A stretch of 64,000 nt of DNA from Syntrophotaleaceae bacterium (GTDB lineage Bacteria > Desulfobacterota > Desulfuromonadia > Desulfuromonadales > Syntrophotaleaceae): contig JAWKQB010000005.1 of assembly GCA_041390365.1 (NCBI GenBank), positions 32,457 through 96,456 of the forward strand. Reading direction: 5' to 3'. The notes beneath the pieces are model-generated. The model searched no databases, had not been told where the DNA came from, and saw nothing but the letters and a program-made list of their open reading frames with translations. Position numbers and translations under genes: made by a program. Positions 1 to 64,000 of this stretch are shown here, piece after piece. Numbering within the stretch: the first letter of the stretch is position 1; the number at the start of each line of letters is the position of its first letter.

Positions 1-420
1 GCCGATCTCTTCCAGGTCGCGGTCGGTACGGAAATCCCGCAGATAGCCGCCTGCCAGGTTGAGGGCCAACCGCGGCCCGAACCGCCACTGGAGGGTTCCC
101 CGGTACTGCTGATCGATGGAATCGAGCTGCTCCTGATCGAGGTACTTCCTCAGGCCCAGACGGGCCGTGGCATCCAGCTGCAGCCGTTCGGTTTTGCGCA
201 CAAGGTCCAGTCCGGGATAGACCGTGGTGATCCAGTGGCGCTCCTCGTCCGAATCCTCGAAAAACAGGTTGTCGTTGTACTCCTGCCGCAAGGTCAGCGA
301 GGGCACCAGTTTGAGCTGGGCGGCCATTGCGGGAACGGCCGCGACGAGGAGGATCGTCATCACCAGGAGCGCCCGACGGCAGCAGCGCCCGATTTTAGAG
401 ATAAGCCTGCAACTGCTCAT
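1..420 (-). CDS. secreted beta-barrel-like outer-membrane protein, N-terminal 140 aa only (gene runs off the window); its position fits the beta-barrel component of PEP-CTERM/EPS loci
   Basis: Absent from the ORF track because it is truncated by the window edge. Own translation from ATG at 420: MSSCRLISKIGRCCRRALLVMTILLVAAVPAMAAQLKLVPSLTLRQEYNDNLFFEDSDEERHWITTVYPGLDLVRK... This gives a signal peptide followed by an alternating strand-like pattern. It starts 13 nt after the stop of the export-protein gene. Confidence 0.45.
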   Translation of the reverse strand, partial: MSSCRLISKIGRCCRRALLVMTILLVAAVPAMAAQLKLVPSLTLRQEYNDNLFFEDSDEERHWITTVYPGLDLVRKTERLQLDATARLGLRKYLDQEQLDSIDQQYRGTLQWRFGPRLALNLAGGYLRDFRTDRDLEEIG

Positions 421-433
421 GATCGACCGCCGG

Positions 434-1963
434 TCAGGGAACGACGATGACGTCGCCGCGCTGCAGGCGGATGTTCTGATCGAGATTGTCGCCCCGCATC
501 ACCTTCTTGTAATCGAAGTCGAAGGTCCGGGTTTTTCCGTTGCCGAGCTCGCGCATGATGCGGATGTCGTCCTTGTCGGCGAAGGGATTGAGACCGCCGG
601 CCATGGCGAGAGCCTGCAGGACATTGATGTTGCTGGTGATCAGGAAACGGCCGGGGCTGTTGACCTTGCCGATGATATAGATCTGCATGCTGTTGGCCTG
701 CTTGACGTCAAGAGAGATCACCGGGTCGGGGACATAGGGCGAGAGCCGGCTCTCCAGATCCGTCTTCAGTTCGTGGAGACGCTGTCCCGCGGCCTTCACC
801 TCCCCTACCAGAGGGAGAGAGATCATCCCGTCCGGGGAGATCACCACGGTCCGGCTCAGGGCTTCGTCCTTCCACACCGACACGTCCACCACATCCCCCG
901 GCCCGAGCAGGTAGTCGCCGGGTGCGGCATTTTCGGCCGAAGGCGAGGGCGCCGGCACGAAGGCTTCGGATGCAGAAGGGGCAGACGGCTGAAAAACCGT
1001 TTCCTTCAGGACCGCAGGCTTGACGATCGCCTGCTCCAGAGCGGCACGCTCGGCCCCGGCCCGCTCAAGGATCAGCGACTCTTCCCGCTCCCGGGCGGCC
1101 TGAACCCGCAGCCTGTCCAGATCAGCCTGTTCCCGTGCAGCCGCCTCACCCGCCATCCGGTCGGCTTCGGCCTTTTTGGCCGCCGCGGCTTCGGCTCGTT
1201 CACGGGCGGCCATTTCCCGCAGACGCTCCAGCTCCGCCTGTTCACGGGCGGCCTGCTCCCGGGCCCGCCTTTCGGCTTCGGCCTTTTGCGCCTCCAGAGC
1301 TTCGGCCCGTTCGCGGGCGGCCGCGGCGCGCAGCCGCTCCAGCTCCTGCCGTTCCCTGACCTGCTGCTCCAGGGCATGAGCGGCCCGTTCGGCCTCTTCC
1401 TGTTTGGCCTTCAGGGCTTCGGCCTGCTCCCGGGCCGCCATGGCGCGCAATTTCTCCAGGTCCGCCTGTTCCGCTTCCGCTTCGTTCCGAACGGTTGCGG
1501 CGGCATAGGTGGTCGGTTCCTCACGGACGGCGGGCGCCGGTTGCGAAGGCGCAGTCTCCGCCCCCGCGCCCATGGCGGCCCGTCGCGCCTCCTCGAGACG
1601 GCGCACGGCCTCCTGGGTCTGCTGCCGGGCGGCCTCGGACTTCTGCCGGGCCTCCTTCAGCTTGGGGGAGTCCTGCTCTTTTCCGGCCTGCTCCAGAGCC
1701 AGCCGCTCCGCTTCGGCCTGCTGCGCCGCACGCCGCGCCTTTTCCAGGCGGCGCATGGCATCGAGAGCTTCCCGCTTGGTCGCGGCAGCCCTCTCCTCGA
1801 CAGACTGAACCTCTTTCTTCCGGGATTTGCCCTGATCGGGAACAGGAGCATAGTTGCCGTCATGGGGATCGTTCCACAAAGACCAGGCCCCGACCGGCAC
1901 CGGCACCATCCAAACCCCCGTCAACACCGCCGCTAGCAGGATGAGACCAAGGAAAATTCGCAT
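434..1963 (-). CDS. periplasmic polysaccharide export protein (Wza/EpsE-like, Poly_export + SLBB) carrying a ~320-aa Ala/Glu/Arg-rich repeat region
   Basis: ATG preceded by AGGAG. N-terminal TM/signal MRIFLGLILLAAVLTGVW. The C-terminal ~170 aa (PGDYLLGPGDVVDVSVW...ISLPLVGEVKAAG...IYIIGKVNSPGRF...VLQALAMAGG...LQRGDVIVVP) is the classic polysaccharide-export/SLBB signature. Confidence 0.8.
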   Translation of the reverse strand: MRIFLGLILLAAVLTGVWMVPVPVGAWSLWNDPHDGNYAPVPDQGKSRKKEVQSVEERAAATKREALDAMRRLEKARRAAQQAEAERLALEQAGKEQDSPKLKEARQKSEAARQQTQEAVRRLEEARRAAMGAGAETAPSQPAPAVREEPTTYAAATVRNEAEAEQADLEKLRAMAAREQAEALKAKQEEAERAAHALEQQVRERQELERLRAAAARERAEALEAQKAEAERRAREQAAREQAELERLREMAARERAEAAAAKKAEADRMAGEAAAREQADLDRLRVQAAREREESLILERAGAERAALEQAIVKPAVLKETVFQPSAPSASEAFVPAPSPSAENAAPGDYLLGPGDVVDVSVWKDEALSRTVVISPDGMISLPLVGEVKAAGQRLHELKTDLESRLSPYVPDPVISLDVKQANSMQIYIIGKVNSPGRFLITSNINVLQALAMAGGLNPFADKDDIRIMRELGNGKTRTFDFDYKKVMRGDNLDQNIRLQRGDVIVVP

Positions 1964-1980
1964 AACAAACTCCTGAATTC

Positions 1981-2020
1981 AGTTGCTAGTCGCTAGTTGC
2001 TGGTTGCTAGTAGTTGCCAG
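1981..2020. repeat. heptamer tandem array, unit AGTTGCT (about 5 units)
   Basis: agttgct agtcgct agttgct ggttgct agtagtt, read directly from the sequence. It fills the spacer between the export-protein start and the prsT stop. Confidence 0.9.
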
Positions 2021-2030
2021 CCCCTGACCC

Positions 2031-4433
2031 CTAGCCGCTAACCGCCGCCTTTAACGCCTTCTCCGCCTCTTCCCGGCCAATGAAGGGTTCGTTGCCAGCC
2101 AGGGATTTTTCCAGATATTTCTTCGCTTCCTCCTTGTTGCCCATATCGAGGGCAATCATCCCCAGGTGGAAGTTGATGACCGGATTTTCGGGGGAAGCGG
2201 CCAGCGCCTGCCGCAACCACTGCTGGGCTTCTGCATGATTGCCGCGCCGGTAGTGGACCCAGCCCAGGGTATCCAGGACGGAAGGATCTTCGGGAGCGAA
2301 ACTGCGGGCCTGCAGCACCAGCTTGAGCGCTTTGTCCAGCTCCTCCTGGCCGGTCGGGCCCTCGGCCAGCAGAAAGGCCAGGTCATTGGCCCCCCGCCAG
2401 AAATCCGGCTGGACCTCGAGAGCCTTTTCGAGCAGGGATATGGCACCGGAACGATCTCCCCGCCGCTGTTTCAGATAGCTGAGCGCCTGGTAGGCTCCGA
2501 CGTTGCGGGGCGTTTTTTCAAGAGCCCGCTGCAGAACGGCTTCGGCCTGTTCCATCTCCCCTTCACGCAGAAAAGATTCGGCGAGATGTTTGTAGGGGGC
2601 CGGCCAATCGGGCTGCAGGGCGATCGCCTTCTCAAATTCCTCCCGAGCCTCAGCGGGGCGCCTCTGCACGAGAAGCAGTTCCCCCTGCAGATTGTGATCA
2701 AAGGGGTTTGCCCCCCGGCGGTCGAGCCGTTTTGCAACGAAATCAACGGCTTCCTGCACCCGGCCCTGGCTGAGACTGAGCTGCATGTAGGCGGCCGCCA
2801 GCAGATCGTTGTCAGGCAGTTTCCGCACTCCTTTTTCCAGTTCGGCCAGGGCTTTGCCCGGCTCCTTCCGGCTCTGGTGCCAGGCACTCAGGCGGAGATA
2901 GCCCACGGGCAGTTCGGGCGCGTTTTCGATCAGCCGCGCATAAATCTCCCCCGCTTCAGCCGAACGCCCTTCGAAAGCGTAAAGATCGGCGGCCTGGGTG
3001 AGCACTTCCAGGTCTTCGGGATGTTTTTTCAGCCAGTCCTGGAGAAGGGTGCGGGCGGCGGCCAGCTGCCCCTGCCTCATCTGCAAGCGACTCAGAGCCA
3101 TCAGCAGCGGCCGGGATTCCGGGAAAAGGTCGAGGCCCTGCTGCAGGATGTCGGCGGCCAGATTGAGTTCCCGGTTCATGAGATGGGCATCCGCGAGACG
3201 GATCCGTGCCTCGGCAAAATCGGGACGCTCTCCGACCACAGTGCGGAAAGAGGTTACAGCCTCGGCCGCATCCCCTTTCATCAGCTGCAGGCTGCCGAGA
3301 ATATAGAGAGCGTCCACATTTTTGGCGCTGCTCTTGAGAACTTTGGAGGCAGTCTGCTCGGCCTGATCGAAATTTCCCTGCTGAAAATGAAGCCCCGCCA
3401 GGGCGGTCATCAGCTCGAGGGCTTCGGGGCTTTCGTCGTCCTTGATCCCCGAAAGCCCTTCCTGCAGCAGGGTTCTGGATTTCTCGACGTCCCCTTCGGA
3501 CTTGAGGATCAGTTCTGCCAACGCCAGCCGCACCTTGCTCAAACGGGGGTGCCCGCGGAGGCCGTCCTCCAGCAGCGTGCGGGCCTTATTGACATCGCCG
3601 CCAGCCAGGTGGAGCTCGGCGACCTGGAGCCAGGCCTGGTCCTTTTCGCCAGCCGAATCCAGGTAGTCCCGCAGCACCTCATCGGCCTCCTTCACCTGCC
3701 CGGCCTGGACATGAAGACGGGCCAGCAGGAGAGCCAGTTCGGGCTTCTCCGGATGATCCTTGCTGGCCTGGCGCAGCAGTTCGGCGGCCTTCTGAAAACT
3801 TCCGCGCAGCTGATAGTACTCGGCCAGCTTAAGCTGGAGCGGCAGGTTGGCGGGGTTGACTTCCAGTCCCTTTTCGATCAGCGCCTGGGCCTCGTCCACC
3901 CTGCCCTGCTCGCGAGAGACAACGGCCAGCAGCAGGAAGAGATCCGGCTGCTTCTCCCCTTCCTCCAGCATTTTTTTCAGGAACGGATCAACCTGCTCCC
4001 AGTTTTTCTGGGCAACCCAGACCGCTGCTTTCAGAAGCTTCGCCTCCGGATGCTGCGGTACGGCCTTCAGGACCGCCTCGGCCTCGTCCATGGCTTTTTC
4101 CGGCAGCTGGGCGCCGAGGTAGATCTTGCCGATCTGCAGGTGAGCGCCGGAGTGTTGAGGATCGAGTTCGACCGTCTTCTGGAACCGGCCAAGAGCTCCC
4201 TTGAAATTCCCCTGCGCCAGCTCAGTCATACCGAGCATGTGGTGGGCGTCGACGTATTTGGGGTCGATCTGCAGCGCGTTCTTGAATTCCAGACCGGCTT
4301 TGACATACTCCCCTTCATCGTACAGGGATTGCCCTTTGGAGAAGAACCGGGCTTTTTTCTCTTCAGGACCGCTGCAGCCGACAATGATCGATCCGATGAT
4401 CATGCACAGGGCAGCCAGAAAAATGAGTTTCAT
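2031..4433 (-). CDS. prsT: PEP-CTERM-system TPR-repeat lipoprotein
   Basis: 800 aa with lipobox (IIVGC). The whole length is TPR repeats (A..Y..G...A...F..AL..P). The size and its position next to the exporter, exosortase and EpsI fit the PrsT family. Confidence 0.7.
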   Translation of the reverse strand: MKLIFLAALCMIIGSIIVGCSGPEEKKARFFSKGQSLYDEGEYVKAGLEFKNALQIDPKYVDAHHMLGMTELAQGNFKGALGRFQKTVELDPQHSGAHLQIGKIYLGAQLPEKAMDEAEAVLKAVPQHPEAKLLKAAVWVAQKNWEQVDPFLKKMLEEGEKQPDLFLLLAVVSREQGRVDEAQALIEKGLEVNPANLPLQLKLAEYYQLRGSFQKAAELLRQASKDHPEKPELALLLARLHVQAGQVKEADEVLRDYLDSAGEKDQAWLQVAELHLAGGDVNKARTLLEDGLRGHPRLSKVRLALAELILKSEGDVEKSRTLLQEGLSGIKDDESPEALELMTALAGLHFQQGNFDQAEQTASKVLKSSAKNVDALYILGSLQLMKGDAAEAVTSFRTVVGERPDFAEARIRLADAHLMNRELNLAADILQQGLDLFPESRPLLMALSRLQMRQGQLAAARTLLQDWLKKHPEDLEVLTQAADLYAFEGRSAEAGEIYARLIENAPELPVGYLRLSAWHQSRKEPGKALAELEKGVRKLPDNDLLAAAYMQLSLSQGRVQEAVDFVAKRLDRRGANPFDHNLQGELLLVQRRPAEAREEFEKAIALQPDWPAPYKHLAESFLREGEMEQAEAVLQRALEKTPRNVGAYQALSYLKQRRGDRSGAISLLEKALEVQPDFWRGANDLAFLLAEGPTGQEELDKALKLVLQARSFAPEDPSVLDTLGWVHYRRGNHAEAQQWLRQALAASPENPVINFHLGMIALDMGNKEEAKKYLEKSLAGNEPFIGREEAEKALKAAVSG

Positions 4434-4523
4434 GTTGTCCGCCTTTCAAAGGGAAGTCGATCATTCCATAAAACCGGAGAGCAGATACTGTGGACTCATT
4501 GTAAAAATCTTGTTAGGCCTGAT

Positions 4524-6170
4524 TTAGAATACCGTTTGCAGCAATCCACCGGCCCCGGCCAGCAGAAAAAGAGCTGAAACAAGCTGCAGTTTCCTGAAAC
4601 GGTGGCGCAATTCCACCAGCAGCACCTCGAAGCTGAAAAACAGCACCAGGATTTCCGCCGCGACGATCAGCAGCCGCATCCTTTCCTGGATCGTACCCGC
4701 AAAGAGAGGGGCCGCAAGAACGATGAGAAGAATCAGCAGGTCGAGGGGCGTGCTGCGATAGCCGGAGCGCCGGGTCAGCTTGATGACCATGGTCGCCACC
4801 AGACCGAGGACCAGGAACCCACCGTCGGCCAGGTGCAGCAGAAAAACGGGCACGGGCAAATCCTTGCCGTTAAACTGTCCGAAATAGACCAGAAAGGGCA
4901 CGACCAGGAAAAAGGCACCCCGCAGCATCCAACCCCGCCAGTCCTCGGGCATGGCCAGGCCGGCCAGGAGCATTCCTCCGGTTCCTGCAAGAAACCAGGG
5001 GAACCAGGAGGGAGTGCCGACAGGCAGCAGCAAAACAAGACGCAGCCCGATCAGGGCCAGGAGTAACTTCAGGCCCGTGAATGCCCAGCGGATCGGCAGA
5101 TCGGAACCGCGGATGCCCGCCCAGGTTGACAGCAGGGGCTTTGCCAGGCGGTGAAGGGGAGAATCACTTTTCGCTTCGTGAACCGGGCTTTTCAGCAGCA
5201 GCATCGCCATGCCGGAAAATCCGGCGCATCCGGCCAGTAAACCTCCCTCGGGCCCAAAACGGAACAGGCAGGCTCCGACTGTCAGTAAAGCGTGCAGAAC
5301 ATAGATAAGGGCCACCGCTTCCGAATGGTAGAGTCCCCGGGCGAGAAGTTTATGGTGAAAATGATTGCGGTCGGCGCTGAAGGGCGGCAGCCCCCGTCTG
5401 ACCCGCTCGACCATGACCCGCAAAGTATCGAAGACCGGAAAGGCGAGCAGCATCAGCGGGAAGAAGGGACTGTAGGGGGCCTGCTGGCTCATTTCCAGGG
5501 ACAGGACGATGGCCAGAAACCCGAGCAGCTGACTGCCCGCGTCCCCCATGAAGATCGAGGCCGGATGGGTATTGAAGCGCAGGAAGCCGAAAATCGCCCC
5601 GCACACGCTGGCCGCCACCAGGGCCACCTCCCATCTTCCCGATTCGAAACCGAGCCAGGTCAGGGCCGCGAAGGTCAACAGTGAGATCCCTCCCGCCAGC
5701 CCGTCAAGCCCGTCCGCCAGGTTGATGGCATTGGTGACGCCGACGATTGCCGTCAGGGTCAGCGGGATCGATAAGAAGGGAGGCAGCAGGAATCCTTCGG
5801 GAAGCAACCCATCAAGGGAGCGAATCTGAACCCCGCCCCAGAAAATCACGATCAGGGCGGCCAACACCTGGACACCGAACTTGGTGGCTGAATTCAGCTC
5901 CCGCAGATCGTCCAGAAAACCGAAGGCCGCGATCAGGCCGGAGGCTGTCACCAACGGCAGGAGCAGGGAGGTATTCGGCATCCAGAGCAGAACCGGAATC
6001 ATGACCCCGAAAGCCATGGCCACCCCGCCGATCCGGGGGATCGGCCGCTTGTGCACCTTGCGCTCATTGGGCAAGTCCACCGCACCCCAGCGGATCGCAA
6101 AGGTCCGCAATAGCGGCACCAACGCCAGGGTGATGAACAGCGACATCAGCAGTGCGGCGAAATAGGACAT
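4524..6170 (-). CDS. undecaprenyl-phosphate HexNAc-1-phosphate transferase (MraY/WecA family, GT4) with an extra ~200-aa multi-TM C-terminal extension
   Basis: N-terminal 340 aa show WecA/WbpL-type motifs: AVDLPNERKVHKRPIPRIGG, NAINLADGLDGLAGG, FMGDAGSQLLGF, VFDTLRVMVERV. The C-terminal part is hydrophobic helices without a recognisable motif. Confidence 0.8.
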   Translation of the reverse strand: MSYFAALLMSLFITLALVPLLRTFAIRWGAVDLPNERKVHKRPIPRIGGVAMAFGVMIPVLLWMPNTSLLLPLVTASGLIAAFGFLDDLRELNSATKFGVQVLAALIVIFWGGVQIRSLDGLLPEGFLLPPFLSIPLTLTAIVGVTNAINLADGLDGLAGGISLLTFAALTWLGFESGRWEVALVAASVCGAIFGFLRFNTHPASIFMGDAGSQLLGFLAIVLSLEMSQQAPYSPFFPLMLLAFPVFDTLRVMVERVRRGLPPFSADRNHFHHKLLARGLYHSEAVALIYVLHALLTVGACLFRFGPEGGLLAGCAGFSGMAMLLLKSPVHEAKSDSPLHRLAKPLLSTWAGIRGSDLPIRWAFTGLKLLLALIGLRLVLLLPVGTPSWFPWFLAGTGGMLLAGLAMPEDWRGWMLRGAFFLVVPFLVYFGQFNGKDLPVPVFLLHLADGGFLVLGLVATMVIKLTRRSGYRSTPLDLLILLIVLAAPLFAGTIQERMRLLIVAAEILVLFFSFEVLLVELRHRFRKLQLVSALFLLAGAGGLLQTVF

Positions 6171-6182
6171 TATAAAACCAGG

Positions 6183-6217
6183 GGCTAGTGGCTGGTGGCT
6201 GGTGGCTGGTGACTGGC
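6183..6217. repeat. heptamer tandem array, unit GGCTGGT (5 units)
   Basis: ggctagt ggctggt ggctggt ggctggt gactggc. Confidence 0.9.
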
Positions 6218-6260
6218 GAAAATTAAAAGCAAACGAATAAAGGACTTCGACCTTTTATCT

Positions 6261-6301
6261 TGAACCTGATACCTGAAACCTGGCTCCTGAAACCTGAATC
6301 T
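6261..6301. repeat. heptamer tandem array, unit TGAAACC (6 units), abutting the exosortase stop codon
   Basis: tgaacc tgatacc tgaaacc tggctcc tgaaacc tgaatct. Confidence 0.9.
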
Positions 6302-7843
6302 TTACCCTTCTTTTCCCGGCAGATACTGATCGAGCAGTTGCACGACCGTCCGGGTCATCTCCTGCAGGCGGCGGTCGGCCAGTTCAACCGTTTCCTCTTT
6401 GCTGACCGGGGTTATCAGGCGCACCAGGGAGCCGTCGGTGCGCTGGTAGATCAGGGCATCCCAGAAGTTGAACAGCTTCATTTCCGCCATGCCGGTGAGA
6501 ATCCGGCCGCGCTGGGGAAACCAGTAATAGGTCAGCTGCCTGTAATCCCCCTTCTCGATGATGGCCCGCTTGATCCGAATCTGCCGGCCCTCCTCAGGGT
6601 TGATGGTCACGGTGGTCAGACCGGCGTCGTTGAAGACCCATCCGTCTCCCGGGAGGCAGGAGGAGGGAGAATGGATCGACTCCCCCTTGCGCTGGGTTTC
6701 GTAGTAGGCGATGTAGAGATTAATGACCGAACCGCGCGGGTCCCGGTAGTCGATCAGCAGGTAGTCGGAAAAATCGAGGGCATCGATATACTTCTGCTCA
6801 AGGGATTGAGGAATGCCCTGCCACTCTCCGATCCTGAGCGGGAATCCGGCCAGGGGCTGCTTGACCGGGGTCTTCTCCCGGAAATCGATCCCCTGGGCGG
6901 CGGCGACCGTGACCAGCATGAGCAGCAAACCGATCACCGCGGCGGGCAGCGGCAGAGCGCGTCCCGGGACTTCCCCCACAGCTGTCGCCGCTTCCCGGGC
7001 TGGGTTTGGGCCCAGCCGATCGGGAAATATTCGCTTGAGCAGCATCATCTCGGGGACAAGTACGCCGAGCACGAACATGAAGGTGAACCAGCCGGCGAAA
7101 TCATGGAAAAAACCTTCGGCAACGGCCGGCCCCCAGAACTGGAACAGGAAACCGGTGGCGGCAATGCGCAGACCGTTGGTCAGAACCACCAGGGGGACGG
7201 TGGACAGCACAAGCACGGCTTTCTTCCACCAGGCGCCGCGAAACATGTAGGCCAGGATCAGGCCGAGAATGATGATCGGGAACAGGTAGCGCAGGCCGCT
7301 GCAGGCATCGACCACCTGCAGCCGGGTGAAGCCGAGGTCGATGACGTTCCCCTCCCGGTAGGCGGTCATCCCCATCAGCTGCATCATGATCACGCCCATC
7401 TTCGAGGAGATCAGCTTGAGCTGCAGGGACAGGTTGGAGGCGACCAGATTGGGCGGCGGGAACATCGCCAGGCTCAACAGCAGGGGAAACCGGATGGTTT
7501 TCAGCTTCGCTCCGCCCAGATGCAGCCAGAGCAGCCCGACCGCCACCAGCCAGAGGGAAAGAAACAGCGTGAAGTATTCCCCGCCCAGTTCCCCGAGCCA
7601 GAACAGCCCAAGCCCCGGGAACACCACCAGAAGCCCCCACCAGGAAACCGTTGCCGGCACCCGGTTAAACTCGTCCCGCCTGTCCCAGATCAGGTAGGCG
7701 ACAACCAGGGGAACCAGGTAACAGTAGTTGAAATCGGGGCTGTCCCATTGAGAAAGCAGATATGGGAAGGTGTGCCGGTACAGAAGAGCAAATAAAATGC
7801 CGTAGCCCCCCACCAGGGCCAGGACCCTCCAGTTCTTCAACAT
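6302..7843 (-). CDS. exosortase (EpsH family) fused to a C-terminal EpsI-family domain
   Basis: I trimmed the ORF track entry 6302..8098 to the ATG at 7843 (MLKNWRVLALVGGYG...); the upstream extension overlaps the wecB 3' end and is non-hydrophobic junk. Exosortase signature residues are present (VVDACSGLRYL, TNGLRIA, HDFAGW). The C-terminal 200 aa has the EpsI signature (HSPSSCLPGDGW). Confidence 0.8.
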   Translation of the reverse strand: MLKNWRVLALVGGYGILFALLYRHTFPYLLSQWDSPDFNYCYLVPLVVAYLIWDRRDEFNRVPATVSWWGLLVVFPGLGLFWLGELGGEYFTLFLSLWLVAVGLLWLHLGGAKLKTIRFPLLLSLAMFPPPNLVASNLSLQLKLISSKMGVIMMQLMGMTAYREGNVIDLGFTRLQVVDACSGLRYLFPIIILGLILAYMFRGAWWKKAVLVLSTVPLVVLTNGLRIAATGFLFQFWGPAVAEGFFHDFAGWFTFMFVLGVLVPEMMLLKRIFPDRLGPNPAREAATAVGEVPGRALPLPAAVIGLLLMLVTVAAAQGIDFREKTPVKQPLAGFPLRIGEWQGIPQSLEQKYIDALDFSDYLLIDYRDPRGSVINLYIAYYETQRKGESIHSPSSCLPGDGWVFNDAGLTTVTINPEEGRQIRIKRAIIEKGDYRQLTYYWFPQRGRILTGMAEMKLFNFWDALIYQRTDGSLVRLITPVSKEETVELADRRLQEMTRTVVQLLDQYLPGKEG

Positions 7844-7904
7844 AATGCAATTCCTCGTGTTTCTGAATAAAATCACCCCCTGTTTCCGGATCGGAAACGA
7901 GGAA
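7844..7904 (-). promoter_or_regulatory. 5' UTR hairpin that can sequester the exosortase Shine-Dalgarno
   Basis: mRNA reads UUCCUCGUUUCCGAUCCGGAAACAGGGGGUGAUUUUAUUCAGAAACACGAGGAAUUGCAUUAUG. UUCCUCGU (7904-7897) pairs with ACGAGGAA (7858-7851), which contains the GAGGA SD 7-8 nt before the ATG. A nested 7-bp hairpin is GUUUCCG/CGGAAAC. Confidence 0.35.
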
Positions 7905-7932
7905 TTTTTCGTCGTAGCAAGGAAATCTAGGG

Positions 7933-7967
7933 CTTGCGCGGAGGCGTACATCGGTACGCCGCACAAG
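7933..7967 (-). terminator. stem-loop downstream of wecB (weak terminator or processing-site candidate, no clear U-tract)
   Basis: cttgcgcggaGGCGTACatcgGTACGCCgcacaag: a 7-bp GC-rich core stem plus outer pairs. It lies in the 178-nt wecB-exosortase spacer. Confidence 0.3.
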
Positions 7968-8021
7968 CAAGGCCGCGGATTGACGCCGCAACGGCGGAAA
8001 AGAACCGTTTCCGGCCGGAAA

Positions 8022-9149
8022 CTACCCCGCCATAGCTGGGCGCACCGAGAACAGTTCCGCCAGCAGATAATTCCAGATTCTCTCCGACGCCCGGCCATCC
8101 CAGTTGGGTGGCCGGCAGCCGTTCTTTCCTCTGCCGGATTTCAGGGCCTGGCGGTAGGTCTCCACTATTTTTTTTGGATCGGTCCCGGCCAGGATATTGG
8201 TGCCCTGTTCCACCGTGATCGGCCGCTCGGTATTTGATCGAATCGTCACGCAGGGGACGCCGAGAGCGGTTGTCTCTTCCTGCAGCCCGCCGCTGTCGGT
8301 CAAAACCACGGAGGCGTCCTTCCACAAAAACAGAGCTTCGCGGAAACCGAGCGGGGGCAGGAGCTTGATCTCCTCGGCCAGCACCAGACCGAACTGCTCC
8401 ATTTTTTTTCGGGTGCGAGGGTGAACGGGAAACAGAATCGCGCGTTCCTCGGCGATCCGGTTCAGAGCGGAAACGATGCCGGCAAAAACACCAGGATCGT
8501 CGACATTGGCGGGGCGATGCAGGGTCAGGAAGGCATAGCCGGGATTCTCTTCCTTAAGCTTGTGCGTGGAAAAGGTTCTCGGAGCGACCCCGACCAGTTT
8601 TTCATTCTGCTGAAACAAGTTGTCGACCATCACGTGGCCGGAAAAGAGGATTTTCTGGGGGTCCTTGCCCTCCCGCCGCAGGTTCTCCAAGGCTCCGGGC
8701 TCCGTCACGAAAAAATAATCGCTGATCGAATCGGTGACCAGGCGATTGATCTCCTCGGGCATGGTCCGGTCGCAGCTCCTCAACCCCGCCTCCACATGGG
8801 CAACGGGGATATCGAGTTTCTTGGCGACGATGCTGCAGGCCAGGGTGGAATTGACGTCGCCGACCACCATGACCAGTGCCGGTTTCACCGCCTGGCAGAC
8901 CTCCTCGAAGGCGACCATGATTCGGGCCGTCTGTCCCGCATGGGAACCGGAGCCGGCATGGAGAAAATAGTGCGGCGCCGGCAGGTCGAGATCCTCGAAA
9001 AAAGCCTGCGACATATCGTAGTCGTAATGCTGCCCGGTATGCACGATCCGGCAGTAAATCTCCGGATGCTTTCTGGCCGCATGATAAAGAGGGGCGATTT
9101 TCATGAAATTGGGTCGCGCCCCGGCCACCAGCAGTACAGTCTGTTCCAT
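8022..9149 (-). CDS. wecB: UDP-N-acetylglucosamine 2-epimerase (non-hydrolysing)
   Basis: MEQTVLLVAGARPNFMKIAPL...HTGQHYDYDMSQAFFEDLDLP...VVGDVNSTLA...HVEAGLRS.DRTMPEEINR is the canonical WecB/MnaA pattern. The ATG at 9149 has an AGGAG SD; the track start 9179 adds 10 aa. Confidence 0.9.
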   Translation of the reverse strand: MEQTVLLVAGARPNFMKIAPLYHAARKHPEIYCRIVHTGQHYDYDMSQAFFEDLDLPAPHYFLHAGSGSHAGQTARIMVAFEEVCQAVKPALVMVVGDVNSTLACSIVAKKLDIPVAHVEAGLRSCDRTMPEEINRLVTDSISDYFFVTEPGALENLRREGKDPQKILFSGHVMVDNLFQQNEKLVGVAPRTFSTHKLKEENPGYAFLTLHRPANVDDPGVFAGIVSALNRIAEERAILFPVHPRTRKKMEQFGLVLAEEIKLLPPLGFREALFLWKDASVVLTDSGGLQEETTALGVPCVTIRSNTERPITVEQGTNILAGTDPKKIVETYRQALKSGRGKNGCRPPNWDGRASERIWNYLLAELFSVRPAMAG

Positions 9150-9240
9150 GCCTGCGTCTCCTATGGTTTGCCATGTCAACAGGCTGACATCATCGGACAG
9201 TAATGTTTATCCATGGTTAATCGATTATTAATATGTTGTT

Positions 9241-9355
9241 AGTGAAAGCGGAGTGAGGAGTGAGGAGTGAGGGGTCAGGGTCAGGGTCAGGGTCAGGAAC
9301 CTGATGCCAGTAGCCAGTAGCCAGTAGCCAATAGCCAGTAGCCGGCAACCAGCCT
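9241..9355. repeat. composite short-tandem-repeat block: GAGTGAG x3, GTCAGG x4 (hexamer), CCAGTAG x7
   Basis: gagtgag gagtgag gagtgag gg gtcagg gtcagg gtcagg gtcagg ... ccagtag ccagtag ccagtag ccaatag ccagtag ccggcaa ccagcct. Track ORF 9228..9458 is just its translation (LTLTLTLT...). Confidence 0.95.
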
Positions 9356-9358
9356 TCA

Positions 9359-10987
9359 TCACAAGGCCCGAATAATCCACCGCTGTCTGAGGGGAAAGGC
9401 GGCTTTCCTTCGGCTTACGATGACGGGGCAGGGTCTTTTGACGCCGAGTTCGGGGCAATACCAGTCCCGCTCAAGGGCGATTTCACTGTCTTCGGGGCAG
9501 GTGATTTCGGCGAACGGGGCCTCCTGGTCGAAAACGATCACCCGTTTGCCGCTCTCCGGCACCAAACGGAAATCGGGGTGTACGTGCATCCGGCTTTCGA
9601 CTTGGTGAACATTCCGCCCGGTCAAACTGTCCTCGATGAGGTATTTCCGGCCGTCCCAGGTGAGGCGCCGCCGGTACCCCGGGCGGCCGCGGAAATGACG
9701 GAAGCCTTCGTGCCCGCCGCCGAACACCAGCTTGCCCTTGCTGTTCGCCAGCACTACTTTGACCGGTCGAAGGCGGCGATGGGGAGACTGGCCCCAATCG
9801 TCGATGGACAGGGTGTTGTGTCCGAGATTGCTTCTGGTGTGCCGGCAGACTTCGTCATCCTGGAAATGGCAGCATCCCGAATCGACGATCAGCCTGCGCC
9901 ATTTGAGGGTCAGTTCGAAACTGAGGAGGTCGTTGTGGGCATGCTTCGGACGGTCCCCGAGGCCCCCGGGCCCGCCGCGGATAATCACACGGTTGCCGCT
10001 GTCCGGAGACATGACATAGTACCCCGAGTCGGGGTAGGCCCAGTAATCACCTGCGGGACAGGGAGCCGCCATCCCGGTCACCCGTCTGAAATAATCCGCC
10101 AGATCCTCCCAGATGGGGGCCGCACCGGCGGCGGAGTCATCGAACAGTGCCAATTTCCCGTCGGGGTGGGACATGCCGGCCAGAAAGCGGAGCATGTCCT
10201 CGCTCCATGCCTGCATCCGAACCGGCAGTTCGGCCAGTTCAGGCTGCCCCAGGCAGAGGTTGAGGAGGTCCAGGCAATCCTCGAGGACAAGCGCCTGCTG
10301 CATCGGGCTTCCGTCCACGGGGCCACCGTCCGGCAGCACCTGCTTCTGCAAGGCGGGAAGAAGGTTCCTCGCCCCTTTCCGCCGCCATCTTTCTGCATCG
10401 CTTCCCTGGAAATAGATCCCGGCGAACAGCAGCGCCTTGCCGAATCGGATCCGCTGCACCGCCGTCCGATGGCATTCCAGGGAGCGTTCCAGCCAGGAGG
10501 CCTGTTGGCTGAGGCTCTGCAGCCACCCGGGTTTGAGGGAGCCGGCAATACCCGGAGAGAGGAAAAACTTGATCCAATTGACGATCCGCACCGCCGTTGG
10601 ATAGGGATCCCAGGCGTCCAGCGCACCCGGCAGAATATTGACCACCCAGTCGTTGAGGAGAAAGACCTTGTCCGCGGTGGAACGCCCCGGATCATGCAGG
10701 TAATCGAAACTGTGAAGATGGCAGCGCCAGTGGTGGTTCATTTCGGCCGACTTCCAGTCGAACCGGGCCGGCTTGAAACTCTTTGTGACGTTGAAAAAGG
10801 TGAAGCGGTTTTTTCCGTTTCCCGTGGCGCAGCGGGTCAGGGGCTGTTTCAGCGCCACCCCCGGGCGAACATGGACTTCGGTCGGCTTGGCGGGCAACCG
10901 GGGCTTCGGTCGCAGGCAGCGGACGACCCGGCAGGCAGTCCGGTGGGACGTGGAGCCCAGATAATGGAGCAGATGGGACAACTTCAT
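9359..10987 (-). CDS. heparinase II/III-like protein (no signal peptide)
   Basis: 542 aa. C-terminal DSGYYVM...GGPGGLGDRPKHAHNDLLSFEL...LIVDSG...HNTLSID is the heparinase II/III-like domain pattern. The N-terminus is not a secretion signal. Confidence 0.7.
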   Translation of the reverse strand: MKLSHLLHYLGSTSHRTACRVVRCLRPKPRLPAKPTEVHVRPGVALKQPLTRCATGNGKNRFTFFNVTKSFKPARFDWKSAEMNHHWRCHLHSFDYLHDPGRSTADKVFLLNDWVVNILPGALDAWDPYPTAVRIVNWIKFFLSPGIAGSLKPGWLQSLSQQASWLERSLECHRTAVQRIRFGKALLFAGIYFQGSDAERWRRKGARNLLPALQKQVLPDGGPVDGSPMQQALVLEDCLDLLNLCLGQPELAELPVRMQAWSEDMLRFLAGMSHPDGKLALFDDSAAGAAPIWEDLADYFRRVTGMAAPCPAGDYWAYPDSGYYVMSPDSGNRVIIRGGPGGLGDRPKHAHNDLLSFELTLKWRRLIVDSGCCHFQDDEVCRHTRSNLGHNTLSIDDWGQSPHRRLRPVKVVLANSKGKLVFGGGHEGFRHFRGRPGYRRRLTWDGRKYLIEDSLTGRNVHQVESRMHVHPDFRLVPESGKRVIVFDQEAPFAEITCPEDSEIALERDWYCPELGVKRPCPVIVSRRKAAFPLRQRWIIRAL

Positions 10988-11002
10988 CTCCTTTTTCCTG
11001 AT

Positions 11003-11779
11003 CTATCCCCCGGCTTGCAGAGTTTTCTTGACCTTTTCCAAAAGGACATCCAGCGCAAACAGAGGGAGCACCCTTTGACGGTGAATCCTTTTCGGTTCGG
11101 ACAGCAGCCGGTAAAGCCACTCCCCGTTCAACCGGCACCAGAAGGCCGGGGCGCGCTTGACGGTGCCGACGATCGTGTCCAGCGTGCCGCCGATCCCCTG
11201 CACCACCCTGACGGTGCGGAGGGCCTCCCTGTGACGGGCATACCAGTCCTCCTGACGGGGGGAGCCGAGGGCGATGAACAGGATATCCGCCTGCGAAGCG
11301 TTGATCCGCTCCACCAGGGCGGGCATCTCCTGTTCCTTGACATAGCCGTTGCAGCGATCGACGATGTTCAGGCCCGGATAACGCCGGACCAACTCCTCCG
11401 CCGCCCCCCGGTTCACTTCCTCCTTGGCGCCGTAAAGGAAGACCTTGTAGCCCTTTTTCGCCGCCAGGGAACAGATCGCGGCCATCAGCTCGACACCGGG
11501 GACCCGCTTCAGTCTGGCCTTGTGGAGAAGCCGCGCCGCATACACCACGCCGATGCCATCGGGGATGAGCAGGTCGGCCTGCCTGAAGGTTTCATGCAGG
11601 GCCGGATTTTTCGGCACGGAAAAATTCTTCTCCGGATTGACGGCGAAAATGGCGTGAGGCCGATCTCCCCTCTCGACGAATTCTTCCACCCTGGATACGG
11701 CCTGGTCCATGTCCACGGGATCGACCCAGACGTTCAGAACCTTCAACCGCTTCCCCCTGTCGCTTTTCAGATGATGCAC
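11003..11779 (-). CDS. WecG/TagA/CpsF-family glycosyltransferase (GT26; ManNAc/ManNAcA transferase type)
   Basis: VNPEKNF...ADLLIPDGIGVVYAARLL...VFLYGAKEEV...ADILFIALGSPRQEDW...VVQGIGGTLD. GTG start overlapping the upstream gene by 13 nt. Confidence 0.8.
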   Translation of the reverse strand: MHHLKSDRGKRLKVLNVWVDPVDMDQAVSRVEEFVERGDRPHAIFAVNPEKNFSVPKNPALHETFRQADLLIPDGIGVVYAARLLHKARLKRVPGVELMAAICSLAAKKGYKVFLYGAKEEVNRGAAEELVRRYPGLNIVDRCNGYVKEQEMPALVERINASQADILFIALGSPRQEDWYARHREALRTVRVVQGIGGTLDTIVGTVKRAPAFWCRLNGEWLYRLLSEPKRIHRQRVLPLFALDVLLEKVKKTLQAGG

Positions 11780-13584
11780 AGCAGATCCTCCAGCCTTTTG
11801 GTTTCAACCATCCCCGTGGTGCAGACGGCCGTGGCAAAGCTGACCTCTTCGGGCAGCCCCGTCCGCTCCATCCGCAGGACCCTGCCGGCCACCTTCACCC
11901 CGTAGGCCGGCGAATACCATCCGGCAGGGGGATGCAGTTCCCCGCAGGCAAGTTGAAACTCGCCCAGCACCGGGAACAGATAGACCGTGCCTGCGCCCTT
12001 GGTGATTTTCCACCAGGAGCCGTCCCGCTCGACGGCGGCCTCCGGATGAAAATGAAAATTCAGCTCGAATCGATGAGGGCCGCTGCCGGAGAAAGCATCC
12101 TGAATGAAGAAGTTGCCTCCGTCGAACTGGCGGATGGTTCTTTCATGACTGACCGGTTTTTTCAGCCTCCGGTACCCGTCGTGAAGGGCGGCGACGTCCC
12201 GCCCCTGGCGCCCGACCTGATTTACGGTCACCCGGATCGGAAAGGGCCGGCTCCAGACGAATCCCGTATCCTGCACCGCCTGATCCAGGCCATCCACGGT
12301 CACGGTGTTGTGCGCCCGGGTCCCCTTGAAGTAGCGGCGCCATTCGGGGGCTCCGTTGTAGCGGTAGGTCCCGGGATCGACGAGCAGCGGTTCCCCCTTG
12401 TGCGCCAGGGTGACCGAGAGGGCGTCGGCATGACCGTGATTGAAGAGGGGCGGCATTCCCAGAGGACCGTGGTCGAAGGTCAGCAGGGCGTCGTTTTCGG
12501 TACGGATGATTGTGTAGCCGGAATGCGGAAAAGTCAGATAAGGCCTTTTTTCGAAAATCCTTTCCGGTCTTTGCGGAGCGATCCCCGGAGCCACGGCCCA
12601 GCCGTCGTCACTGTCGCCGATGGCGGGCCAGAGCCCCGGACCGTATTGAAAGGCGGCGAGGAATTCCTCACCGGTCAGGAGCCTGTCGTGAAAATCGGCA
12701 CAGTCGGCGAGCTGGTTCTTCTGCAGAAAATCCACCACCAGCCAGTAAAGATCGAGGACGAAACGGTGGTAATCCAGGGACTGCTCGGCCGGTCCGCCGT
12801 CGGGGAGGATCTGATGGTTCAATTCCTGGCGGAGCAGGGCGACCCCCTTCTCCAGCCAGCGGGCACCATCCCCCGAACCCCGGAAAACGGCTCCGGCGAA
12901 GACCAGACCGATGCATTCGGCGATGGTGTGGTTGCCGAGGGACGAAAAGAGGGAGAGGCGGTTCTCGGTCAGCCAGGCATGCCGGAAGATCGCCTCGGCG
13001 ATCCGGTTTTTGTCGCCGGCTTCCAGGGTGTCGAGGATCTTGAGGGCGTAGAAAAAGACCGGAATGCGCAGGCCGCATTCCATGACGGAGATATAGTGGG
13101 GCCCGAACAGGAAGGGATTGTTTTCCAGCCACGCCAGCAAGGTCGCCTGGACCATGGCGGCCGCCTCCCGCTTTCTGTCCCCATCCCCGTTCGCGACCTG
13201 GAACAGGAGCGCCGCCAGGTTCTGCAGGCGGGCGGGTTCCCAGACGGCGCGGATGTCCGGGCCGGCGCCACCCCTCGGAATGGAGGCGTAAAACATCCTC
13301 CGCTCCCCCTGCTCGAACTCCTGCAGGGCGCTTTCCTCTTCATGCAGGCACCAGCGGCTCCCGTGAAGCAGATTCGTTATTTCCTCTGCCGTCAGCGCCG
13401 CCTGCACCGCCGGCAACCGGAGTGCATCCAGGGCCGGCCAGTCGACGGCGGGAACGGCAACTAGCCCGCCGCCCTTCTTGGCCGCCCCTTTCAGGCGCAG
13501 TGCCAGCGCGGCTTCCCGGGTCCGGTACCAGATCTCGGGGAGGGAGGCGTTTTTGAGGCGGGACAGGTAGTAGCCAATGTTCAT
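11767..13584 (-). CDS. heparinase II/III-like protein, second copy (alginate-lyase-like N-domain + heparinase II/III C-domain, no signal peptide)
   Basis: 605 aa. NHTIAECIGL, SLDYHRFVLDLY, FPHSGYTIIRT, FNHGHADALSVTL, LVDPGTYRY, RAHNTVTVDG. Confidence 0.7.
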   Translation of the reverse strand: MNIGYYLSRLKNASLPEIWYRTREAALALRLKGAAKKGGGLVAVPAVDWPALDALRLPAVQAALTAEEITNLLHGSRWCLHEEESALQEFEQGERRMFYASIPRGGAGPDIRAVWEPARLQNLAALLFQVANGDGDRKREAAAMVQATLLAWLENNPFLFGPHYISVMECGLRIPVFFYALKILDTLEAGDKNRIAEAIFRHAWLTENRLSLFSSLGNHTIAECIGLVFAGAVFRGSGDGARWLEKGVALLRQELNHQILPDGGPAEQSLDYHRFVLDLYWLVVDFLQKNQLADCADFHDRLLTGEEFLAAFQYGPGLWPAIGDSDDGWAVAPGIAPQRPERIFEKRPYLTFPHSGYTIIRTENDALLTFDHGPLGMPPLFNHGHADALSVTLAHKGEPLLVDPGTYRYNGAPEWRRYFKGTRAHNTVTVDGLDQAVQDTGFVWSRPFPIRVTVNQVGRQGRDVAALHDGYRRLKKPVSHERTIRQFDGGNFFIQDAFSGSGPHRFELNFHFHPEAAVERDGSWWKITKGAGTVYLFPVLGEFQLACGELHPPAGWYSPAYGVKVAGRVLRMERTGLPEEVSFATAVCTTGMVETKRLEDLLCII

Positions 13585-13588
13585 GATA

Positions 13589-15757
13589 TCAGTCGCGGGG
13601 AGTCAGGACGATACTTTCTCCGGTTCGCAGTGATTCCAGGGCCTTTAGGGTGACGAGGGTCGTGGAATGGATTTCCTCGAAGGGGATCGCGGGTCCGTTT
13701 CCTTCCAGGACGCCTTCGATGAAAGCGGTCACGCCGCTTTTCTGCCCCTTGTCCTGGACCCGGCCTCCCTTCACCCTGGCCCTGCCCCGGGCATGGATCG
13801 TCAGGGTCCGGAAATCATCCAGCACGCAGGTGCAGCCGTTGGCGAACACCTCGAGTTTCTCCTTGGCCAGGCCCTTGTCGCCGTTGGCGAAATAGGAGAC
13901 GGTTCCCACCGATCCATTTCGATACTGAAGGGTCAGCGTAAGGGTGTCGTTGGTTTCTGATGAGGATTTCATTGGGGCGGCATAAACTCTGACCGGCGGG
14001 GAGCCGTTCAGGAAGGTGAGGAAATCGACGAAATGACAGACCTCTCCGATGACCCGCCCGCCGCCTACAACGGGGTCCTGGATCCAGGAGTCCTTGGGAA
14101 TATGACCGGCGTTGACCCGGTAGGTCATCGCCATCGGCCCGCCGCCGAGCTCTTTCTTCAGCATTAGAGCCAGAGGGGCGAACCGCCGGTTGAAGCCGAC
14201 CATCAGGTGCGGCGCCTTGCCGCCGAAAGCCAGCTGGCCGTAGGTCTGGCTGATTTCCGCCAGCTGCTCCTCGTTCAGACAGAGCGGCTTCTCGACGAAC
14301 ACGTGCCGGCCCTGGCGCAGGGCCTTCAGCACGTAGTCGGCGTGGCTGTCGTGGCGGGAGGCGATGAAGACGGTATTGATCTCCTCGCAGCCGAAAATCT
14401 CCTGCTCGTCCCCCGCGCAGAACGCGAAGCCGAACCGTTCCCCCACCGACCGGGCGCTGGTGCCGGAGGCGGTCAGCACCCCCTTGAGGACGACATCGCT
14501 CCGCTTGGGGATGTTGGGGAGCAGATGGCTCTGGGCATAGGAACCCGCGCCGATGAAACCGATCCCGACCCGTGCCGCTTTTCCGGGCGCCGGCGGGCAG
14601 TGGAGGGGAATCCGGGAGGAGGAAAGAGGTGTTTCCGTCCGGTAGCGGATGAGGATGCCGACGAAAGGCTCGGATCTCTCCATCATCATGTTGTAGGCCG
14701 AGAGCGCCTCATCCAGATCGAAGGTGTGGGTGGTCAGATAGCCGACGTCGATCCGTCCGGCATGGATCAGCTCCTGGAAGGCGCGCATGTTGCGGTTTTC
14801 CGTCCAGCGCACGTAAGCGGCGGGGTAGTCGATCCCCTGCTCCTCGTAGGCCGGATCGTAGCGGCCGGGGCCGTAGGAGCAGGACATGCGCAGCTGCAGT
14901 TCCTTGCGATAGTAGTGCGGATCCCGGTCGAAACCGGTCGGTACCGCCCCCACCACCACCACGGTGGCCCGCTTGCGGCACAGCGCGCCGGCGAAGTTGA
15001 TTGGATCGAGGGAATCGGCCGCCGCGGTGATGATCACCGCATCGCAACCGAGCCCGCCGGTGAACTCCGTCACCCGCTGCTCGACCCCATTCTCCCGCCG
15101 CACCAGGGCGAGGTCGGCGCAGTGTTTGGCAGCGCTCGCAACCATGGCCGGATCGACGTCGATCCCCACGACCCGCACCCCGGAGGCTTTGAGGATCAGC
15201 GCGGAAAGCTGGCCGAGCAGTCCCAGCCCAATCACCGCGCAGGTCTCCCCGACCCGCAGGTCGGCCTGCCGCACCCCCTGCATGGCGATGGCCCCCAGGG
15301 TATTGTAGGCCGCCTGCTGCAGATCGGCGTCGGCCGGAAGGGGCACACAGAGATTCACAGGCACGCACACCACCTCGGCATGGCAGGCGCTGAGCCCGCC
15401 GCAGGCGACCAGATCCCCGACCTTGAATCCGACAACATCGGGGGCGACGCCAATCACTTCGCCGCAGGAGGAGTAGCCGAGAGGCGAATAGGCATCGAGC
15501 TTCTTCATCACCGCCCGGTAGGTCTGGGTGATCCCCTGACTCTTCAGGGTGTCGATCACCTGCCTGACCTGCTGAGGCCGCGACCGCACCTTGTCCAGCA
15601 GACTCGACCGCGCCGCCTTGACGGTACTCCCCTCGGTCCCCGCGCTGATCAGGGAATAGTGGTTGCGGACCAGCACGCAGCCGGAGGTCAGAGCCGGAGT
15701 CGGCACTTCGAGTATCTGCATAGCGCCGTTTTTCAATTTTTGCGTGAGTTGTTGCAT
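13589..15757 (-). CDS. bi-domain oxidoreductase (N-terminal Zn-ADH/MDR-like + C-terminal Gfo/Idh/MocA NAD-binding)
   Basis: 722 aa. N-terminal LVRNHYSLISAGTE...GYSSCGEV...VIGLGLLGQL. C-terminal IGFIGAGSYAQSHLLPN...VFIASRHDSHADY...VFVEKPL. Confidence 0.75.
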   Translation of the reverse strand: MQQLTQKLKNGAMQILEVPTPALTSGCVLVRNHYSLISAGTEGSTVKAARSSLLDKVRSRPQQVRQVIDTLKSQGITQTYRAVMKKLDAYSPLGYSSCGEVIGVAPDVVGFKVGDLVACGGLSACHAEVVCVPVNLCVPLPADADLQQAAYNTLGAIAMQGVRQADLRVGETCAVIGLGLLGQLSALILKASGVRVVGIDVDPAMVASAAKHCADLALVRRENGVEQRVTEFTGGLGCDAVIITAAADSLDPINFAGALCRKRATVVVVGAVPTGFDRDPHYYRKELQLRMSCSYGPGRYDPAYEEQGIDYPAAYVRWTENRNMRAFQELIHAGRIDVGYLTTHTFDLDEALSAYNMMMERSEPFVGILIRYRTETPLSSSRIPLHCPPAPGKAARVGIGFIGAGSYAQSHLLPNIPKRSDVVLKGVLTASGTSARSVGERFGFAFCAGDEQEIFGCEEINTVFIASRHDSHADYVLKALRQGRHVFVEKPLCLNEEQLAEISQTYGQLAFGGKAPHLMVGFNRRFAPLALMLKKELGGGPMAMTYRVNAGHIPKDSWIQDPVVGGGRVIGEVCHFVDFLTFLNGSPPVRVYAAPMKSSSETNDTLTLTLQYRNGSVGTVSYFANGDKGLAKEKLEVFANGCTCVLDDFRTLTIHARGRARVKGGRVQDKGQKSGVTAFIEGVLEGNGPAIPFEEIHSTTLVTLKALESLRTGESIVLTPRD

Positions 15758-15786
15758 GATCTCTCCGCCTTTATTTCAAGACATTT

Positions 15787-17112
15787 TTACAAACCAAGAT
15801 ACTCCCGCGTATCCAACTCCTGTTCCACCAGTCTGGCCTTGCCGATGGCCGTTTTTTCAGTCTGGTCGGAAAAAAGGAATCTCATGGCCATGCGATCGCC
15901 GATCAGTTCCTGCATTCTGGCCTGCATCTGCTGACAGAGATCTTCCCGGAAACCGATGCCTTTCACCAGAACGACGTCCATCTCTCCCGGACGTTTCTGA
16001 TGGATCTTGATCGACTCCAGCCCCCCGAACGCCGGGTAATGCTGGCCGAAGACGAGGCTGGTGGCGCTGATCAGTGATCCGTGGGCATCGACGATGAATT
16101 CCTGCTGCCGCCCCACGACTTCATCAATGAGAAGGTAGTTGCGGCCGCAACGGCAGGACTGGTTTGCGGCCGGGATGGCATAATCGCCGGTTCGGTAGCG
16201 AATGAGCGGCATCACCGGATTGTTGAATCCGGTCGCCACAATCTCGAACAGCTCCCTGCCCTGCTCATCGAAGACCCCTGACGGGATCAATTCGGTATAG
16301 CCGTACTGGGGATAGAAATGGAGGGTATCCGAGTACTCGCAGGCTCCTCCCAGAGCCAGACATTCGCTGTGGCCGTACCAGTGGTAGGCGCGGCAACCAA
16401 AAACCACTTCTATTTTCACCCGTTGATAGGGAAAAAGTTTTTCCGACCCGCAAAAAACGGCGGCCGGTTGGAAATCGAGCCTTTTACCGGCTGCTTCCAT
16501 GAGAGTTGCCAGCTGATACATGGTTGATGGATAGCCGTGCAGGAATTTGGGACGGATTTGATTCATTGCCGCCAGATAGTCTTGCAATCTTGAAGAGTTC
16601 AGATCAAACGAGGAAGCGAAATAGATATTGAAAAGCCTGTCGTGATGAACAAATTTTCCTTTCCCCGGTGTGCGCCCCCGAAGATTGAATATTGTATCGC
16701 CCAAGCGATAACCGACCCGGCTCCACTGATCGAAGATAAAGGCCTTTTCCACCTGGCGGGTGATGAAACGGTCCATGTAGAAAACAAAGGGCTGGCCGGT
16801 CGATCCGCCGGTAGTGCAACGCAAAACCTTATAGGAAAGTGGCCGATGAAACTGGGCCAAGTTCTCCCGCAGCATGTCTTTGTCAACCAGGGGAAGTTTG
16901 GCCACCAGAGCAAGGGGATCCGCCAACTCCCTTAGTATCGAGGATAGTTTCTCCCGGTAAAAAGGAACCTCGGCCGCAGCTTGCAGGCTTCGACCCAGAA
17001 GCTGCTTTTGCAAATTCCCCAGCATCTTTTCGTCCCAGTATTCGCTCTTTTTCAGCAAACTGCGCTTTTGGGAGAAGGTCGGGCCCAAAGCTAGATTACG
17101 CCATAGACTCAT
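15787..17112 (-). CDS. CapK / phenylacetate-CoA-ligase-like adenylate-forming enzyme
   Basis: TTGGSTGQPF, YPSTMYQLA, RYRTGDYA. I prefer the ATG at 17112 because it forms an ATGA start/stop overlap with the upstream GT gene; the track start is 17139. Confidence 0.7.
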   Translation of the reverse strand: MSLWRNLALGPTFSQKRSLLKKSEYWDEKMLGNLQKQLLGRSLQAAAEVPFYREKLSSILRELADPLALVAKLPLVDKDMLRENLAQFHRPLSYKVLRCTTGGSTGQPFVFYMDRFITRQVEKAFIFDQWSRVGYRLGDTIFNLRGRTPGKGKFVHHDRLFNIYFASSFDLNSSRLQDYLAAMNQIRPKFLHGYPSTMYQLATLMEAAGKRLDFQPAAVFCGSEKLFPYQRVKIEVVFGCRAYHWYGHSECLALGGACEYSDTLHFYPQYGYTELIPSGVFDEQGRELFEIVATGFNNPVMPLIRYRTGDYAIPAANQSCRCGRNYLLIDEVVGRQQEFIVDAHGSLISATSLVFGQHYPAFGGLESIKIHQKRPGEMDVVLVKGIGFREDLCQQMQARMQELIGDRMAMRFLFSDQTEKTAIGKARLVEQELDTREYLGL

Positions 17113-18242
17113 CGGCTTTCTCCGGGAACAATTTCGCACTCCCGAGCCTCTTCGTTCACCAGCTCGGAGAAGATCGCAACTGATCTTTGCCGGAAAGCGT
17201 CCAGGGTATAATTTGCCTGAAACTTTGCCTTGCCCCGTTGGCCGTACTCTTCGATTAAATCTGGTTGCCTAATGAATCGCCCCATGGCTGCAGCCAATGC
17301 CACCGGGTCATGATCTTTCACAAGCAAACCAGTCTGCCCGTCATCCACAATTTCGGGAATTGCGCCCTCGAAGGTAGAGATTACCGGAAGGGCATAAGCC
17401 ATGGCTTCCAACAAAACCAGCGGAAAACAGTCTTTGAAGGTCGGAAAAACCATTACGTGGGAAGAAGCAAGAATTTCGCATTTCTCTGCGCCATATTTGG
17501 GACCAAGGTATTTGACCCGATCATCCAATCCTGACTCCCGAATCCGCGCGTTGAAGAGGTCGCTATCAATCTCTTTGGTGGAGTTGCCGACAAAGACGGT
17601 GGAAAAATCCAAGCCCTGATCCTTGAGAATCCGACAGGCCTCAAGAAGAGTCATGGGCCCTTTGGTAACCACCAGGTTCGAAAGAAACAAAAACTGAATT
17701 TGGCCGCACCTTTTCGGCTTCATCTCGTTACCTGAGTCGAAATCGGTACCGTTCGGCAGGTACCGCACTCGATCCTCGGCGACAAAGCCGCTCACGTCTC
17801 GATAGAGTCCGGGAGATAGGGCTACAACCCAGGCATTTTTAAAAAACCAGCTATAGAGGCGACGATAAATGGGATGGTTTATGCCATCGGCGATACCCTT
17901 GGCATGGAGATGGAGGATGGTCCGCACCCTAAACAAACGCAGCAGTAAAACGTAAGCGCAGTCCCGCAAAAAGGTCGTACCGCTGACACAGGGTACGAAA
18001 TACGCTGCATCGGCCCGATATGTAATGAGTAGATAAAGAAGGCGAAACCAATACCCAAGAAAAAGCAGATATTTCTTCCATTGAAATTTGCCGATTTCCG
18101 AGATGGCCTGAACATAGTTGAGCGGCAATACGCGGATAGCGAACTGATCCTTCAGCAAAGGGTTCTCCACCACAAGCTGGTTGATGCGGTTGGAGCCGTG
18201 TATCGGTGGCGGCAGAGTGACCAGCATCAGCAGTTTCTTCAT
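17109..18242 (-). CDS. glycosyltransferase, GT4 (group 1) family
   Basis: 377 aa. C-terminal VMVFPTFKDCFPLVLLEAMAYALPVISTFEGAIPEIVDDGQTGLLV is the EX7E-type GT4 motif. Confidence 0.8.
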   Translation of the reverse strand: MKKLLMLVTLPPPIHGSNRINQLVVENPLLKDQFAIRVLPLNYVQAISEIGKFQWKKYLLFLGYWFRLLYLLITYRADAAYFVPCVSGTTFLRDCAYVLLLRLFRVRTILHLHAKGIADGINHPIYRRLYSWFFKNAWVVALSPGLYRDVSGFVAEDRVRYLPNGTDFDSGNEMKPKRCGQIQFLFLSNLVVTKGPMTLLEACRILKDQGLDFSTVFVGNSTKEIDSDLFNARIRESGLDDRVKYLGPKYGAEKCEILASSHVMVFPTFKDCFPLVLLEAMAYALPVISTFEGAIPEIVDDGQTGLLVKDHDPVALAAAMGRFIRQPDLIEEYGQRGKAKFQANYTLDAFRQRSVAIFSELVNEEARECEIVPGESR

Positions 18243-19372
18243 CGGCCCACCTCCAGCGAGCGGGCAAAATCGACAATTTCTTTGGCACTGGCTGAAAAGG
18301 TGTGCCGGCCGACCCGCTGCCTGGCATTATTCACCAGTTGCCTGCGGCGATCTTCGGGCAACTCCAGGACATGCATGATTTTGCGGGTGGTCCCTTCGCA
18401 ATCCTTGGGGTCGATACGAAAGCCTGTTTCCCCCTCTACGACCAAATCGTCAGTAGCCCCGGCATGAATCGACGCGACTACCAGAGTGCCGGCAGCCATG
18501 GCTTCCGGCACCACTGCACCAAAGGGATCCCGCAGGGAATGGAACACGAAGAGATCGGCGATCGTCAAAAACTTAATCAGCTCAGCCGGCGACTGAAACC
18601 CCAGGAAGTGAACCCCTTGCCACCCCTTTGCTCGGCAATGGCTTTCGTAGTCCTGTCGCTCAGGCCCGTCCCCGGCAATCAGCAGGCCTGCTTCAGGATG
18701 GTGTTTAAGAAGGAGCTCGTAGATTTGAAAAATCTCCCAATAACCTTTGGAATCTGTCAATCGCCCGATGGACAGCAAGAGCGGCGACGGATACCGCCGT
18801 CGCAGGCCACACCATTCATCACTGCCACGAAAGGCCTCCGCACTGTCTGAAAAAAAGCCGACATCGATCGGCATGACTGACGTCAGCACCCGGTCTTCTG
18901 AGAGGCCGTAATGTACAAACACATCGCGGGCACGGCTGGAAGAGGCGATAGCGCCGGCTGAACCGGATATCAGCTTGCGGCGAATCAGTCGCTTGATCCA
19001 TGAGGCCTGTTCAAGATCCTGAGCATGCAACTCGCCCCAAACCAGATGCTTTTTCCGTGCTTTGCGTGCATACAAATAGCCTGCAATGTTTGCAGGGGCG
19101 AATCCGCCGCTGATCAGCACGTCGGGGTCGAGTTTTTTCAACGCCTCTTGGACAGAATAGTTGATGTGAACCGAGAAGGGATACCCGGGGGGCTTGAAAT
19201 GAAGACCGGGCAAAAAATGGGCAGCGAAACCGAAATTATCTACTTTCCAGTGCCTCTCTTTTTCTCTGCGCGCCATCAGCACTATGTTCAAGTGCTCAAC
19301 CTGGTCTTTTATCGCCTCAAACAGCGGGAGCCGGTAGGGGGCAAGGATATTGGTGAGAATACAGACCTTCAT
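18239..19372 (-). CDS. glycosyltransferase, GT4 (group 1) family
   Basis: LFVFHSLRDPFGAVVPEAMAAGTLVVASIHAGATDDLVVEGETGF. ATGA overlap with the downstream gene. Confidence 0.8.
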   Translation of the reverse strand: MKVCILTNILAPYRLPLFEAIKDQVEHLNIVLMARREKERHWKVDNFGFAAHFLPGLHFKPPGYPFSVHINYSVQEALKKLDPDVLISGGFAPANIAGYLYARKARKKHLVWGELHAQDLEQASWIKRLIRRKLISGSAGAIASSSRARDVFVHYGLSEDRVLTSVMPIDVGFFSDSAEAFRGSDEWCGLRRRYPSPLLLSIGRLTDSKGYWEIFQIYELLLKHHPEAGLLIAGDGPERQDYESHCRAKGWQGVHFLGFQSPAELIKFLTIADLFVFHSLRDPFGAVVPEAMAAGTLVVASIHAGATDDLVVEGETGFRIDPKDCEGTTRKIMHVLELPEDRRRQLVNNARQRVGRHTFSASAKEIVDFARSLEVGR

Positions 19373-19376
19373 AGTG

Positions 19377-20894
19377 CTATGAAGTCCTCATCCCAGTTTC
19401 AGGCTGAGAAACCTTTTTTTGTCTGAGATTTAGAAACTTGAACGCCAGACCATAGAAATCAAATACCCTAGTTTTCGCTAAAAGTACGATATGGACTATA
19501 AAATAGCCGACGAAAAGTAAAGGCAACCATTTGTCTGATACACCAAGGCTGATAGATACATAAAGTGCTACTGGAATTAGCAGCAGCAGCAATTTACCTG
19601 GAGCAATGAGGGAAATTTTTCTGAATCGCCGTCGAAAAACTAGAAAGTTGGAAATACTGACTACTACAAACCCCGAGAATAGGGAAAGCGGTATCGCCAT
19701 GTCGCCTTTGTCCGAAAATCCAACCAAGATTGATGCGCTTACCATCATTCCCACCCCCTGAACTAGTGCCGAATAGCCTGACATTCCGGTTCCCTCCAGA
19801 GCTTTGTATAGCGGCTGGGTCATATAATAAAAGGCAAACGCTGTGAACATGACAAAGGTCATAAAAGCTGTGGTATTTGCTTCGCGCCCTAACCATAGTG
19901 AAATCAGCGACGGCGAAAAGCTGCCAACCAACAAGATTGCTGGAAAAAAGATGGCACAATTGAAACCAATCATGACACGGAGTATCTTGCCCAGCTCTTC
20001 AGGACGTCGCTCTAAAAGAGCAGAGGCTGCAAAAGTCCCGAGAAGAGGAGAGACCACTACCGAAACAAGCTGTGTACAAAGACGGTAGGAAACCTCAAAT
20101 GAAGCAAGACTTTCAAGATCGCAAAAGCGGGAGATCATGATCTTATAGATAGGCTCACGAAGAGTGATAACCAATGTCGCTAAATGAATGCCTATTCCGA
20201 AGCTGAGCAGACTTTTCACTGCTGCAACATCGATAAAAGTAAGTCGTTTAAGTACAAAGGGAAAGCGCTGCAGAGCCCGTCGAGAAAACAGAAAAAAAAC
20301 TAACAGGTTTGAGGCAATGCTGACAGCTCCCAAAGAATAGACATCCGGCTGGAGGGCCAAGGCGACTATAGAACCTGCTGAGTTTATCAAAAGCCAGACT
20401 AGCGAAATCATCTGGGAATAAAAATGCTCCTGGTGCCCCTCGATCAACGCTTGAAAAGGCGCTGCAATAAATCGCAAAGCAAAGCTCGCGGCGGAAACAA
20501 CAAAAACGAATACAGCTTCGTCATGCAGATCACTGGGGACGCGTAAAACATCTGTAACCAAATCACTAGCAAACATGAAGATAGCAATCAGAAAAATTAT
20601 CGCCAGAACCAGGTATATCCAGAAGGTGGCGGCAAAATAACGGCGAATCTCCCCTTCATCATCAATATTTGCTGCTACTTGGCGAACCAAACTGTTCTTG
20701 AATCCGAAATCTGTGAGGTTAACAAGGCTGATGATGACGGTATTGAAAGACCAGATGCCGAACATAGCTGTGCCCAGTCTCGAAAGGGCATAAGGCGTCA
20801 AAACGAGATAAAGAGGTATGGCCAGTACCACACGGAGAAGTCCGGCCAGAGATCCTTTTAGGAGCTTATCTTTTAATACGGCGAAATCCATCAT
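19377..20894 (-). CDS. Wzx-type oligosaccharide flippase (MOP/polysaccharide biosynthesis protein family)
   Basis: 505 aa with about 12-14 predicted TM helices. Typical N-terminus (LLKGSLAGLLRVVLAIPLYLVLTPYALSRLG...FGIW). Visibly lower G+C than the flanks. Confidence 0.7.
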   Translation of the reverse strand: MMDFAVLKDKLLKGSLAGLLRVVLAIPLYLVLTPYALSRLGTAMFGIWSFNTVIISLVNLTDFGFKNSLVRQVAANIDDEGEIRRYFAATFWIYLVLAIIFLIAIFMFASDLVTDVLRVPSDLHDEAVFVFVVSAASFALRFIAAPFQALIEGHQEHFYSQMISLVWLLINSAGSIVALALQPDVYSLGAVSIASNLLVFFLFSRRALQRFPFVLKRLTFIDVAAVKSLLSFGIGIHLATLVITLREPIYKIMISRFCDLESLASFEVSYRLCTQLVSVVVSPLLGTFAASALLERRPEELGKILRVMIGFNCAIFFPAILLVGSFSPSLISLWLGREANTTAFMTFVMFTAFAFYYMTQPLYKALEGTGMSGYSALVQGVGMMVSASILVGFSDKGDMAIPLSLFSGFVVVSISNFLVFRRRFRKISLIAPGKLLLLLIPVALYVSISLGVSDKWLPLLFVGYFIVHIVLLAKTRVFDFYGLAFKFLNLRQKKVSQPETGMRTS

Positions 20895-22018
20895 TCTCGA
20901 GCTCGCATACGTCCTTGGTTAGATGATCTAAACGAGTCGACTACTTCGGTGGCAACGCTCAAATAACTGCTCGCATAGACACTTGGATGAAATTTTGCCA
21001 CAGCCCTCTCGTTGGCCAAAATCCCCATACGGACCCGGAGCTCAGGAGATTTAGCTAGTGTTTCTAGCTTTTGTAAAAGCGCTTGGCTATCACCTCCCCG
21101 GTAGAGAACACCTGAGATCCCATTCTCAATTAATTCAGGGTGGGCGCCTTTGTCAGCCAAGACAACGGGCAGGCTCTCCAGCATTGCCTCCACAACAGCG
21201 ATTCCAAACCCTTCATCAAGCGTTGGGTTTACATAGATATCCATGGCGTTTAGATACTCACCGATTTTATCGGTATAGCCAGTAAACTTGACACTTTCTG
21301 TGATTCCTAACTGTGTAACCAATTCCTCCAACTGACCTCGAAGGCTTCCATCGCCAATCATGATTAGTCGTGCGTGAGGGAGGGTCTTTTTCAATTTTGA
21401 AAACGCAAGAATAAGCGTTTTCTGATCCCGTTGCGGAATCATGCCCCCGACATGCCCAATGACAATGTCGTTCTTACCGAATCCAAATTGTCTTCGAAGA
21501 TCACTCTTATCTCTATTGCAGAGTCTTTTCTCTACAGGATTGTGCAATACTTCCATTTTTTTGTGGGGGACTGCAAACTCTCGATGTACTGATTCTTTCG
21601 TATAGTGTGAATTGCACGTAATCTTTTCTATCCGAGGCAGTATAAACCTGGAAATGTACCGACCAACTCCTTTTCTGTAGCTAGCACTGCTATGTTCATT
21701 ATGAATTATAGGAAGATTTTTGTAGCTAGCTGTGACAAAACCTATCAATAGTGGGCGGGTGAAATGCGTACAAATGGAATCAACAGTATATTTCCGACTT
21801 AATTCTACAGATTTTCGTATGATTTCGATTACTGAAGTTGTATCAAGGCATTCAACAATTGCACCACATTGCTCAAACTCGTCCCTTAACGGAGATGGCA
21901 TATAGCAGAGGAAAATATGGCGGCATACCTTATGGTTCGCATACTTTGCAAGATACATTAGTTTACGGGGTGTTCCGCCGTACCCTGACAAACTCTCTAT
22001 GATATGAAGTAATGTCAT
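20891..22018 (-). CDS. glycosyltransferase, GT4 (group 1) family
   Basis: GHVGGMIPQRDQ, MDIYVNPTLDEGFGIAVVEAMLESLPVVLADKGAHPELIENGISG. ATGA overlaps on both sides. Confidence 0.8.
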   Translation of the reverse strand: MTLLHIIESLSGYGGTPRKLMYLAKYANHKVCRHIFLCYMPSPLRDEFEQCGAIVECLDTTSVIEIIRKSVELSRKYTVDSICTHFTRPLLIGFVTASYKNLPIIHNEHSSASYRKGVGRYISRFILPRIEKITCNSHYTKESVHREFAVPHKKMEVLHNPVEKRLCNRDKSDLRRQFGFGKNDIVIGHVGGMIPQRDQKTLILAFSKLKKTLPHARLIMIGDGSLRGQLEELVTQLGITESVKFTGYTDKIGEYLNAMDIYVNPTLDEGFGIAVVEAMLESLPVVLADKGAHPELIENGISGVLYRGGDSQALLQKLETLAKSPELRVRMGILANERAVAKFHPSVYASSYLSVATEVVDSFRSSNQGRMRARE

Positions 22019-23364
22019 TGAGAAGATTGCCTTTCCTCAGCCAAAAAAACTCTTTCCCTTTCAATCAATCCGAGAGATATCCCAAATGGAAGCAAACCAT
22101 AGCTGTAAGTAAGGGGCGCATGCACGGGCAAAACGAAAAGATAAGTCATTGACACAGCTGCAAGGGCCATACATCTAGCTTTAAACATCCCGTTGTCATA
22201 TTGTTTGTTTATTTTTACAAGAACGCATATTATCAAAATAATATTCATTACCATAATCATAAATCCAACATTACCAAATTTTATTGGTATATCTAATATC
22301 CCCATATCAATAAAGCCTAAATTATCTCCAGTAATTATTTTTCTGGCATTTCTACCAAACTTTGAATCCTTGTCAATAAATCCGTATCCAAAATAGGGTT
22401 GTTTTTCTAACAATCTTTCTCTTGATTCTGCTACTTTCTCTCGACCAATTAGGCTTCCTCCAGTATGAGTCGTTATTTCTTCGACAGCGGAAAAGACAAA
22501 TTTGTGAGTAATTTTGTTGATGGAGGCGAAATCATTGCCAATTGTAAAAGACATAAATACAAGAGCAATTAAACAAAAGCAGATTGCGAATACAAACAAT
22601 GTTGATCTAACGAAAGTTTTTGAAATTCCCTTTCCGCATATTAATAATATGGTTGGCAAAGCCACAAATGCCGCTAGAAGATATGAGCGAAAAAACGTCA
22701 ACAAGAGACCGATTGCCGACAAACCTAATTTAACAAAAGGTCTCGAAATCTCTTGAGCGTATTCATAATAAGACTTATAAAGAGATATTAAAATTACAGG
22801 CCAAAAAGGTGCATATATTTTCCAAAAAAACGCCTCTTCACTTCTCATATGATATGTCATGTTGGCTTTAAGAACTGGTCCGATTACTTGCCCAAGAATT
22901 TCCAAAACTGAATAATAAATACCTAACCAAACAAGGTATTTCCAACCCAATTCAACGCCTTTTCTTGTATCAATAAAAAGCAAGACTGCTAAAAATGAAA
23001 ATATTGTCAAAAACTCTTTTGAAGACTTTAGAGAAAAAAACAAAGAGGAATTACCTGATATCCATGGATAAAGAACCCCGTATAACCAAAACAAAAAAAA
23101 TATAGATATTGGAATAAAAAATGGAGACTTTATAAAAATTTTAATTTTATGCAATGAGACAAGGATTGATGCGAAAATTATCAAAGCTATTAGAGCATGA
23201 ATGTCAAATATCCCCTTAACGGCTATCTTCATAGGGTCAACAAATCCTAAAAATTCTGATGCCGGAAGAAGCATTAGCAATATCAAATTACCTCTCCAGA
23301 TAATTGTACTTCCAAATCCAAACATTATTATCAGAAGCAAATAAACTAGAATAAATAAATTCAT
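22015..23364 (-). CDS. Wzy-like polysaccharide polymerase / O-antigen-ligase-family membrane protein
   Basis: 449 aa, multi-pass and very hydrophobic, strongly AT-rich. Position between a GT and Wzx in a Wzx/Wzy-type cassette. No specific motif recognised. Confidence 0.5.
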   Translation of the reverse strand: MNLFILVYLLLIIMFGFGSTIIWRGNLILLMLLPASEFLGFVDPMKIAVKGIFDIHALIALIIFASILVSLHKIKIFIKSPFFIPISIFFLFWLYGVLYPWISGNSSLFFSLKSSKEFLTIFSFLAVLLFIDTRKGVELGWKYLVWLGIYYSVLEILGQVIGPVLKANMTYHMRSEEAFFWKIYAPFWPVILISLYKSYYEYAQEISRPFVKLGLSAIGLLLTFFRSYLLAAFVALPTILLICGKGISKTFVRSTLFVFAICFCLIALVFMSFTIGNDFASINKITHKFVFSAVEEITTHTGGSLIGREKVAESRERLLEKQPYFGYGFIDKDSKFGRNARKIITGDNLGFIDMGILDIPIKFGNVGFMIMVMNIILIICVLVKINKQYDNGMFKARCMALAAVSMTYLFVLPVHAPLTYSYGLLPFGISLGLIERERVFLAEERQSSQ

Positions 23365-25238
23365 TGGTTTGAAACTCGCTTCAATCGGTCAGGCCACTTA
23401 GGAATTGACGTTTCTGCAAAAGCACCTTTTCGAAGGGCCTCTATCTGCTCGTCGCTTAACCACGCATAAAGATAAAAAGCAACACCACTCCCTGGCCATT
23501 TCTTCTTTGCAAACTCCGCATATTTAGCCACTAAACTGCCAGAGCGAGCCAAAACTAATTGGTCATTTTTCTCGTAATTTCCAAAAAGAACAATTAGCTT
23601 GTCTTTATTATTCAAATCTTTTCGCACGAGGTCGATAGTTTCGAAGTCAATACGCTCACGATAATCCATGGCGAAAATAATATCGATTAATCCACTGTTG
23701 GCCCACTTGGTTTCATCTCTTCCCTCAAGAGGCCTCGTTTTTGTTTTTGGTCGAGGGTGCCCGTCCACACTTATGATTAAATCAGGTTTGATCTTCCAGG
23801 TTTGTGCAGAGAAATCTTCCAATATATGCGTAACTGCCGTATCCTGCCATCTTTGGAGACGGTCACGTGCAGGTCCGCTCACATGTTTAAGTGCATAATC
23901 TGCCCAAAAATTGTGCCCTAGATTATCCTCATAGTTCTTTCGACAATGATCAGAGGTGCAAATACCCATAGTTCTAATGTAGTCAAGATTAACTCCGTCA
24001 ACATCATAACGTTTGACCAAATCCATCATTAAATTGACAATGAATTTTCTAAATTCAATATTGTGTACGTTATATGCTTTTTCAGGAGAACCATCATCAA
24101 AAAACTGTGGATATGAGTCATTGCCTCTTTTAACTACAGTAAACCAAGGATGAACTTCAATTCCCATCGAATGTGATTTCTCTATTAAATAAGCTAATGG
24201 ATCCTCTCCAGCATCAATCCGCCTCTGAACACGTGGGTCAGCCTTAACAATAGTGGAAGGAAAATATGTCCCTTTTCCGTGCCAGACACAGGGCACATAC
24301 ACATTAAATCGCGCCCGTTTTATTCTTGCCAGAATTCGGTCTGTTTCAAATCTGGATATGGCCCACCGGATATCCTCATCAAAAATAGCTCGTGTCTCAA
24401 TGAGTGTTCCATCCTTTGTTCTTTCCTGCTTGAGTGACAATTTGAGCCCATCATTCAACCATTTGAATTTTTTATTTTCAACAAGATGAGGCTGTTTAAG
24501 TTGTTCGCGGTATAAATTGGCGACTTCTTCGTCTCTCAAAGCTTTGTCAAAAATGGTCAAGTCATCAAGACAGCCTTCGAACCCTCTGCTATGGCTGTTG
24601 GTCGCACCCTTATCAATCCCCAGAAATAGAGGACCATCCTGCAAAGATGAGGGCAAAAAGCTTTTGCTTTTCTCAGCCACTTTTTTCCCATCTATATACA
24701 GGCGACAAAATCCTTTGGGGCCGCTGTTCCATGACACTGTAATATTGGACCAGAATCCTGGTGTCAGCTTATAGGGAAGGGAGCAATGAACATGCTCTTG
24801 ATTGGAAAGAATGAAATAAAGCCGATCTGACCCTGCAGGCTCCCACCATCCTTGCGATAAAGCTAGATACCCTTTTTTACCATCTTTCCATCTAGAGGAA
24901 AAAACCGTATGAGAATTGCTATCGCCTTCTCTCCATCCGGGTTTCACCCAGATGGAGATGGTTCCTGCCGCTGTAGTCAAACCTATTGGCGGATCATACT
25001 CTGCCCAACTCGATGGTAGAAATTCAAGGCACTTTCCAGTTACATCCTCTACAATCGAGGCGTTTTTTAATTGTAAATTGCCCTTTCTGGCTGAGAAATT
25101 TATCTCCTGCTTCGGCTCACTAAAGTCTTCAAGAGCATTTGCGTCTTCGGATAAAGATCTTTTATCTCCAAATCCCATTGCCATAAGCAGTGGCAAAAGA
25201 ATGAGGAGCAGTATTTTTGGCTGAACTAAAAACCTCAT
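23361..25238 (-). CDS. secreted LamG-like (concanavalin-type) domain + glycoside-hydrolase-like GHL10 (COG1649/DUF187-type) protein
   Basis: Signal peptide MRFLVQPKILLLILLPLLMA. LamG-like GTISIWVKPGW...CRLYIDGKKV...GCLDDLTIFDKALRDEEV. TIM-barrel-like RFNVYVPCVWHG...GIEVHPWFTV...VDGVNLDYIR. Confidence 0.6.
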   Translation of the reverse strand: MRFLVQPKILLLILLPLLMAMGFGDKRSLSEDANALEDFSEPKQEINFSARKGNLQLKNASIVEDVTGKCLEFLPSSWAEYDPPIGLTTAAGTISIWVKPGWREGDSNSHTVFSSRWKDGKKGYLALSQGWWEPAGSDRLYFILSNQEHVHCSLPYKLTPGFWSNITVSWNSGPKGFCRLYIDGKKVAEKSKSFLPSSLQDGPLFLGIDKGATNSHSRGFEGCLDDLTIFDKALRDEEVANLYREQLKQPHLVENKKFKWLNDGLKLSLKQERTKDGTLIETRAIFDEDIRWAISRFETDRILARIKRARFNVYVPCVWHGKGTYFPSTIVKADPRVQRRIDAGEDPLAYLIEKSHSMGIEVHPWFTVVKRGNDSYPQFFDDGSPEKAYNVHNIEFRKFIVNLMMDLVKRYDVDGVNLDYIRTMGICTSDHCRKNYEDNLGHNFWADYALKHVSGPARDRLQRWQDTAVTHILEDFSAQTWKIKPDLIISVDGHPRPKTKTRPLEGRDETKWANSGLIDIIFAMDYRERIDFETIDLVRKDLNNKDKLIVLFGNYEKNDQLVLARSGSLVAKYAEFAKKKWPGSGVAFYLYAWLSDEQIEALRKGAFAETSIPKWPDRLKRVSNQ

Positions 25239-25279
25239 TTACTTTTTTCCCTACTTCACTAAAAATTAACCTGCTGACT

Positions 25280-25909
25280 TCACTCAAACCTCATATACGC
25301 CAACAACCACCCGATCTTCGCATACTCCGTAGCAAGCCAGCGCAACTCGCCTATTTCCATGCGAACTGTGCCGTGGGTTATTGCCTCATCGCGGGAAGGT
25401 ACAAATCGGACGGCGTAACTTTCCGGGTTGAAGACCTCTTTGCTGATGAGTCGAATCCGCCGCATGTGGTAGGGCGAACTGACGAACAGGGCCGAGCGGT
25501 AGCCGTGGAGATCCATCAGCCTTTTCGCTTCAAACGCCTCGACATGTGTGGCTTCGTAATACCTCGGCAACTTCTGCCGGGCCGGCCGCACCGTCGGAGT
25601 GAACTGATCGATGAAGCTGCTGCCGACACTCTCGATCCGTCCGTCCGGCAGCCTCTCGAAAACCGCCTGGTAGGCCGGGATGATCAGTGCGTCGGCAAAG
25701 CCGTCCCGCACCAGCTGCCGGGCTTCGAGCAGCCGATCTTCCAGCCCCGGTCCGACGAACAGGGTCACGACATCCGAACGCACCGGCTTGTCGGCATAGC
25801 GCAAAAAGCGGGGCGCCGCGTAAGCACCCAGTATGGCGATCAGCAGGAACAGAATAAGGGCCAGAATGACGACCTTCTTTGCCCTGCTGAAAAATCGATT
25901 CAAAAGCAT
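25280..25909 (-). CDS. DUF218 / YdcF-ElyC-family membrane-anchored protein
   Basis: LIIPAY..., FVSSPYHMRRIRL signature. Trimmed to the ATG at 25909 (MLLNRFFSRAKKVVILALILFLL...). The track extension to 25960 is a translation of the GTGAGGG heptamer array. Confidence 0.7.
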   Translation of the reverse strand: MLLNRFFSRAKKVVILALILFLLIAILGAYAAPRFLRYADKPVRSDVVTLFVGPGLEDRLLEARQLVRDGFADALIIPAYQAVFERLPDGRIESVGSSFIDQFTPTVRPARQKLPRYYEATHVEAFEAKRLMDLHGYRSALFVSSPYHMRRIRLISKEVFNPESYAVRFVPSRDEAITHGTVRMEIGELRWLATEYAKIGWLLAYMRFE

Positions 25910-25918
25910 GTCTAAACC

Positions 25919-25950
25919 CGTGAGGGGTGAGGGGTGAGGAGTGAGGGGTA
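25919..25950. repeat. heptamer tandem array, unit GTGAGGR (4-5 units)
   Basis: tgagggg tgagggg tgaggag tgagggg taac. Confidence 0.9.
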
Positions 25951-25984
25951 ACTTCCTCAACCATCAAAAGCTTGTTAAACCTCG

Positions 25985-26015
25985 CAAGGCGTAATGCGTG
26001 AAGCGTAATGGGTTG
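25985..26015. repeat. heptamer tandem array, unit GCGTAAK (4 units)
   Basis: ggcgtaa tgcgtga agcgtaa tgggttg. Confidence 0.85.
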
Positions 26016-26130
26016 AACCACCGATATGGCAAGAAAAGCGGATCATTACTCGCTTTCCTGCTTTATCCGCGAATGCGAAGCATCAGATTTGATCAGCGTC
26101 CAATTCCACCTTTGACTTCTGTTCTTTACC

Positions 26131-26163
26131 TGTAGCCAGTAGCCTGTCGCCAGCAGCCAGCCT
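26131..26163. repeat. heptamer tandem array, unit AGTAGCC (5 units), ends at the glmS stop
   Basis: tgtagcc agtagcc tgtcgcc agcagcc agccttt. Confidence 0.85.
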
Positions 26164-26166
26164 TTG

Positions 26167-27996
26167 CTACTCCACCGTCACGCTCTTCGCCAGGTTGCGC
26201 GGCTGGTCGACGTCGGTGCCTTTTAGGACCGCCACGTGGTAGGCGAGGAGCTGGAGGGGGATGGTCAGCAGTACCGGCAGCAGGATCTGCTCCGCTTCCG
26301 GGATCTCGATCACGTCCTCCGCCAGATTGCGCAGTCCCTCGTCGCCCCGATTGCAGATGGCGATGATGCGGCCCGAGCGGGCGGCGACTTCCTGGATATT
26401 GCCGAGGGTCTTTTCGTAGTTAGGGGAGCGGGGAACCAGCACCACCACCGGCAGGTTTTCGTCGATCAGGGCGATGGGACCGTGCTTCATCTCGCCGGCC
26501 GGATAGCCTTCGGCGTGGATGTAGGAAATCTCTTTGAGTTTGAGCGCCCCTTCGAGAGCGATGGGATAGGTGGTGCCGCGGCCCAGATAGAGAAAATCGC
26601 GGGCCCCGTGGTATTTGTGGGCAATACGCTCGATCTCGCCGTCGATCTGCAGAACCTCTTCGAGAAGCAGCGGCAGTTTGACCAGGGAGGCCTGCAGGCT
26701 GAGCCCCTTTTCGCAGCTGATGGTCTCCTTCGCCCGGCCGATGGCCAGGGTGAGCAGCTGCAGCGCCACCAGTTGGGTGGTGAAGGCCTTGGTGGAGGCG
26801 ACGCCGATTTCGGGACCGGCATGGGTGTAGATCACCCCCTGGGAGGCGCGGACGATGGAAGAATCGACAACATTGCAGATGGCGACCGCGAGAGCTCCCT
26901 TTTCCCGGGCCTCGCGCAGAGCGGCGAGGGTGTCGGCGGTTTCGCCGGACTGGGAGATGGCCAGCACCAGGGTCCGCTCGTCGATGACCGGATTGCGGTA
27001 GCGGAATTCGGAGGCGATGTCGACCTCCACCGGGATCCGGCAATATTTCTCGAGGAGGAACTTGCCGACCAGAGCGGCGTGCCAGGAGGTGCCGCAGGCG
27101 ACGATCACCAGCCTCTCGATGCTTGCCAGCTGCTCGGCGGAGAGACCGAGGTCGTCAAGGGCGACGCCGCCGGTTTTTTCGCACAGCCGCCCGGCGAGGG
27201 TATCGGCCACTGCCCGGGGCTGCTCATAGATTTCCTTGAGCATGAAATGACGGTAGCCGCCCTTTTCCGCCATCAGGGGCGACCAGTCGACATGTTTCGC
27301 CGTCTTGGCCTGCAGGCGACCTTCGAGATCGGTGAAAATGACTTCGCGGTCGCGGAACACGGCAACTTCGCCGTCATCGAGATAGACGAACTCGCGGGTA
27401 TGGTTCAGGATGGCCGGGGCGTCGGAAGCGATGAAAAACTCCCGTTCGCCAAGCCCCACCACCAGCGGCGAACCCTGGCGGGCGGCGATCAGCGTGCCGG
27501 GGTCTTCTTCGTTGACGATGCACAGGGCGTAGGCCCCTTTCAGCTCCCGCAGGGCGTGACGCACCGCCGTCTCGAAATTCTCCCCCAGCTTCAGATGCTG
27601 ATTGATGAGATGGCTGATGACTTCGGTGTCGGTCTGGCTCCGGAAGTCATGCCCCAGGCGGACGAGGTTTTCCTTGAGCTCGCGGTGATTCTCGATGATG
27701 CCGTTGTGCACCACGAACACGCCGCCGCCGCGATGGGGATGGGCGTTTTCTTCACAGGGGCGGCCGTGGGTGGCCCAGCGGGTGTGGCCGATCCCCAGGC
27801 TGCCGCCAAGGGGCGTCGCCTCCAGGAGCCGGGCCAGGTTGGCCAGCTTCCCCTCGCTGCGCAGCATCTCGGCGCCGCGGCCGTTGATGGTGCAGATCCC
27901 GGCCGAGTCGTAGCCGCGGTACTCGAGCTTTTCAAGCCCGCCCAAAATGATCGGCGCCGCCTCCCTGCCTCCGACATATCCGACGATTCCGCACAT
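26167..27996 (-). CDS. glmS: glutamine--fructose-6-phosphate aminotransferase (isomerising)
   Basis: 609 aa. [10 protein letters not shown]-terminal nucleophile, two SIS domains, C-terminal ...[10 protein letters not shown]. Confidence 0.97.
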
Positions 27997-28016
27997 GGTT
28001 TGCTCCTTTTAAAATC

Positions 28017-28044
28017 GTGAGGAGTGAGGGGTGAGGAGTAAATC
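28017..28044. repeat. heptamer tandem array, unit GTGAGGR (3-4 units); its last unit overlaps the dehydrogenase stop codon by 2 nt
   Basis: gtgagga gtgaggg gtgagga gtaaatc. Confidence 0.9.
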
Positions 28045-29329
28045 ACAATCTCCACAACCGCATCCCCTGCTCCCGGATAGCGTCGGGGCAGAAGGCGCCC
28101 TTGACGTCCACGAACACCGAGCCGTTCAACAGCTCGCGGAAGGTCTGGGGGGGCAGATGGACGTACTGCTGGTGGGCCACGGCGACGATGACGGCCGAGG
28201 CGGGCTTGAGTTCCTCAAAGGGGACCAAGTCGAAGCCGTATTCATGGGCCACTTCCGCCGGGTCGGCCAGGGGATCGTGGACCTGCACGCCGACCCCGTA
28301 GTCCTGCAGTTCGCGGATGACGTCGATGACCCGCGAATTGCGGATGTCCGGGCAGTTCTCCTTGAAGGTGACGCCGAGCACGGTAACGGTCGATCCGAGG
28401 ATGTTGTGACCGTCGTGGATCATCTCCTTGATGGTCCGCTGGGCAATGAAATGACCCATGCCGTCGTTGATGCGCCGCCCGGCGAGGATGACCTGCGGAT
28501 TGTAGCCGAGGCTTTCCGCCTTGTGAGTGAGGTAGTAGGGATCGACGCCGATGCAGTGGCCGCCGACCAGGCCGGGTTTGAAAGGGAGGAAGTTCCACTT
28601 GGTGGATGCCGCGGCCAGCACCTCGTTGGTGTCGATGTTCATGCGGTCGAAGATGACTGCCAGCTCGTTCATCAGTGCGATGTTGAGATCCCGCTGGGTG
28701 TTTTCGATGACCTTTGCCGCTTCAGCCACCCTGATCGAAGAAGCCCGGTAGACACCGGCGGTCACCACCGATTCGTAGACCCGGGCGACGATGTCGAGGG
28801 TCGCCGCATCCTGGCCGGAAACGACCTTGCGGATCTTGGCGAAGCTGTGCTCCCGGTCCCCCGGGTTGATCCGTTCCGGGCTGTAGCCCAGGGTGAAGTC
28901 CTCCCCGCATTTCAGTCCCGATATCCTCTCCAGGACCGGGGCGCATTCCTCTTCGGTGGCCCCGGGATAGACCGTCGATTCGTAGACCACGATGTCGCCC
29001 TTCTTCAGGGCCCGGCCCACCGTTTCGGAGGCGGCCAGCAGCAGGGACAGATCAGGCCGCTTCGACCCGTCGACCGGCGTCGGCACGGCGACGATGTGAA
29101 AATCGGCCCAATGCAGCTCCTCGACGGCGCTGGTGTAGATCACATCCGTTTCGGCGAGTTCCGGATAGGTGGCCTCCCCGGTGCGGTCGTGGCCGGCCTT
29201 GAGTTCGGCGATCCGCTGCTTGTCGATATCGAACCCGATTGTCCTGCCGACCCTGCCGAAGGCCACCGCTACAGGCAACCCGACATAGCCGAGACCGATC
29301 ACCGAAACTTTGCGTTGATGAATTCCCAT
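28043..29329 (-). CDS. UDP-N-acetyl-hexosamine 6-dehydrogenase (nucleotide-sugar dehydrogenase, TviB/WbpO/WecC group)
   Basis: VSVIGLGYVGLPVAVAFG...GFDID..RI.EL..G.D, VPTPV, GGHCIGVDP catalytic Cys motif. 428 aa. Confidence 0.85.
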   Translation of the reverse strand: MGIHQRKVSVIGLGYVGLPVAVAFGRVGRTIGFDIDKQRIAELKAGHDRTGEATYPELAETDVIYTSAVEELHWADFHIVAVPTPVDGSKRPDLSLLLAASETVGRALKKGDIVVYESTVYPGATEEECAPVLERISGLKCGEDFTLGYSPERINPGDREHSFAKIRKVVSGQDAATLDIVARVYESVVTAGVYRASSIRVAEAAKVIENTQRDLNIALMNELAVIFDRMNIDTNEVLAAASTKWNFLPFKPGLVGGHCIGVDPYYLTHKAESLGYNPQVILAGRRINDGMGHFIAQRTIKEMIHDGHNILGSTVTVLGVTFKENCPDIRNSRVIDVIRELQDYGVGVQVHDPLADPAEVAHEYGFDLVPFEELKPASAVIVAVAHQQYVHLPPQTFRELLNGSVFVDVKGAFCPDAIREQGMRLWRL

Positions 29330-29350
29330 CTGTGCTCCGTTGTAATAAAG

Positions 29351-29472
29351 CCGTAAGGCGTGAGGCGTTGTTTAAAACCCGTAAGGCGTGATGCGTGAAA
29401 CTTAATGGGTAAAATCAACAATCTGTTGTTAGCCTTTCACGCATTACGCATTACGCTTTACGATTTACGGCT
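29351..29472. repeat. inverted pair of heptamer arrays (CCGTAAG/GCGTGAK versus CACGCAT/TACGCWT) able to form a long imperfect hairpin
   Basis: cgtaaggcgtgatgcgtgaaa (29380-29400) is complementary to tttcacgcattacgcattacg (29435-29455) with 2 mismatches in 21. The loop is 34 nt. Confidence 0.9.
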
Positions 29473-29678
29473 TTCTTCGCAAGCGGTCCGGCTATCTCGT
29501 GCTGATGCCAGTAGCCGCATAGGACACAGGTTACCCCTCTGATCTTTCCCTCCGAGACGGTTGCCCGGGTGACATACATGCCGATCCTGGCCTGGCATTT
29601 GGGGCACCTGAGGTGTTCCCGCTTGGCGGGATTGTCCCTGCGGCGGTGAGTCTCACAATCGATGATTCCGCGTTCCAT
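29451..29678 (-). CDS. small zinc-ribbon protein (75 aa), function unknown
   Basis: Two CxxC pairs (CPKC ... CVLC) about 25 aa apart, in a basic protein. The last 9 codons lie in the CNTTACG heptamer array. Coding status is uncertain. Confidence 0.4.
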   Translation of the reverse strand: MERGIIDCETHRRRDNPAKREHLRCPKCQARIGMYVTRATVSEGKIRGVTCVLCGYWHQHEIAGPLAKKAVNRKA

Positions 29679-29724
29679 TGGTATCGCTCCAATTGCTCCT
29701 CTTCGGGCGCGCTTGATTTCACCT

Positions 29725-29752
29725 ATTACGCATTACGTATTACGAATTACGG
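29725..29752. repeat. heptamer tandem array, unit ATTACGN (4 units), overlapping the VKOR-DsbA stop region
   Basis: tattacg cattacg tattacg aattacg. Confidence 0.9.
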
Positions 29753-30711
29753 CTTTTCTTCTCTGCCTCTTTCGAAAGCCGCTCGATCTCCTTCAGAACA
29801 TTGCCGTACCCCTTGTGGGTTTCGCTGCTGCCCTTCTGATAAACCACGAGGGTGGGGGTGCTGCGGATTCCGTCCTCGGTCAAAAGCTGGTTGTAGAAGC
29901 TGAAATCGGCGGGCTGCTCGGGGCAGACCGCGTCGCTGCCCATCTTCCTCAGAAAGGCCTGAAGGGTGGCGGGGGTCGTCAGATCCTCTTTGGCTGCGGC
30001 AAACAGCAGATTCCGGTCGAGGAGCGCTTCGCGGATGCCGACCCCGGGCTTCAGCATGGCGAGAAAGCAGGTGGCATAGAGCGGCGTCGGCCGGTGCATG
30101 GGGACATCGATGAAAACGACCTTTGCCCGGCCGCTTTCGACCAGGGCGACGAGACCCTCTTCCAGCTCCGGTTCTAGCCTTCCGCAGGGGCCGCAGAAGT
30201 AATCGGTGTAGAGGCGGATCTCGGTGGGGCCGGTGCCGAAAACGGGCAGCGCGGAGGGCGACTCCCCATAGCTGACCACCGGGGCCGCGGCGAAGGAGAG
30301 CAGCAGGAACAGAAAACCGAGAGGCACGGCCACCGCCAGCGACCGGAAACGTTTGGCCTGGAAATTGACCAGAAACAAGCCGATCACAACCCCGCCGAAC
30401 GTCAGGCAGAAGGGGCAGTAATCACCGGTGCGCACCTGGTAGCCGATCAGAAAAACCTCCGCCCCGACCCCGCTCGCCAGCATCCACCAGGCCGGCAGAT
30501 GCCAATCCCGGAGAATGCAGAAGGTGAGGGCGCCCAGGTAGAAGATGCCGATCAGGTTCAGGTCAAGCCCGGCCAGGGTACCGCTGACCCCGGCACAGGA
30601 ATCGGAACAGTTCAGGTACAGGATGATCGTTCCGAAACCCACCACCAGCAACGCCAGGCTGATCAGACGCCTGGTGTCCAGCGACGGCAGCAATACTTCG
30701 ATGCGATGCAT
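29740..30711 (-). CDS. VKOR-family membrane thiol oxidoreductase fused to a periplasmic DsbA/thioredoxin-like domain
   Basis: N-terminal 4-5 TM helices with loop cysteines (NCSDSC) and a membrane CPFC. C-terminal YTDYFCGPCGRLEPELEE thioredoxin-fold CxxC. Confidence 0.7.
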   Translation of the reverse strand: MHRIEVLLPSLDTRRLISLALLVVGFGTIILYLNCSDSCAGVSGTLAGLDLNLIGIFYLGALTFCILRDWHLPAWWMLASGVGAEVFLIGYQVRTGDYCPFCLTFGGVVIGLFLVNFQAKRFRSLAVAVPLGFLFLLLSFAAAPVVSYGESPSALPVFGTGPTEIRLYTDYFCGPCGRLEPELEEGLVALVESGRAKVVFIDVPMHRPTPLYATCFLAMLKPGVGIREALLDRNLLFAAAKEDLTTPATLQAFLRKMGSDAVCPEQPADFSFYNQLLTEDGIRSTPTLVVYQKGSSETHKGYGNVLKEIERLSKEAEKKSRNS

Positions 30712-30730
30712 GGGTAATCTCCTGAAAGCA

Positions 30731-30789
30731 GGGGCTAGGGGCTGGGGGGTAAGGGTTATTCAAGACCTCAGTAGCCGATAGCCAGATTC
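30731..30789. repeat. two short heptamer arrays (GGGGCTR x4, then CAGTAGC-type x3)
   Basis: ggggcta ggggctg gggggta agggtta ... cagtagc cgatagc cagattc. Confidence 0.8.
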
Positions 30790-30881
30790 GGGAGCCACTC
30801 TAGTTAGCACTTTTTCGTTATTTATTTGTTTTCTGCTAGAGGTCGGTTAGATCGGAAGGGGGGCATCCTAAACCTTTTTCT

Positions 30882-30965
30882 GAACGCAGATAAATGCGGA
30901 TAAAGGCGGATAAAATCTTCATCGGCTTTAGATATATCTGTGTAAATCCGCCTTTATCTGCGTTC
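30882..30965. repeat. long bulged inverted repeat (20 bp of stem, 10-nt duplicated bulge, 34-nt loop)
   Basis: gaacgcagataaa[tgcggataaa]ggcggat ... atccgcc tttatctgcgttc. Both arms were read directly from the sequence. Confidence 0.85.
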
Positions 30966-30990
30966 GCTCAAAAGTGTTTTTTCCCTTTTC

Positions 30991-31017
30991 TCTGTGAGCT
31001 CTGTGCGCTCTGTGGTG
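30991..31017. repeat. 9-nt direct repeat x3 (TCTGTGNGC)
   Basis: tctgtgagc tctgtgcgc tctgtggtg, just downstream of the parvulin gene stop. Confidence 0.8.
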
Positions 31018-31036
31018 ATAGCTTTTAAAACGGGAT

Positions 31037-32005
31037 TCAAGGAATTATTTCAACCCTTGCGGCGGCTCGGCGGGAGTCAAGGAATTCCTTGATCTGTGGC
31101 CCGGCCTTGGCTGCCCGCACTTCCTGCAGGGCCCTGGATCTGAGATTGTCGAAAGCAGGAAGCTCGGCCACCTGATGTTCCCGGACGAGGATGAGATGGA
31201 CGCCGTCATCGGTCACAACCGGTTCGCTGATCTCACCCGCCGCCAGGGCAAAGGCCACCTCGGAAAAGGGGCGCACCATTTCGACGAAGGTGAAGCAGCC
31301 GAGATCCCCGCCCTGCTCCCTGCTGGGGCAGTCGGAGTGTTTTCGGGCCAGCTCGGCGAAATCCTCCCCGGCCAGGAACCGCTTCCGAAGTTCCCCGATC
31401 TCCCGGCGGACGCGCTGCTGTCCCGACTGGCCCTCCTCGTCGGCAACCGCTTTCAGGATGTGGGCCGCACAAACCTTGTCAGGGCTGCCGAGACTGCCGG
31501 CATGCTCCCGATACCAGGCCTGGGCTTCCTCTTCGGTGACTTTCTGAGCGCGAATGAACCTGACATCGAGAAAATCGCGGATCATTTCACTTCTTGTCAG
31601 CTCTTTGAGCAGCTGCATTTCGTTGACGCCGAGTTCCTGCAGTTCACGGGAAAAGGCCGCTTCGCTGCGGAATTGCGATTTCAGGGCGGCGAGCTTTTTC
31701 ATGGCCGCGGGTCCGTTCGGCTTCCAGCCGGCGTTCACCGCTTCCTGATAGAGAATTTCCCGCCGGATCAGGCTTTCCAGAAGATCCTCGCGACCGACCG
31801 GCGGGGCAACCGTCACCAATCCGCCGGGAGCCGCCTGGCGCAGTTGACGCCGCCACTGCCATTCCAGCTCCCCGGCGGTGATCGGGACATCATTCACCCG
31901 CGCAATGACCCGCTCCGGATTCTGTTCGCCGGCAAAAAGCGGGGAGACACTTAAAAGGAGGATGCAACCAAGCAAGGTGAAAACAAGGGGATATCGAAAT
32001 AGCAT
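31037..32005 (-). CDS. secreted parvulin-type peptidyl-prolyl isomerase (SurA/PpiC-like; EpsD-type position in PEP-CTERM loci)
   Basis: Signal peptide MLFRYPLVFTLLGCILLLSVSPLFA. SurA-like N-domain. Rotamase core AAHILK...FAELARKHSDCPS...GGDLGCF....MV.PF..VAF.L..GEIS.PV.T..G.HLI. Confidence 0.8.
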   Translation of the reverse strand: MLFRYPLVFTLLGCILLLSVSPLFAGEQNPERVIARVNDVPITAGELEWQWRRQLRQAAPGGLVTVAPPVGREDLLESLIRREILYQEAVNAGWKPNGPAAMKKLAALKSQFRSEAAFSRELQELGVNEMQLLKELTRSEMIRDFLDVRFIRAQKVTEEEAQAWYREHAGSLGSPDKVCAAHILKAVADEEGQSGQQRVRREIGELRKRFLAGEDFAELARKHSDCPSREQGGDLGCFTFVEMVRPFSEVAFALAAGEISEPVVTDDGVHLILVREHQVAELPAFDNLRSRALQEVRAAKAGPQIKEFLDSRRAAARVEIIP

Positions 32006-32040
32006 TATCTATCTCTTTTAAAATTTAAATCCACAAATGC

Positions 32041-32136
32041 GTTAGGTGTGAGGAGTGAGGCGTAAAAGCCTTTTACCAATCACGCATTACGCTTTACGAA
32101 TTACGGACTTCGAATTTACCAGCCACCAGCCCCTGC
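32041..32136. repeat. heptamer arrays: GTGAGGN x3-4, then CACGCAT/TACGNNT x5 running into CCACCAG-type units
   Basis: gttaggt gtgagga gtgaggc gtaaaag ... cacgcat tacgctt tacgaat tacggac ttcgaat ttaccag ccaccag. Confidence 0.9.
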
Positions 32137-32139
32137 CTT

Positions 32140-32943
32140 TCACTGCAACGTATTCTTGATCACTTTCTGCCGATAGTTCTGAACCAGGTGTTCGACTTCA
32201 ATCTTTTTCAGGCCGGTGATCGGTTCCTTGGCCAGCAGGGCGGAAAACACTCCCTTGTTTTCGTAGGCGTCGAGCAGGTCGGAGGCAGCCGCGCTCAATT
32301 CGGCGTTGTGGGCCGTGCAGCGGTCCCGCTGCCCGGTAGTGTACTGGAGCTTTTTCTCCAGCTGCTGCCCGGTCGCCGCCAGCTTATCGGACTTATCGTT
32401 GGCCTGTTTCAGGGCGGTTTTCAGCTGGCCGTTTTCAGTCTTCAGCTGTTCGTTGCGGGCCTTCTCCGCCGTCATCTTCTCGTTCGTCCGGGCGATCTCC
32501 TGCTGCAATTCCCGGATCTGCCGCTGGGCCTTTCCCACCGAGGTCTGGCTGTTCTGCACCAGCCCGTCGTACTCCTCCTGGAGCTTGTCCAGCTGGGTTT
32601 TCAGGGTTTCGCTCAGCCGCTGGGCCTGTTCGGCCCGGACCCTTTCTTCCGCGTGGCGGCGCTGCAGCTGGTCCATTTGGCCATTCAGTTCGGCCACCTG
32701 TTGAAGATGGGCCCGCTGGGTCCTGCTGTGCTGAAAAAATCCGAAGCCCCCCCCAGCCATGGCAAACAGCAGTACCCCGATCAGGGCGAACATCCAGGGC
32801 CGTGCGGACTGCCCGGAGCCCTGCTCCTGCGGATCCGACGCTCGGGGCGGTTCCAGTCCTGAAGGTGGGGCGATCTTCACGCTCGGCGTTGCGGGCGCCT
32901 CCGGTGATGGTGCGTTGTCATTCTGCCGGCCGGGAATTTTCAT
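32140..32943 (-). CDS. membrane-anchored coiled-coil protein, function unknown
   Basis: Trimmed to the ATG at 32943 (MKIPGRQNDN...). One TM (PWMFALIGVLLFAMAGGGFGFF), then about 170 aa of heptad-like Q/E/K-rich sequence. Confidence 0.55.
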   Translation of the reverse strand: MKIPGRQNDNAPSPEAPATPSVKIAPPSGLEPPRASDPQEQGSGQSARPWMFALIGVLLFAMAGGGFGFFQHSRTQRAHLQQVAELNGQMDQLQRRHAEERVRAEQAQRLSETLKTQLDKLQEEYDGLVQNSQTSVGKAQRQIRELQQEIARTNEKMTAEKARNEQLKTENGQLKTALKQANDKSDKLAATGQQLEKKLQYTTGQRDRCTAHNAELSAAASDLLDAYENKGVFSALLAKEPITGLKKIEVEHLVQNYRQKVIKNTLQ

Positions 32944-32960
32944 GGCGATTTCCTTTAATC

Positions 32961-33037
32961 CGTAAGTCGTAAGACATAAAACGTAAGGGGTAGAGATTAA
33001 AACCAATTACGCTTTACGCATCACGCTTTACGATGTT
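32961..33037. repeat. 11 in-phase heptamers switching from CGTAAGN to the complementary CGCTTTA/CGCATCA orientation
   Basis: cgtaagt cgtaaga cataaaa cgtaagg ggtagag attaaaa ccaatta cgcttta cgcatca cgcttta cgatgtt. Confidence 0.9.
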
Positions 33038-34545
33038 TAAAACTTCGCATTCAGATCCACCTGCAGGGTGTCGACGCCGAGCTGTTCCCGCTCGATCTCG
33101 TCGGATGACTGCCACTTGGCGCTGAGCCAGGTATTCTTCATCAGACCGAATTCTGCGCCGGCCACCCAGCCCTTGGAGTTGGTGCCGCCGAGGTGGAAGT
33201 CGGAATCGGTGAAGGAACTGAGTACTGCGTCGGCCTCGATGTATCGATAGTAGCCGTAAACGTTCCAGCGTCCCAAATCGTCGACCTTTTCGTGGCCGAT
33301 GGCGGCACCGAACATATAGCCCATATCCTGGTCGCCTTCGAAGAATTCGAAGCCGCTCCGTTCATCCACCTCCTCTTTGTCATAGCCGATATTCTTGACA
33401 TACTCGCCGAGAAACACCAGATGGATGGGATCCCATAAAGCGATGTCGAGGGTGGCGAGGATGTCGAGTTCATGGAAATCGGCGGCAAGGCCGACGATGC
33501 TGTCCCCGCCGAGGTTCAGAATCGGGGTATTGTCAAGTTGCAGGGACCTGGGGGAGGCATCCTCCTCGAGAGAAGTATCCCCTCCAAGGGGGTCCGTCTG
33601 CTGCCGCCCCTCGGTGTGGGTGAAATGGTAGTAGGCGGCGGCCATGTTGAAACGGACCAGGTCATGGCGGCCAACGTTGATTCCGACCTGCCCGCCATAG
33701 AGCCATTTATCCTTTTCAGACCGCTCGATCTCCTGAATGGGGAAGGCACCGACCGTGGCGAAGGCTCCAAGCCAGTCGAGGTACTGCTGGCGGTAGGTAA
33801 GGGCCAGTCCCTCGAAGTTCAGGTCCTTGTCCCAGATTAGGTCGGTAGAGAACCAGGGGTTGGGGATACGGCCGCCGGTGACGGACAGCAGCGGGATCGG
33901 CCGCCACTCCAGATAGGCTTGGTCGAAAAGCACGCTGTCCTTGTTGAAGGTATCGCCAAGCGTGTCGTTGGTGGAGATTGGATCATCGTCGTTGCCGGTC
34001 GCCAGGCGAAAGGCCGCCTTGAGTTCGTCGGTGACCTGCGCGGCCAGAGAGATGCGGGCACGGTAGCGGAAACGCTGACGATCCTCGGTGGTGTTGATAA
34101 TGGAGTCAAGATCATTGGGATCCGGAAAAGATTCGAAATTCCCCTCATCAAAATAATCACCCTGATACCGCAGGCGGATGTCGCCGCCGATCTTGATCCG
34201 ATTCAGCCAATCGGGCAGTTTGATGGCCGGCTGCGCGGGTGCAGCCTGGGTGGCAGGGGCGGGCGAGGAGGTCAGCCGGACTGAACCGTCCGCACTTTCG
34301 ACCGCTCTCACCGGAGCCCTTTCCTCCCGGATTTCGGCTGCAGGCACCTCAACCACAGACCGCTTCTGCAGCATTACGGCCTCGTCCGCGCTCAGCACCC
34401 CCTTCTCCCGCAACAGATCGATCAGGGCGGACAGATCGACATTGCCGCCACCGCCGGAAACCGCGGCAGAGGAATGCATGGGTGCCAACAGAAAACATCC
34501 GATCATCAAAAGCCCGCTTAAAAACAGCGCAAATGGCTGCAGCAT
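33037..34545 (-). CDS. outer-membrane beta-barrel (porin-like) protein, not a TonB-dependent receptor
   Basis: ATG at 34545 with an AGGAGGA SD. Signal peptide MLQPFALFLSGLLMIGCFLLAPMHSSAAV. Aromatic-rich alternating strands and a C-terminal ...VDLNAKF beta-barrel signature. About 500 aa with no plug-domain or TonB-box pattern. Confidence 0.55.
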   Translation of the reverse strand: MLQPFALFLSGLLMIGCFLLAPMHSSAAVSGGGGNVDLSALIDLLREKGVLSADEAVMLQKRSVVEVPAAEIREERAPVRAVESADGSVRLTSSPAPATQAAPAQPAIKLPDWLNRIKIGGDIRLRYQGDYFDEGNFESFPDPNDLDSIINTTEDRQRFRYRARISLAAQVTDELKAAFRLATGNDDDPISTNDTLGDTFNKDSVLFDQAYLEWRPIPLLSVTGGRIPNPWFSTDLIWDKDLNFEGLALTYRQQYLDWLGAFATVGAFPIQEIERSEKDKWLYGGQVGINVGRHDLVRFNMAAAYYHFTHTEGRQQTDPLGGDTSLEEDASPRSLQLDNTPILNLGGDSIVGLAADFHELDILATLDIALWDPIHLVFLGEYVKNIGYDKEEVDERSGFEFFEGDQDMGYMFGAAIGHEKVDDLGRWNVYGYYRYIEADAVLSSFTDSDFHLGGTNSKGWVAGAEFGLMKNTWLSAKWQSSDEIEREQLGVDTLQVDLNAKF

Positions 34546-34626
34546 ACTTTCCTCCTGGGTATTTGAAAAAGTAATCAACAATTAGAAGCCGTAATACATT
34601 GTGCGTAAGGCACAATAGGTTTTAAC

Positions 34627-34654
34627 CCCTCACTCCTCACCCCTCACTCCTCAC
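34627..34654. repeat. heptamer tandem array, unit YCCTCAC (reverse orientation of GTGAGGR), 4 units
   Basis: ccctcac tcctcac ccctcac tcctcac. Confidence 0.9.
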
Positions 34655-34660
34655 GCGTTC

Positions 34661-35344
34661 CTATCCTCTCGCCGAAATTTTCACATACATCGCCAGCGGC
34701 ATGTCCGGCGGGGGGGGCTCCCGCAACTGGAGGACGGGCAGCACCTCGAGCAGGGCCCGGTCCATCCGGTCGTCGCCGGAGGAATCGACCAGCTTGAAGT
34801 CGATTATGCGTCCGGTGGCATCGAGCTCTATCCGGACCTTGGCCTTGTTGTCCCCTTCGGGCCAGCCTCCGGATTGTTCGAGAACCCTGCGCATCTCCCG
34901 GCGGATCTGGTCTTGAAGCATGCGGGTGTACCAGGCGTACTTGCGCAGCAGCGAACTCTCTCCGATGTCGCCCCCGATGAGGGACCGACCGCCCTTCTTG
35001 CCGACCAGCCCGAAACCATCCCCCCCGGCGCTCCCCTCGGCATCGACACCGAGGTTCTCGCCGGGCGGCGGCTCATCGGAACTTTCGGCCACATCCTCCT
35101 GCGCCTGCGGTTCCGGCTCGATGATCTCCTCCTCTTCCACCTCGGGAGGAGGCGGCTCCTCCTCGGGCGGAGGCGGGGGCGGAGGCGGCTTGACCAGGGT
35201 TACCATGGTCATCTGGCCCTTAGGCTTGATCTCGCCGGAAAACAGCAACGCCTTGAGCATCCAGATGCCGAGGGCCAGGAAAAGCACCACCACCGCAATG
35301 TAGGCGATCCAGATGGGCTGGAAGCCTTTGTTTTTCTTTGCCAT
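34661..35344 (-). CDS. tonB: TonB-family energy transducer
   Basis: Trimmed to the ATG at 35344 (MAKKNKGFQPIWIAYIAVVVLFLALGIW). Pro/Glu-rich spacer PPPPPPPPEEEPPPPEVEEEE. The C-terminal approx. 80 aa are TonB_C-like. The track extension to 35479 is a translation of the GAGTCCC array. Confidence 0.7.
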   Translation of the reverse strand: MAKKNKGFQPIWIAYIAVVVLFLALGIWMLKALLFSGEIKPKGQMTMVTLVKPPPPPPPPEEEPPPPEVEEEEIIEPEPQAQEDVAESSDEPPPGENLGVDAEGSAGGDGFGLVGKKGGRSLIGGDIGESSLLRKYAWYTRMLQDQIRREMRRVLEQSGGWPEGDNKAKVRIELDATGRIIDFKLVDSSGDDRMDRALLEVLPVLQLREPPPPDMPLAMYVKISARG

Positions 35345-35361
35345 TATGAAAATCCGTATTT

Positions 35362-35508
35362 CAAGTCCCGAGTCTTTAATACGGTCCCGAGTCCCGAGTC
35401 CCGAGTCCCGAGTCCCGAGTCCTGAGTCCTGAGTCCTGAGTACTGAGTCCTGAAGCCTGGACCTTGGACCCGGGACCATGGACCGCCTTTTGACCTTGGA
35501 CCGCCCCT
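35362..35508. repeat. 21 in-phase heptamers (147 bp) filling the ExbD-TonB spacer; the unit drifts GAGTCCC -> GAGTCCT -> GGACCNN
   Basis: ggtcccg agtcccg x4 agtcctg x3 agtactg agtcctg aagcctg gaccttg gacccgg gaccatg gaccgcc ttttgac cttggac. Confidence 0.95.
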
Positions 35509-35914
35509 ATTTAACCAACTTCTGCGTCACCAGACCCAACTGAGTGATGTCGAGTTTCATCAGCACATCGAGTATGCCGATGATCTGGCTGTAAAACACC
35601 TGTTCGTCGCCGCGGACCACCACCGGCAGATTGGGGTCGGCGGCCTTGTACTGCCGCAGCATGGTTTCGAGTTCGGCCATGGTCACCGGGTAGCTGTCCA
35701 GGTAGATCTGTCCGTCGGCGGCCACGGTGATCGCCTTGGTGCTCGGCTTGACCTCGCTGACCACATTGCTCGCCTTGGGCAGGTTGATCTTGATCCCCTG
35801 CACGGCGGAGGTCACGGCGATAATGAAGACCACGAGCAGGGTCCAGGCCAGGTCGAGCAAAGGGGTGACGTTGATATCGTCCATCACCTTCTGGTCGTAA
35901 AGATCGCGTCTCAT
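35507..35914 (-). CDS. exbD: ExbD/TolR-family biopolymer transport protein
   Basis: 135 aa. INVTPLLDLAWTLLVVFII single TM with the conserved Asp, and a periplasmic ExbD fold pattern. Stop/start is 1 nt from the exbB-like gene. Confidence 0.8.
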   Translation of the reverse strand: MRRDLYDQKVMDDINVTPLLDLAWTLLVVFIIAVTSAVQGIKINLPKASNVVSEVKPSTKAITVAADGQIYLDSYPVTMAELETMLRQYKAADPNLPVVVRGDEQVFYSQIIGILDVLMKLDITQLGLVTQKLVK

Positions 35915-35915
35915 G

Positions 35916-37688
35916 TCAGTCCCCGAATTCCTGGTCCACCATGTTGGCGAACTGGTCGACGAACAGGCCGAGGTCGGCGGCGATGATCTTCACCTTGCTG
36001 GCCAGGAAGTTGTAGCCGAACAGGGCCGGGATGGCCACGATCAGGCCGGCGACGGTGGTTGCGAGGGCCGAGGCGACCCCCGGTGCGATGGCCATGATGC
36101 TGGCTTCCCCCGCCAACGCCAGGGCGGCGAAGGTGTTCATGACCCCCCAGACGGTGCCGAGCAACCCGAGGAAAGGGCCGCCGCTGATGGCCAGGGTCAG
36201 CAGTACCAGGCCGTTGTTGATGCGGCGGTTCTGCTCCATGTAGCCGTTCTCGAGAACGGTGCGGAAGATGTTGAAAGCCTTGGACGAGAGTTTCGGATTC
36301 TCCAGGTGGGCATGCTTTTCACCCCACTGGCGCAGATCCTCCACCCCCTTGCGGAAGATGGTGAACAGGGGGGAATTGCCGTATTCCTCCTCCTTCCCGT
36401 AAAGGGCGTCGAGATCATGGGCATGGCTGAAGGCGTTCAGGAACTGCTCGTTTTCCCGCTGCATCAGGCGGAAGGCGTAGGTCTTGTTGACCAGCAGCAT
36501 GACGCTCAGAGCACCGAGCAGAAAGAGCAGGCCGATGATGATCCAGCCGTCGGCGGTGATGTTGTCGGCCACGGTGGCGATAAGCAGGGAGGAGACGCCG
36601 CTGCCTTCACCGGCTTCGATGCTGCCGTAGCCGAGCAGTGCGCTGGTCGGCCCCTGGCTCTGATAGAGCGCGGTGAACCACCCGGGCGACCGGGCGGCCC
36701 GCCCCAGGATCACGTCGTCCAGATCTCCCCGGAAGGAACGGGTGCCGTCGGGGGCGCCGCCGAGCGCCAGATCGCCGGGGAACCGGGACAGGGCGAAGGG
36801 AATGGAACCGCTTCCGGACTCGCGGCCGTCGAGATAGAGGGTTACCGCCCGCTCGGGGGTGATTGTCACCGCCAGATGCTGCCAGGACCCGGCGGTCAGG
36901 TCGCCTGCCATCTGCAGGGCGACGACGGTCTCCCCGGCGGCCATGCGGACATAGGGGCGCAGACCGTCGACGGAAATCTGCAGACTGCGCTCTTCATTGC
37001 CGCCCTGAAACAGTACGGCATTGTTCTGGGCATCCGCAGGCCGAATCCAGACGGCAAAGGTAAAGCCGGCGCTGAAATCGAGGGAAGGTGAGGACGGGAT
37101 GGAAATCCGGTCGCCGTCCTGGCGAAGGCTGAGGCCGTTGCCGGCCAAACCTGGAACCCCGAGCGCTCCGCTGAAGGTTCCGGGGTGATTGCCGTAGGCG
37201 GTGGCGTCGCGGGGGGCTCCTTCCGCCTGGTCAAAGTGATAGACCAGCGCCTGGTCGGCGTCGAAGGTTCCGCCCGCGTCCTGGGCATCGGCTGCCTGCG
37301 CGTTGCCCCAGTACATCCAGATTGTTTCTTGCACCGAGCCTGCGGTGAGTCGGGGCACCTTGACCCAGACCAGCGCCATCTCCTCAGCAACACTGAACCG
37401 CTCGACGTGGTATTTCAGCGGGGTCTTGTCATCCGCATCGACGAAGCGCAGATCGGTCCCGTCCTCCTTGCCGCTGCTGAAATCGAAGTTGCCCGAATGC
37501 AGCCGCACCAGCACCGGCATGTCGGTCTGGCTTTCGGCGAGACCGGCGGCGCCGGCATCGAGGGTGATTTTCTGCCGAAACTGCCAGTTCTTGTCCCACC
37601 AGGCCGATGCCGCCCCCGGCATCATCCCGAGCACAAGCCCCAGCAGCATCCAGATCGCGATTTTTTTGTTAAAACCATTTAAAAACAC
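35916..37688 (-). CDS. DUF2341 + LamG (concanavalin-like) periplasmic domains fused to a MotA/TolQ/ExbB proton-channel domain
   Basis: GTG start with a GGAGG SD and a signal/TM segment. WWDKNWQFRQKITLD...LRFVDADDKTPLKYHVERF (DUF2341 pattern). FTFAVWIRP...WQHLAVT...LYLDG...GDLDDVILGRAARSPGW (LamG). C-terminal LLGLLGTVWGVMNTF...PGVASALATTVAGLIVAIPALFGYNFL (ExbB/TolQ). Confidence 0.8.
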   Translation of the reverse strand: MFLNGFNKKIAIWMLLGLVLGMMPGAASAWWDKNWQFRQKITLDAGAAGLAESQTDMPVLVRLHSGNFDFSSGKEDGTDLRFVDADDKTPLKYHVERFSVAEEMALVWVKVPRLTAGSVQETIWMYWGNAQAADAQDAGGTFDADQALVYHFDQAEGAPRDATAYGNHPGTFSGALGVPGLAGNGLSLRQDGDRISIPSSPSLDFSAGFTFAVWIRPADAQNNAVLFQGGNEERSLQISVDGLRPYVRMAAGETVVALQMAGDLTAGSWQHLAVTITPERAVTLYLDGRESGSGSIPFALSRFPGDLALGGAPDGTRSFRGDLDDVILGRAARSPGWFTALYQSQGPTSALLGYGSIEAGEGSGVSSLLIATVADNITADGWIIIGLLFLLGALSVMLLVNKTYAFRLMQRENEQFLNAFSHAHDLDALYGKEEEYGNSPLFTIFRKGVEDLRQWGEKHAHLENPKLSSKAFNIFRTVLENGYMEQNRRINNGLVLLTLAISGGPFLGLLGTVWGVMNTFAALALAGEASIMAIAPGVASALATTVAGLIVAIPALFGYNFLASKVKIIAADLGLFVDQFANMVDQEFGD

Positions 37689-37713
37689 AGTGAAACCTCC
37701 GTTTTAAATTCGG

Positions 37714-37748
37714 TAACTAGTAGCTAGTAAATAGTGGCTAGTCGTTAT
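37714..37748. repeat. heptamer tandem array, unit TRRCTAG (5 units)
   Basis: taactag tagctag taaatag tggctag tcgttat. Confidence 0.85.
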
Positions 37749-37761
37749 TTTCTCACTGCTT

Positions 37762-40700
37762 TTAAAGCACAAACCCAGTGACCTCGACATCCAGCCACTT
37801 GCCGAGGAAGTCGTCCACCACCTTGGCGGGGGTCAGACCATCCCGCGGGCCGAAGCTGGCCGCCTGTTCGACCAGACTGCTGACTTCGGTCAAACTGGAA
37901 ACGCCGGCCAGGGCACCAAGTCCCGAGGTGCCGGAAGAGGTCGGAACCCCGACGGAACCGAGGGAGAAGCTGATGTTCTGAGCATTGCGCACCTCGGTGG
38001 CGGCCAGCAGAATGCGCCCGCCGGCGATGCCCGCCTCACCGGCGTCGATGATCCCCTCGGGAGCGACGAGGATGATGTCGCCAGGATCGGGCTTCTCCTT
38101 TATCCCAGCCACACCGTCCGGATCGTAGGTCAGGGCGCGGATGCCGCTGCCAACAGCAGGCGGAGAATAGGAAACTCGATATTCGCCATACTCATCCACA
38201 TATATAGTTTTGTCTGTCTGGCTGATGGCAGTGCGGGAACCACGGCCGGCATTAATGTCCCCCTGGTCGGCCCAGACAAAAATATCGCTTCCGCCATAAG
38301 TCATGACTCTCGATTCAAAGACGTTCAGATCACCGATATTCAAGATCGAAATATCGCCTCCCGCAGTGGTAAAAATACCCGTGCCCTTGTTGGTCCCGCT
38401 GTCGTTGATGCTGCTGCGGCCCACGTCGATATCCCCTGCAGCTGCGATGTAGATGTTGGAGGCTCCAGCAGTGGTGCTGATCAATGATTCCACCATTTTG
38501 AGATAACCTCTGCCAGCCTGGCGTTCCGTAATCCCCGGCGCCGGGCCAAAAACCATTTCGATGAGCTCGCTGCGTGCTTTTTCGACGATGGCATTGGCAT
38601 CAGCCGTGCGGCCGTCGGCCTGGGCCTCGACCAATTCCTGTCCGTAAACCTTGAGTGCGGCGAAAAACACGGCAGCGTCCTCCAGGGAAAAGTTCTCTGT
38701 TGCGTCCGTGGTGGAAACCTTCGTATCGTAACCCACCAGCACCAGCAGGTCGGCCCCCTCTGACCCCAAAGCCGAGTTTTTTGCACTGCCGCTGGCAACG
38801 ATTCCTCGCGAGGTTCCGAGATCAAGGCTGTACCCGGCCTGAACAATCAGCGCACCGGGGCCGCCCTGTTCAATGCCGAACAGGGATTCCGTGGCCGTAT
38901 TTTTCTTCAGTGCCGACTCCACCACGATACTGTTGCTTGCGGAAATGAGAGAAACATCATCCTCATTGAAGTTTTGGCCTACGTACCGAAGATAGCGAAT
39001 ATCTCCTCCGGCGGTGATGTGTGCCATCTTGGGCAACCGAAAGGCGATGTTCTCGATGTTGCGACCGGCTGTTATCTCGATGGCCTGGCCGTCGTCCTTG
39101 TGCAGGTCGCTGTTGCGATTTGACGCCTCGGCACTGAAAAACTGACTTTTGTCGATGGACCCATCCGTGGCGTAAACATCTGCGGGATCGTCATCGTTCA
39201 TGATAATGCCAGAAATGGTTTGCCCAACAGACTCGGCTCTAATGTCTCGCCCGGCAACCAACTGCAGATTGCCCTCGCTGGACGGGAGCATTCCGAAAAG
39301 CTGCTTCAACACGATGTCGCGGCCCGCTTGGATCACCACGGTTGCCGGCAGCACGCTTCGCCACCAATCCTTTGCGTCGTCGGAGGGATAAATAGGATGT
39401 TCGCCATACAGGACAACGTCCCCACCGATGCTTTGCAGGAACATACTGGTCTCCTCGGTCATACCAAGGGTCCAAGTGGTACTGGAGGATGTCATGCCCT
39501 CGTGATCAGGATGAGCAATGAAAGGATCGACCACTGATGCGTGCAGATCTCCCTGAGCGGTGACCTGCAGGACAGTATCGAGTATTTCGAAGGACTGCTG
39601 GTCGTCGGTTGCACCTATATTACCCAGGGAGGCAATAGAGGCCGTTCCCTGCCGGTTGAGAAACCTCCCCGACAGGTCGCCGCCGGCGCTCAGCGTAAAG
39701 TTGCCGCTGCCGAACGTACCGGCCTGGGTAGTGAAGTCGGCGCCTGTCCGCACCGTCAGGTTTCCACCTCCCAGAGTGGCCAGTCCCTGAGTGGTACTCG
39801 ACCCGTCGTAACTGGGTTGCCAGGAATATTTCCTCACTCGTCTGCCATTGATCATGACCAGCTTTGAAGTTACCTTATCCCAACCATTCCTGTTGTATCC
39901 CCCGATGATCGAACCATCCACATCGACAAAAACATCGCCACCGTGATCGTAATCCCAGTAATCAGTTGCCCCCGCCTGCGCCTCTCCCAGGGTGCGCACG
40001 GTTCCCAGTGTGTTTCCGCTCTGATTGAGGGACAGGTTACCGCCGATCCGCAGATCGATGTCGCCGGTGGCGGTCTGGATGACCCCGCCGTTGATGGTCA
40101 GGTTACCTTCGGTCCTTACCTCTACGGCACCAGAATAGGAACCGATGTTGAAGGGGATGGCCGAAGAGATCATGGTGCCGCCATTGACTGCGGCGGTGCC
40201 GATATGAATGCTGTCACCGGCAGCCAGCGTGACCGGCCCGCTTTCGCTGTAGACCTGCAGATTGTTGCCGATGGTGAGGGTCCCCGTATCGCGAACCGTG
40301 GCGGTAAAATCGGCGGCAGCCGGATCTGCGCCTGCCACCAGACTGATACCCCAGGAATCCTGTACGGGGCTCGTGGTCATTACTCCATTGCCATCCCTGA
40401 CAGTGCCAGTCACTGTCATGTTGCCAGCAGCACGAACCACCAGGTTGCCGAGTACGTTCGAATCCGAAAGATTCAACGCACCGACCGTCAGGTTCCCGTC
40501 GGACGTCGCCTCGATTCCGGCTCGCAACTGCAGTGCCTCGATGTCGGTCGATTCGAGAGCCAGGTTATCGAAGAGATCTTCCGCATTGGCGATCCAGGCT
40601 TCGGCATCGGCCAGATAGGAATTGAAGATGATCTGATTCAAAGGACCGTCGACCGAGTAGGTTTCCACTCCTTCGGCAATGACCTTATCGGCCCCGATGA

Positions 40701-43700
40701 TCGTGCCCTGCAGATTTATGCCGGTGCTGCCGGCTACGCCGTCCTCTCGGGCAGCTCGGAAATGGATTGATCCGCCTTGACCGCTGCCCGAAGCATCAAT
40801 CAGCGCACCAGAAGCCATGTTGACCCACCCGTCACGGCTGTTCAGAACCACCGAACCGCCCTCGCCTGCGTCACCGGAAACATCGATAAGGCTGCCTGAG
40901 GCAAGAGTGAGATCCTGCCCGGAGTGAAGCTCCACCGTTCCTCCGGAGTCCCCGGACGCATCAAGTGTTCCCGCCAGGCTCACCCCACCTGCGTCAGCGG
41001 CCAGGTAAACCTCCTGCGCCCTCACGATATCGGCCGCGGCGATGTTCAGGTCGCCGCTGCGCGCACGCACGGCGATGCGTTCATCAAAACCTCCTTCATG
41101 CAGTTGCGTATTGAGGGAGGAAAAATCGGCAACAGCGGCAATGTCCATATCGAAGGAGCCGCCATGGCCATTCTCCGACCCGCGCCGGCCGCGTAATTCG
41201 CCGGCCAGATTCACCCCGCCTGTGCCATCAACCAGTTTGATGCTCCCCGCATCCCCCTGCGCACCACCGGAGACGTCGATCAGGGAGCCTGCGGCCAGAT
41301 CGATTTCACCGTCTTCGGCGATTACCTGGACACGTCCACCGGAAAAATAGGCGTTGCCTCGGTTCAGAATCTTTCCGTTTTCCTCAACAGACACACTGTC
41401 CGAGCCGTTCAGGGTCGTGGTCCCCGCGGTATTGTCGACGATGCTGTCGACCCGGATGGTGCCTGCAGCGATTTCGAAGCGTCCTCCGGCATTGCCGGCT
41501 TCCGGGATACCGTCATCACCACCGAGAATGGCGACGGTACCGATTCCGCCGTCGATGAGGTAATCAGCTGCTTCATAGGTATCCAGGCTGTTGCGCTCTC
41601 CGGTTACCTTCACCAGCGGCGTGCTGACAGTCAAATCTCCATCCAGGGTGAAGGACCCCTGTCCCGTAACCGAAACCTTCTCGGCGGCCTCGATATTGAT
41701 GGTTCGGAATCCGTCGGTGCGGACATCGCCGTTCGCCATCTGCACGACGTTGGCCACCAGGGTGAGATTGCCGATATCCTCGGCGCTGCCTTCGTTCGAT
41801 TTTTGCCCGCTGTTGCCCAAGATAATGGTTTGGGCGGCAAGACGGACATCGCCTCCATTACCCACCAGTCGGGCCTCATCGAGGTAAAGCTGGTTGTTCA
41901 CCTCCAGGTTAAAGCTGCCGTTGAATGCTATGTCCGATTCGCTTTTCAGGCCGATATTGGCGATATTTTCGAACAAGGACCAGAATTCCCTGGTAATGAC
42001 CAAACCCTGCTCTCCACCGGTGTCATCGCCCTCGACGAAAACGATCCGCTTGCCCAGCAGGTTGACGGTGCTGTTGTCGATCTGGAAATGACCCTCCAGG
42101 CCATCCCCCCGCAGTTCGAGATCGTTCGTGGCCAAATTCAAGGCATCGGACACATGAACCTTCGATCCTTCCCCCAACACTACCTCGACATCCGGAGCAT
42201 TGAAGGTGACCTCTCCGGCCTCGATGGTCGAGTCCTTCATCAGATAGATGCCGTTTTCGCCATCGGCCAGATCTCCATTTTTGCCGCAAGTCAGGGTAAG
42301 GCTGGTCCCGGCAACCTGCAATTCGCTGCCTTCCTCCAGGGTGATTTTGGTGGTTTTGTCCTCCTGACCCAGCTCGACGGCGGCAAAGCCGGACAGGGCT
42401 CCACCGTCGATCAGCAGTGTGTCCAGATGTTCCGCGGACAAGCCATCGGCAAAACCGAACTCATCCCAGGCGATAGCCGAGGTTCCTTGGCTGGAAGCCG
42501 TGACCACCACCTCTGCGCCGCTGAGAGTCATGCTGCCGCCGGTATACAGTCCCTCGAGGGGCGACGCGTTGAGGGTGCCGTCAACAACAGTGGTCTCTCC
42601 CAGCAGGGAAATGCTGCCGGCATCCCCTTGGGCGAAGGCGGCCACTTCAAAATCACCTTCCGCCAGCAGGTCCCTGAGTTTGCGTACCGAATAGCTTTTG
42701 AGGGCTGCCGCATCTATGTCTGTCCCCTGCCAGGTCTGGTAACCGGCAACGATCCGGTAGCCTTCCTCGGTATACTGAGCGCCCCCCGCCTGGTAAATAG
42801 TCCCCAGGTCCGCAAGCACCAAAGCATTTTCGAACTGGGAATACTCATCGGCCAGCTCGGCGTATTGCTCGGCCATCAGGGCGTACTGCTCGGCCTGGCG
42901 GCCGTAATCGGCCGCCTCCTGCCGGTATTGCTCGGCCAGAGCCGTATACTGCGCTGCGGAGATTTCGTCTTCGGCGCCAGCGGCCAAAGCCTCGTTTTCC
43001 ACGGCCAGAGCCGCGCTTTCCGCTGCCAGTTCGGCCTTTTGCCCCGACTGCCGGGTGTAATCCTGCCGGATCTCGGTGTAGGCCGAGGCTACCAGGGCAT
43101 AATCCTCGGAAACCACCGAGTAGACTCCGTCAGCAACTCCCTCGACCCCCTGCAGATACACCGCTTCGCCCGGCAATTGCTGATCAGGGTCGGGCACCAC
43201 GATCAGGGCTCCGCTCAAAGGATTGGTGCTGCCGTCGACCCCGGGCTGAAACTGGTAGGCGAAAATCGCCCCACCGCCCGAGACGTCGATCTGGGCCCCT
43301 TCAGCCATCAGCACCTGTTCCCCGGAAATGGTCACCCCATGGCCGAGTGCCTCTGTAACCTCTTCATGATCGCGCTCGCTCGCCGAAGTATCCTTTGTGT
43401 CATTGAACCAGGTTCCATCGGCGAGAGTACCGTAGGCGGTCGCCCCGGACCCCGTCGTGCGCAAAAGACTGCCTGGGGCCAGGTAAACCCGCCCGGAATT
43501 TTCATCGTCACCTTCGCCTGTGGCGATTAAGGCTACAGTTCCGTAGGGCGCTTCGATTGTGCCCCGATGCTCAATACCTCCCCCGGCCTCCAGCGTAATG
43601 CTGCCGCCAGCGGATGTCAGGGCTCTGGTGCTGTCGATAGAGCCAGGCAAGGTCGTGATTTTGCCGCCGATCTGGAACTTGAAATCCGCGGTAAGGGCTG

Positions 43701-46700
43701 AAGAAAAACTATCCTGATCGGCTAAACCTGATCCTGCAAAGGCCGCGAATTCGCCTGCCAGATCATCGGGCACCTCGGGGAATATCCTCCCGGTCATTAT
43801 AAGGTCGCCGCTGTGGGCCAACTTGCCGGACCAGGTCAAACTATCTGAATCATCACGAAGACGAAGCTGGTAATCGAAATCGCTTACCCGCAATTCCCGG
43901 TCGGCCCCCAGGTAGACATTATCGAAGCCTGAAAGCTGAAGGTCCCCGACCAGGTCGATCCATTCACCGGCTAGAACCAGTTGTCCCTCGCCAATAGCCA
44001 CCGCATCGGCATCCTCAAAGACCCCCACCGAATTGATCAAACGCACCCAGGGAGACTCCAGCCATACGTCCGCATCTTCCCCGGCCGTAATCCTTGTTGT
44101 ATCCAGAACCAGGGAACGGTCTAATCGGGCGCTAATTTCACCGTTGAACGACAATCCGCTATAGCCGCGCAGAGTGAGGGCATCGAACCCGCCGGCAAGC
44201 CAATAATCAAAGTCCTCGCTGTCCAAAGACCAGTTCGTGGTCAAGTCGGTGTTGATCAAGGTCAGAGAACCACCCTGACCACTGGCCCTGTAAGCTTTGG
44301 CGAGGAGTTGACCACCCAGTTCAAGATTTGCGAAGGACAAGGTAATCTCCCCCGGATCCCCGCCGATGGGCACCTGGTTCAGTCGATGGTATTTATCCCG
44401 TATCCAGGTACGGGTGTCAGGTGCGGCGGATACATCAACAACCGCTCCTTCGGCAATCAGCAGGGTATCGCTCGAGGTTATAGTCACCGAGCCCCCGTCA
44501 TGGGGGGACTGCGACCGGACCAGACCTGAGGCAGGTGCGGTGCCGGGCTCATTCCAGCCGCCCGCCAGGATGCGGGCCTCTTCACCGAGAATCAGGGGGT
44601 CATACCCCAGCGTGGCGAAGGTACTCGAAGCCGTCACATTCACCTCACCAGCCAGGGCTTCCAGCACACCGTTGATCTCCACCCCTGGACCGGAAATGCC
44701 GATCTGCCCGGTCGGCCCGACACTCAGGGTGGCACCGCTTTCCACTATGGTTCGGGCGATCCTCGTTTCTTCCTCTGGCACAGAGGGGTCCGGCTTGGCA
44801 TCGATTGGTTTACCGGAGGCCAGTGTGATTGTCGATGCACCGAGGTATCCAGGCAGCGGCTGTCCATCGGCGGCATTGGGAACCTGCCAAGCCGTGCTGC
44901 TGGGGAAGATGCCCAGAGCTTCGTAACGGGATTGTTCGGCACTGGTTTCTGTGTTGAATTCGCTTCCCGGTTGAAGCCGGGCAACCGAAGGTTGAAGATG
45001 GACACCGCTTTTTACAATCAAATCTCGAGCACTTTTGAGATTGATACGTGTGAAGCCGCTGTCTCTCAATTGGGTGGTGCTCAGAACCAGTCCTTCATAC
45101 CCGGGAGGCAACTCGCTGTCCGCCGTCATACCGCTGTCACCCACCAAAGCAGCGGTAACAGTTAAATCCGACGCATGAAGATTGAGTTCGCTGCCTGTCT
45201 GTCCGATCAGGGCCAGACCGGTCAGCTCACCGTCCAGGAACAGGGCGTCGCCCTGGATGGTCAGGCTGCCGGCATCGCCCCCCTCAATGTCTCCGTCCTC
45301 CGACCACTGGTAGCCTCCGCTGACGTCAATGCGGCTTCCTTGGGCCAACACAAGAGCGCAGACCGGTGAAGCCAAATCTGAAATTGTGACCGTTCCACCA
45401 TCGAGAATGCCCTGCACGATGCTGTCGCTGCCGCTTACAAGGCGATTGTCGTTCCGTTCCCCGGACACGTCGATCACCGCTTTTTCGCCGAGATAGAAAC
45501 GGCTTTCATATTCTCCATAGCGGGGGTCAGCTTCAGTGGTTGAAGTTACGTTTTCCAGGAGGGAGTAGGCCAGGTCTCCCGACGGAACATACACCCTGCC
45601 CTCCTGAATGATGCGCCGGGCATAAACCGATAGACTTCCCCCCGCCTGCAACCCGATCTCTGCATTTTCAGCCAGGGTGAATTCTCCATTGGTTGATACG
45701 GTCAGGCTGCCCAAACCGGCCTCTTCGATCTTCCGTGCAGAAATGATATTGATCTGATTCTCATTGAGTTCGTCTGATTCCGAAAAATCACTCAAAGACG
45801 TAGTTGAATCGACAACCCGCACTGATTCGAGGATTGCATCGCGATCGCCCGGACTATTGTTATCCCCAATCAATTCCCCAAGCTGCAGGAAACCTCCCTT
45901 GGGCCGTAACAGGCTGAGAAGCCCCTTCGCCTCTTCTTTATTGTCGTAAATCTGATAGGCGCCTATTGTGGCCTGACCCTTGAGGACCCCGTCGAGGACG
46001 ATACGGGGCGCGATGAGTTTCAGAATGCCTGCATCGGCTCCGGCGACATGGTCGGGGATATATTTTTCGACGTTCTTTGTCGCACTGTACCTGCCCCACT
46101 GAGAGGCACTGGCAATGTCGGGTAAGGAACTGCCGGAAACGAGCCCGGTAACTTCGACAGTTCCGGAATCATATTCGATGCCGCCACCGGAAAAATCCAA
46201 CAGCGCTCCATCGCGGACGATAATATCAGCGGTGTTGCCGGCTTCCTGGTTGAGACCGGAATTGATGATTATGGTACCGCCGGTGGTGGCAAGCTCGGCT
46301 GCGGTCTGCTCCTGGGTGTTCAGAACGCCGCTGACATCCCCGATGGCCGAACCCTCGGTAGCCAGGAAACGAATGGTCTGACCCTGCAGTATCCCGCCTT
46401 TCTGGGCAAAATAATCCCGCAGTTCCAGGCTGTTGAGGGTTGTTTCGAGCACCAGGGATTCGGCGCCCTTGGTGACCCAAAGACCGCTGACGTCGATGAT
46501 GCTGTCCTCAGCCAGATAGACTCTCTCACCTGCATCAATAGTTACATTGCCCGAAGGAGCGTCGATGATGCCGCGATGTTCCACTCGCGCCACCGTGTCT
46601 TCGCTGTCATAGGAAATGCCGTGAATCTTGATGTTGGCATCAACCTGAATATTTTTATCCACTACATAGGTCTCAGTGGACGGGGTAATCGGGGTACTGG

Positions 46701-47850
46701 TACGGCTATTTTCCCCTGTACTGACCAGTTTGGAGGCCATCAGTTCTATCTGACTGGCTTTTTCAGGCGACGTGGCGGCCATTGCGTCCCAATTCTGGTA
46801 TACTTCATTGCCGTACATTCCGATTAATCCAAGATTGGCCTCCAGAGCACCTCCTTCATATACTATTTCTACTAATCCTTGGTTGTTTATCTGCTCACGT
46901 ACGTTCTCCCAGTTTTGTTCATTGATTGTTATCTCGTTGCCTTCTGCATCTATAAAAACGATGTCAACATCCTCTCCTCTTTTCAGATTTTCCAGATAAT
47001 TCCAGTTTTCATTGGATATATTTTTTCCTTCGCTTTTTGTTTCTTTCAATACAACCCGTCCTAACTGATTAACTACCTCGCCGGCATTCTCCTGAACCAC
47101 ATTTACCCTATAGCCCAGCTCGATGCGCGTCTGAGACTCAGTCTCCTGCTCCAGCAAAACCTTCGTACCTGCAGCCAATCCGATCTGTCCCGCGGTTGCA
47201 CTGATGGTGTCCTCGTTGACGACCTTTTGGCCCAGCAGAAAAATCCGTCCACCAACCTCTGTGGCGGTGATAGTTCCCTGATTGCGGATGCCGTAGCCGG
47301 AGTCGGTTGCCGCGTAGTCGGCAAGACCCATGTAGTCTTCCGCCTGAAAGGTCAGGTTGTTGTTGATAAAGTTGGTATCGCTGATATTGAGGGTGGAAGC
47401 GGTCAGGGAGCCGACGTTGACCTGGGAGCCTTCGCCGAAGAGGATGCCGTTCTGGTTGATCAGGTAGATATGGCCGTCTGCTTTGAGCGTGCCGTAGATC
47501 TGACTGGGGTTTTGGTCGTGGATGCGATTGAGGGCGGCCCAGCTGCTGTTGCCCTGCTGCTCGAAATAGGTGGTGGCACCCTTGCCGATGTTGAAGGATT
47601 CCCAGTCGATGATGACTTTGGAGGTTTTCTGGTGGATGGTCAGAGTATCGCCTGAATAGTTGGCTTCGGCCACAGTGTCCGGGTCCACGCCTGAGGGAAC
47701 CGCCACATTGAACCCCGTGGGCAGGGTTCCTTCCGGCACATTGGGCAGGTCGGCGGCGTTGTTGAAAGCCGAATACCGGCCGGCATAACTCGCCACGGGT
47801 GCGAAGGTCAACAGCCACACCAGCCATGCAGCACATATTTTTCGCAACAT
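37762..47850 (-). CDS. giant two-partner-secretion exoprotein (TpsA, filamentous-haemagglutinin-like beta-helix adhesin), 3362 aa
   Basis: Signal peptide. N-terminal TPS domain (TLTIHQKTSKVIIDWESFNIGKGATTYFEQ...AALNRIHDQNPSQIYGTLKADGHIYLINQNGILFGEGSQVNVGSLTAST). The remaining approx. 3000 aa are Gly/Asp/Ser/Thr-rich beta-helix-type repeats. Confidence 0.9.
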   Translation of the reverse strand: MLRKICAAWLVWLLTFAPVASYAGRYSAFNNAADLPNVPEGTLPTGFNVAVPSGVDPDTVAEANYSGDTLTIHQKTSKVIIDWESFNIGKGATTYFEQQGNSSWAALNRIHDQNPSQIYGTLKADGHIYLINQNGILFGEGSQVNVGSLTASTLNISDTNFINNNLTFQAEDYMGLADYAATDSGYGIRNQGTITATEVGGRIFLLGQKVVNEDTISATAGQIGLAAGTKVLLEQETESQTRIELGYRVNVVQENAGEVVNQLGRVVLKETKSEGKNISNENWNYLENLKRGEDVDIVFIDAEGNEITINEQNWENVREQINNQGLVEIVYEGGALEANLGLIGMYGNEVYQNWDAMAATSPEKASQIELMASKLVSTGENSRTSTPITPSTETYVVDKNIQVDANIKIHGISYDSEDTVARVEHRGIIDAPSGNVTIDAGERVYLAEDSIIDVSGLWVTKGAESLVLETTLNSLELRDYFAQKGGILQGQTIRFLATEGSAIGDVSGVLNTQEQTAAELATTGGTIIINSGLNQEAGNTADIIVRDGALLDFSGGGIEYDSGTVEVTGLVSGSSLPDIASASQWGRYSATKNVEKYIPDHVAGADAGILKLIAPRIVLDGVLKGQATIGAYQIYDNKEEAKGLLSLLRPKGGFLQLGELIGDNNSPGDRDAILESVRVVDSTTSLSDFSESDELNENQINIISARKIEEAGLGSLTVSTNGEFTLAENAEIGLQAGGSLSVYARRIIQEGRVYVPSGDLAYSLLENVTSTTEADPRYGEYESRFYLGEKAVIDVSGERNDNRLVSGSDSIVQGILDGGTVTISDLASPVCALVLAQGSRIDVSGGYQWSEDGDIEGGDAGSLTIQGDALFLDGELTGLALIGQTGSELNLHASDLTVTAALVGDSGMTADSELPPGYEGLVLSTTQLRDSGFTRINLKSARDLIVKSGVHLQPSVARLQPGSEFNTETSAEQSRYEALGIFPSSTAWQVPNAADGQPLPGYLGASTITLASGKPIDAKPDPSVPEEETRIARTIVESGATLSVGPTGQIGISGPGVEINGVLEALAGEVNVTASSTFATLGYDPLILGEEARILAGGWNEPGTAPASGLVRSQSPHDGGSVTITSSDTLLIAEGAVVDVSAAPDTRTWIRDKYHRLNQVPIGGDPGEITLSFANLELGGQLLAKAYRASGQGGSLTLINTDLTTNWSLDSEDFDYWLAGGFDALTLRGYSGLSFNGEISARLDRSLVLDTTRITAGEDADVWLESPWVRLINSVGVFEDADAVAIGEGQLVLAGEWIDLVGDLQLSGFDNVYLGADRELRVSDFDYQLRLRDDSDSLTWSGKLAHSGDLIMTGRIFPEVPDDLAGEFAAFAGSGLADQDSFSSALTADFKFQIGGKITTLPGSIDSTRALTSAGGSITLEAGGGIEHRGTIEAPYGTVALIATGEGDDENSGRVYLAPGSLLRTTGSGATAYGTLADGTWFNDTKDTSASERDHEEVTEALGHGVTISGEQVLMAEGAQIDVSGGGAIFAYQFQPGVDGSTNPLSGALIVVPDPDQQLPGEAVYLQGVEGVADGVYSVVSEDYALVASAYTEIRQDYTRQSGQKAELAAESAALAVENEALAAGAEDEISAAQYTALAEQYRQEAADYGRQAEQYALMAEQYAELADEYSQFENALVLADLGTIYQAGGAQYTEEGYRIVAGYQTWQGTDIDAAALKSYSVRKLRDLLAEGDFEVAAFAQGDAGSISLLGETTVVDGTLNASPLEGLYTGGSMTLSGAEVVVTASSQGTSAIAWDEFGFADGLSAEHLDTLLIDGGALSGFAAVELGQEDKTTKITLEEGSELQVAGTSLTLTCGKNGDLADGENGIYLMKDSTIEAGEVTFNAPDVEVVLGEGSKVHVSDALNLATNDLELRGDGLEGHFQIDNSTVNLLGKRIVFVEGDDTGGEQGLVITREFWSLFENIANIGLKSESDIAFNGSFNLEVNNQLYLDEARLVGNGGDVRLAAQTIILGNSGQKSNEGSAEDIGNLTLVANVVQMANGDVRTDGFRTINIEAAEKVSVTGQGSFTLDGDLTVSTPLVKVTGERNSLDTYEAADYLIDGGIGTVAILGGDDGIPEAGNAGGRFEIAAGTIRVDSIVDNTAGTTTLNGSDSVSVEENGKILNRGNAYFSGGRVQVIAEDGEIDLAAGSLIDVSGGAQGDAGSIKLVDGTGGVNLAGELRGRRGSENGHGGSFDMDIAAVADFSSLNTQLHEGGFDERIAVRARSGDLNIAAADIVRAQEVYLAADAGGVSLAGTLDASGDSGGTVELHSGQDLTLASGSLIDVSGDAGEGGSVVLNSRDGWVNMASGALIDASGSGQGGSIHFRAAREDGVAGSTGINLQGTIIGADKVIAEGVETYSVDGPLNQIIFNSYLADAEAWIANAEDLFDNLALESTDIEALQLRAGIEATSDGNLTVGALNLSDSNVLGNLVVRAAGNMTVTGTVRDGNGVMTTSPVQDSWGISLVAGADPAAADFTATVRDTGTLTIGNNLQVYSESGPVTLAAGDSIHIGTAAVNGGTMISSAIPFNIGSYSGAVEVRTEGNLTINGGVIQTATGDIDLRIGGNLSLNQSGNTLGTVRTLGEAQAGATDYWDYDHGGDVFVDVDGSIIGGYNRNGWDKVTSKLVMINGRRVRKYSWQPSYDGSSTTQGLATLGGGNLTVRTGADFTTQAGTFGSGNFTLSAGGDLSGRFLNRQGTASIASLGNIGATDDQQSFEILDTVLQVTAQGDLHASVVDPFIAHPDHEGMTSSSTTWTLGMTEETSMFLQSIGGDVVLYGEHPIYPSDDAKDWWRSVLPATVVIQAGRDIVLKQLFGMLPSSEGNLQLVAGRDIRAESVGQTISGIIMNDDDPADVYATDGSIDKSQFFSAEASNRNSDLHKDDGQAIEITAGRNIENIAFRLPKMAHITAGGDIRYLRYVGQNFNEDDVSLISASNSIVVESALKKNTATESLFGIEQGGPGALIVQAGYSLDLGTSRGIVASGSAKNSALGSEGADLLVLVGYDTKVSTTDATENFSLEDAAVFFAALKVYGQELVEAQADGRTADANAIVEKARSELIEMVFGPAPGITERQAGRGYLKMVESLISTTAGASNIYIAAAGDIDVGRSSINDSGTNKGTGIFTTAGGDISILNIGDLNVFESRVMTYGGSDIFVWADQGDINAGRGSRTAISQTDKTIYVDEYGEYRVSYSPPAVGSGIRALTYDPDGVAGIKEKPDPGDIILVAPEGIIDAGEAGIAGGRILLAATEVRNAQNISFSLGSVGVPTSSGTSGLGALAGVSSLTEVSSLVEQAASFGPRDGLTPAKVVDDFLGKWLDVEVTGFVL

Positions 47851-47867
47851 TGTCGCCCCCTATCGAA

Positions 47868-47923
47868 AATCAGTGATCAGTCATGATTGATCAGTGATCG
47901 GTGTTCAATGACTGAAACCTGAC
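47868..47923. repeat. heptamer tandem array, unit GATCAGT (8 units)
   Basis: aatcagt gatcagt catgatt gatcagt gatcggt gttcaat gactgaa acctgac. Confidence 0.9.
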
Positions 47924-47967
47924 CAGAAAATAGATTTGTTATTTAGCGTGGACCAGCAACAAGCAAC

Positions 47968-49575
47968 CTAAAAGTAATATTTCAGCCGGAAATGGCCCCG
48001 GATGTCGCCGCTGTCGGCGCGGGCGGTGGCCGAGAGGGCCATGGCCAGGTCGAGCTCGTAATCGAACATCTTCCACAGTTCGCCGCGCAGACCCAGTCCG
48101 GTGCCCTGCAGTTCGAACTCGTCCGTCTGATCGGGCAGGGGATCCTTGACCCACAAACGGGCATAGTCGTAGAACAGATAGGGGCGCAGTTCCATCCAGT
48201 TCTCCCAGCCGGCCAGTTTGCCGACGTCGGGCAGCAGCCATTCGATGGAGGCGCGGACCCCGTTGTCCCCGAGGGAATCGCTCTCCTTGTAGCCGCGAAC
48301 GCTTTCCATGCCGCCGGCGGAGAACTGCTCGCTGGACACAAGCGGTTCGCTGGCCACCTGACCCTTGACCGCCAGGGCCAGGTCCATGTCCCAGGGCAGC
48401 TGCTGCTCCCGCTCCAGGCCGACATTCAGGTAGAAGTAGTCGCCCCGGGCCTGGTAGCGCTTGCCGGAGAACTCCTCCTCGCTGCCGACCAGACCGCGAA
48501 AATGCCAGTTGAGGGCGGCCTGCAGGCGGGTGTTCCCCGTCTTGCCGAGCAGGGTGCCGTTGTAGCCAATGGAGAAGGGGAGGTAGGAGATGGGGGTTTC
48601 GGTGTCCTCCTCGTCCTCGCCGACAAAACCGAGGGTTTCCTCGAAATCCTTGTAGTCCACGCCAAAGCTGATGGAGTGGTAATACTTCTTGTAAGGGTCC
48701 AGGGGCACCAGATAGCGGGCGCCGAGAATGAAACCCTTGCCGATGACGTTGAAGCCCTCGCCGAAGGCGGTCTCGCTGTCGGTCCACAGGGCGTAGCCGG
48801 CCAGGTAATGCTTTTTCTGCCAGGGCGTCGGCAGCACGTAGGAGCCGCCGAGGACCTGCACCTCACTCGGCTCCAGGGGCGCTGTCTGGTACTGGAAGGA
48901 GGCCGAATGCTTGCGCTGCCAGAGATTGTCGTAGCGGATCAAGCCATTGAGCCGCAGCTCGCTGGTATCGTGAGTCGAGCGGTTGTTTATTTCGACACTT
49001 GCATGCAGAGGCATCCGGTCCTCGACGGTCAGCACCACGTCGTCCACCCCCATGTCCCGGGCCGGCTCCAGCTTGAGCCGCACGGTCAGGTCGGGGTTGG
49101 CGTTGAGGGCGTTGAGCTGCTCTTCCACATCGGGGATGTAGATGATCTTTCCCGGCTGCAGCGCGGGCAGCTCCTCCATAATGCCGGCCTTGGTGAAGTA
49201 GCGGTTTTCGTTGACCAGCACCTGGCCGATGCGTGATTCGATCACCTTGAGACGGATTTCGCCCCCCTCGACCATCTGCTCCGGAATGTTGACCATCACC
49301 CGCAGGAAGCCGTTTTCCTGGTAGAACTTCTCCAGCTTGGTCCGGGCGTCCTCGACGACATCGGCGGTTTTTTCAGGACCGGTAAATTCCATGAGCAGTT
49401 CGTCGAGCAGTTCGCCGGGATACAGGGTGTTGCCCTCGACGACGAACTGGCGGATCTCGAAGGTCGGCCCTGCGTCGGTCTCCGCAGATTGTTCCTCAGC
49501 CCAGACCGTGGATGCCAGAAACCCTGCCGCAAGGATGAGACTCAAGATGCTTACAGCCAAACGCAGCGTCCTCAA
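47968..49575 (-). CDS. TpsB transporter (ShlB/FhaC/HecB family, POTRA + 16-strand barrel)
   Basis: POTRA-like FEIRQFVVEGNTLYP...LEKFYQENGFLRV. Barrel ending ...GHFRLKYYF. I prefer the TTG at 49575 (GGAGGA SD 6 nt upstream, giving MRTLRLAVSILSLILAAGFLASTVWA). The track ATG at 49656 adds 27 aa that are a translation of heptamer repeats. Confidence 0.85.
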   Translation of the reverse strand: MRTLRLAVSILSLILAAGFLASTVWAEEQSAETDAGPTFEIRQFVVEGNTLYPGELLDELLMEFTGPEKTADVVEDARTKLEKFYQENGFLRVMVNIPEQMVEGGEIRLKVIESRIGQVLVNENRYFTKAGIMEELPALQPGKIIYIPDVEEQLNALNANPDLTVRLKLEPARDMGVDDVVLTVEDRMPLHASVEINNRSTHDTSELRLNGLIRYDNLWQRKHSASFQYQTAPLEPSEVQVLGGSYVLPTPWQKKHYLAGYALWTDSETAFGEGFNVIGKGFILGARYLVPLDPYKKYYHSISFGVDYKDFEETLGFVGEDEEDTETPISYLPFSIGYNGTLLGKTGNTRLQAALNWHFRGLVGSEEEFSGKRYQARGDYFYLNVGLEREQQLPWDMDLALAVKGQVASEPLVSSEQFSAGGMESVRGYKESDSLGDNGVRASIEWLLPDVGKLAGWENWMELRPYLFYDYARLWVKDPLPDQTDEFELQGTGLGLRGELWKMFDYELDLAMALSATARADSGDIRGHFRLKYYF

Positions 49576-49594
49576 CGCTTTTCCTCCATATAAA

Positions 49595-49705
49595 ATTCGT
49601 AATTCGTGATGCGTAAGGCGTAAGGGGTAAAATTCGGTCAAAAACCTTGGCTTCATGGCTACAAGCCTTTCTCACCAATTACCTGTTACGCCTTACGATT
49701 CACGG
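49595..49705. repeat. inverted pair of heptamer arrays (ATTCGTA/AGGCGTA versus GTTACGC/CTTACGA)
   Basis: cgtaaggcgtaa (49612-49623) is perfectly complementary to ttacgccttacg (49686-49697). The arrays flank a spacer of about 40 nt. Confidence 0.9.
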
Positions 49706-50896
49706 CATTTCAGTTTCCGCCAGTGCGCGCAGTTCCCGATACAGGATATTTCCGTCCTTGAACCCTTCCGCCTTCTGCAGAACCTCCCCATCAGGATTCA
49801 GGTAGACGACCATCGGGTAGTTTTCCTGCCCGAACTTCTCCTTGAACTGCTTTTCCACGTCCGAATTGATCTTCAGCCAGACGAACCGGTCCTGAAGACT
49901 TTTGACCCGGGGATCCTCCACGCTCTCGCCAAGCAGACGCTTGCACCAGGAACACCAGTCGGCGTAGAGAACCAGGACCGCCGGCTTGTTTTCCTGCCGG
50001 GCCCGTTTCAGGCCGCTGTCGAACTCCTCGCCCCAGACGATGATCTTTTCGTCGTAGGTACCGGCAGGAACCCGGGACAGAACCTCCAGGTCGAGAACGA
50101 GCGCCTTGCCGATCGTCAGGGGGTTGGCGTCCACCGTGAAAGAGACTCCATCGGTTGCCACGATTCTGCCCTTGCGGTCCTCGAGCATGAATTCGGCTCC
50201 GAGTTTGGGAGTAAGCCGCGTGAGGATCTTCTGATCCTCGACAAGGATCTGCACGGTGCCGAACGGTTCCTCTATCTCTTTTCCGTTTTCAGCCTGCATT
50301 TCGAGAACAACCGAACTTTCCTCGACTTTTGCGACCCTGGTCTGAATATAGGGTGAAAGGTGCAATTCCCTGCCGACCTCAGGAAAGCCGCCGGTCAATT
50401 GCACATATCTTTCTGCGGGCAGTACCAGGCTGACGGGAAAAACCTTTTCGCAGGGCAGCTCACGACGCAGAGAGGGATCGGCAGGGCCGAAAGCCTCCTC
50501 AGAAGGTACGGTCACAGTGCGGCTTTGGCCGGGAACCATGTCGAGCACCGCGCTCGCCAGTCCGGGCACGACAGCCGCCTTCCCGGCAACAACCTCCTCG
50601 GGCCGATACGCTTCCGGATCACGGTAACCGTCCATTCTGGCCCTGTCCGGATCGCGGGCCACTCCCTCGCGGGTAGTGTAGAGCAACCGACCGTCCTCCA
50701 GGGTCGCCGTCACCTCGACGGTCACGACATCTCCCGGGCCGACCGGACTGGAAGGAACCTCGGCAGAGGATGCATTTTTCGCCGTATCGATGACCGGAGA
50801 TGCGCAGCCAGCGGCAAAGAGGGCTCCAGTCAGGCCCAAAAGGCATAAACAGCTGAGACATAACCTTTTCAAGCAGATGCGCACCAGACCGATCAT
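49700..50896 (-). CDS. lipoprotein: SlyD-like FKBP-type PPIase domain(s) fused to a C-terminal thioredoxin-fold domain
   Basis: Lipobox LFAAGC. GDVVTVEVTATLEDGRLLYTT ... VDANPLTIGKALVLDLEV (FKBP/SlyD pattern). C-terminal AVLVLYADWCSWCKRL (Trx CxxC). ATGA overlap with the upstream FKBP gene. Confidence 0.65.
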   Translation of the reverse strand: MIGLVRICLKRLCLSCLCLLGLTGALFAAGCASPVIDTAKNASSAEVPSSPVGPGDVVTVEVTATLEDGRLLYTTREGVARDPDRARMDGYRDPEAYRPEEVVAGKAAVVPGLASAVLDMVPGQSRTVTVPSEEAFGPADPSLRRELPCEKVFPVSLVLPAERYVQLTGGFPEVGRELHLSPYIQTRVAKVEESSVVLEMQAENGKEIEEPFGTVQILVEDQKILTRLTPKLGAEFMLEDRKGRIVATDGVSFTVDANPLTIGKALVLDLEVLSRVPAGTYDEKIIVWGEEFDSGLKRARQENKPAVLVLYADWCSWCKRLLGESVEDPRVKSLQDRFVWLKINSDVEKQFKEKFGQENYPMVVYLNPDGEVLQKAEGFKDGNILYRELRALAETEMP

Positions 50897-51705
50897 GGAA
50901 TCTGACTCTCCTCTCCCCTGGAAACCTCAACATCGCAAACCAGATTCTGGCCGGCCAGAGGATGACCATAATCAACGGTGAAAAAGGCATCGTCCACATC
51001 GGCAACCTTGCCAACCATAGGACCCGAACGCACCAGATCTCCTTTTTCCACTAGGATTTCCAGCAGATAGGAGTTCTGATCGGCACTGACCCTGGCCCTG
51101 CCAAAGGGGGTATCGATCAATTCGCCGACGGGGGCGTGAAAGTCGACCACCACTTCGCTTTCGCTGACTGAAGTCACTTTTCCCGGGATGGCCGGATCGA
51201 AGGTCATTTCCTGACCAATTTCGGGATTTTTCCCGGTCCGGCCTTTGTATTCATCGACGGTCATATGCAGCCCTCGGGGGCGCCGCCGCACCTTCGCCAG
51301 CCTTATGGTCCCGGAGGGCCTGACCGGGGCCTTGGCCGCGGCAACTTCAATCCCGCTCAAAGTCCCCGGTACCTGACCAACGACGGCCTGTCCAAGCTGA
51401 ACGGCGATGGCATCAGCAAAATCGAAGGGGGCCGAGCCGCTCTGGGAAACCTTTTCCTGGCCTGCGATCCATTCAAGAGGAGCATCGTTTTTCAGAGCCA
51501 GGTAGATGGCGGACCTCTTCTCCTCGGGGCTGATCGCTCCATCCCTGTAGGTGGAGGCGGTCAGTTCGCCATTTTTCAGGCGGCAGACATAATTTATCCG
51601 CACCCTGTCACCGCTCCGGAAAGGCATTTCATTCTGCGCAGCCGCCGGATATGACACCAAAATGGCTGCGCCCAACAACAAATAAGTAAATAGAGAGAAC
51701 TTCAT
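50893..51705 (-). CDS. secreted SlyD-like FKBP-type peptidyl-prolyl isomerase
   Basis: ATG at 51705 with a GGAG SD (MKFSLFTYLLLGAAILVSYPAAA signal). GDRVRINYVCRLKNGELTAST ... VDYGHPLAGQNLVCDVEV. Confidence 0.7.
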   Translation of the reverse strand: MKFSLFTYLLLGAAILVSYPAAAQNEMPFRSGDRVRINYVCRLKNGELTASTYRDGAISPEEKRSAIYLALKNDAPLEWIAGQEKVSQSGSAPFDFADAIAVQLGQAVVGQVPGTLSGIEVAAAKAPVRPSGTIRLAKVRRRPRGLHMTVDEYKGRTGKNPEIGQEMTFDPAIPGKVTSVSESEVVVDFHAPVGELIDTPFGRARVSADQNSYLLEILVEKGDLVRSGPMVGKVADVDDAFFTVDYGHPLAGQNLVCDVEVSRGEESQIP

Positions 51706-51741
51706 AGGCACTCCGTCAATTCGCGTCATTTATCCGGGCGG

Positions 51742-51793
51742 CAAAAAAACAAAACCCCAGCCGATAGGGTGCAATAAACCCTCTCGGCTGGGG
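51742..51793 (-). terminator. strong Rho-independent terminator, 37 nt upstream of the FKBP start codon
   Basis: Minus-strand RNA CCCCAGCCGAGAGGG-UUUAUUGCA-CCCUAUCGGCUGGGG (14 bp, 1 mismatch) followed by UUUUGUUUUUUUG. Confidence 0.8.
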
Positions 51794-51920
51794 CTGTTCG
51801 ATACCTGATAAGGTCGAACCGGTAACCCGGCCTCTGGTGTCCGATACTTTTCGCGGCCGAAAAGGCCGTATTTCCGGTCGCCGGCTGCCTCAAAAGATTC
51901 CCGGACGACACGGGAACTTT
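51794..51920 (-). promoter_or_regulatory. structured leader (candidate riboswitch, attenuator or small RNA) ending in the terminator above
   Basis: Successive hairpins in the minus-strand RNA: UUCCCG-ugucguc-CGGGAA; CCG-GAA-AUAC[CGGCC-uuuuc-GGCCG]CGAAAAGUAUCGG; GUUCGA-ccuuaucaggua-UCGAAC. No upstream minus-strand gene exists, because the neighbouring gene is divergent. Confidence 0.45.
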
Positions 51921-52109
51921 TTATAGAAGAGAAATGTTAGGAGAATATTTTTTGAATCGCCTTTCTGACAATTTTTTGACCGGGCCTTTTCCGCTTCATT
52001 TTTTACACCCCCTCCTTGACCTTCATAGGCGGAGGTGGGGATAATTACAGCTCCAGGAGGCTGGTTACCATCTTTTTCAATTCCATTCTCAACAACAAAG
52101 GTCTTTCAT

Positions 52110-53153
52110 ATGCATTTGTTTTTTCGTCGTTTTTTCCCCCTGATCACCCTTCCGCTCGCCATTGCCTGCTGTGTGCCGCAACCGGAAGTTGCCTCTCCCG
52201 ATCCGGTTCGATTGCAACAGCCCGATGCCAGCACCACCAACCCGGCCAGCGCCGACTTCGACCGCTGGGTGGAGGAGCTGGCCATCGAGGCGAGGAGCCG
52301 GGGGATCAGTGAAACCACCCTTGCGGACGCCCTGACCGGCCTGCAGCCTATCCCGCTGGCAGTAAAAGCGGCAGGGAAACAGGCCGAAGATGTTTTTTCC
52401 GCCCGCCGCTATCTGGAACGGATGGTCTCGGAGAACCGGATTCGCCAGGGCATTCTGCAGATACGGGAAAAAGAGGCTCTTTTTGAAAGGGTTCACGACA
52501 CCTACGGAGTGCAGCCGGCCTACCTCGCAGCCTTGTGGGCCATCGAAAGCGATTTCGGCAAGGGCAAGGCCCGCTTTCCCCTGGTCGGGGCACTGGCGAC
52601 CCAGGCATGGCAGGGCCAGCGCCGCGAATTTTTTCGCCGCGAGCTGCTGGCGGCCCTGGAAATCCTCGACCGGGAGGGGATGAAAAGCGCCGACCTGCGC
52701 GGTTCGTGGGCGGGGGCGAGCGGGCAGTTCCAGTTCATCCCCACCAGTTACCTCCACTATGCGGTCGATTTCGACGGCGACGGTCACCGTGATATCTGGA
52801 CCGATCCCGCGGACGCCCTTGCCTCGGCGGCGAATTTTCTCAAGGAGGCGCGCTGGCGGCCGGATCAGGAATGGGGCAGGGAAATTCAGCTGCCCGCCAG
52901 GTTCGATCCCGCCCTGGCCGGACTGAAGGTGCGCAAGCCTCTGGCGGAATGGCGGAAACAGGGGCTCGCTGAAGCCGCCGGCCCCGCGGATCGGATGGCC
53001 TCACTCCTGCTGCCCGACGGCCCGGAAGGACCGGCCTTTCTGGTCTTCGACAATTTTCGCGTGCTGATGCGCTGGAACCGCTCCAGCTCCTTTGCCCTGG
53101 CTGTCGGAACCCTGGCGGACAGGATTGAAATGGGAGTGAGGAGTGAGGGGTAA
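52110..53153 (+). CDS. lytic murein transglycosylase (MltB/SLT_2 family) lipoprotein
   Basis: Trimmed to the ATG at 52110 (MHLFFRRFFPLITLPLAIACC lipobox). YGVQPAYLAALWAIESDFG, GSWAGASGQFQFIPTSY, AVDFDGDGHRDIW. Confidence 0.85.
   Translation: MHLFFRRFFPLITLPLAIACCVPQPEVASPDPVRLQQPDASTTNPASADFDRWVEELAIEARSRGISETTLADALTGLQPIPLAVKAAGKQAEDVFSARRYLERMVSENRIRQGILQIREKEALFERVHDTYGVQPAYLAALWAIESDFGKGKARFPLVGALATQAWQGQRREFFRRELLAALEILDREGMKSADLRGSWAGASGQFQFIPTSYLHYAVDFDGDGHRDIWTDPADALASAANFLKEARWRPDQEWGREIQLPARFDPALAGLKVRKPLAEWRKQGLAEAAGPADRMASLLLPDGPEGPAFLVFDNFRVLMRWNRSSSFALAVGTLADRIEMGVRSEG
53132..53152. repeat. heptamer array GAGTGAG-type (3 units) spanning the mltB-like stop and the hydrolase GTG start
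   Basis: gggagtg aggagtg aggggta. Confidence 0.8.
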
Positions 53154-54069
53154 CGGGCCAATCGTCAAGCATTCGTCTAATGACCGCCGTCTGCGGCTGC
53201 CCGACGGCCGCAGGCTCGGATACGCCGAATTCGGAGTTCTCGACGGGCAGCCGGTGATCTACATGCACGGGCTGCCCGCTTCCCGCCTGGAAGCCCGCAT
53301 CGCCGATCGTGCGGCCCGGAAGGTGGGTATCCGCATCATTTCCCCTGATCGTCCCGGCATGGGGCTTTCCGATTTCCAAACCGGCCGCACCCTGTCAGCC
53401 TGGTCTGAAGACGTGGGGCACCTGGCCGACAGCCTGTACCTGGAGCGGTTTTCCCTGCTTGGGGTTTCAGGCGGTGGGCCCTATGCCCTGGCCTGCGCCA
53501 GCAGCATGTCCCGTCGACTGCGCGCTGTAGGCCTGGTCGGGGCTCTCGGTCCGATGGCGGTTCCCCACCTCGGCAGATCGATGAAGCCGCCGGCCCGGTT
53601 CAGTTTCCACCTGGCCCGCAATTTTCCCCGATTGTCCCGCCTGCTCTATGGCGAATTGATCGGCCGGCTGCTGCGGCAATGGCCGGATCTCGTCACCCTG
53701 CTGCTGCAGCCTGCCGAGGCCGACCGCCCGGTGCTTGCCGATCCCGATGTCTCGGTTATTTTGACGAATTCGATCAAGGAGGCTCTACGCCAGGGAGGAC
53801 AAGGCCCGGTACGGGATCTTCAACTGCTGGGGGAGGAGTGGGATTTCGATTTGAACCGGATCGACTGCCCGGTCCATTTATGGCACGGGGAACAGGACGC
53901 GACGGTGCCGATCGTGATGGGCCGCTATCTCGCCCATGTCATTCCCGGCTGCCAGTCCCGTTTCTATAAGAAGGAAGGCCATTTTTCCCTGCCGGTCGGG
54001 CACATGGAGGAAATTCTTTCGGACATCAGCAGCGGGGTGGGGCGGGGATCGATAAAAAACCTCGTCTAG
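53143..54069 (+). CDS. alpha/beta-fold hydrolase
   Basis: LPDGRRLGYAEFG...PVIYMHGLPASRLE, nucleophile elbow LLGVSGGGPYA, C-terminal HLWHGEQDATVP ... EGHFS. The start (GTG at 53143) is uncertain. Confidence 0.75.
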   Translation: MRGNGPIVKHSSNDRRLRLPDGRRLGYAEFGVLDGQPVIYMHGLPASRLEARIADRAARKVGIRIISPDRPGMGLSDFQTGRTLSAWSEDVGHLADSLYLERFSLLGVSGGGPYALACASSMSRRLRAVGLVGALGPMAVPHLGRSMKPPARFSFHLARNFPRLSRLLYGELIGRLLRQWPDLVTLLLQPAEADRPVLADPDVSVILTNSIKEALRQGGQGPVRDLQLLGEEWDFDLNRIDCPVHLWHGEQDATVPIVMGRYLAHVIPGCQSRFYKKEGHFSLPVGHMEEILSDISSGVGRGSIKNLV

Positions 54070-54073
54070 CCTG

Positions 54074-54355
54074 TTATTTCGCTGCGGCTACTCTTCTTTC
54101 CACCACAGAGAAGGCCCGGCAGCGCTGCAGGGAGTAGCTGTTCCAGGTCCGGCTGAAAACCTTGATGGCGATGTCCGGGCAGATGCTGGCGCACAGGGCG
54201 CAGCCTGCGCAATTCCCCACGTCATCAAATCTGGCAACCGGAAATCCCTGCTCGCTCACCTGTTCCTTCAGGGTGATCAAGTTTCTGGGGCAGGCGGTTG
54301 TACAGAGAGCGCACCCCTTGCACCTGTCCTGGTCAATTTCTATTCCCACCGGCAT
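54074..54355 (-). CDS. 2x[4Fe-4S] ferredoxin-domain protein
   Basis: CKGCALCTTACP and CAGCALCASICP motifs. The start is ambiguous (ATG 54355 or TTG 54376). Confidence 0.75.
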   Translation of the reverse strand: MPVGIEIDQDRCKGCALCTTACPRNLITLKEQVSEQGFPVARFDDVGNCAGCALCASICPDIAIKVFSRTWNSYSLQRCRAFSVVERRVAAAK

Positions 54356-54505
54356 ATCCTGTCTTTTCGGCAACAATGGAAAACCCCCTCCCTTCGAGAA
54401 GGGGGGGCTTGAAACCGGCAGAGTCTATGGCCCTTTAGGGAAAAAGTCAACAGAACAGAATTTGCAGCACCACTGCAAACGCGCACCATCCTCCAAAAAC
54501 ATGCA

Positions 54506-55342
54506 TTATTTCAAATTACCCGCTGCTTTGTCCCGGTGGGAAAAACCCAGACCTGCCAACCCCTCCCGGAGATCCTTGAGTGCCGCCTCGATCAGGGCTT
54601 GTACCGCAGCCTGATCGGTTCCGGTAGCGGCCAGCAGGATATCCAACTCCGGCATCTCTCCCGGTTCACCTGCCAGGGATTTGATGTAGACGGCGGGGTG
54701 GGCGGGAACCACCCGGCGGAGCACCGGCTCGAGCAGCGATTCGTCATTGCAGCAGACGGTCAATGTATGCAGGGCTGAAAGACCGCCCTGGAAGGTCTTT
54801 TGCAGAAAAGGCTGCATGGAGGTGGTAAAGATTCCCTTCAGTTCCGGGGGTACGCCGGGCAGACTGATGATGGTCGTTTCGCCGGCTTGCAGCAGGACTC
54901 CGGGAGCGGTACCGGCCGGATTGGTCAGCGGGATCGCCCCTTTGGGAAGATAAGCCATCTTCTCCCGGGCCGGGTTGAGCCCTCCGAATTCGAGAATGCC
55001 CCGGGCATGGAAGTCATCGTAGCTTTTGCGGATCATTTCCCGGGCCTGTTCGTGCAGTTCAAGGGGAAATCCGACCCCCTCCGCCACAGCCGCAAGAGTG
55101 AGATCGTCGGCCGTCGGGCCCAGCCCTCCCGAGGTGAGGATGACTTCCGGGCGTCGGCCCAGTGCCGCCCCCAATTCCCCGGCAATGGTTCCAAGATCGT
55201 CCCGCAACACCGTGCTGCGCACCACCTGGCCGCCAAGCCGATGAATTTCGTGGCAGAGCCACTGCGTATTGGTATCCAGAATTTCACCGTTGAGAATTTC
55301 ATTGCCGATAATGAAAATTTCCACGAAAACCGGTTTTGTCAT
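54506..55342 (-). CDS. CinA-like / MoCF-biosynthesis (molybdopterin-binding) domain protein
   Basis: VEIFIIGNEILNGEILDTNTQWLCHEI..LG......VLRDD...I.......R.EVILTSGGLGPTADDLT. Confidence 0.8.
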   Translation of the reverse strand: MTKPVFVEIFIIGNEILNGEILDTNTQWLCHEIHRLGGQVVRSTVLRDDLGTIAGELGAALGRRPEVILTSGGLGPTADDLTLAAVAEGVGFPLELHEQAREMIRKSYDDFHARGILEFGGLNPAREKMAYLPKGAIPLTNPAGTAPGVLLQAGETTIISLPGVPPELKGIFTTSMQPFLQKTFQGGLSALHTLTVCCNDESLLEPVLRRVVPAHPAVYIKSLAGEPGEMPELDILLAATGTDQAAVQALIEAALKDLREGLAGLGFSHRDKAAGNLK

Positions 55343-55525
55343 AGCTTCAATTCCCCCCAGCGGTCACCCCTCCGAACGACCGGCTTGCGATCAGCGGAGT
55401 CTCTTTTCACAAAGACCCCGCAACTTCTTCCTTTTTCATTTGAACCTTCATCAAGCGTAGCAGCAATTATCATTATTACAATCGAAAGAATCGTATCTAG
55501 TCTAAACGAGTGAGGTTACAGCGTT

Positions 55526-56554
55526 TCATCGCCGCACCCTGAATTCGTCGGGAGGCGATTCCGGGTCGGGGGAGCCGCGGAAGGTCCAATAGAGAAAAGC
55601 CAGGGAAGGGGCGAGAATGATCACGCCGAAAGGCAGCACGGTGAAAAAGGCGATCAGGGTTTCGCGGGGAGCTGCCGCCTCGGAGATCGTCAGCTGGCCA
55701 AGCAGAAGATCGGGGTAGAGGGCGACGCCGAAACCGAGCAGGGTGAAGGCCACTGTCGCCCCCGCTCCAAACTGTGCCGCGAAAAACTTGCGTCTCCAAA
55801 GCAGAAACTCGGTTGCGGCACCAAAGAGGACTGCCAGGGAAATGCACACCAGGGTCCGGGGCAGCAAAAGACGGGCAGCGAACCCGGGGGCGTCGAAAAA
55901 GGCGACGGGTATTTCCAGCGTGGTCAACATCCCCAGCACAAGAGCCGCAATCATGCCGCGACGGCGGAAGTCCTCCCTCAGGTCTCCCTGAGTCCTGACC
56001 GTCATGTAGATGGGAGCGAGGTAGGCACAGATGGCCAGGCCGATCAGTCCGCCAACAATGGTAAACGGAGTGATCCAGTCCCAGGGGCCTGTCGCCGCGC
56101 CTTGCGCCGTCAGCCTCAATTCTCCCCCCGCCGTAGCGGCTACGGCCATGCCCAGGGCCAGGGGCGTGAGCATGCTGGACACTTCGAAACTGCGGGCAAT
56201 GAAAGGCACCCCCCGGCCGGTTTCACGCCCGAAATGGCGAAAGGCGAAGGCGGCACCGCGAAAGTTGATCCCCACCAGCGCGATCACCAGCGGGACCAGC
56301 AGGGCGGTAAAAAGTGTGGAAAAGGCCCGGGGGAAGACCATGAACAGCACCACGACGACGTAGATCAGCCAGACGTGATTTGTCTCCCAAACAGGACCGA
56401 TGGCTTGAAACAGGCTTTCACGCTGTTCCTTTTTCCGGGGCCCGGAGGCCAGGGCGGTCCAGATCCCGCCGCCGAAATCCGCTCCCCCGAAGGCGGCGTA
56501 CATGATCAGACCGAGCAGCAGGGCTCCGGCAGCCAGGTCAGAGAGAGTCACCAT
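55526..56554 (-). CDS. cydB: cytochrome bd-type quinol oxidase subunit II
   Basis: Multi-TM. LIMYAAFGGADFGGGIW N-terminus typical of CydB. Overlaps the cydA 3' end. I prefer the second ATG (56554) on SD spacing. Confidence 0.85.
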   Translation of the reverse strand: MVTLSDLAAGALLLGLIMYAAFGGADFGGGIWTALASGPRKKEQRESLFQAIGPVWETNHVWLIYVVVVLFMVFPRAFSTLFTALLVPLVIALVGINFRGAAFAFRHFGRETGRGVPFIARSFEVSSMLTPLALGMAVAATAGGELRLTAQGAATGPWDWITPFTIVGGLIGLAICAYLAPIYMTVRTQGDLREDFRRRGMIAALVLGMLTTLEIPVAFFDAPGFAARLLLPRTLVCISLAVLFGAATEFLLWRRKFFAAQFGAGATVAFTLLGFGVALYPDLLLGQLTISEAAAPRETLIAFFTVLPFGVIILAPSLAFLYWTFRGSPDPESPPDEFRVRR

Positions 56555-57863
56555 GAACATCCTCCCGGGAACCGTCCGTGGAAGGTTCGCGCTTCAGCAG
56601 CATTTTGACCAGTCCGCCGGTGAGCAGGATATACACGATCAGAAAAACGGCCAAAACGATGGCCAGCCCACCGCTGGGATTGGCCCCCTCCGCAACCTTC
56701 ATGACACCTTGAATAATCCAGGGTTGCCGGCCGAATTCGGTGACCAGCCAGCCGGATTCGAGGGCGATCAGGCCGAAAGGGGCGGCCGCGACCAGCAGCC
56801 AGAGCAGGGGGCGACTGGCGGCAAAATTCCGCCTGCGCCAGGCGTGCCACCAGAACCATCCCGCAGCCAGAGCCATGATGAAAAAGGAACCGACCATGAG
56901 CTGAAAGAATGGATGCACCCAACGGGGGTCAGGCACCTCATCGGCGGGAAAATCGTTCAGTCCGACAACGACGGCATCCGGGTCCTTAAAAGCGAGCAGG
57001 CTCAACATCTTCGGTACGCGAAGAGCGAAATGGACCTCGCCCGTTGCCGGATCCGGCCAGCCGCCGAGAATCAGGGGAGCTCCCGCCATTGTTTCGAAGT
57101 GAGACTCGGCCGCCGCCAGCTTCGCGGGCTGGTGGCGGGCCAGAAAAGACGCCGACCAATCGCCGCTGAACAGCATGAAGGGCAGGGTCAAGCTGCCCAC
57201 CGCCATGGCCAACAGCAGCGCCTTCCTGAAATAGAGGCTGTTCTGCCGCCGCAGCAAGGCAAAGGCATAGATTCCCGCCATGCCGAAGGCCGTGGCGGTG
57301 AAGGCTGCCAGAGTGCCGTGCACCGCCTGATGGGCGAAAGCAGGATTCATCATCGCCCGCAACGGCGAAATGTCGGTGAGTGCGCCGCTGTCCAGTGTGA
57401 AGCCGGCCGGCGTATTCATCCAGGAGTTTGCACTGATGACGAAAACGGCGGACAGGGCGGCCGACAGAGCCAGGGGGATGGTGCACAAGAAGAGGGCCCG
57501 TCGCGAGAGACGTCTTTCTCCGTAGATGTAGAGGGCGAGAAAAATGGCTTCGGTGAAAAAGGCGTAGCCTTCCATCCAGAAGGGCATGCCGATCAGCGGC
57601 CCGCTGAACTCCATGAACCGCGGCCACAATAATCCGAGTTCGAAGGAAAGTACCGTACCCGACACGGCACCTATTGCGAACAGCAGGCCCGCCGGGCGGA
57701 TCCACCGGCGGGCCATGTCGTGGTAGAGTTCGTTGCCGGTTTTTAGAGAGATCCCCTCGGCAAGCATCAACATCAGCGGCAGTCCGATGCCGATGGTGGC
57801 ATAGATGATATGAAAGCCGAGGGATATGCCCATCAGGGCACGAGCGGCCAGAACATTGTCCAT
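56538..57863 (-). CDS. cydA: cytochrome bd-type quinol oxidase subunit I (short Q-loop type)
   Basis: LARALMGISLGFHIIYATIGIGLPL, FWGKLF-like region, GWLVTEFGRQPW near the C-terminus. 441 aa. Confidence 0.9.
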   Translation of the reverse strand: MDNVLAARALMGISLGFHIIYATIGIGLPLMLMLAEGISLKTGNELYHDMARRWIRPAGLLFAIGAVSGTVLSFELGLLWPRFMEFSGPLIGMPFWMEGYAFFTEAIFLALYIYGERRLSRRALFLCTIPLALSAALSAVFVISANSWMNTPAGFTLDSGALTDISPLRAMMNPAFAHQAVHGTLAAFTATAFGMAGIYAFALLRRQNSLYFRKALLLAMAVGSLTLPFMLFSGDWSASFLARHQPAKLAAAESHFETMAGAPLILGGWPDPATGEVHFALRVPKMLSLLAFKDPDAVVVGLNDFPADEVPDPRWVHPFFQLMVGSFFIMALAAGWFWWHAWRRRNFAASRPLLWLLVAAAPFGLIALESGWLVTEFGRQPWIIQGVMKVAEGANPSGGLAIVLAVFLIVYILLTGGLVKMLLKREPSTDGSREDVHGDSL

Positions 57864-57908
57864 GATCGGCCTTTATACCGGCAACGCCGGCGGTTTGGGT
57901 TTTTCGGC

Positions 57909-58316
57909 CTATCTGCCCGGCAGCCTGCTGGAGGCCTGCCGGTCCATGCGCTCTTTTTCTTCCGCGTAATCGATGCTGTAGCGAGCCCAGGGACGAACTT
58001 TGAGCCGGGGATATCCAATCGGCTCCTCCGTGCCTTCGCAGAGGCCGTAATCGCCCGTATTGAATTTTTCCAGGGCCCGGTTCACCTCCCGTAGAAGCTT
58101 GTATTCCTTTTCGAGAACACGCAGCTGTACGGTTTGCATCTGATTTGTCGAAGCCTGATCGATCTCTTCCATGTTGTCGTCCGGATTCGATTCGAAATCC
58201 CTGACCCTCATGAGGTCAATGGATTTGATCACCTCCTGGCGTTTGGTCAGCAGCAACTGCCGGAGTTCGTCCAGCTGCTCTTCGGTCAACTCTTTGGGTT
58301 CATTGCTATATGCCAT
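57909..58316 (-). CDS. DksA/TraR-family protein lacking the Cys4 zinc finger
   Basis: Coiled-coil LTEEQLDELRQLLL...EEIDQAS with an acidic tip. The C-terminal DYGLCEGTEEPIGYPRLKVRPWARYSIDYAEE has a single Cys where DksA has CxxC...CxxC. Confidence 0.65.
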   Translation of the reverse strand: MAYSNEPKELTEEQLDELRQLLLTKRQEVIKSIDLMRVRDFESNPDDNMEEIDQASTNQMQTVQLRVLEKEYKLLREVNRALEKFNTGDYGLCEGTEEPIGYPRLKVRPWARYSIDYAEEKERMDRQASSRLPGR

Positions 58317-58568
58317 GGCAAACGTGGCCCCCCTGTTTCAATTTTGGGATGTGGTTGCTGTTTCCGGAAATATTAGGATCTCTCCGCCGGATGTCAAGAC
58401 GGTTTTCCACATCAGCCTCTTCTGGTACAGCATGCAGGGCTCTTATCGCCATGAACCAGCGGACCCGGATGTTTTTTTGTTAGAAAACTGTTAGAATTCT
58501 AACCGGGAACAATTTGATGTCCCTATAGTGGACCGGATAATACCCATTGTTAATAAAAAGGACAATCA

Positions 58569-59339
58569 ATGGAATTCATCCATAATTGCCGGTTAGTGAC
58601 AATCAACATCGGTTTATACAAAAGGTGGAGAGTGGCAACCGGAATTGTGGTTGTGTTTTTTCTGGCAAGCCTGAGCGGTATTTTGTATTCGCCTCTGGAG
58701 GAGTGGTCGGCGAAATTCGCTAACAGAAACTACAATGGGGAGGGATTGATCGAAATACTGGAAGCGTTCTTTTGGCTTTCGGCCTCGCTGGCCTACCTTT
58801 TCCTGCTGATCAGAAACGTCAGGCAAAGAAGATGGACGATGACTTCAACCTGGTTTCTGTTTTTCACCTGTTTCTGTTTTCTGGCATTTGGCGAAGAGGT
58901 CAGCTGGGGACAGCATATTTTCCATTTTCAACCGACTGAAACTGTTATTTCCTTTAATAAGCAGAACGAATTCAACATCCACAATCTGAACCTGTCGAAA
59001 ATATTTGACCTGGAAAAAGAATACAACCTGACCTATTTCCTGAATCCTCTTTTCTATGCCCTTTGCGGAATCCTCTGGCTGGTCGTTCCGCTGCTGAAAA
59101 AAGCCGGCTGGCTGCAACGAAACCGTTTGTTTGCAGCACTGCCGGCTCCTTCCTACCCTACCGTCCTTTTCTTGGGCGCCAATATCGCCGCTTATATCAT
59201 CGTGGACAAACTGTTTTTCGATATCGGTGAGATCTTCGAGCTGGCCCTGGCTTTAACCGGCCTCATGGTTCCACTGGATATAATGTTCGACGACAGTATT
59301 CAACCCGCAGCTTTTTCCTTTTGTAAAAAGGCGGCCTGA
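58569..59339 (+). CDS. hypothetical multi-pass membrane protein
   Basis: 256 aa with 5-6 hydrophobic helices and a FGEEVSWGQHIF motif. Lower G+C than its surroundings. No family assignment possible by eye. Confidence 0.5.
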   Translation: MEFIHNCRLVTINIGLYKRWRVATGIVVVFFLASLSGILYSPLEEWSAKFANRNYNGEGLIEILEAFFWLSASLAYLFLLIRNVRQRRWTMTSTWFLFFTCFCFLAFGEEVSWGQHIFHFQPTETVISFNKQNEFNIHNLNLSKIFDLEKEYNLTYFLNPLFYALCGILWLVVPLLKKAGWLQRNRLFAALPAPSYPTVLFLGANIAAYIIVDKLFFDIGEIFELALALTGLMVPLDIMFDDSIQPAAFSFCKKAA

Positions 59340-59356
59340 TTCTCTGCAGCGGCTTC

Positions 59357-59380
59357 GAGCCATCCGTTTCGGGATGGCTC
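59357..59380. terminator. hairpin between convergent genes (possible bidirectional terminator, no U-tract)
   Basis: GAGCCATCC-gtttcg-GGATGGCTC, 9-10 bp. Confidence 0.35.
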
Positions 59381-59393
59381 GCAATGCGGCAGC

Positions 59394-60257
59394 TTAAACC
59401 GTGACCACGCCTTTGACTCTGCCGACCATACCCCCCGCTGCAGCGGCGATAGCACCGAGCAGAAGAGCAAAGAAGGACCAGATGGCAGCCTGCGCAAGGG
59501 CATCTGTAATCTGCTCGGCCCTTTGGGTCACCTGTTCGCCGAACTGCTGCACCTGCTGCCGCGCCTGCTGATAGGTGTTCACCCACCGATCGACTGTCGA
59601 CTCGGCTTCCTGTTCGCTCATATCGGTGTACTGCGTCAAAATGCCGGTGATTTTTTGTTTATCCTGAGGTGTGATCTCAGGCTGCTGGAAAACTTGGCGG
59701 ATGGTGTTGGTCAGTTCGGCGACCGCATCCTCGCCGCCTCTTTGCCTGATCTGTTCCATGATCTGCTGACCCTCCTGCATGATCGCCTGCATCGGGTCCT
59801 GTCCGGTCATCATTTCCGCCATCCCCGGCGCCACCGCCGACATGAACTGCCCGGCCATTCTCAGGGTATTCTGCATCAGGTTGAAGGTTCCGCCGACAAC
59901 GGCTCCCAACAGGTTGGCGAGAAAGACCATGCTGATGATAAAGGTAAGCGACCATGTGACCAGACCGTGCAGGGCGCCATCCCATTTCCTCTGCATCCCG
60001 GCGAACCGGCTGGTCACCCACCCGCCGATAAACAGGGAGATGATCCAGCTTAAGATCCACCAGATGGTCGTACCGATGCCGAGACCGCCAAAAGGATTCT
60101 GTTCGGTAGCGGGATTCACCGCAAACAATCCGATCGCCATCCCCAGCAGAACCAGCATCATCATGGTCACCAGGGTTATGGAAGTACCGGCAAAAATGGC
60201 CCGCCAGGAAACGTTCGATATGGAATCGGTTCGCGGCAATGCTTGTCCGTTGGTCAT
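59394..60257 (-). CDS. hypothetical membrane protein (4 N-terminal TM helices, Q/E-rich helical middle, C-terminal TM)
   Basis: 287 aa with coherent hydrophobic/amphipathic organisation. No recognisable motif. Confidence 0.5.
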   Translation of the reverse strand: MTNGQALPRTDSISNVSWRAIFAGTSITLVTMMMLVLLGMAIGLFAVNPATEQNPFGGLGIGTTIWWILSWIISLFIGGWVTSRFAGMQRKWDGALHGLVTWSLTFIISMVFLANLLGAVVGGTFNLMQNTLRMAGQFMSAVAPGMAEMMTGQDPMQAIMQEGQQIMEQIRQRGGEDAVAELTNTIRQVFQQPEITPQDKQKITGILTQYTDMSEQEAESTVDRWVNTYQQARQQVQQFGEQVTQRAEQITDALAQAAIWSFFALLLGAIAAAAGGMVGRVKGVVTV

Positions 60258-60373
60258 AAGAACCTCCTGTCGAATCGGGTGTTTTCAGATACGGGGCATA
60301 ATTAAACTCTTCAAACATGCTAGCACCTCGATAATCGGAATCAAGGGGCGGCATGGAAAATATGACCCGCTCT

Positions 60374-61291
60374 TCACCGGTTCCAGGTGGTAAGATCCAG
60401 ATCTTGCAACAGTCTGCTGACTGCCAGTTCCTTGGCCTTGGCTTCGATGTCGACAGTGGCCGTCAGCGATCGCCAGGGCTCCGGAAAATCGGCAGGATCG
60501 ATGTAATCGGCATGAACCCGCGGATCGGAGGAACCCCAGCCGTGCCGGGGTGAGGAAAGGTGAAAATATGGCTCACGCCCGGTTCCGTGCCAGGTCTGGA
60601 CAGTCCGTTCGGTGGCTTCGGCAACGCTCAGACCATCACCGTTGCACCGGTGGTGATGGACGTCGAAAATAAGCGGCACCCGCAGTTCGCGGCAAATGGG
60701 CAGGAGATCGCTTACGGTAAACAGGCGGTCGTCATTTTCCAGGGTCAGTCGCTGCTGCAGGGCCGGGGGCAGTCGGGGGAAAACCTTCACGATTCTGCTC
60801 AGCGCAGCTCGCTTGTCGCCATAGGCGCCCCCGCCGTGAATGTTGATGACATCCGCACCGACCAGTTCTGCGACCCGGGTCTGGTACTCGAGTTCGGCGA
60901 TGGACGCCTGCAGCACCTCCGGTTTGGGAGCTGAAAGCAGAACGAACTGATCAGGGTGAAAACTGAGCCTCAGATTCCGGCTCCTGGCAAATTCGCCGGC
61001 TTTGACGAGCAGACCGGTAATCTGTTTTCCGTCGGGCAGGTCCTCGAGCCGGTAACCGACCAGGGGATGAGTGAACAGCGGAAAAAGTTGAGAAAGAATA
61101 CGAAAAGCGCCGAAGCCGAGACGATGGGTCTCGACCAGGGCGGCCAGCAGGGAGCCTGCGTTGTGCAGACACAGTTCGTTTAATCTGGCAAGCTGACTGG
61201 AGCGCTCCAGATTCAAAAGGGATTTAGCGGTCGTGCGGCGAAAGCGGATGGGAGCTTCATTGAAAATGCAGCATAAACCGAAGCGCAGCAT
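60374..61291 (-). CDS. uvsE: UV damage endonuclease (UvdE/UvsE)
   Basis: Trimmed to the ATG at 61291 (MLRFGLCCIF...). RLSFHPDQFVLL, VINIHGGG, TLENDD, IFDVHHH are UVDE TIM-barrel motifs. The track extension overlaps the rpsD 3' end. Confidence 0.85.
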   Translation of the reverse strand: MLRFGLCCIFNEAPIRFRRTTAKSLLNLERSSQLARLNELCLHNAGSLLAALVETHRLGFGAFRILSQLFPLFTHPLVGYRLEDLPDGKQITGLLVKAGEFARSRNLRLSFHPDQFVLLSAPKPEVLQASIAELEYQTRVAELVGADVINIHGGGAYGDKRAALSRIVKVFPRLPPALQQRLTLENDDRLFTVSDLLPICRELRVPLIFDVHHHRCNGDGLSVAEATERTVQTWHGTGREPYFHLSSPRHGWGSSDPRVHADYIDPADFPEPWRSLTATVDIEAKAKELAVSRLLQDLDLTTWNR

Positions 61292-61373
61292 CGGACCCTC
61301 CCCTCTCCGAGCCTTCTCGGGCTGTTTCTTCAGCCGTTGAAGGCCGGGTTGGCACTCGCTGCCGAAGCGGGGA

Positions 61374-62003
61374 TCACTTGGAATACAGCTCCACCACCAG
61401 ATGTTCTTCAAAGGCGGGGCTGGTCATTTCCTGCCGCTGCGGCAGAGCCTTGACCTCGCCGCGGAAATTGGTTCGATCGAGCTCCACCCAGGAAGCCAGC
61501 CCGCGGCGCGGCGCGGCTTCCAGGTTTTCGTTGATTCTGGGAATCTTACGGCTTCTCTCCCTGAGCTCGATGACGTCTCCGGGCCGTACCAGGCTGGAGG
61601 GGATCGACTCCTTGCGGCCATTGACCAGAAAATGACCGTGATTGACCAGCTGGCGGGCTTCGGCGCGGGTCGTGGCAAAACCAAGTCGATAAACGATACT
61701 ATCAAGGCGCCGCTCGAGCAAGACCAGCAGATTTTCACCGGTCACACCCTTCATTCGTTCGGCCTTGCGGAAGAGATTCCGAAACTGCTTTTCCCGAAGT
61801 CCGTAGGTTTGCCTCATCTGCTGCTTTTCCCGAAGCTGCTTGCCATACTCGGACACCTTGCCCCGGCGCGCTCCGTGCTGCCCTGGCGGATAATCCCGGC
61901 GGCGAATGCCGCATTTATCGGAAAGGGACCTGTCACCCTTGAGATAGAGGCACTGGCCGGCTCTTCGGCACAATCGACAGGTCGGTCCCGTATATCGTCC
62001 CAT
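61374..62003 (-). CDS. rpsD: 30S ribosomal protein S4
   Basis: [21 protein letters not shown]......C...R.YPPGQHG...K.SEYG.QLREKQ, S4 RNA-binding domain, 209 aa, AAGGAG SD. Confidence 0.95.
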
Positions 62004-62070
62004 GGATGTTCTCCTTTCTATAGGTGACCATATTACTCCTGTTTCAGGTCAAAAGAAAAGGAAAGTCGAC

Positions 62071-62110
62071 AGCACACGGACGAACACGGACTGTCACGGA
62101 CCTGCATGGA
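62071..62110. repeat. four direct repeats of CAYGGAC with exact 10-bp phasing, 70-110 nt upstream of the rpsD start
   Basis: agcacacgga cgaacacgga ctgtcacgga cctgcatgga (c). Confidence 0.85.
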
Positions 62111-62126
62111 CAGAAGTTTTTCCCTG

Positions 62127-62912
62127 TCAGTCCGTGTGCCTTTGCCCGTGGAGATGCCCGGCCACTTCCCGGAAATAATCATCCAGATCGCCGTCCACAA
62201 AATAGCGGTGGGGCGCCGGGGGCAGCATGACCGGGCCTTTGTTGACGATGATGGTGGTGGCGCGCGTACCCTGGGGAAGGTAGGCGGCGGGGGCGACCTG
62301 GAGGGAGGATCCGAGAACGAGCAGAAGATCGCAATGATAGACCAGACGCTCAGCCTCACCCAACCATTCGAGGGTTTCCCCGAAAAACACGATTTCCGGC
62401 TTGATCACCCCAAGACAGGAAGGGCAGAAGGGAACCGGAGGCATGGGACTGCTGCTCATGACCTTTTCCCACCAGTCGTAGGTGAGATCGGCGAAGCGCT
62501 TGCTGCAGGAGGTGCAGTCGGCGGCCCGGGGCGAGCCGTGCAGTTCGACCACCGCCCGGCTGCCGGCCAGCTGGTGCAGCATGTCGATGTTTTGGGTGAT
62601 CACCGCCTCCAGCAGGCCTTTCTGCTCCAGGTCTGCGAGAAAGCGGTGGGTGAAGGTCGGTTCGATATTTTTCACCATGCCGACAAAATCCCGGCAGAAT
62701 TCGTAGAAATACCGGGGGTCCTGCCGGAACCAGTCGATCTCGAAAACCTTTTCAGGATCATAGAGACGGGTGACATAAAGTCCCTGCGGACCGCGAAAGT
62801 CAGGAATTCCGGCTGCAGTCGAAAGCCCCGCCCCGGTCAGAACGACCACGGACCTGGCCTTTTGAATCATTGCGGCGCAGCGAGCCGGTTCAATGGATTG
62901 GAATGATGACAT
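62127..62912 (-). CDS. cobB: NAD-dependent protein deacylase (Sir2 family)
   Basis: Trimmed to the ATG at 62912 (MSSFQSIEPARCAAMIQKARSVVVLTGAGLSTAAGIPDFRG). QNIDMLH, CTSC...CPSC zinc site, VVLGSSLQV. The track extension overlaps the next gene. Confidence 0.85.
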   Translation of the reverse strand: MSSFQSIEPARCAAMIQKARSVVVLTGAGLSTAAGIPDFRGPQGLYVTRLYDPEKVFEIDWFRQDPRYFYEFCRDFVGMVKNIEPTFTHRFLADLEQKGLLEAVITQNIDMLHQLAGSRAVVELHGSPRAADCTSCSKRFADLTYDWWEKVMSSSPMPPVPFCPSCLGVIKPEIVFFGETLEWLGEAERLVYHCDLLLVLGSSLQVAPAAYLPQGTRATTIIVNKGPVMLPPAPHRYFVDGDLDDYFREVAGHLHGQRHTD

Positions 62913-62938
62913 CGGCCGTATCTCAGGGTCGAAAGAGT

Positions 62939-63844
62939 TTAAGCGCCTTGTTTGACTCCCGAAGAAGCCTTCAACTCCCGCCAGCGCTCGGCGGTATAGG
63001 TCTGGTAGTTGATTTCCCCCCGGCATTTGCGGCAAACCACATTCCTTCTGCGACGCTCGGCCGTGAGGGTCCAGCAGCCGTTGCGACACTGAACAATGTA
63101 ACGCGGCGGGCAGAAACGCCGGTCGTGGCAGCGCTCGCCTGAACCGCCTATCTCAAGGGCCTTGGCCTGCCAGACGGCATCGTGATTGTGTCGGTGCCCG
63201 ACCAGGGCGTGGGCGATTTCATGCAGCAGCGTATCGAGAATTTCCTCATCCGATGCCTGTCGGGCGAACTGCAGAGACAGGGTTATCCGCTTTTGCCGAT
63301 ACTGGCAGCTGCCTGCACGCCGGACGGCATGGTCGAAATCGAAACGCCAGGCGGCAAGACCATGCTCGGCCAGCAATTTTTCGGCGAGGCGGCCAACGCG
63401 CTGCAGGCCTTCCGGCGAGCGAACGGTGGATGCTGTGAGTTCGCCTTCTATCAAGGCCAAAAGGCCGTAGGGAACGGCGTACTCGTCGTCATTGTCGCAG
63501 ATAACGTGAGCCCTTTTGGCATTCAGGCGGACGATGCATCCTTCAAGCAACTGGCGCCGGCAGGAGAACCGGACCCTTTCCCCGACATGGAGATTGCCGG
63601 GCGAGAGAACCTGCCGCGGCAGGCTTTTCGGCGGGGAGGACTCTTTTTCGCCAATGGCGGGCACTGCAGGGGCATGCAGCGGCAGCAGGCAATCCTTCAG
63701 TATTCGGTAGCTTTGCCGGTCGGTGCCGAGGATCAGGGCGTGCACCGATTCGAGACGGGCTACCGTTCCTGTCAGTTCACGACCCTGGTACTCAAACCGG
63801 ACCTGAGCGCCGACCAGGGTGGAAGATCGTCTCTGGCAGGGCAT
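62939..63844 (-). CDS. SprT-like zinc metalloprotease-domain protein
   Basis: ITLSLQFA...LDTLLHEIAHALVG..H.HD..W (HExxH). C-terminal Cys-rich zinc ribbon (CRNGC...CRKCRGE). The N-terminus has two similar approx. 50-aa modules. Confidence 0.7.
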   Translation of the reverse strand: MPCQRRSSTLVGAQVRFEYQGRELTGTVARLESVHALILGTDRQSYRILKDCLLPLHAPAVPAIGEKESSPPKSLPRQVLSPGNLHVGERVRFSCRRQLLEGCIVRLNAKRAHVICDNDDEYAVPYGLLALIEGELTASTVRSPEGLQRVGRLAEKLLAEHGLAAWRFDFDHAVRRAGSCQYRQKRITLSLQFARQASDEEILDTLLHEIAHALVGHRHNHDAVWQAKALEIGGSGERCHDRRFCPPRYIVQCRNGCWTLTAERRRRNVVCRKCRGEINYQTYTAERWRELKASSGVKQGA

Positions 63845-63899
63845 GGCAACTCCTGGTTGGGGTCATCGACCCATGACACATTAGGTGTGATGGCCTGAT

Positions 63900-64000
63900 T
63901 TAGGCATCGAATCCAAGCTCCCCCACCACGACCAGCTGGCGCACCAGAGCGTATCTCCGCACCTTGATCCGAACCAAGGCACAGTTGGACGATTCTACAA
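63900..64000 (-). CDS. 3' end (last approx. 32 codons) of an unidentified gene running off the window
   Basis: Own translation ...ESSNCALVRIKVRRYALVRQLVVVGELGFDA* with a TAA stop at 63902-63900. No family recognised. Confidence 0.2.
   Translation of the reverse strand, partial: VESSNCALVRIKVRRYALVRQLVVVGELGFDA

Follow-up and report, generated by a model that had tools for sequence, protein, structure and literature searches.

A conserved terminator-bearing leader behind a predicted Pho-box promoter precedes a two-partner secretion operon in Syntrophotalea/Pelobacter-like Desulfuromonadales

Results

Gene context of the leader

The 64,000-nt stretch of DNA analyzed here (the window) derives from a wastewater MAG, and the closest reference genome carrying the locus is labelled 'uncultured Syntrophotalea sp.'. 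The leader described below stands at the head of an operon that spans approximately 22 kb on one strand and has the following gene order:

Gene 1, minus strand, FKBP-like protein without Pfam match, 30% identical to the FKBP part of gene 2
Gene 2, minus strand, FKBP_C-thioredoxin fusion
Gene 3, minus strand, TpsB (ShlB/POTRA_2)
Gene 4, minus strand, TpsA of 3362 aa with TPS and DUF3739 domains
Next genes, minus strand, DUF2341-LamG-ExbB fusion, ExbD and TonB
Next genes, minus strand, Porin_5 protein and coiled-coil protein
Last genes, minus strand, SurA-like parvulin and thioredoxin-fold protein

On the other side of the leader, the gene of an SLT_2 lytic transglycosylase (52110-53153) is located on the plus strand and is divergent from the leader, so that no co-directional gene lies upstream. 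The preliminary description of this DNA, which called the neighbour mltB-like, had read the arrangement in the same way.

Three metatranscriptomes of the study from which the window comes yielded contigs of this region only at 50509-50667 and 52164-52300, which indicate low-level transcription of the FKBP-thioredoxin gene and of the divergent mltB-like gene, respectively. The window's own sample is represented by DNA runs only, and we found no RNA run holding the leader locus; a search for RNA runs with the corresponding locus of G011, a second genome that carries the leader, also returned none.

A stable terminator hairpin precedes the first start codon

The 3′ end of the leader and the beginning of the first gene comprise the elements listed here:

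51755-51796, minus strand, terminator hairpin with a stem of 16 positions (15 pairs and one G.A mismatch)
51778-51796, minus strand, 5′ strand of the terminator, followed by the loop (51771-51777) and the 3′ strand (51755-51770), as read from sequence and folding
51742-51754, minus strand, U-tract UUUUGUUUUUUUG, read from the sequence
51711-51717, minus strand, Shine-Dalgarno sequence GACGGAG of the FKBP-like first gene
51703-51705, minus strand, ATG of the same gene, whose signal-peptide start aligns with orthologues

The minus strand of 51742-51796 reads CAGCCCCAGCCGAGAGGGU-UUAUUGC-ACCCUAUCGGCUGGGG-UUUUGUUUUUUUG. Two arms, CCCCAGCCGAgAGGGU and ACCCUaUCGGCUGGGG, enclose a 7-nt loop (51755-51793, minus strand), and a flanking CAG extends the stem to 51796. 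The hairpin has the features of an intrinsic terminator, as it is GC-rich and is followed by UUUUGUUUUUUU, with the U-run absent on the reverse strand. Together with its flanks it folds with a predicted energy of -34 kcal/mol in the window, and values from -31 to -47 kcal/mol were calculated for its relatives. For the FKBP-like gene, ATG 51705 is the most likely start, as GACGGAG lies before it and a signal peptide comes after it. Another listed ATG, further upstream at 51729, is probably unused, because the orthologues align from 51705. The distance from the U-tract to ATG 51705 is 36 nt. In the preliminary description the stem had 14 bp and ended 37 nt from the FKBP start; the GC-rich hairpin and its closeness to the gene were recognized correctly, while the stem measures 15-16 bp and the distance is one nucleotide shorter.

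Given a promoter at 51920-51951 (see below) and a start site inferred from it, the terminator (51742-51796) would sit within the 5′ UTR of the gene starting at 51705. Folding of the 204-nt leader gave a minimum free energy of -78.4 kcal/mol, compared to -61.4 +/- 4.2 kcal/mol for 200 dinucleotide shuffles (z = -4.03), none of which (0/200) folded as well. Sequence and folding thus agree with the original proposal of a structured leader that ends in a strong terminator before the first foldase gene.

To follow the leader in relatives we combined a DNA search of related genomes, look-ups of orthologous proteins and an exact-pattern scan of public collections. Eight distinct versions were obtained (the window, L002, L007, L008, L011, L014, L015 and L017); L012 and L016 were left out as chance matches within coding DNA. 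The terminator hairpin is kept in 8/8 sequences, and a U-rich tail follows the stem, which is sometimes extended, in 7/8, the tail being weaker in L002. Of the alignment cells in the terminator helix 97.8% are paired; the changes are a single compensatory pair and several exchanges between G-C and G-U.

The leader is preceded by a predicted Pho-box promoter

Upstream of the leader we recognized three further elements:

51934-51951, minus strand, predicted Pho box AAAATAT-TCTC-CTAACAT, made of two 7-nt half-sites (period 11 bp) that replace the -35 element
51920-51925, minus strand, predicted -10 element TATAAA, a TAnAnn/TAnnnT hexamer that all TPS leaders have 8 nt downstream of the box
51966-51981, minus strand, direct repeat GGTCAAAAAATTGTCA (TGTCA-N6-TGTCA type), present in the window, L002, L008 and L014

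All leader sequences that reach far enough share AATAYTnTCCTAACAWT, in which CCTAACAWT is invariant (7/7). From the positions of the box and the -10 hexamer, transcription is predicted to start at approximately 51911-51917; with a start near 51913, the RNA up to the U-tract would therefore be about 170 nt long.

The pattern HWAMHAY-N4-CTAACAW has six matches in the 4.2-Mb genome, belonging to the phoB-like gene, pstS, ppk1, the leader and two other sites. A tighter form, CTAAYAY-N4-CTAACAW, stands before each of the Pho transcription units of this genome, that is, the phoB-like regulator with its kinase, pstS, and ppk1. Across the family (15/17 genomes) the same motif precedes phoB orthologues, genes of a PHO4/Pit-like transporter, and ppk, and the box is separated from TAnAnn by 7-8 nt at the phoB and pit promoters of the relatives. 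As for the identity of these genes, the phoB-like product (C1:244141-244833) has PhoB as its top NCBIfam match with 244 bits, under the equivalog cut-off of 296 bits, its gene is followed by that of a PnpS/PhoR-type kinase, and the PstS-family gene of this genome scores above its curated cut-off. The phoB-like regulator, the PhoR/PnpS-like kinase and pstS are clustered (C1:244073-247850), and ppk1 lies apart from them (C2:528604-528621).

PhoB-dependent promoters of E. coli carry a Pho box, CTGTCAT-N4-CTGTCAT, whose 7-nt direct repeats have an 11-bp period and replace the -35 element. The region before the leader is organized alike, with two 7-nt repeats of 11-bp period in the -35 place and a -10 hexamer downstream, but its half-sites are CTAAYAY/CTAACAW. 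Since this arrangement comes with a motif that is shared by core Pho genes, the leader promoter is predicted, by regulon comparison, to be a Pho-box promoter of PhoB type. The preliminary description had missed the Pho box of the promoter, which supplies what is predicted to be the first regulatory input into the operon.

The repeat GGTCAAAAAATTGTCA occurs in 4/7 leaders and looks like a pair of E. coli-type Pho box half-sites. It is located 26 nt before TAACA in the window and 35-36 nt before it in L002, L008 and L014, a difference of one helical turn, the window having the closer spacing. It was not seen at the promoters of phoB, pstS or ppk. The repeat could serve a second OmpR-family regulator as binding site, its relevance being uncertain.

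A 95-nt core is conserved and travels with TPS genes

A core of about 95 nt, comprising CCGGGUUAC, a small hairpin (P1) and the terminator, was found in eight distinct contigs from one Desulfuromonadales clade. Its parts follow each other in the order CCGGGUUAC, 4 variable nt, UCGACC, a loop, GGUAUCGAACAGCCCCAGCCGAcAGGGUU, a second loop, ACCCUnUCGGCUGGGG and the U-rich tail, and 56 of the 112 columns of the alignment are invariant (n = 8). Pairwise identity of the core is 76-90%. For the same pairs, the proteins encoded by the adjacent FKBP-like gene are 53-67% identical, and the third codon positions of this gene 35-62%; L015 and L017, a near-identical pair (94% for the FKBP-like protein, 90% for third codon positions), are the exception. 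Judging from this comparison the core is selectively maintained, being conserved far beyond neutrality. Conservation of the leader in relatives had been named in the preliminary description as a test of its proposal, and for the core the outcome was clearly positive.

Leader copies precede these TPS genes in all eight contigs, which bears out the earlier suggestion that the leader is tied to the FKBP-TpsBA-Ton string. In seven contigs it is the FKBP-like gene that the leader precedes. In L014, the box and the leader stand directly before tpsA, the product of which is 77% identical to TpsA of the window. This metagenomic relative (L014:2664-3003) carries a lone tpsA with its own box and leader, adjoining a divergent PBP_like_2 (PstS-like) gene; the operon is thus split here, with both parts retaining the leader.

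A covariance model of the core (R1) gave 108.8 bits in the window's own genome (G000) and 104.3 bits in G011. No other score exceeded approximately 34 bits when genomes of the order (n = 233), the class (n = 401) and the phylum (n = 401) were searched, and matches of 20-30 bits were generic AGCCCC..GGGGCU terminators. Only a handful of species carry the motif, which is missing from more distant orthologous operons, in which the FKBP-thioredoxin protein is 50-54% identical. At L051:2590-2665 and L053:2600-2675 there is no core; a box-like TTCACSAAAYCTTAACAW precedes the ATG by about 45 nt, with an orphan terminator-like hairpin farther upstream. As the distant operons lack the leader but have the box-like sequence, the leader seems to have been inserted, in one small clade, between the promoter and the operon.

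The 5′ part of the leader is variable

Upstream of the core lies a region that differs between the relatives:

51833-51917, minus strand, variable 5′ part with hairpins at 51897-51917 and 51841-51889, conserved neither in sequence nor in length

Box and core are 75-78 nt apart in four relatives, 104 nt in the window, and 225 nt in L015 and L017. A central GC-rich hairpin is predicted in the 5′ part of most leaders. In L015 and L017 the stretch between box and core contains about 150 nt of inserted sequence, which may be a small mobile element and folds as one long imperfect hairpin; the 5′ half of the leader therefore tolerates large changes. By alignment, the conserved part of the leader is its 3′ portion of about 95 nt. 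The preliminary description had emphasized approximately 130 nt with three hairpins before the terminator. They do belong to a leader element, yet most of this stretch varies among relatives and accommodates the 150-nt insertion, and the hairpin with the CGAAAAG internal loop, which was singled out, is window-specific and not conserved.

Several candidates for a regulatory role of the 5′ part were rejected. Leader-peptide attenuation was set aside, as the leader has no ATG. A 61-aa ORF starting with GTG (51726-51911, minus strand) runs through the terminator and is not considered a gene, because indels in the relatives do not preserve its frame. Complementarity between the 5′ part and the terminator was no better than in shuffled controls. 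An upstream mimic of the terminator 3′ strand, tried as a conserved antiterminator, forms a 12-bp match in the window (-19.4 kcal/mol), but the best duplexes found across the relatives do not surpass those of shuffled controls. A helix that would join GGCCGGGUU to the box region over a long range was dropped because part of it lies upstream of the predicted start site.

P1 and a candidate antiterminator in the conserved core

The pairing potential of the core involves, besides the terminator, the following segments:

51797-51818, minus strand, P1 hairpin UUCGACC-loop-GGuaUCGAA with a UA bulge, stem identical in 8/8 sequences, loop variable
51824-51832, minus strand, GGCCGGGUU, proposed 5′ strand of the antiterminator within the invariant CCGGGUUAC, from RNAalifold with the terminator 3′ strand masked
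51786-51795, minus strand, AGCCCCAGCC, part of the terminator 5′ strand and proposed 3′ strand of the antiterminator

The P1 loop, of 4 to 7 nt, is variable in length as well as in sequence, and the terminator loop varies also, with the arms of both hairpins remaining fixed. A loop of variable length favours an RNA hairpin over a DNA operator. In P1 and terminator taken together 97.5% of cells are paired, as compared with 30-51% after shifting the partners against each other by 1-3 columns. They show one compensatory pair, a number that 62/500 shuffles reach as well in this underpowered alignment of eight sequences. Because both stems hardly vary, the case for the structure is built on their maintenance and on the variable loop lengths and not on covariation statistics.

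When the terminator 3′ strand was masked, RNAalifold paired RGC.GGGUU with AGCCC..GCC around P1. The resulting candidate antiterminator hairpin is the minimum free energy structure of the isolated segment in 6/8 sequences (about -12 to -17 kcal/mol), and the same hairpin or a close variant forms in L002, L007, L008 and L014 (4/8) when the RNA is folded from the predicted start to the terminator loop. It is 15-30 kcal/mol weaker than the terminator. In its helix 63/64 cells are paired, and compensatory changes are seen at two positions: in L008 one position has A-U in place of G-C, and in L015 and L017 a different position does. L007 has a G-U pair and L002 an A.C mismatch. With most positions invariant, the shuffle p value is 0.05, or 0.12 with L015 and L017 taken as one lineage, so the covariation support for this pairing is suggestive only.

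The terminator nucleotides that are shared with the antiterminator keep their pairing to the terminator 3′ strand by way of U-G wobbles. A pairing constraint of this three-way kind would account for the invariance of CCGGGUUAC and of the left shoulder of the terminator.

Comparison with known leader elements

Scanning of the whole window with Rfam 15, whose families include GEMM-I/II, TPP, cobalamin, glycine, fluoride and thiS, gave no match at gathering score. Within 51600-52200, at E <= 10, only terminator-driven noise was obtained, with the rnk leader as the best match (20.5 bits vs. a threshold of 55). This is in line with the preliminary description, in which GEMM-I, TPP, cobalamin, glycine and fluoride signatures had been looked for in vain.

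Like transcriptional riboswitches and attenuators, the element is a 5′ leader with a small hairpin directly before an intrinsic terminator, with conserved nucleotides on the left shoulder of the terminator and an upstream segment that may compete for this shoulder. Among these elements the HMP-PP (thiS) riboswitch, with its aptamer embedded in the terminator, has the most similar layout. The leader differs from these elements in having no Rfam match and in stems that are invariant rather than covarying, and its gene context of adhesin secretion and Pho regulon is unrelated to that of a thiS-type riboswitch.

The RAT-terminator switches of BglG, SacY and LicT are similar in that a hairpin with internal loops overlaps the terminator 5′ strand, and the GUUACUG string of the leader resembles the RAT consensus. 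These systems differ by their sugar-PTS context, which is lacking at the leader locus. The RNA-binding domain CAT_RBD (PF03123) is absent from G000 (100% complete) and from G011, with matches in control genomes, and a mechanism of this type was rejected.

Operons under RfaH-ops or LoaP control share with this one the great length (here about 22 kb), extracytoplasmic products and a conserved leader element, and with LoaP also terminators in the leader. RfaH acts with ops, and no ops-like sequence was seen in the leader. We rejected this type too: 15/17 family genomes, including G000, have a single NusG (PF02357) and no paralogue (the search returned none in G011 and G012). A boxA of the rrn/lambda kind (NusB-NusE) was likewise discarded, since the boxA of rrn operons in the family is GCTGGTCTTTGAAAACTAAAT, which the leader's TCTCCTAACAAT matches poorly; TCTCCTAACAAT is located upstream of the predicted transcription start.

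Discussion

A candidate attenuator behind a predicted Pho promoter

The reading that we favour, with a confidence a little better than even, is that the TPS operon is controlled by a Pho promoter followed by a factor-dependent terminator/antiterminator attenuator. Transcription would start near 51913 from the PhoB-type promoter (box 51934-51951, -10 element 51920-51925). A promoter of this type implies, on comparative genomic grounds, that the operon would be switched on by phosphate limitation. The conserved 3′ part of the leader, about 95 nt, could then adopt two mutually exclusive folds. In one, GGCCGGGUU would pair with AGCCCCAGCC around P1 to form the antiterminator; in the other, AGCCCCAGCC would be taken into the far more stable terminator, after which the U-tract follows. 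By default the terminator would win, and RNA polymerase would stop 36 nt before the first start codon. A factor that stabilizes the antiterminator, be it a small ligand, a protein or the kinetics of transcription, would allow readthrough into the 22-kb operon.

If this is correct, the operon is subject to two serial checks, phosphate starvation at the promoter and a further signal at the terminator, and what is gated is a 3362-aa secreted fibre with its dedicated folding and Ton machinery. It would be a testable example of costly secretion systems that are held tightly off, and it predicts a phosphate-scavenging or attachment role for the TPS system. A precedent for phosphate control is the two-partner secretion system pdtB-pdtA of P. 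aeruginosa (PMC5422565), which differs in being controlled also via PUMA3 / sigma-VreI, and for which no leader terminator is described there. The Syntrophotalea/Pelobacter-like Desulfuromonadales also gain a leader motif that RNA catalogues lack, together with a Pho-box consensus.

The preliminary description had proposed a riboswitch or attenuator. A leader with a terminator between promoter and gene agrees with this; its riboswitch half fared less well, as no aptamer-type covariation was found. A specific form of that idea, which we put forward tentatively and regard as unlikely, is that the antiterminator hairpin (GGCCGGGUUAC, P1 with its UA bulge, AACAGCCCCAGCC) is itself the aptamer of a new class of ON-riboswitch. 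Its pocket would overlap the terminator, and a second signal, a metabolite or ion, would be added to PhoB control of the giant-adhesin operon.

Alternative explanations

The leader might instead be a Pho-induced, trans-acting sRNA of about 170 nt with its 3′ end at the terminator, the operon being expressed by leak-through or from its own promoter. The seed would in this case be the invariant CCGGGUUAC or GGUAUCGAACAG. Such an RNA would be well served by a promoter of its own and by the strong terminator, whose long U tail is typical of the 3′ end of Hfq-type sRNAs, and the invariance of the sequence is greater than pairing alone needs. Room for a separate operon promoter exists in L002, L007, L008, L011 and L014, where spacers of 100-190 nt follow the terminator and contain a conserved (C/G)TAACC..TGGCT element (L002:1615-1650, L007:1850-1880, L008:2925-2960, L011:150-185 and L014 at about 2960-2990). 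In L002 and L007 it takes the form CTAACCR-N4-TTAACGG, a Pho-box-like direct repeat with an 11-bp period. This element, seen in four or five relatives, might be a second promoter or regulator box; alternatively, at the RNA level, it could be a complement of the invariant GGGUUAC. It does not occur in the window, where the terminator is just 36 nt from the ATG, and a consensus scan for sigma-70 promoters between terminator and gene found none in the window, L008, L002 and L007. Against the sRNA speaks also the constant linkage to TPS genes, including the duplicate before the lone tpsA, neither of which a trans-acting RNA needs. Moreover, the invariant nucleotides are mostly within stems, the single-stranded 5′ part is variable, and there is one copy per genome. 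We therefore consider an sRNA doubtful.

It is improbable, in our opinion, that the leader is constitutive and does not switch at all, its leaky terminator and hairpins serving to damp expression of a costly operon, to insulate it or to stabilize its 5′ end. The far greater stability of the terminator over alternative folds would fit this, as would the failure to find candidate effector proteins (CAT_RBD, a NusG paralogue) in the genomes searched and the non-significant covariation of the antiterminator. In sister genera, the Pho boxes upstream of pit-like genes are likewise followed by leaders with terminators, which may point to a general design habit. But a plain terminator needs no sequence conservation, so that this explanation leaves unaccounted for the approximately 45 contiguous nt, P1 and the CCGGGUUAC upstream of the terminator among them, that are invariant in spite of saturated synonymous sites.

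Action at the level of DNA, with the core as a set of regulator binding sites and incidental hairpins, might draw on the stems being invariant without covariation and on GGGTTAC being the reverse complement of GTAACCC, which resembles the box half-site CTAAC, but is very improbable in view of the P1 (4 to 7 nt) and terminator loops varying between fixed arms, the U-tract following the block on one strand only, and the fraction of paired cells (97.5%) dropping to 30-51% after a slide of 1-3 columns.

Leaders of pit-like genes in sister genera

The PHO4/Pit-like phosphate transporter genes of sister genera (L058, L062, L063, L077 and L068, from about position 1501 onward) have a Pho box, then about 100 nt, and then a conserved intrinsic terminator, GCCGGACAGAC..GUCUGCCCGG UUUUUUGCGG, which is followed by 100-130 nt to the ATG. 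These leaders gave no match to Rfam, making them a second uncatalogued leader, and comparison of the TPS leader with the pit-gene leaders revealed no convincing common motif. Taken with the ON-riboswitch idea, which we regard as unlikely, the shared layout of a Pho box and then a terminator might reflect a common phosphate-linked attenuation mechanism, so far undescribed.
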